Positions 1 to 15,799 of a stretch of 15,799 nt of DNA are shown here, piece after piece. The notes beneath the pieces were generated by a model that ran no database searches, was not told the DNA's origin, and was given only the letters and a program-made list of their open reading frames with translations. The translations under genes and the position numbers were made by a program. The stretch's first letter is position 1; every line of letters begins with the position of its first letter. The stretch comes from Paraspadella gotoi (lineage: Eukaryota; Animalia; Chaetognatha). Where the stretch lies: NCBI GenBank assembly GCA_051294375.1, contig JBJCIZ010000039.1, positions 24,278-40,076 on the forward strand, read 5' to 3'.

Positions 1-111
1 GTCCCACTTTCGTCGGTCCCGCTGGGCCATTCTCGTCGTCGTCCCATTTTTTCGTCGTTCTCGTCGTCGTTGTCTCTCTCTTCGGCATCCAAGATAGCCG
101 CGGCTCGATGC
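1..111 (-). CDS. Acidic coding fragment (HRAAAILDAEERDNDDENDEK...), probably a later polB exon or the next element gene
   Basis: GAC/GAA-rich open frame in the same style as the acidic tracts of polB; cut by the N gap (112-500) and the window edge. Confidence 0.35.
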
Positions 112-649
112 NNNNNNNNNNNNNNNNNNNNNNNNNNNNNNNNNNNNNNNNNNNNNNNNNNNNNNNNNNNNNNNNNNNNNNNNNNNNNNNNNNNNNNNNN
201 NNNNNNNNNNNNNNNNNNNNNNNNNNNNNNNNNNNNNNNNNNNNNNNNNNNNNNNNNNNNNNNNNNNNNNNNNNNNNNNNNNNNNNNNNNNNNNNNNNNN
301 NNNNNNNNNNNNNNNNNNNNNNNNNNNNNNNNNNNNNNNNNNNNNNNNNNNNNNNNNNNNNNNNNNNNNNNNNNNNNNNNNNNNNNNNNNNNNNNNNNNN
401 NNNNNNNNNNNNNNNNNNNNNNNNNNNNNNNNNNNNNNNNNNNNNNNNNNNNNNNNNNNNNNNNNNNNNNNNNNNNNNNNNNNNNNNNNNNNNNNNNNNN
501 TCCTCCCCCCTCCTCGCCTCGAAAAATTTTTTTTTTGGGGGGGGAGGAGGAGGAGGGGGGGAAGGGGAGGGAAGAGAGGGGGATGATAGGCGGAGGGGAA
601 TTGGACGGCGAGTAAGGAGGCGGGGTAGATGAAGAAGAAGAAGGAGGAC

Positions 650-3600
650 TGAACCTTCCCTCGGTTATCGTTATTTCTTTTCTGACTTTTCCTCCTCCCA
701 GAAGTCCCTTGATTCTGCTCATCTCTCGGTCGTCTTCGTCGTCGTCCAAATGCCTCCAAGAGGACGAAAAAGAGGAGGAAGAGGACGGTCGCCACCTCCC
801 TTTCTCGATTATCTCGAGCGCCGGGGGGTGCCATCGAGAAATAGGGAGGAATTTCGGGGGGCGGAGTTCGCGATCGAGACCCGCCTCGGCCCCACGGGAC
901 CGTGGCTCCTCGCGTCGCTAACTCAAAGGGCCAAGTTCTCTGCCGGCCAGGACCGCCGCCGCGCCATCATAGTTTTCCAAAGCAATACGCATTTTCTTTG
1001 AGAGAAACGCACTTGTATAAAAAAATCCGCCCCGGATTCGTCTGCATGAGACGAAGATGAGAAATGACGAAGAAAATGAAAGAATGTATGAGTTGAAGTA
1101 ATGAGAGATGAAGGAGCAAGCGAGGATTCTCACCCTTTTAAAGCAACGAGTCTTTGTCCTAATTACGATCCCTCCACAATTCGTAATATAGTATTCTATT
1201 CCTTGTTTAATCCAACCAATACGGATGGGTTTCTTCGGGACTAATTTAAGTATATAATATATTTCATTAAATGATAATATATTAATCAATCTATAAATTT
1301 TACTAGTCTTTTAACGTAACCAAAATGAAACAGACATGTGGGCCCAATCGCGCCAAACAAAACGTAAGACCCGTCGACTCTCGTATCGGAAAGCCAAGAC
1401 GAACAGCTGAATCCCTTAATTAAATATTATTATTATTAAAAACGCATTATTATTTTTTCTTCTTAAGAATCAAATTTAAAATATCACGAGTCGTTTTGTT
1501 GGCAGCCTCATGCTCACGTCCGGTCCTCAGCTTTCGTTTAAAACACTCTTCTTAGATTCATCTTGAAAAGTCAATAATAATGTTAATAAAATTTCGAGTT
1601 TTCCAAGTATGCATTCCTTAATTCAATTAAGTTAATTAATGATGTTAATTAATTAAATTAAAATCATCTATTTTAAAATTCTAACCTCCGACCATGATTC
1701 GGTTTGTTCAAGCGCAAGCGTTTTTCTCGAATTTTAACAAGATCAAAGAATTCGGGAGAGGGTCTCGCAGACTGTGAAAATCGGCGCGATATCATCTGCC
1801 CGTCTGGCAATTTTTTGTCGCAGAATACAAAACGGATTTATGTGTTTTTCCCTCGTAACGTTTTCGATAGGTCTATGTATCAATATAAAAAAATGTTTGT
1901 AACTGAAATAATTATATATGATATTACTATAAATCAGTTTTACCTTGCCGTACAAACTGTTTACGATCGTCTTGTAATGATTCTTTATGGAATGGCGACT
2001 CGGGGCTCGCTTTCTTTTTCGCGTAAAGTAATCCGACAAAAGGGCTTGACGTGTACGTTTCTTATCGTAACGGTATACCGGCACGTTTATATTTTTCTAC
2101 CCACGTAACCCAGTTCTAACGCCAATTTTAAAACCATGTTACATTGATTAACGTAAATTTTCCTTTGCTTCCCACGCAAGTAATAACAATTTACAGGATA
2201 AGAGACGAGATACGAATCCGTACGTTTGCCCAGTCGTAATCGTCGAGGAGACAAGTTGGTTTTCTGTGGAGCGCGGTACCTCTTCTCGCCCGAGGGGGGG
2301 AGTAAACGCTCCAGCCAAATGGCATACTATGTATCGTTCCAAATGATCGCGCACTAAGGCAAATATAGCGTTCGGGACGACCTCGCGCAGCGCTGAGAAT
2401 GAGAAGTCGACAAGACGCGTTTCTAGCTAAGTAAAAATAGTAAAAAATGGCTCCATCGTCAGTGGTTTCACAATTCTCTGTTATATATATCGAACCACGA
2501 GACATTTGAGATTATATTCACTCATATTCGATTGTCTAATGAGCTTAATAATATATTAGTTTGTCCTTGGATCGGCTAAGGCATGAAGGACTTCGAAAAC
2601 GACCTGAAGTATAACACCCAATGTCACACAGTTCGCGATCTCACACGTAAGAGTGGTTACGAGAAATTCGAGACTGTAATTAACCTAGTAATATAGAATC
2701 AAATGAATAAAAAAAAACGCGGAAATATAGTAAGATTGAAATCGACATAGTGATGAATGTTATATAAAATTTAATAAAATTATATTATAGTAGAAATCGG
2801 GTTATATAACAAAGAGATTTCAGGTAATTACATCCTTTGAAACTTTATATTATTATATGCTCACCCTCAATTAGTTCCATGACGGACTCCTCTTGTCTCC
2901 TTCTCTATGCGCTAATTGTCGTCAAACCACATCCACGTTGCCTCAATTATTATACACGAATAGTGAGAAATCGACTCTTCTGATCACACCGGCTTCCAGT
3001 CTGGGCGAGTTGTCTTTTCTCTGCATCGTCCACGGCGTTCTCTGCGCTCCGTTGCTCCCATACTATAACTAAGGGCGCTTAAGATCTCACACTCTTCCGC
3101 CCAGAAATTAGACGCTTTATCACGTCCGTACGTAGAACAACACTACGTCATAACGCTGCGTCGACATTGAACTCATTAGTGTTCACGAAGGTGAATTTGA
3201 GTGGTTTAATTCGGTTCCGGCTTAACAGAGCACCGAAAATAAGGGAATATTCCTACCTATTTGAATAAGAGACAAAAAAATAAATTGAAGAGAGACACTA
3301 TATAGTACTTGCGAGAACATCGAGAGAGGAGGAGTATCACGGCGATCGCAGTCCTGTAAATTATCTCTCGCTCTCGCTAGTTAATAGCTGGGGTGCTTGC
3401 GTTATTGAAAAAAGCGCCCGAATGATATGCAATTGTTCTCAGCGGAGTAACCTATCTCCGAGTTGAATATGACGTGTCAAAACTACGGTTCTCTATAAGG
3501 TTTAAGTATCTTTTCCTATGTATCATTATTACACTTAATCTTGATAAAAAATAATAACACTAGTATTATTACCATCTAGATGCAATTAGGTTAGCTCAAT

Positions 3601-3881
3601 TGTACAACACATGTGCGGCCGCAAACTGGTCATAAATGCACCCAAAGACGGTGATGAGAATACAGTCTTCTTGGCGAATAACTGTTTACTTTCCTTTCCG
3701 TACTTACATAAAATTTTCCCCCAATTGTGAGCATTGATGTTCGTCCGTGATTAATACTGCGATCGCACGAAGGTGAGAGGGAAGTCCGGTGAATGGTCTG
3801 TGCATCGCGCAAGACGGGTCCACGAAAATGCCGAATATGGCATTTTTATTTGTTTGTAAATTTCCATGAAATTTGTCCTTA
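650..3881 (-). CDS. polB: 3' (catalytic) half of the same pPolB, copy A; indel-riddled and multi-exon
   Basis: Fragments in expected order: KMPYSAF (about 3830), motif A HYVDFN..FP (2720-2752), LKLALELGYV (about 2100-2130), motif B KTIVNSLYGK (1944-1973) followed by a gtaaaa donor, IENV, RLNKP.MVG (about 1690-1715), a degenerate motif C region (about 1480-1510) and thumb-like SRIKGLLGGGKVRKEIT (about 670-720). Intron 1042-1133 (gtgaga...gcag). Confidence 0.8.
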
Positions 3882-6120
3882 NNNNNNNNNNNNNNNNNNN
3901 NNNNNNCATTATACTCTCGAGTAGCCATCGACCTCAGGCGATCGCTAATTCTATCTCGAGTGGGCGCGCAGGCAGGTGCCTACAGAAAAAATTACGGGAA
4001 GAGGAATCTTCGCAGGAGAGGCGGAAAGTACGCGCATGCGACCGCCCTGCGGCCCAACGGGACCGTGGTCCTCGCGTCGCTAACTCAAAGGGCCAAGTCT
4101 TCTGCCGGCCGGACCGCCGCCGCCAGCCGTATAGTTTTCACAAAAATAGCATTTCCGTTGAGAGAAACGCCACTTGTATAAAAATCCGCCACCGACGTGA
4201 TTGGCGAGAATGAGGGATGACGTGATGGATGAAGAAAGTAATGAGAATGAAGAGAGAATAGAAGAAAGTGAGAAAGGTCGGAGAAGCGGGATGTCCACCT
4301 TTTAAAGCAACCGAGCTTCTGATCTCTAATTACGATCCCTCACACATTCGTAATATAGTATTCTATCCTTGTTTAATCCAACCAATACGGATGGGTTTCT
4401 TCGGGACAATTTAAGTAATATATATATATTCATTAATGATCAATATATTTAAATCAACTATTAATTTACTAAGCTCTTTAACGTCCAAAATGAACAACAG
4501 AAGTGGGCCCAATCGCGCCAACCAAAACGAAGCCCAGTCGACTCTCGTATTCGGAAAGCCAAGACGAACAGCTAATCCTAATTAATATTATTATTATTAA
4601 AACGATTATTTATTTTTTCTTCTTAAGAATCAAAATTTAAAATATCACCGGTCAGTTTTGTTGGGCAGCCTCATGCTCACGTCCGGTCCTAGCTTCGTTT
4701 AAAACACTCTTCTTTAGATTCTCATTGAAAGTAATAATAATGCTTAATATAAATTTCGAGTTTCTCCAAGTATGCATCCTTATTAATCTAGATTAATTAA
4801 TGAGTTAATTAATCTAATTATAATAATCTCTATTTTAAAAATTCTAACCTCCGCACCATGATTCGGTTTGTTCAAGCGCAAGCGGTTTTTCTCGAATTTT
4901 AAAACAAGATCAAAGAATCGCGGAGAGGTCTCGCAGAACTGTGAAAAATGTGCGCCGTATCACGCCCGTTCTGCATTTTTTGTCGCAAATACAAAACGGG
5001 ATTACTGTGTTTTCCCTCGCTAACGGTTTTCGATGGTCTATGTATCAATATAAAAAATGTTTCGTAACTGAAATAATTATATATGCATATTACTAAACAG
5101 TTTTACCTTGCCGTACAAACTGTTTACGATCGTGCTTGTATATGATTCTTTTAGGAATGGCGACTCTGGGCCCGTTTCTTTTTCACGTAAAGTAATCGAC
5201 AAAAGGGCTTGACGGTACGTTTCTTATCGTAACGGTATATCCGCACGTTTATAATGTTTTTCTACCCACTAACCCAGTTCTAACGCCCAATTTTAAAACC
5301 ATTAATTGATTAACGTAATTTTCCTTGCTTCCCACCAAGTAATACAATTGACAGGATAAGAGCACGAGTTACGAATCCAGTAACGGTTTGCCCAGTCGTA
5401 TCGTCGAGGAAGACAGTTGGTTTTCGTTGGGCGCGAGTCCTCATTCTCGCCCGAGGGGGGGTACGCTCCAAGCTCAGACGTTGCAAATATGATCCTGGGC
5501 AAATAATATGTTGCAGCCATCTAGCTATGAAGCCCACTAGTTCGCCTCCGTAGGGTCCCAATCCTGAGCGTGTACACGACCGTTCTTTCGTCATGGCCCA
5601 ATAATATCGGCTAGCTAGAATACTCGGATTGGTGAAAAAACCCTTCCTTCGGCAGATGGGGTACGCATCGCTTTTACTATCAATATTAAAAAAAAAAAAA
5701 CGCCGGAAATAAGTGTTCCCATGTTGTTATTAGATTACTATATCTTATACTTAAACATAAGAGATTTGCGTAAAATCTTGATAACTTAATGCGTACCTGC
5801 CCTTTCGTCCTCGTAGTCGAAACCCACATTCGCGTCATTGTTCAGCCACGGCGTTACGCGCTCGGAAACACGGGCGCATGGATAATGTCGCCGGCGCATC
5901 GAAATTCACCTTGACGCTCAAGGTATGCGTAGTCAAGAGAATATTTGATATCCAGGGAGGATCCGGCGCTTCGGGCGATCGCGAGCGAAGAATCAGGGAC
6001 CGGAAGATAATAATGAGATTGTCACATCTGGAGGGTTAGAGTCCATTACCTCGTATCAACACATGAATGCGGTCGCAGCACCGAAGAATCCTCTCATTGG
6101 GTATTCTCATTTTGACCCTT
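800..6120 (+). repeat. Imperfect direct duplication: about 800-3881 versus about 3945-6120, either side of a 25-N gap (3882-3906)
   Basis: Shared blocks include cctcgcgtcgctaactcaaagggccaagt, ccaaccaatacggatgggtttcttcgggac and ccatgattcggtttgttcaagcgcaagcg. Differences are mostly indels. Confidence 0.9.
3907..6120 (-). pseudogene. polB: Second, error-rich copy (copy B) of the pPolB 3' half; probably an assembly duplicate
   Basis: About 4060-5470 aligns by eye to about 890-2315 with mostly 1-nt indels. Contains VNSLYGK plus donor at about 5107-5130 and an AMRTP...EGF-like segment at about 5640-5672. Confidence 0.75.
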
Positions 6121-9100
6121 AGCCTCTCCATAGGTTTCCGCGATATATTCCTATACCGGTTTGAAAAGTTCTTTCAAAGTTTTAAATTTGGCGCATTCTA
6201 CGCAAGGGGCCGTGACCACTGGTTCCCGACAACAAACGCCCCCCCTTTTTTCTCTCGATTCCGTAGTCAAATTATCGATCAGAGCCGCGAGGGAGGAAGA
6301 CTGAAACCTTGAGAGGAGAGAGATAACTAACTTAATTTAGTTTTATACTATTTATTTATTAATTTAATAAAACACCTGTAAGTACATTTCACTCTGATTA
6401 GACTAATTTTGGAACATTGACAGGTCAATCCCTCATCTTCCTCTCGATCTCTGACGATCCATTCGGAGAGATCTCCAACTTGCTCGTCCACCTCGTTGGA
6501 CCGGAAAAAGTAATCGTGATCCTTGTTCGCTACGAATTCGAATTCGTCTACGTCGTCGTCGAACTGTTCCTCATCGTCGTCATTATCATCGTCGTCGTCG
6601 TCGTCGTCGTACTCTTTCTCGGCCTTTGTTTTGCAAAAATCGCAGTTAAACCTTGAGAGAGAGGGGGGAGGGGGAAAGATAAGGGGTCGTCGAAACGCGC
6701 CATCGTGCGGAGGAGGAAAAAAAAATCACCTTATGTCGAAGGAGATAAATTTCTTCATCGAAGATTCCGTCAGAATATTGGTGACGGACTTGACGTTAAA
6801 GTCGCTGTTACGATCTTTCAAACCGTGAAAGATTGCTGCGGCGTCGAAATTCATGTTATGAAACAGGAGCAACACTTGCGATCTTACGGTATATTTCGCG
6901 TTGCAAGATCTTTTAATAAGAAGGAAAAAAGAAAAAAGGGACTTGGTGTTTTTTTTGTTTTTTCAAAAGTGAATTTCACTCGCTCGCTAACCTGCACATG
7001 GTTGCCGCTTATAATTCCCAGTACGCCAACAATGATCCAGCACGCGATGGTGGTACTCTCGTCGTTGAGAACCTCGTGACAACAGTCGCAATGAGTGGCT
7101 TCGGTGTGCCTCTTCAACTCTTCGTCGGTCAAAATTGGGGATCCGGAAATAAATGGAGCAGACCGTACAAAAGCTTAGCGTCGTCTCTCAAGGAGGCGAT
7201 GAATAGCTTGGCGCAATTCGGACCGATAAAAGATCTCGGAAGAAAATGGTCTTCGGAGAACTCGCTGTGAACTTTGTAGCAATACGAAAGCGGACATATC
7301 TCGCTGGTAAATTCCAAGGACCGCGCGATTCTCCAACACGGTTTCAAAGCGGTGCAAACTTGACAATTTGTCACGTGTTCAAGATGTAAGTCAGTCTTGA
7401 CCCAAGATAAATGGGATCATCTTCTTCGGTCAAAGGTTGTTGACATCCGGGACGCCGTTCGACCTCTGGCGCCGCTTTGGCATAGGTCTCAAAATCCGCG
7501 TATATCACGTACGGGTGTCGTAACGAGTAATGATGATGTTTAAACTTCATCACGGACCCGGGTTGAGGATATTTGACCACCTGCGTTTGTCGAAGAACGC
7601 AAATTCGAAAATGGACAAAGAAGGTATACTCTCGACTCGTGGAGTAAAGACATCTGAAGGATAGGGGTGTGGGGGAGAGGGTTAAGTGAGAAAGAAGAAA
7701 AAGAGAAGGAAAAGAATAAAAGACACTTGCCTAGGACAAACGTGTTTTGTTCTTTTGTAAGATGAACCTTGTTTTCCGAGAAGACGAGACATAGAGTTAA
7801 TAGTACAAAAGTGGGATGACTTTTTGTTGTATAATTTTAACAAATTTACAACCTTAACGTTCGAATTCAAAGTTCCGTTTCGGTCCGATACGTAAAGGGG
7901 AAAAAAGAATGCTCTTATCTTTCCCCTATCGTTCATCTTGCGCACGTAAGAGTACGCGTTTATCGCGAGCGAGGGGTTCAGGGCTTCGATCTTTTTTAGA
8001 TCCGATATCGAAACGGGGCAACTCTTCGAGAGGTCGCCAAAATTAATCTCTCGCGAGTGCTTGAGATATTTACCCGGCCTCGATTTGGAATCGACTATCT
8101 TCGGATGAAGCCCCGCTAATAGCGAAATCAGTAAACAGTTCTGTTCTCTCGATCTCACGTTCGTAACTGCTTTTTTCCGATTAATGAAATCGGGAGTCTT
8201 AATGAACGAGCCGATGACTTTTTTGGACCGCAGATTGTAAAAGAAAGATGGAAGAATGCGGATAAAAGTCAAATCCGCCTGGCTCACGTTTTGAAATATA
8301 AGAAAGCTTCCTGATAATAAAAAAAAGAGAGAAAATGTAAAATAAAAATATTCGCCAGTAAGTAACCAAAAATGAAAAAGAGAGAAAAAATACCTGATTC
8401 CAATTTGTTTTCAATTTGCAAGGAAAACAGGCCCATGATATGGTCCAAAACCCCATCCAAATCCGTCCCCAGATTGATGAGCTCCGATTTGTGGTCGTAA
8501 TAAAATTGCACGGTTTCATCGTGATCCGGACGAAGGTAGGTGACCAAGATGCAAACGTGAATTTTTACAACCGGAACCCGCTTCAACGATCCCTTGATGA
8601 ATTTTTTTAATTGTTTCTGCAGACGAGAGAGCGCCGTTCTGTAGTCGGCCAGCTCCAAGGTTGGCACGAGTCTGACCGTTTTAACGACATTATGATATTT
8701 GCGGCATCCCCCTGGACTGACGCGATACATGTCCCCATCACCCGCGGAATCGTCATTCTCTTCTTTTTCTTCTTCCTCCGTCAACGCTATCTTTTCCTTG
8801 GTGATCGACTTTGGAACAAAATCGATGACAGAGGGTCGACCCGGTTTGACGCCAACGATCTTGACGTCATCGTCGTCGTCGTCATCATCGTCCGCGACGA
8901 GGGGAGCCTTTTTTCCCGGCGAGTCATCATCGTCCTCTCTTTTCCTTTTCTTTTTCACTCTACCTCCTCCGACCTGAGGTCCTTGTTCCTCCAAAAAAGA
9001 TCGACTGCAACAGGGAAGTTGATCGTCGTCGACAGGAGGAGGGGCGGGAGTGAGGAGAGATGAAGAGAGTCTGTCGGCGCCATCGTCCGTCGTCGTTGTT

Positions 9101-9270
9101 GTTGTTGGCTGCTGCTCCTCCTCCAACAACTTCAAACAGTTTCCCGGCTCGCGAACGAAAGGAATGGGCGAGTAGTCGGGAGAGGAGGAGTCGTAGAACA
9201 AGGAAAGTTCGCTTTCGGTATCTCCGTTACTCGATTCGTCTAACTCTTTGTCATCGTCAAAAGAAGCCAT
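6120..9270 (-). CDS. polB: Protein-primed family B DNA polymerase (Polinton/adintovirus type), 5' exons 9270-8394, 8310-7731, 7653-6992, 6909-6730, 6651-6376, 6307-about 6120; carries frameshifts and a stop as assembled
   Basis: Spliced translation gives ESGSFLIFQNV, GSFIKTPDFINRKKAVTNVRSREQNCLLISLLAGLHP, SHFCTINSMSRLL, CPRCLY-x10-HFRIC, PYVIYADFE (ExoI), SFIGPNCAKLF, ATHCDCC, RVLDHCWRTGNY, CRSCNAKY, LFHNMNFD (ExoII), KFISF and RFQSSSLAALIDNL, in the order typical of Polinton polB. All five introns (68-83 nt) restore the reading frame. Frameshifts near 7400, 7138, 7050 and 7010; in-frame TAG at 6153-6151. Confidence 0.92.
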
Positions 9271-9448
9271 CTGTTTGATTTTAAAAATATTTATTTACAA
9301 TTTTTTCAACAAGTCAAACATCATTTCGCCGTTTAAACAAATTTTATCCGAGTCCATTTCATTAGCGCTCTAAATTATTCTCTAAATGATATTTATAATA
9401 GTCATAAAATTTAGTCAAATTATTTTATTACAGTCGTATAACGATTCT

Positions 9449-9961
9449 CTAATTATGGGTAAAATATAGGCTACATGAGGATATAATATTTTTATTACTA
9501 GACAATTTCTTACTACTAGTAATAATTAATTTTTCAAAAACTTTGATGAGTTGTAGGATTTCATTGTAAGCTAAATCAGTTTCGGAAAATGCCAAAAAGC
9601 AACAGTTTTCAAAGTGTTTAATAAAATGTACATTATCGGGGTCCTGGTGAGATTCCCGTCGGCATTCCTCGACTTGACGAAGGATGAATGGGACTTGTGG
9701 TTCGATTTTGACAAACGTGACTGGAGACGTTCGAAAGAGATCAAATTCCTCCTTGAGGACAGTCAGGTGGTTCATGAGTTGACCCTCGCGCGCCGCCAAT
9801 CTCTCCGAGGAACAGTAGTTTGATTTGGAAACGGCGGAAGGACGGACAACGTCGGTGAAGTATATACACAACGAGTGATATAAACAGTTAATGTAGAAGC
9901 ATAGCTTTTGCAAAGTTCGACAGGATTCAAAAAAATTATTTATTTCCATTGAAAAACCCAT
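9449..9961 (-). CDS. Hypothetical protein, about 170 aa; possibly extended 3' through a short intron (gtaaga...catgtag, about 9470-9512)
   Basis: ATG in an aaaaATG context, 19 nt downstream of the upstream gene's stop; open 513-nt frame; no recognisable domain. Confidence 0.65.
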   Translation of the reverse strand: MGFSMEINNFFESCRTLQKLCFYINCLYHSLCIYFTDVVRPSAVSKSNYCSSERLAAREGQLMNHLTVLKEEFDLFRTSPVTFVKIEPQVPFILRQVEECRRESHQDPDNVHFIKHFENCCFLAFSETDLAYNEILQLIKVFEKLIITSSKKLSSNKNIISSCSLYFTHN

Positions 9962-9980
9962 TTTTCTTTAAAAAATAAAA

Positions 9981-10763
9981 TTAAATAATCATACGATTGT
10001 TTACTAAATTTTCATAGGTTGATTTAAGAAATATGGCGCATCTATGATTGCAAGAACATTGCGGCGGACTACAAGATTCGACGGCGATGTTCATTTGTAC
10101 ATCAGAGTCTCCTAACACCTTTTCTACGCATTGTCGCCATCTGTCAAAATTTTCCCCTAAATTTTCTACGTTAAATTTATGGAAAAATGACCGGTAACTT
10201 AATAAATTGATCAGAAAATCTTCCCCTTCTTCCCAATTGCTAAACTCTATACATTTTAAAATTTTATAACATATTGTATATGTTTCAAAAATATCTCGCA
10301 AAGAATGTAAATATTGTCCTATTTCACAAATTAAATTACGAATTCCATTCTTACTGTGCTGATTACCTTCGACGTGTAAATATTCGATCGAAAAAGACAT
10401 AAATTTTAAAGGATTTAGTACTAATTTTTGAAAGAAGGAAAAGTTAGTTTTTAGCTGGGCGATGTCCGGATTTGGAAGCTCGTGGTCAAAAAGAAAAAGT
10501 TTTTGTCTGTATACGCTCAAGTCCGGATCGTTCTCGTCATCTACCGCGGAAGCTATTTCTTCCCGACTCGCGTGAAACCTTGAGACAATGATGGAGATGG
10601 TGTGGTCCACCACTCGGTATTCGCGATGAAACAGATGGTGAGTTTCCATCAAGACTCGAAGCATGAACGTCAGCTTCTGCAAAAAACTTGATCGATGGGC
10701 CACGTCAACCACCGTTGGAATGGGATCTACCGCAAATTGTTCCATCTCCATCATCTCCGCCAT
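9981..10763 (-). CDS. Hypothetical protein, about 260 aa (start at MAEMMEME), with a C-terminal Cys/His cluster CSPPQCSCNHRC
   Basis: 783-nt open frame, ATG in an atcATGG context, co-oriented and tightly packed with its neighbours. Confidence 0.75.
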   Translation of the reverse strand: MAEMMEMEQFAVDPIPTVVDVAHRSSFLQKLTFMLRVLMETHHLFHREYRVVDHTISIIVSRFHASREEIASAVDDENDPDLSVYRQKLFLFDHELPNPDIAQLKTNFSFFQKLVLNPLKFMSFSIEYLHVEGNQHSKNGIRNLICEIGQYLHSLRDIFETYTICYKILKCIEFSNWEEGEDFLINLLSYRSFFHKFNVENLGENFDRWRQCVEKVLGDSDVQMNIAVESCSPPQCSCNHRCAIFLKSTYENLVNNRMII

Positions 10764-10793
10764 GATTATCTTTTTCTCAAAAAACACAATTTA

Positions 10794-10843
10794 TACGGAA
10801 AGATTAAACCACAAATTTCTACGGAAAGATTAAACCACAAATT
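10794..10843. repeat. Two exact copies of tacggaaagattaaaccacaaatt (24 nt, period 26) in a short intergenic spacer
   Basis: Copies at 10794-10817 and 10820-10843, about 30 nt upstream of the ATG at 10763. Confidence 0.9.
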
Positions 10844-10861
10844 AAAAAATTAAAGATTTCT

Positions 10862-12283
10862 CTAATTGTCTTTTTTAGCCCTCTTATTCATGCCCACGTC
10901 GTAATCGTCCTCGTCATCGTCGTCCTCCTCGTCGCGACAATGAGACTTCTCCTCTTTCGCGAAATCCATCAGCGACTGGAATTCCACGAGGGAAAGATAA
11001 ACGGTTCCCAAATTTAACATCACCGTTTTGGTTTGACCAGTTGTGGTGGTAAAATGGTACAAACTTTAAAAAAAATATATATAATTTATATTAATTTTTT
11101 TATCAAGATAAAGTGATAAATGGCAAAAATAAAAAAAGTACCGCAATTGAACGGTGGTCCTGGCAAGCGGAGACACTTGATTCGGCGCTTTCCAATAAGA
11201 AAGCGCCAGCGATAGCGAACGAGAGATAAAGATCCGATCACCGGTTACATTATTGTACCCAGATGTCTCGCAAGTACTATATATATATAAATATATTTAT
11301 TTTATAAATTTTCCTTTTTCTAAAACCGCAAAATAAAAAATTCACCTCTGGAAATGGTCAATGTCGGTACGTAGGTTGTCTACGTACCGACGGTATAAAG
11401 CATCTAGTTCTTCGAAGGTAAGCTTGAGCTTATAGATGACCGGAGAAGTACCCGACGATGACGAAGAGATCGAGCCGGAACCGCCGGAAGAAGAGTCGTA
11501 TTTCTCCTTCTTTATGACAACGTGGAGCGGTTTACGGACGATTACAGCGTAAGGAGACAAGGGAATCGTCATAGAACTAATTGAGAGGCAAAAAAAAAAG
11601 TAAGAAAATTAATTCATTCGTTTATTCATTCATTCATTCATTCATTCATTCATTCATTCATTCATTAATAATCTTACGGGATTGTTTTGACTTGATTGTA
11701 CTTGTCGTTTTCAGCCTTAATGGCTTCCAAGGACAAACTAATTAAAAAAATACATAAATATGTAATATATTAAATGTCTCACGATGTCTCATGTAATAAG
11801 AAGATGGAAAATGAATGGACAATTTTACTATTTTTACTTACTGAACTTCTTCATTTCTACCACCGCGGTTCCCTCCACCCCGCTTCGTGCCCAGAAATTG
11901 TGCCATTCTCCTTCTTTTTACCGATGTTCGGCGCAAGTGTTTCACCTTTTTTCTACAAAAAACGAAAAAATTAAATTAAGTTCCACGTATGTATAATACA
12001 TTCAAAATTACCTTAAATTTAAATTATTTTTTTTTAAAGAATTAATGACATCGATTAATTGAACGAGTTCAACGTCTCTCGTCGTACGATTAATTTTATT
12101 TTCTTTGCATCCTTGGCAAAGGGTAAATAAATTAGTCTTACAAGTTGGGCATACAGCATTATCTTTATCATTAATTAATAATTTTTCGTAGCAAAAAATA
12201 CAAGCTGGGTGGCCTTCCCGACAAACGATGGTGCGCCGTTGGGCAGAAAAATCTTCGTAACAGACTGGACAACGCATAGACAT
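10862..12283 (-). CDS. Six-exon RING-HC finger protein (putative E3 ligase), 336 aa, with a basic/RGG segment, possible PC4-like repeats, acidic tail and NLS; exons 12283-12012, 11952-11842, 11737-11678, 11576-11346, 11276-11142, 11063-10862
   Basis: CPVC-x12-CREGHPACIFC-x13-CPTC is a C3HC4 pattern. Five GT-AG introns join into a stop-free 1011-nt CDS. An acceptor (ttttacag) just upstream of caacATG suggests a 5' UTR intron. Confidence 0.85.
11624..11666. repeat. (ATTC)n microsatellite, about 10 units, inside intron 3 of the RING gene
   Basis: Directly visible attcattcattc run. Confidence 0.95.
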
Positions 12284-12539
12284 GTTGTCGGGTCTGTAAA
12301 ATAGGTGAGAAAAAAGGTCTTATTTATACCCATATTGAAAGCACTTGAAATGTCAAAAGTCAAGAATAAGTGGCTCGGTTTCGTGATTACACAGTGTGTA
12401 TTTTTTATTTTTTTCCCTCTATCTCTGTATTATCAAAAAAATCTTTGGCTACGTTCCGCCGGCCTTATCGATTCTTTTTAAAGAAATCAGTCTCGATCCA
12501 AAATCGACGTTGTAATAACATTGTAATAACGGCTAAAAA
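12284..12539. promoter_or_regulatory. Probable bidirectional promoter region between the divergent RING and mucin-like genes
   Basis: About 255-nt spacer between head-to-head start codons; contains an Inr-like atcagt (12486-12491) and a ttgtaataac tandem pair (12509-12530). Confidence 0.4.
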
Positions 12540-13750
12540 ATGAAAACTGTTCTTACAATCTCGTTAATCTTTTACTTACTGTTAAAAGATGTTTTTTGCG
12601 TGGTGGAACCCGATCAGGTAAACTCGTTAGTAATACTTTATTTTATTAAAATATTGTTTAAATAATAAAAAAAACCCATTAAGATACTTACGGTAAAACC
12701 GAAAGGGTCAACGGTGAAGAAAACGCGTCCCCCTTTCTGGTGGACGAAAAAGTCAACGACGATAGTTAGGACGACGACGGTTTCCATCACGACACCATCA
12801 TGGAACACGGATCGAACGATATCGGAAATAAGTTCAACCACGAGCGAGATGAAAACGAAAGAAGTGAGCGAGACGAACAAAATGACGATGACGACCAAGG
12901 AGGTAACTGCAACGACCCAAGGGCGAATGGAGACGACTGGGCATTGGCGAACGACCCATGGGCGAGTTGAGACGACTGAGGATTGGCGAACAACCGGAGG
13001 GAATACGGGGGAGGTGATGGAAACAACGAGTGGCTCAACAAAGACGGAAGTAAATTACACAACGGGTAGGAGAGTAGACGAAGAGACGACGACGACCGAT
13101 GGAAGCGATGATAGAACCACCCACCACCATAAAACCGCTGGAACCAACGAAACGACCAAAATTGATGAAACAAAAAGCACGAGCGGCAAAGTGTTAAGTT
13201 CCACAGAGTTAACTTGGACAACGATGATGAAAACGAGGATAACAAATGATGATGGAATTCATACTACTAATATGATGGAACAAAATNNNNNNNNNNAAAA
13301 TATGAGAAGAAAGAGGGAGAAGATCCTGATTCGGGCGAAGAAGTGGAATTCGATGGCGAAGCGACGCAAAAAACCTTCGCATCTCTGTTGAAAAAAAGAA
13401 AAGAAATTAAGGAGAATTATAAACTTACCTTTCTGGAAAGTAAAAATAATAAAGGTTTTTAGAATTTGGTGATACCGTTGTCGTCGTCTTCTTCCGACGA
13501 AGACAATTATCACGAAGAAACTACGTTTATAGAACTTCCTGAGGAAAACCCCGCTTCATTAAAAACATTTGGAAAGATTGATAAAAAAGAAACCAAAATT
13601 GAAATGACGTACGAAACTGACGAAAATAAAAGAAGAGAAACTAATGAAAGCGAAAGTCAACAGAATATGGTAAAACTATCTAGCATAGTAATTCCAAACA
13701 TTCCATTCGTCTTAAAAAATCCAAACGCGATGCCTGACTTATTTGAATAA
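12540..13750 (+). CDS. Secreted or membrane Thr-rich mucin-like glycoprotein; exon 1 12540-12617, exon 2 from 12684, interrupted by an N gap (13287-13296), with an acidic C-terminal region
   Basis: Exon 1 MKTVLTISLIFYLLLKDVFCVVEPDQ resembles a signal peptide. The phase-0 intron 12618-12683 (gtaaac...ttaag) joins in frame to the Thr-rich ORF. After the gap, KYEKKEGEDPDSGEEVEFDGE... continues in the frame of ORF 13466-13750 across one TAG (13460-13462). AATAAA signals lie at 13747-13758. Confidence 0.7.
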
Positions 13751-13874
13751 ACAATAAAGAGAGTGGGGGGTGAATAGAGGGAACTAAAATTATTTGTTGA
13801 TTTTTTTTGACCGATTTATACAAATAAAACTAGAAAAATATCCGACACTGTGTAGATCTATCAATAAACAAAAG

Positions 13875-14170
13875 ACGTAAAGTGGTTCGACGAGAAAGAG
13901 CACACCTGGTGGTTTCGCGCGGCTAAAAAAGTGTTACGTCAGCATTTTTTTACGTCAGAATTTTTTCTGACAGTCAGCCAAACAGTCAGCCAGACAGTCA
14001 GCCAGACAAAAAAAGATAAGAACGTCTAGTTGAATCGATTCGTGGAAACGAAAGTGCAGCTGGTGGTTTCACAGAGTGATAATCACCATTACGTCACCAT
14101 TCTTTCTGGCCATCTTGATAAAGCGATAAGTTTTTCGATTTCGAGCGCCGCGAATCTTTATCTTGATCGG
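13875..14170. promoter_or_regulatory. Motif-dense enhancer/origin-like block
   Basis: TTACGTCA x3 (13934, 13950, 14088), CAGTCAGCCA(A/G)A x3 (13971-14006), duplicated gaaag-gca-ctggtggtttc (13894-13916, 14050-14070) and clustered GATAA sites. Confidence 0.45.
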
Positions 14171-14339
14171 CCAAAAGGTGTAGTAGTATATCTCTAATTT
14201 GATCTTAAATGTTTTTTTTGATTGATTAATCGACTGATTAATTAATTATTTATTAATTAATTTACTAATTAATTAACTGATTATTTAATACATCTTGCAA
14301 TTACATTTATTATGAAAAGAAAAAGAATCAATTAGTGAA

Positions 14340-14822
14340 ACAGGTTTTTTGTTTTTTTTTCTATTTAAACTCATTTCCACTCAAACGATTGCATCAAAAC
14401 CTAATTTCCAGCATAATCACACACTTTCCTACCCACATACAAAATTTCAGGTCAATCGCACTATCCACTCTTGAGTAATTGTTCAAATACTGAAATATAT
14501 TTTTTTGTTTTTTTCCATTTAAACTCATTTTAACTCAGAAGATTCCATCCAAACTTCATGTGCAGCTCATTCACACACTTCCCTACCCACACATATAATT
14601 TCATTCCAATCCATCCATCTCATCACGAGTAATTAGACTTTTTTTCTAAAGTGGGACGGACGGACAGAGAGACAGACGGACAGACAGACAGATGGACGGA
14701 CATCGTTTTTTTTATATTCTGACATGATATATGTGGTTGACCGACAATATTGAGGGGGCAGACTGATGGACCGAAAAAGTGAATTATTGATTTGGGATCT
14801 GCGTATAAGCAGATCCGACTAA
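14340..14822 (-). mobile_element. DINE-1/Helentron-like non-autonomous element (HINE), 3'-truncated, with about 160-bp internal tandem repeats
   Basis: On the minus strand: T-run, gtcggatctgc...gcagatcc hairpin, core, then a GTCY microsatellite (14655-14702). Two diverged repeat units at about 14345-14480 and 14500-14635. Confidence 0.7.
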
Positions 14823-14944
14823 AAACCTCTGGCTTTTTTTGTCAGAGCTTAGTCATATTTATATGGGTATTTGTTAAAATTAGTTAAAATATTTTTGATA
14901 ATAAACATTATATTTTTATTTATTAAACTTTTGCTTCATTTCAG

Positions 14945-14988
14945 ATTGGCAAGCATGAATTGGGAGAAACATATATCTAATGAAAAAG
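14945..14988 (+). other. Isolated 44-nt exon-like segment (LASMNWEKHISNEK), possibly host-derived
   Basis: Flanked by ttttgcttcatttcag and AAG|gtaaac in AT-rich DNA; no partner exons identified. Confidence 0.25.
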
Positions 14989-15171
14989 GTAAACATTTAG
15001 GAATTTGTTAAAAGAACCAGTTGTGTCAAACAATGTCATATATTGTTATTTAAATTTTCAAAATTAACTCATCATTTAATAATGAATATTTGTTACAAAA
15101 TAACAATTTTAATTTCTCTACTTTACTTAAGTATATATTTAAGTACAGACTCCAATGCAATAATACTTTTT

Positions 15172-15394
15172 GGTCGGATTTGCTCATCAGCAGATCCCGC
15201 TTCTATAATTCACTTTGTCAGTCCATCGGTCCGCCATCTCAATATTGTCAGGAAACCACATATATCATGTCAGAATATCGAATTATGATATATTATGCAA
15301 AAAAAAAGATGTCCGTCCATCCGTCTGGCTGTCTGTCTGTCTGTCTGATAAAGATCATGGGCAGATCCGACATTGTTTGGTCAAACTTGTTTTT
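15172..15394 (+). mobile_element. Short, apparently complete DINE-1/Helentron-like HINE of the same family
   Basis: T-run, 5' subterminal repeat gtcggatttgc with partial inverted repeat gcagatccc, core matching 14710-14822 in reverse, GTCY microsatellite (15311-15348), 3' subterminal repeat gcagatccgac (15361-15371), gtttggtcaaac palindrome-like stem, then a T-run. Confidence 0.75.
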
Positions 15395-15449
15395 GTAACC
15401 GCTGGCTCTACTGTACCTTACTTTAAGAGAAGCAACCTTTTATTGCTCC

Positions 15450-15798
15450 TGTAGAAGACGAAAATAATAATAATAAAAGTGAGGAGAAGGTGAAGAATTG
15501 TGACGATGTAAGAGAAGTAGAAAAGAAGTGAGACGAGCTCTCTCCTGATCCACTTTTATCATCGCCCGAACCAACTTGACCTTACGGTCGCCTCAGCCCT
15601 ATTACTGTGTCCGGTCAATCTAAGGTCATTGCCAAAGCTAGGGCAAAGTGACCGTGTGGAATAGACCGGCTTGAAGAAATAGGAGAGAGGAAGGGTTTAG
15701 AGAGAGAGACCGGTGGTAAGTCGCCTCATCCCCCCCTCAAGTTCGGATCTTAGGGGTTTGAACTGACCCTATTTACAGTTGAGGTGACTTGTACTACT
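15450..15798. repeat. Candidate right terminal inverted repeat of the Polinton-like element
   Basis: Ends in ACTACT (reverse complement AGTAGT, a known Polinton terminal motif). Non-coding, more GC-rich than its flank, rich in TGACC/GGTCA. The partner repeat is not in the window. Confidence 0.45.
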
Positions 15799-15799
15799 A

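Follow-up and report, generated by a model that had tools for sequence, protein, structure and literature searches.

What kind of genetic element carries a Polinton-type DNA polymerase gene (polB) that is cut by short introns? We addressed this question in a stretch of 15,799 nt from Paraspadella gotoi (contig JBJCIZ010000039.1 of assembly GCA_051294375.1, positions 24,278-40,076 of the forward strand), referred to here as the window. The window contains polB and four compact neighbours, namely a RING-finger gene, a mucin-like gene, and two orphan ORFs. Its left end is gapped and GC-rich coding-like sequence runs on there; at the candidate right end, an AT-rich, repeat-bearing flank adjoins GTAGTAGTA. 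The features are as follows.

810-2335, minus strand: copy A of the polB 3' half, a duplicate with a read-error signature; has motif B near 1967 and intron 1943-1873
2302-3637, plus strand: inverted copy of RING gene positions 11945-11012, noisy; score 615 versus 415-469 for shuffles
3600-3881, minus strand: displaced polB piece; the X4 contig runs from 6109 into sequence matching 3841-3870 (compared by eye)
3952-5494, minus strand: copy A' of the polB 3' half; has motif B near 5130 and intron 5106-5038
5494-6307, minus strand: polB middle part, noisy below ~6150
6376-6651, minus strand: polB exon 5, with a CxxC-acidic-CxC insert
6730-6909, minus strand: polB exon 4, ExoII region
6992-7653, minus strand: polB exon 3, with ExoI YADFE, a clade-specific Cys insert, and the start of the endonuclease VII domain; frame breaks present
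7731-8310, minus strand: polB exon 2, which finds 1100 homologues with E<=1e-3 (the best at 1.6e-18)
8394-9270, minus strand: polB exon 1; an acidic N-terminal extension leads into a conserved region ending at ESG
9449-9958, minus strand: intronless ORF of 169 aa, without family
9981-10763, minus strand: intronless ORF of 260 aa, without family or relative
10862-12283, minus strand: RING-finger gene; six exons, five phase-2 introns, 336 aa; zf-RING_4 E 3.6e-5
12541-13750, plus strand: mucin-like gene; the N-terminus is hydrophobic, and intron 12618-12683, a Thr-rich repeat, and a 10-N gap follow; 3' part murky
13934-14195, no strand: candidate right end; TTACGTCA occurs three times and is followed by GTAGTAGTA at 14180-14188

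The left 6 kb of the window is mis-assembled. Positions 810-2335 duplicate 3952-5494 at 85%, and the two differ by 157 gap events (140 of them single-base) versus 29 mismatches. The sequence-only reading had taken this region at face value. We rejected a real tandem duplication of the polB 3' half, since gap-dominated differences are a read-error signature, and the duplicate looks like read error. The inverted RING-gene copy, overlooked in that reading, is likely an assembly artefact. The 5' half of polB has frame breaks near 7375, 7135, and 7055-7010 and a stop near 6150, and polymerase motifs A and C could not be read cleanly in either noisy 3' copy.

Twelve introns of 59-104 nt were resolved in the polB, RING, and mucin-like genes, eleven with GT-AG ends and one with GC-AG ends.

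polB intron 1, 8393-8311, minus strand: 83 nt, phase 1, GT-AG, between ESG and S
polB intron 2, 7730-7654, minus strand: 77 nt, phase 2, GC-AG donor, between CPR and CL
polB intron 3, 6991-6910, minus strand: 82 nt, phase 2, between CR and SCN, within CxxCN of endonuclease VII
polB intron 4, 6729-6652, minus strand: 78 nt, phase 2; retention puts a stop codon at the donor
polB intron 5, 6375-6308, minus strand: 68 nt, phase 2, between YR and F
polB intron 6 (the twelfth), 5106-5038 in copy A' and 1943-1873 in copy A, minus strand: phase 0, after motif B
RING introns, 12011-11953, 11841-11738, 11677-11577, 11345-11277, and 11141-11064, minus strand: all phase 2
mucin-like intron, 12618-12683, plus strand: phase 0

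The sequence-only reading had counted at least eleven introns (five in polB, five in the RING gene, and one in the mucin-like gene), each restoring the frame and several cutting conserved motifs. All eleven were found again at the DNA level, every one of the twelve restores the frame, and the four motif-cutting splice points listed above were recovered. Its proposal of further introns in the polB 3' half held in part. One lies after motif B in both copies, and three AT-rich intron-like gaps, also present in both copies, have boundaries that could not be resolved.

We then considered whether these segments are removed from the RNA. They might never be spliced, being either insertions that a decayed element has picked up or stretches that resemble splice sites by chance. 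The noisy assembly and the frame breaks in polB fit such a reading, and the available part of Barreat & Katzourakis (PMC8097293) describes gene-modelling software that labels insertions in degraded Mavericks as 'introns'. However, five successive gaps in the RING gene restore one open frame, and the six exons joined give 1011 nt with no internal stops. A profile of 26 homologues continues exactly across polB introns 2 (317 to 316) and 3 (491 to 492), with a looser fit at intron 1 (145 to 172). The splice sites match the consensus, with donors scoring 6.8 of 9 versus a background of 4.2 and acceptors with 12.7 pyrimidines of 17 versus 8.1, as in the textbook consensus (0 of 100,000 random draws were as good), in a test that is inflated because the sites had been chosen among in-frame candidates. 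Contigs of runs X5 and X6 that span the polB introns (6332-8889 or 6623-8889) differ by ~2% substitutions, with no intron-sized gap listed; the tables of X6 are nearly identical to those of DNA run X5 and its contigs are unspliced, so X6 was not taken as RNA or as independent. We therefore regard unspliced insertions as very improbable.

The GT/GC-AG ends, pyrimidine-rich 3' ends, and restored frames are features of major-spliceosome introns. Introns are expected to be in phase 2 in 23% of cases. Nine of the twelve introns are in phase 2 (P=0.004 at equal phases, 2e-4 at the 23% expectation), and in five of these nine the first intron codon is a stop. Retention of any of the twelve would lead to a premature stop, by an in-frame stop or a frame shift. 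From the DNA we infer splicing, and the twelve segments are likely spliced out by the host machinery. No repeat family was evident among the twelve introns when they were compared pairwise; local scores of 19-31 came from short low-complexity ends only, and an introner origin gained no support.

The polymerase had been assigned to the Polinton/adintovirus type, and the exon 2 homologues, domain hits, and named relatives agree with this. Among 18 exon 2 homologues scanned, four carried DNA_pol_B_2 (PF03175) and six Endonuclease_7, and those with a named source belong to a spider and a planthopper. By its homology, its ExoI motif, and its motif B, the window polB is a protein-primed family B polymerase. 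When exon 2 was compared with longer proteins by a word-based search, there were no hits.

In trees, the window polB falls together with nine unnamed clusters of metagenomic polB (SH 99), consistent with the divergent lineage proposed earlier, and the same clade was obtained from 551 core columns with the inserts removed (SH-aLRT 90.1 / UFBoot 96). This grouping is a new result. A cysteine-rich insert is common to the window polB and the nine clusters, and the residues after YADFE number 68 in the window and 64-69 in eight clade rows versus 13-38 in 15 outgroups. By eye, the exon 5 insert resembles that of the relative P0156. The window branch is long (1.3-1.5), and a FastTree of exon 2 only placed the window with P0063 (0.83), away from the nine-cluster clade.

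We found no match in the window to integrase, ATPase, protease, or major and minor capsid proteins (9 proteins, best E 0.12). The best capsid match had an E of 0.81. The rve integrase had no match, and the left part of the element appears to lie outside the window. The A32/FtsK ATPase and adenain-like protease were likewise without a match; the protease-like tblastn alignment at 3845-3735 (E 0.12) falls in the displaced polB piece and was rejected as chance. Nor did we find a long inverted pair bounding the element in the window, where only one end can lie. With neither these genes nor terminal repeats found in the window, Polinton membership is unproven. Of the endogenous dsDNA virus proposed earlier, the polymerase type is supported, and a complete virus stays putative. 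Searches of Atlas, PDB, Pfam, and PHROG with the orphan ORFs gave nothing usable; the 260-aa ORF yielded a low-confidence helical model (pLDDT 40), and both this model and that of RING exon 4 (pLDDT 58) were too poor for a fold search.

We consider it probable that polB and its four neighbours form one arm of a Polinton-like element that is integrated in the genome and spliced in the host nucleus, and that comes from a lineage gaining introns. The gene content could also point to a larger or different dsDNA virus that replicates in the nucleus, lacks an integrase or Polinton capsid, and acquired a Polinton polB, with the RING and mucin-like genes as its accessory genes. RING E3 and mucin-like glycoprotein genes are reminiscent of large nuclear DNA viruses. 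In ~13 kb, polB is the sole Polinton hallmark gene found, and none of its neighbours (the RING gene, the mucin-like gene, and the orphan pair) belongs to the standard Polinton set. The longest contigs of four clade clusters reach only 7-8 kb, and intron-rich nuclear viruses are known in the mirusviruses (available part of PMC12768974). However, the window polB nests within the Polinton family in trees, and the missing genes may lie outside the window, because beyond its gapped left end the sequence stays GC-rich and coding-like. Short contigs are usual in metagenomes. We find such a virus conceivable but unlikely.

Intron-like breaks were also found in the related clusters, where introns were inferred from protein ends and not from DNA. 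Eight of the nine clusters have such breaks, at positions that mostly differ from the introns of the window, and the breaks lie mostly in or beside endonuclease VII (six of nine clusters at profile 469-503, a seventh at 515). The homology ends in Arg in 4 of 8 insert-bearing representatives; among the remaining short hits the figure is 4 of 125 (p=3.6e-4). The Arg ends of the representatives are identical in 15/15, 10/10, 5/5, and 2/2 of the members listed. P0197 and P0206 have a 25-residue intron-like read-through that their sister P0040 does not have. For P0156 and P0157, one DNA string fits over 25 codons, and in its third frame the family motif picks up again past a CAG. The positions of window introns 1 and 2 are read through in one ORF by seven and nine clade rows, respectively. 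These protein ends suggest that the environmental relatives likely carry introns at other places. The clade proteins were not significantly shorter than other hits (>=1100 aa in 0/8 versus 16/142, p=0.6). Scans of IMG/VR and GTDB gave no DNA for the polB clade or the 260-aa ORF of the window, only the conventional L001-L006. Of these, two single-ORF Polintons of the same polB family served as controls. In L001, Pfam identifies rve, a DJR capsid, and an A32 ATPase, and L006 has a similar gene set with labels read from ORFs. A gap in L002 was rejected as an intron, being an in-frame acidic insert.

The relatives also bear on whether the window is a domesticated or long-resident host locus, in which a captured polB and its neighbours gained introns and are now immobile. 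The host-like intron density, a window in which neither virion genes nor terminal repeats were found, and a right flank that resembles host DNA speak for such a locus. However, its five genes are tightly packed with short spacers, and the relatives recur across many public assemblies and break at other positions, unlike orthologues. Minor variants at ~4-16% of depth in runs X1 and X4 hint at several copies, and could also come from pooled individuals. Domestication therefore appears quite improbable.

The Polinton-like element that we favor was then compared with known systems. As described in the accessible part of Starrett et al. (PMC8502044), Polintons/Mavericks including Beta-class adintoviruses share with the window a protein-primed polB family with endonuclease VII and weak PF03175 scores. 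Beta-class PolB has an N-terminal OTU-like domain and diverges from the PF03175 type; the window polB may be Beta/group-1, an assignment on which the four PF03175 hits among 18 homologues bear only indirectly. Unlike Polintons/Mavericks, the window polB has at least six introns and up to three Cys-rich inserts, and the window shows RING and mucin-like neighbours, with no integrase, ATPase, protease, capsid, or terminal repeat found. Intronless core genes are a typical Polinton trait that the window polB, with six resolved introns, does not share. Intact vertebrate Mavericks are intron-free, core genes included, in the available text of PMC8097293. Nematode Mavericks, as far as the accessible portion of Widen et al. 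(10.1101/2022.07.12.499685) describes them, resemble the window in having spliced accessory genes, but their core genes are intronless, whereas here the polymerase itself is split. Dinoflagellate polinton-like viruses with introners (Gozashti et al., PMC12166617, in part) have spliceosomal introns, partly in coding regions, and are a partial precedent; their introners are recent copies of host introner families, whereas the twelve introns here show no evident repeat family. Mirusviruses also carry short (~80 nt) GT-AG introns in viral genes, read as a nuclear ratchet, but the available part of PMC12768974 describes an unrelated virus phylum with introns enriched in morphogenesis genes, some encoding endonucleases, while the window introns are in a polymerase and too short to code.

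Under the favored explanation, transcription of the element would take place in the host nucleus, its transcripts would pass through the spliceosome of the host, and the lineage would repeatedly gain short introns. These gains may be independent because the positions are mostly not common to relatives. Phase 2 would tolerate gains best: there GT(A/G)A at the donor provides an in-frame stop by itself, so that unspliced RNA would lead to nonsense-mediated decay (NMD) or a mere truncated protein and not to a poisoned polymerase. This phase-2 donor-stop rule and NMD model are those of Farlow et al. (PMC2809761, accessible part). Each gain would then act as a ratchet binding the element to the nucleus, and integrase, capsid, and packaging genes would be expected past the left end of the window. 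A more far-reaching possibility, which we regard as doubtful, is that the window holds a member of a DNA virus family not yet described, rich in introns and bound to the nucleus, with zinc-binding inserts in polB, a non-Polinton accessory set, and recurrent gain in the endonuclease VII domain (window intron 3 and the breaks of the related clusters). As most of the introns would be in phase 2 with a donor stop, splicing by the host would be an on-switch for the nuclease-polymerase; alternatively, the nuclease would drive the gain.

The window likely represents an overlooked intron-rich branch of Polinton-like elements, and paper supplements may list other intron-bearing Polintons. The sequence-only reading had held that ORF-based screens miss this lineage, and the proteins of relatives are indeed cut short at fixed intron-like points in ORF-based sets; ORF screens therefore do truncate members of the clade. 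A Polinton survey that, in its accessible part, required a polB ORF of >=900 aa (Jeong et al., PMC10748475) illustrates filters to which a split-gene lineage is therefore invisible. One such lineage shows up as truncated proteins recurring across public assemblies. Splicing would place gene expression of the lineage in the nucleus, and the nuclease domain is an apparent intron hot spot. For the study of intron gain, the lineage is a compact test case provided by nature, with many presumably independent gains and the strong phase-2 skew predicted by the NMD model.

All 11 introns proposed in the sequence-only reading could be located in the window DNA. We identified a 12th downstream of polymerase motif B of polB, the Polinton-type protein-primed DNA polymerase gene, where it is visible in both copies of the gene's 3' half. 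The 12 introns range from 59 to 104 nt and have GT-AG ends in 11 cases, with GC-AG ends found in polB intron 2 alone. The six exons of the RING gene join into 1011 nt with no internal stop. Against a profile built from 26 polB homologues, the spliced protein is continuous across intron 2 (positions 317->316) and intron 3 (491->492) and fits more loosely at intron 1 (145->172); introns 4 and 5 border a lineage-specific insert, and homology lends them weak support (E 0.30 downstream).

Of the 9 positions in the textbook donor consensus, the donor sites matched 6.8, compared with 4.2 for 297 background GT sites, and acceptors contained 12.7 pyrimidines out of 17, compared with 8.1 out of 17 at 296 AG sites. 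Neither score was equalled in 100,000 random draws, a test that is optimistic because the sites were chosen among in-frame candidates. Nine of the 12 introns are in phase 2 (P=0.004 under equal phases), and five of these nine have a stop as their first codon. An in-frame stop lies within 11 introns and the remaining one shifts the frame. From the DNA, the introns are likely removed by splicing; that they are insertions left unspliced is highly improbable.

Further features of the window are listed here.

Features of the window and its flanks
1-111 and 501-810, minus strand: GC-rich acidic coding-like sequence that exits the left end
810-2335: copy of 3952-5494 (85% identity)
2302-3637: noisy copy of the RING gene, inverted
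7319-7643: 325-nt duplication, a minor variant in run contigs (~8% in runs X1 and X4)
9033-9085: shorter form in 4 of 4 runs
10781-10843: 26-bp tandem repeat, 2.5 copies, directly upstream of the 260-aa ORF and adjoined by a minus-strand TATAAA box
11774: 10-nt difference in RING intron 2, polymorphic among run contigs
14346-14634: tandem pair of 154 bp
14665-14825 and 15167-15347: MITE-like inverted repeat, long and imperfect, whose ends are of GACA type; lies in the AT-rich flank
14940-15000, plus strand: short segment bounded by TTTCAG...GTAAAC, possibly a host exon

The two 3'-half copies of polB differ by 157 gap events (140 single-base) and 29 mismatches, a pattern that we attribute to read error and not to divergence of the copies. 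In a comparison by eye, a contig from run X4 runs past 6109 into a match to 3841-3870, so that 3600-3881 was read as a displaced polB piece. Most likely, the element carries a single polB of ~5.6 kb. The window stretch was found in 9 of the 11 sequencing runs listed, all without an RNA label. Contigs from four of them (X1, X4, X5, and X6) differ from the window by ~2% substitutions and numerous short indels, and its frame breaks therefore cannot be read as genuine decay. Minor variants at ~4-16% of depth in X1 and X4 hint at multiple copies or pooled individuals. Domestication of the element is very doubtful.

A search with polB exon 2 found 1100 proteins at E<=1e-3 (identity ~35%), with named homologues from Parasteatoda and Nilaparvata. 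A domain scan of 18 homologues detected DNA_pol_B_2 in 4 and Endonuclease_7 in 6. Two ordinary Polintons fetched as controls, L001 and L006, carry a polB of this family in a single ORF; the integrase ORF of L001 starts with a PLA2-like domain. The window polB, a long branch, clustered with unnamed ENA/JGI proteins in a 64-row FastTree (SH 99) and with nine rows, representing metagenomic clusters, in a 25-row IQ-TREE of 551 core columns with inserts removed (90.1/96). This grouping was absent from a tree built on exon 2 only. The character common to the window and the clade is a Cys-rich insert after YADFE. The window has 68 residues there and eight clade rows have 64-69, compared with 13-38 in 15 outgroups. 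By eye, one representative, P0156, has two more Cys-rich inserts resembling those of the window.

The neighbours of polB are two orphan ORFs without introns, the RING gene, and the mucin-like gene. The C-terminal half of the RING gene product (exons 4-6; 11576-10862, minus strand) resembles two beta-rich PC4-like units, a likeness that found no backing in Pfam, Atlas, PDB, or a single-sequence fold. Nine hallmark proteins of L001 and L006 had no match in the window (best E 0.12), nor did the window contain an inverted repeat bounding the element. The window suggests that the element may continue beyond its left end, and a possible right end lies at ~14185. The earlier proposal of a Polinton/adintovirus-like element stands for polB, which search and trees place in the Polinton family. 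The element probably works like a Polinton and is a candidate member of that group. A different virus that carries a Polinton polB is an unlikely alternative, and a separate family of intron-rich viruses, in which splicing would control the nuclease-polymerase, is quite unlikely.

Introns in relatives were deduced solely from protein sequences. The longest member in any of the nine clusters reaches at most 846 aa, and the shortness of clade members relative to other matches was not significant (p=0.6). Of the insert-bearing representatives, 4 of 8 terminate in arginine where homology ceases, versus 4 of 125 other short matches (p=3.6e-4); a terminal arginine is the product expected from a phase-2 AG|GT(A/G)A donor. 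Among the members listed, the protein end did not vary within a cluster: it was the same in 15 of 15 for one cluster (total 20) and in 10/10, 5/5, and 2/2 for others. P0197 and P0206 have 25 additional residues with intron-like ends, none of which occur in their sister P0040; in that cluster, a common end was seen in 12 of the 15 members listed. P0156 and P0157 are compatible with a single DNA string over 25 codons, in whose third frame the family motif returns after CAG; this fit points to an intron of ~83 nt. P0002 and P0019 have tails without homology. We infer intron-like breaks in eight of the nine clusters, with P0040 left out of this count.

Window intron 1 is read through in a single ORF by seven clade rows and intron 2 by nine, and P0156 is continuous through introns 3 and 4, so intron positions are largely unshared. 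The breaks fall at profile positions 469-503 in six clusters and 515 in one. They lie inside the endonuclease VII domain or directly behind it, and window intron 3 (profile 491) divides this domain as well; P0036 and P0052 have the same break site. This clustering may come partly from exon-2 ascertainment and shared ancestry.

Intact vertebrate Mavericks are described as having no introns (PMC8097293), and nematode Mavericks as having spliced cargo and core genes without introns (10.1101/2022.07.12.499685). The main text of Starrett et al. (PMC8502044; term search) makes no mention of spliced adintovirus genes. Dinoflagellate polinton-like viruses are reported to contain introners, of which ~25% interrupt coding regions (PMC12166617), and cryptophyte elements group I introns (PMC12220804). 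In the literature covered, which included few subscription journals, we found no report of a comparable intron-rich polB lineage.

We consider it probable that this is a host-spliced Polinton-like element with repeated intron gains, a phase-2 preference acting through nonsense-mediated decay, and a nuclear ratchet. Its genes would be transcribed in the nucleus and then spliced by the host, with each sub-lineage gathering its own new introns. A stop at the donor would favour phase-2 gains, since splicing failure would then be caught by nonsense-mediated decay; a donor-stop rule for phase 2 was stated for Drosophila by Farlow et al. (PMC2809761). An intron ratchet binding a virus to the nucleus has been argued for mirusviruses (PMC12768974), and every intron gain would likewise tie this element closer to the nucleus.
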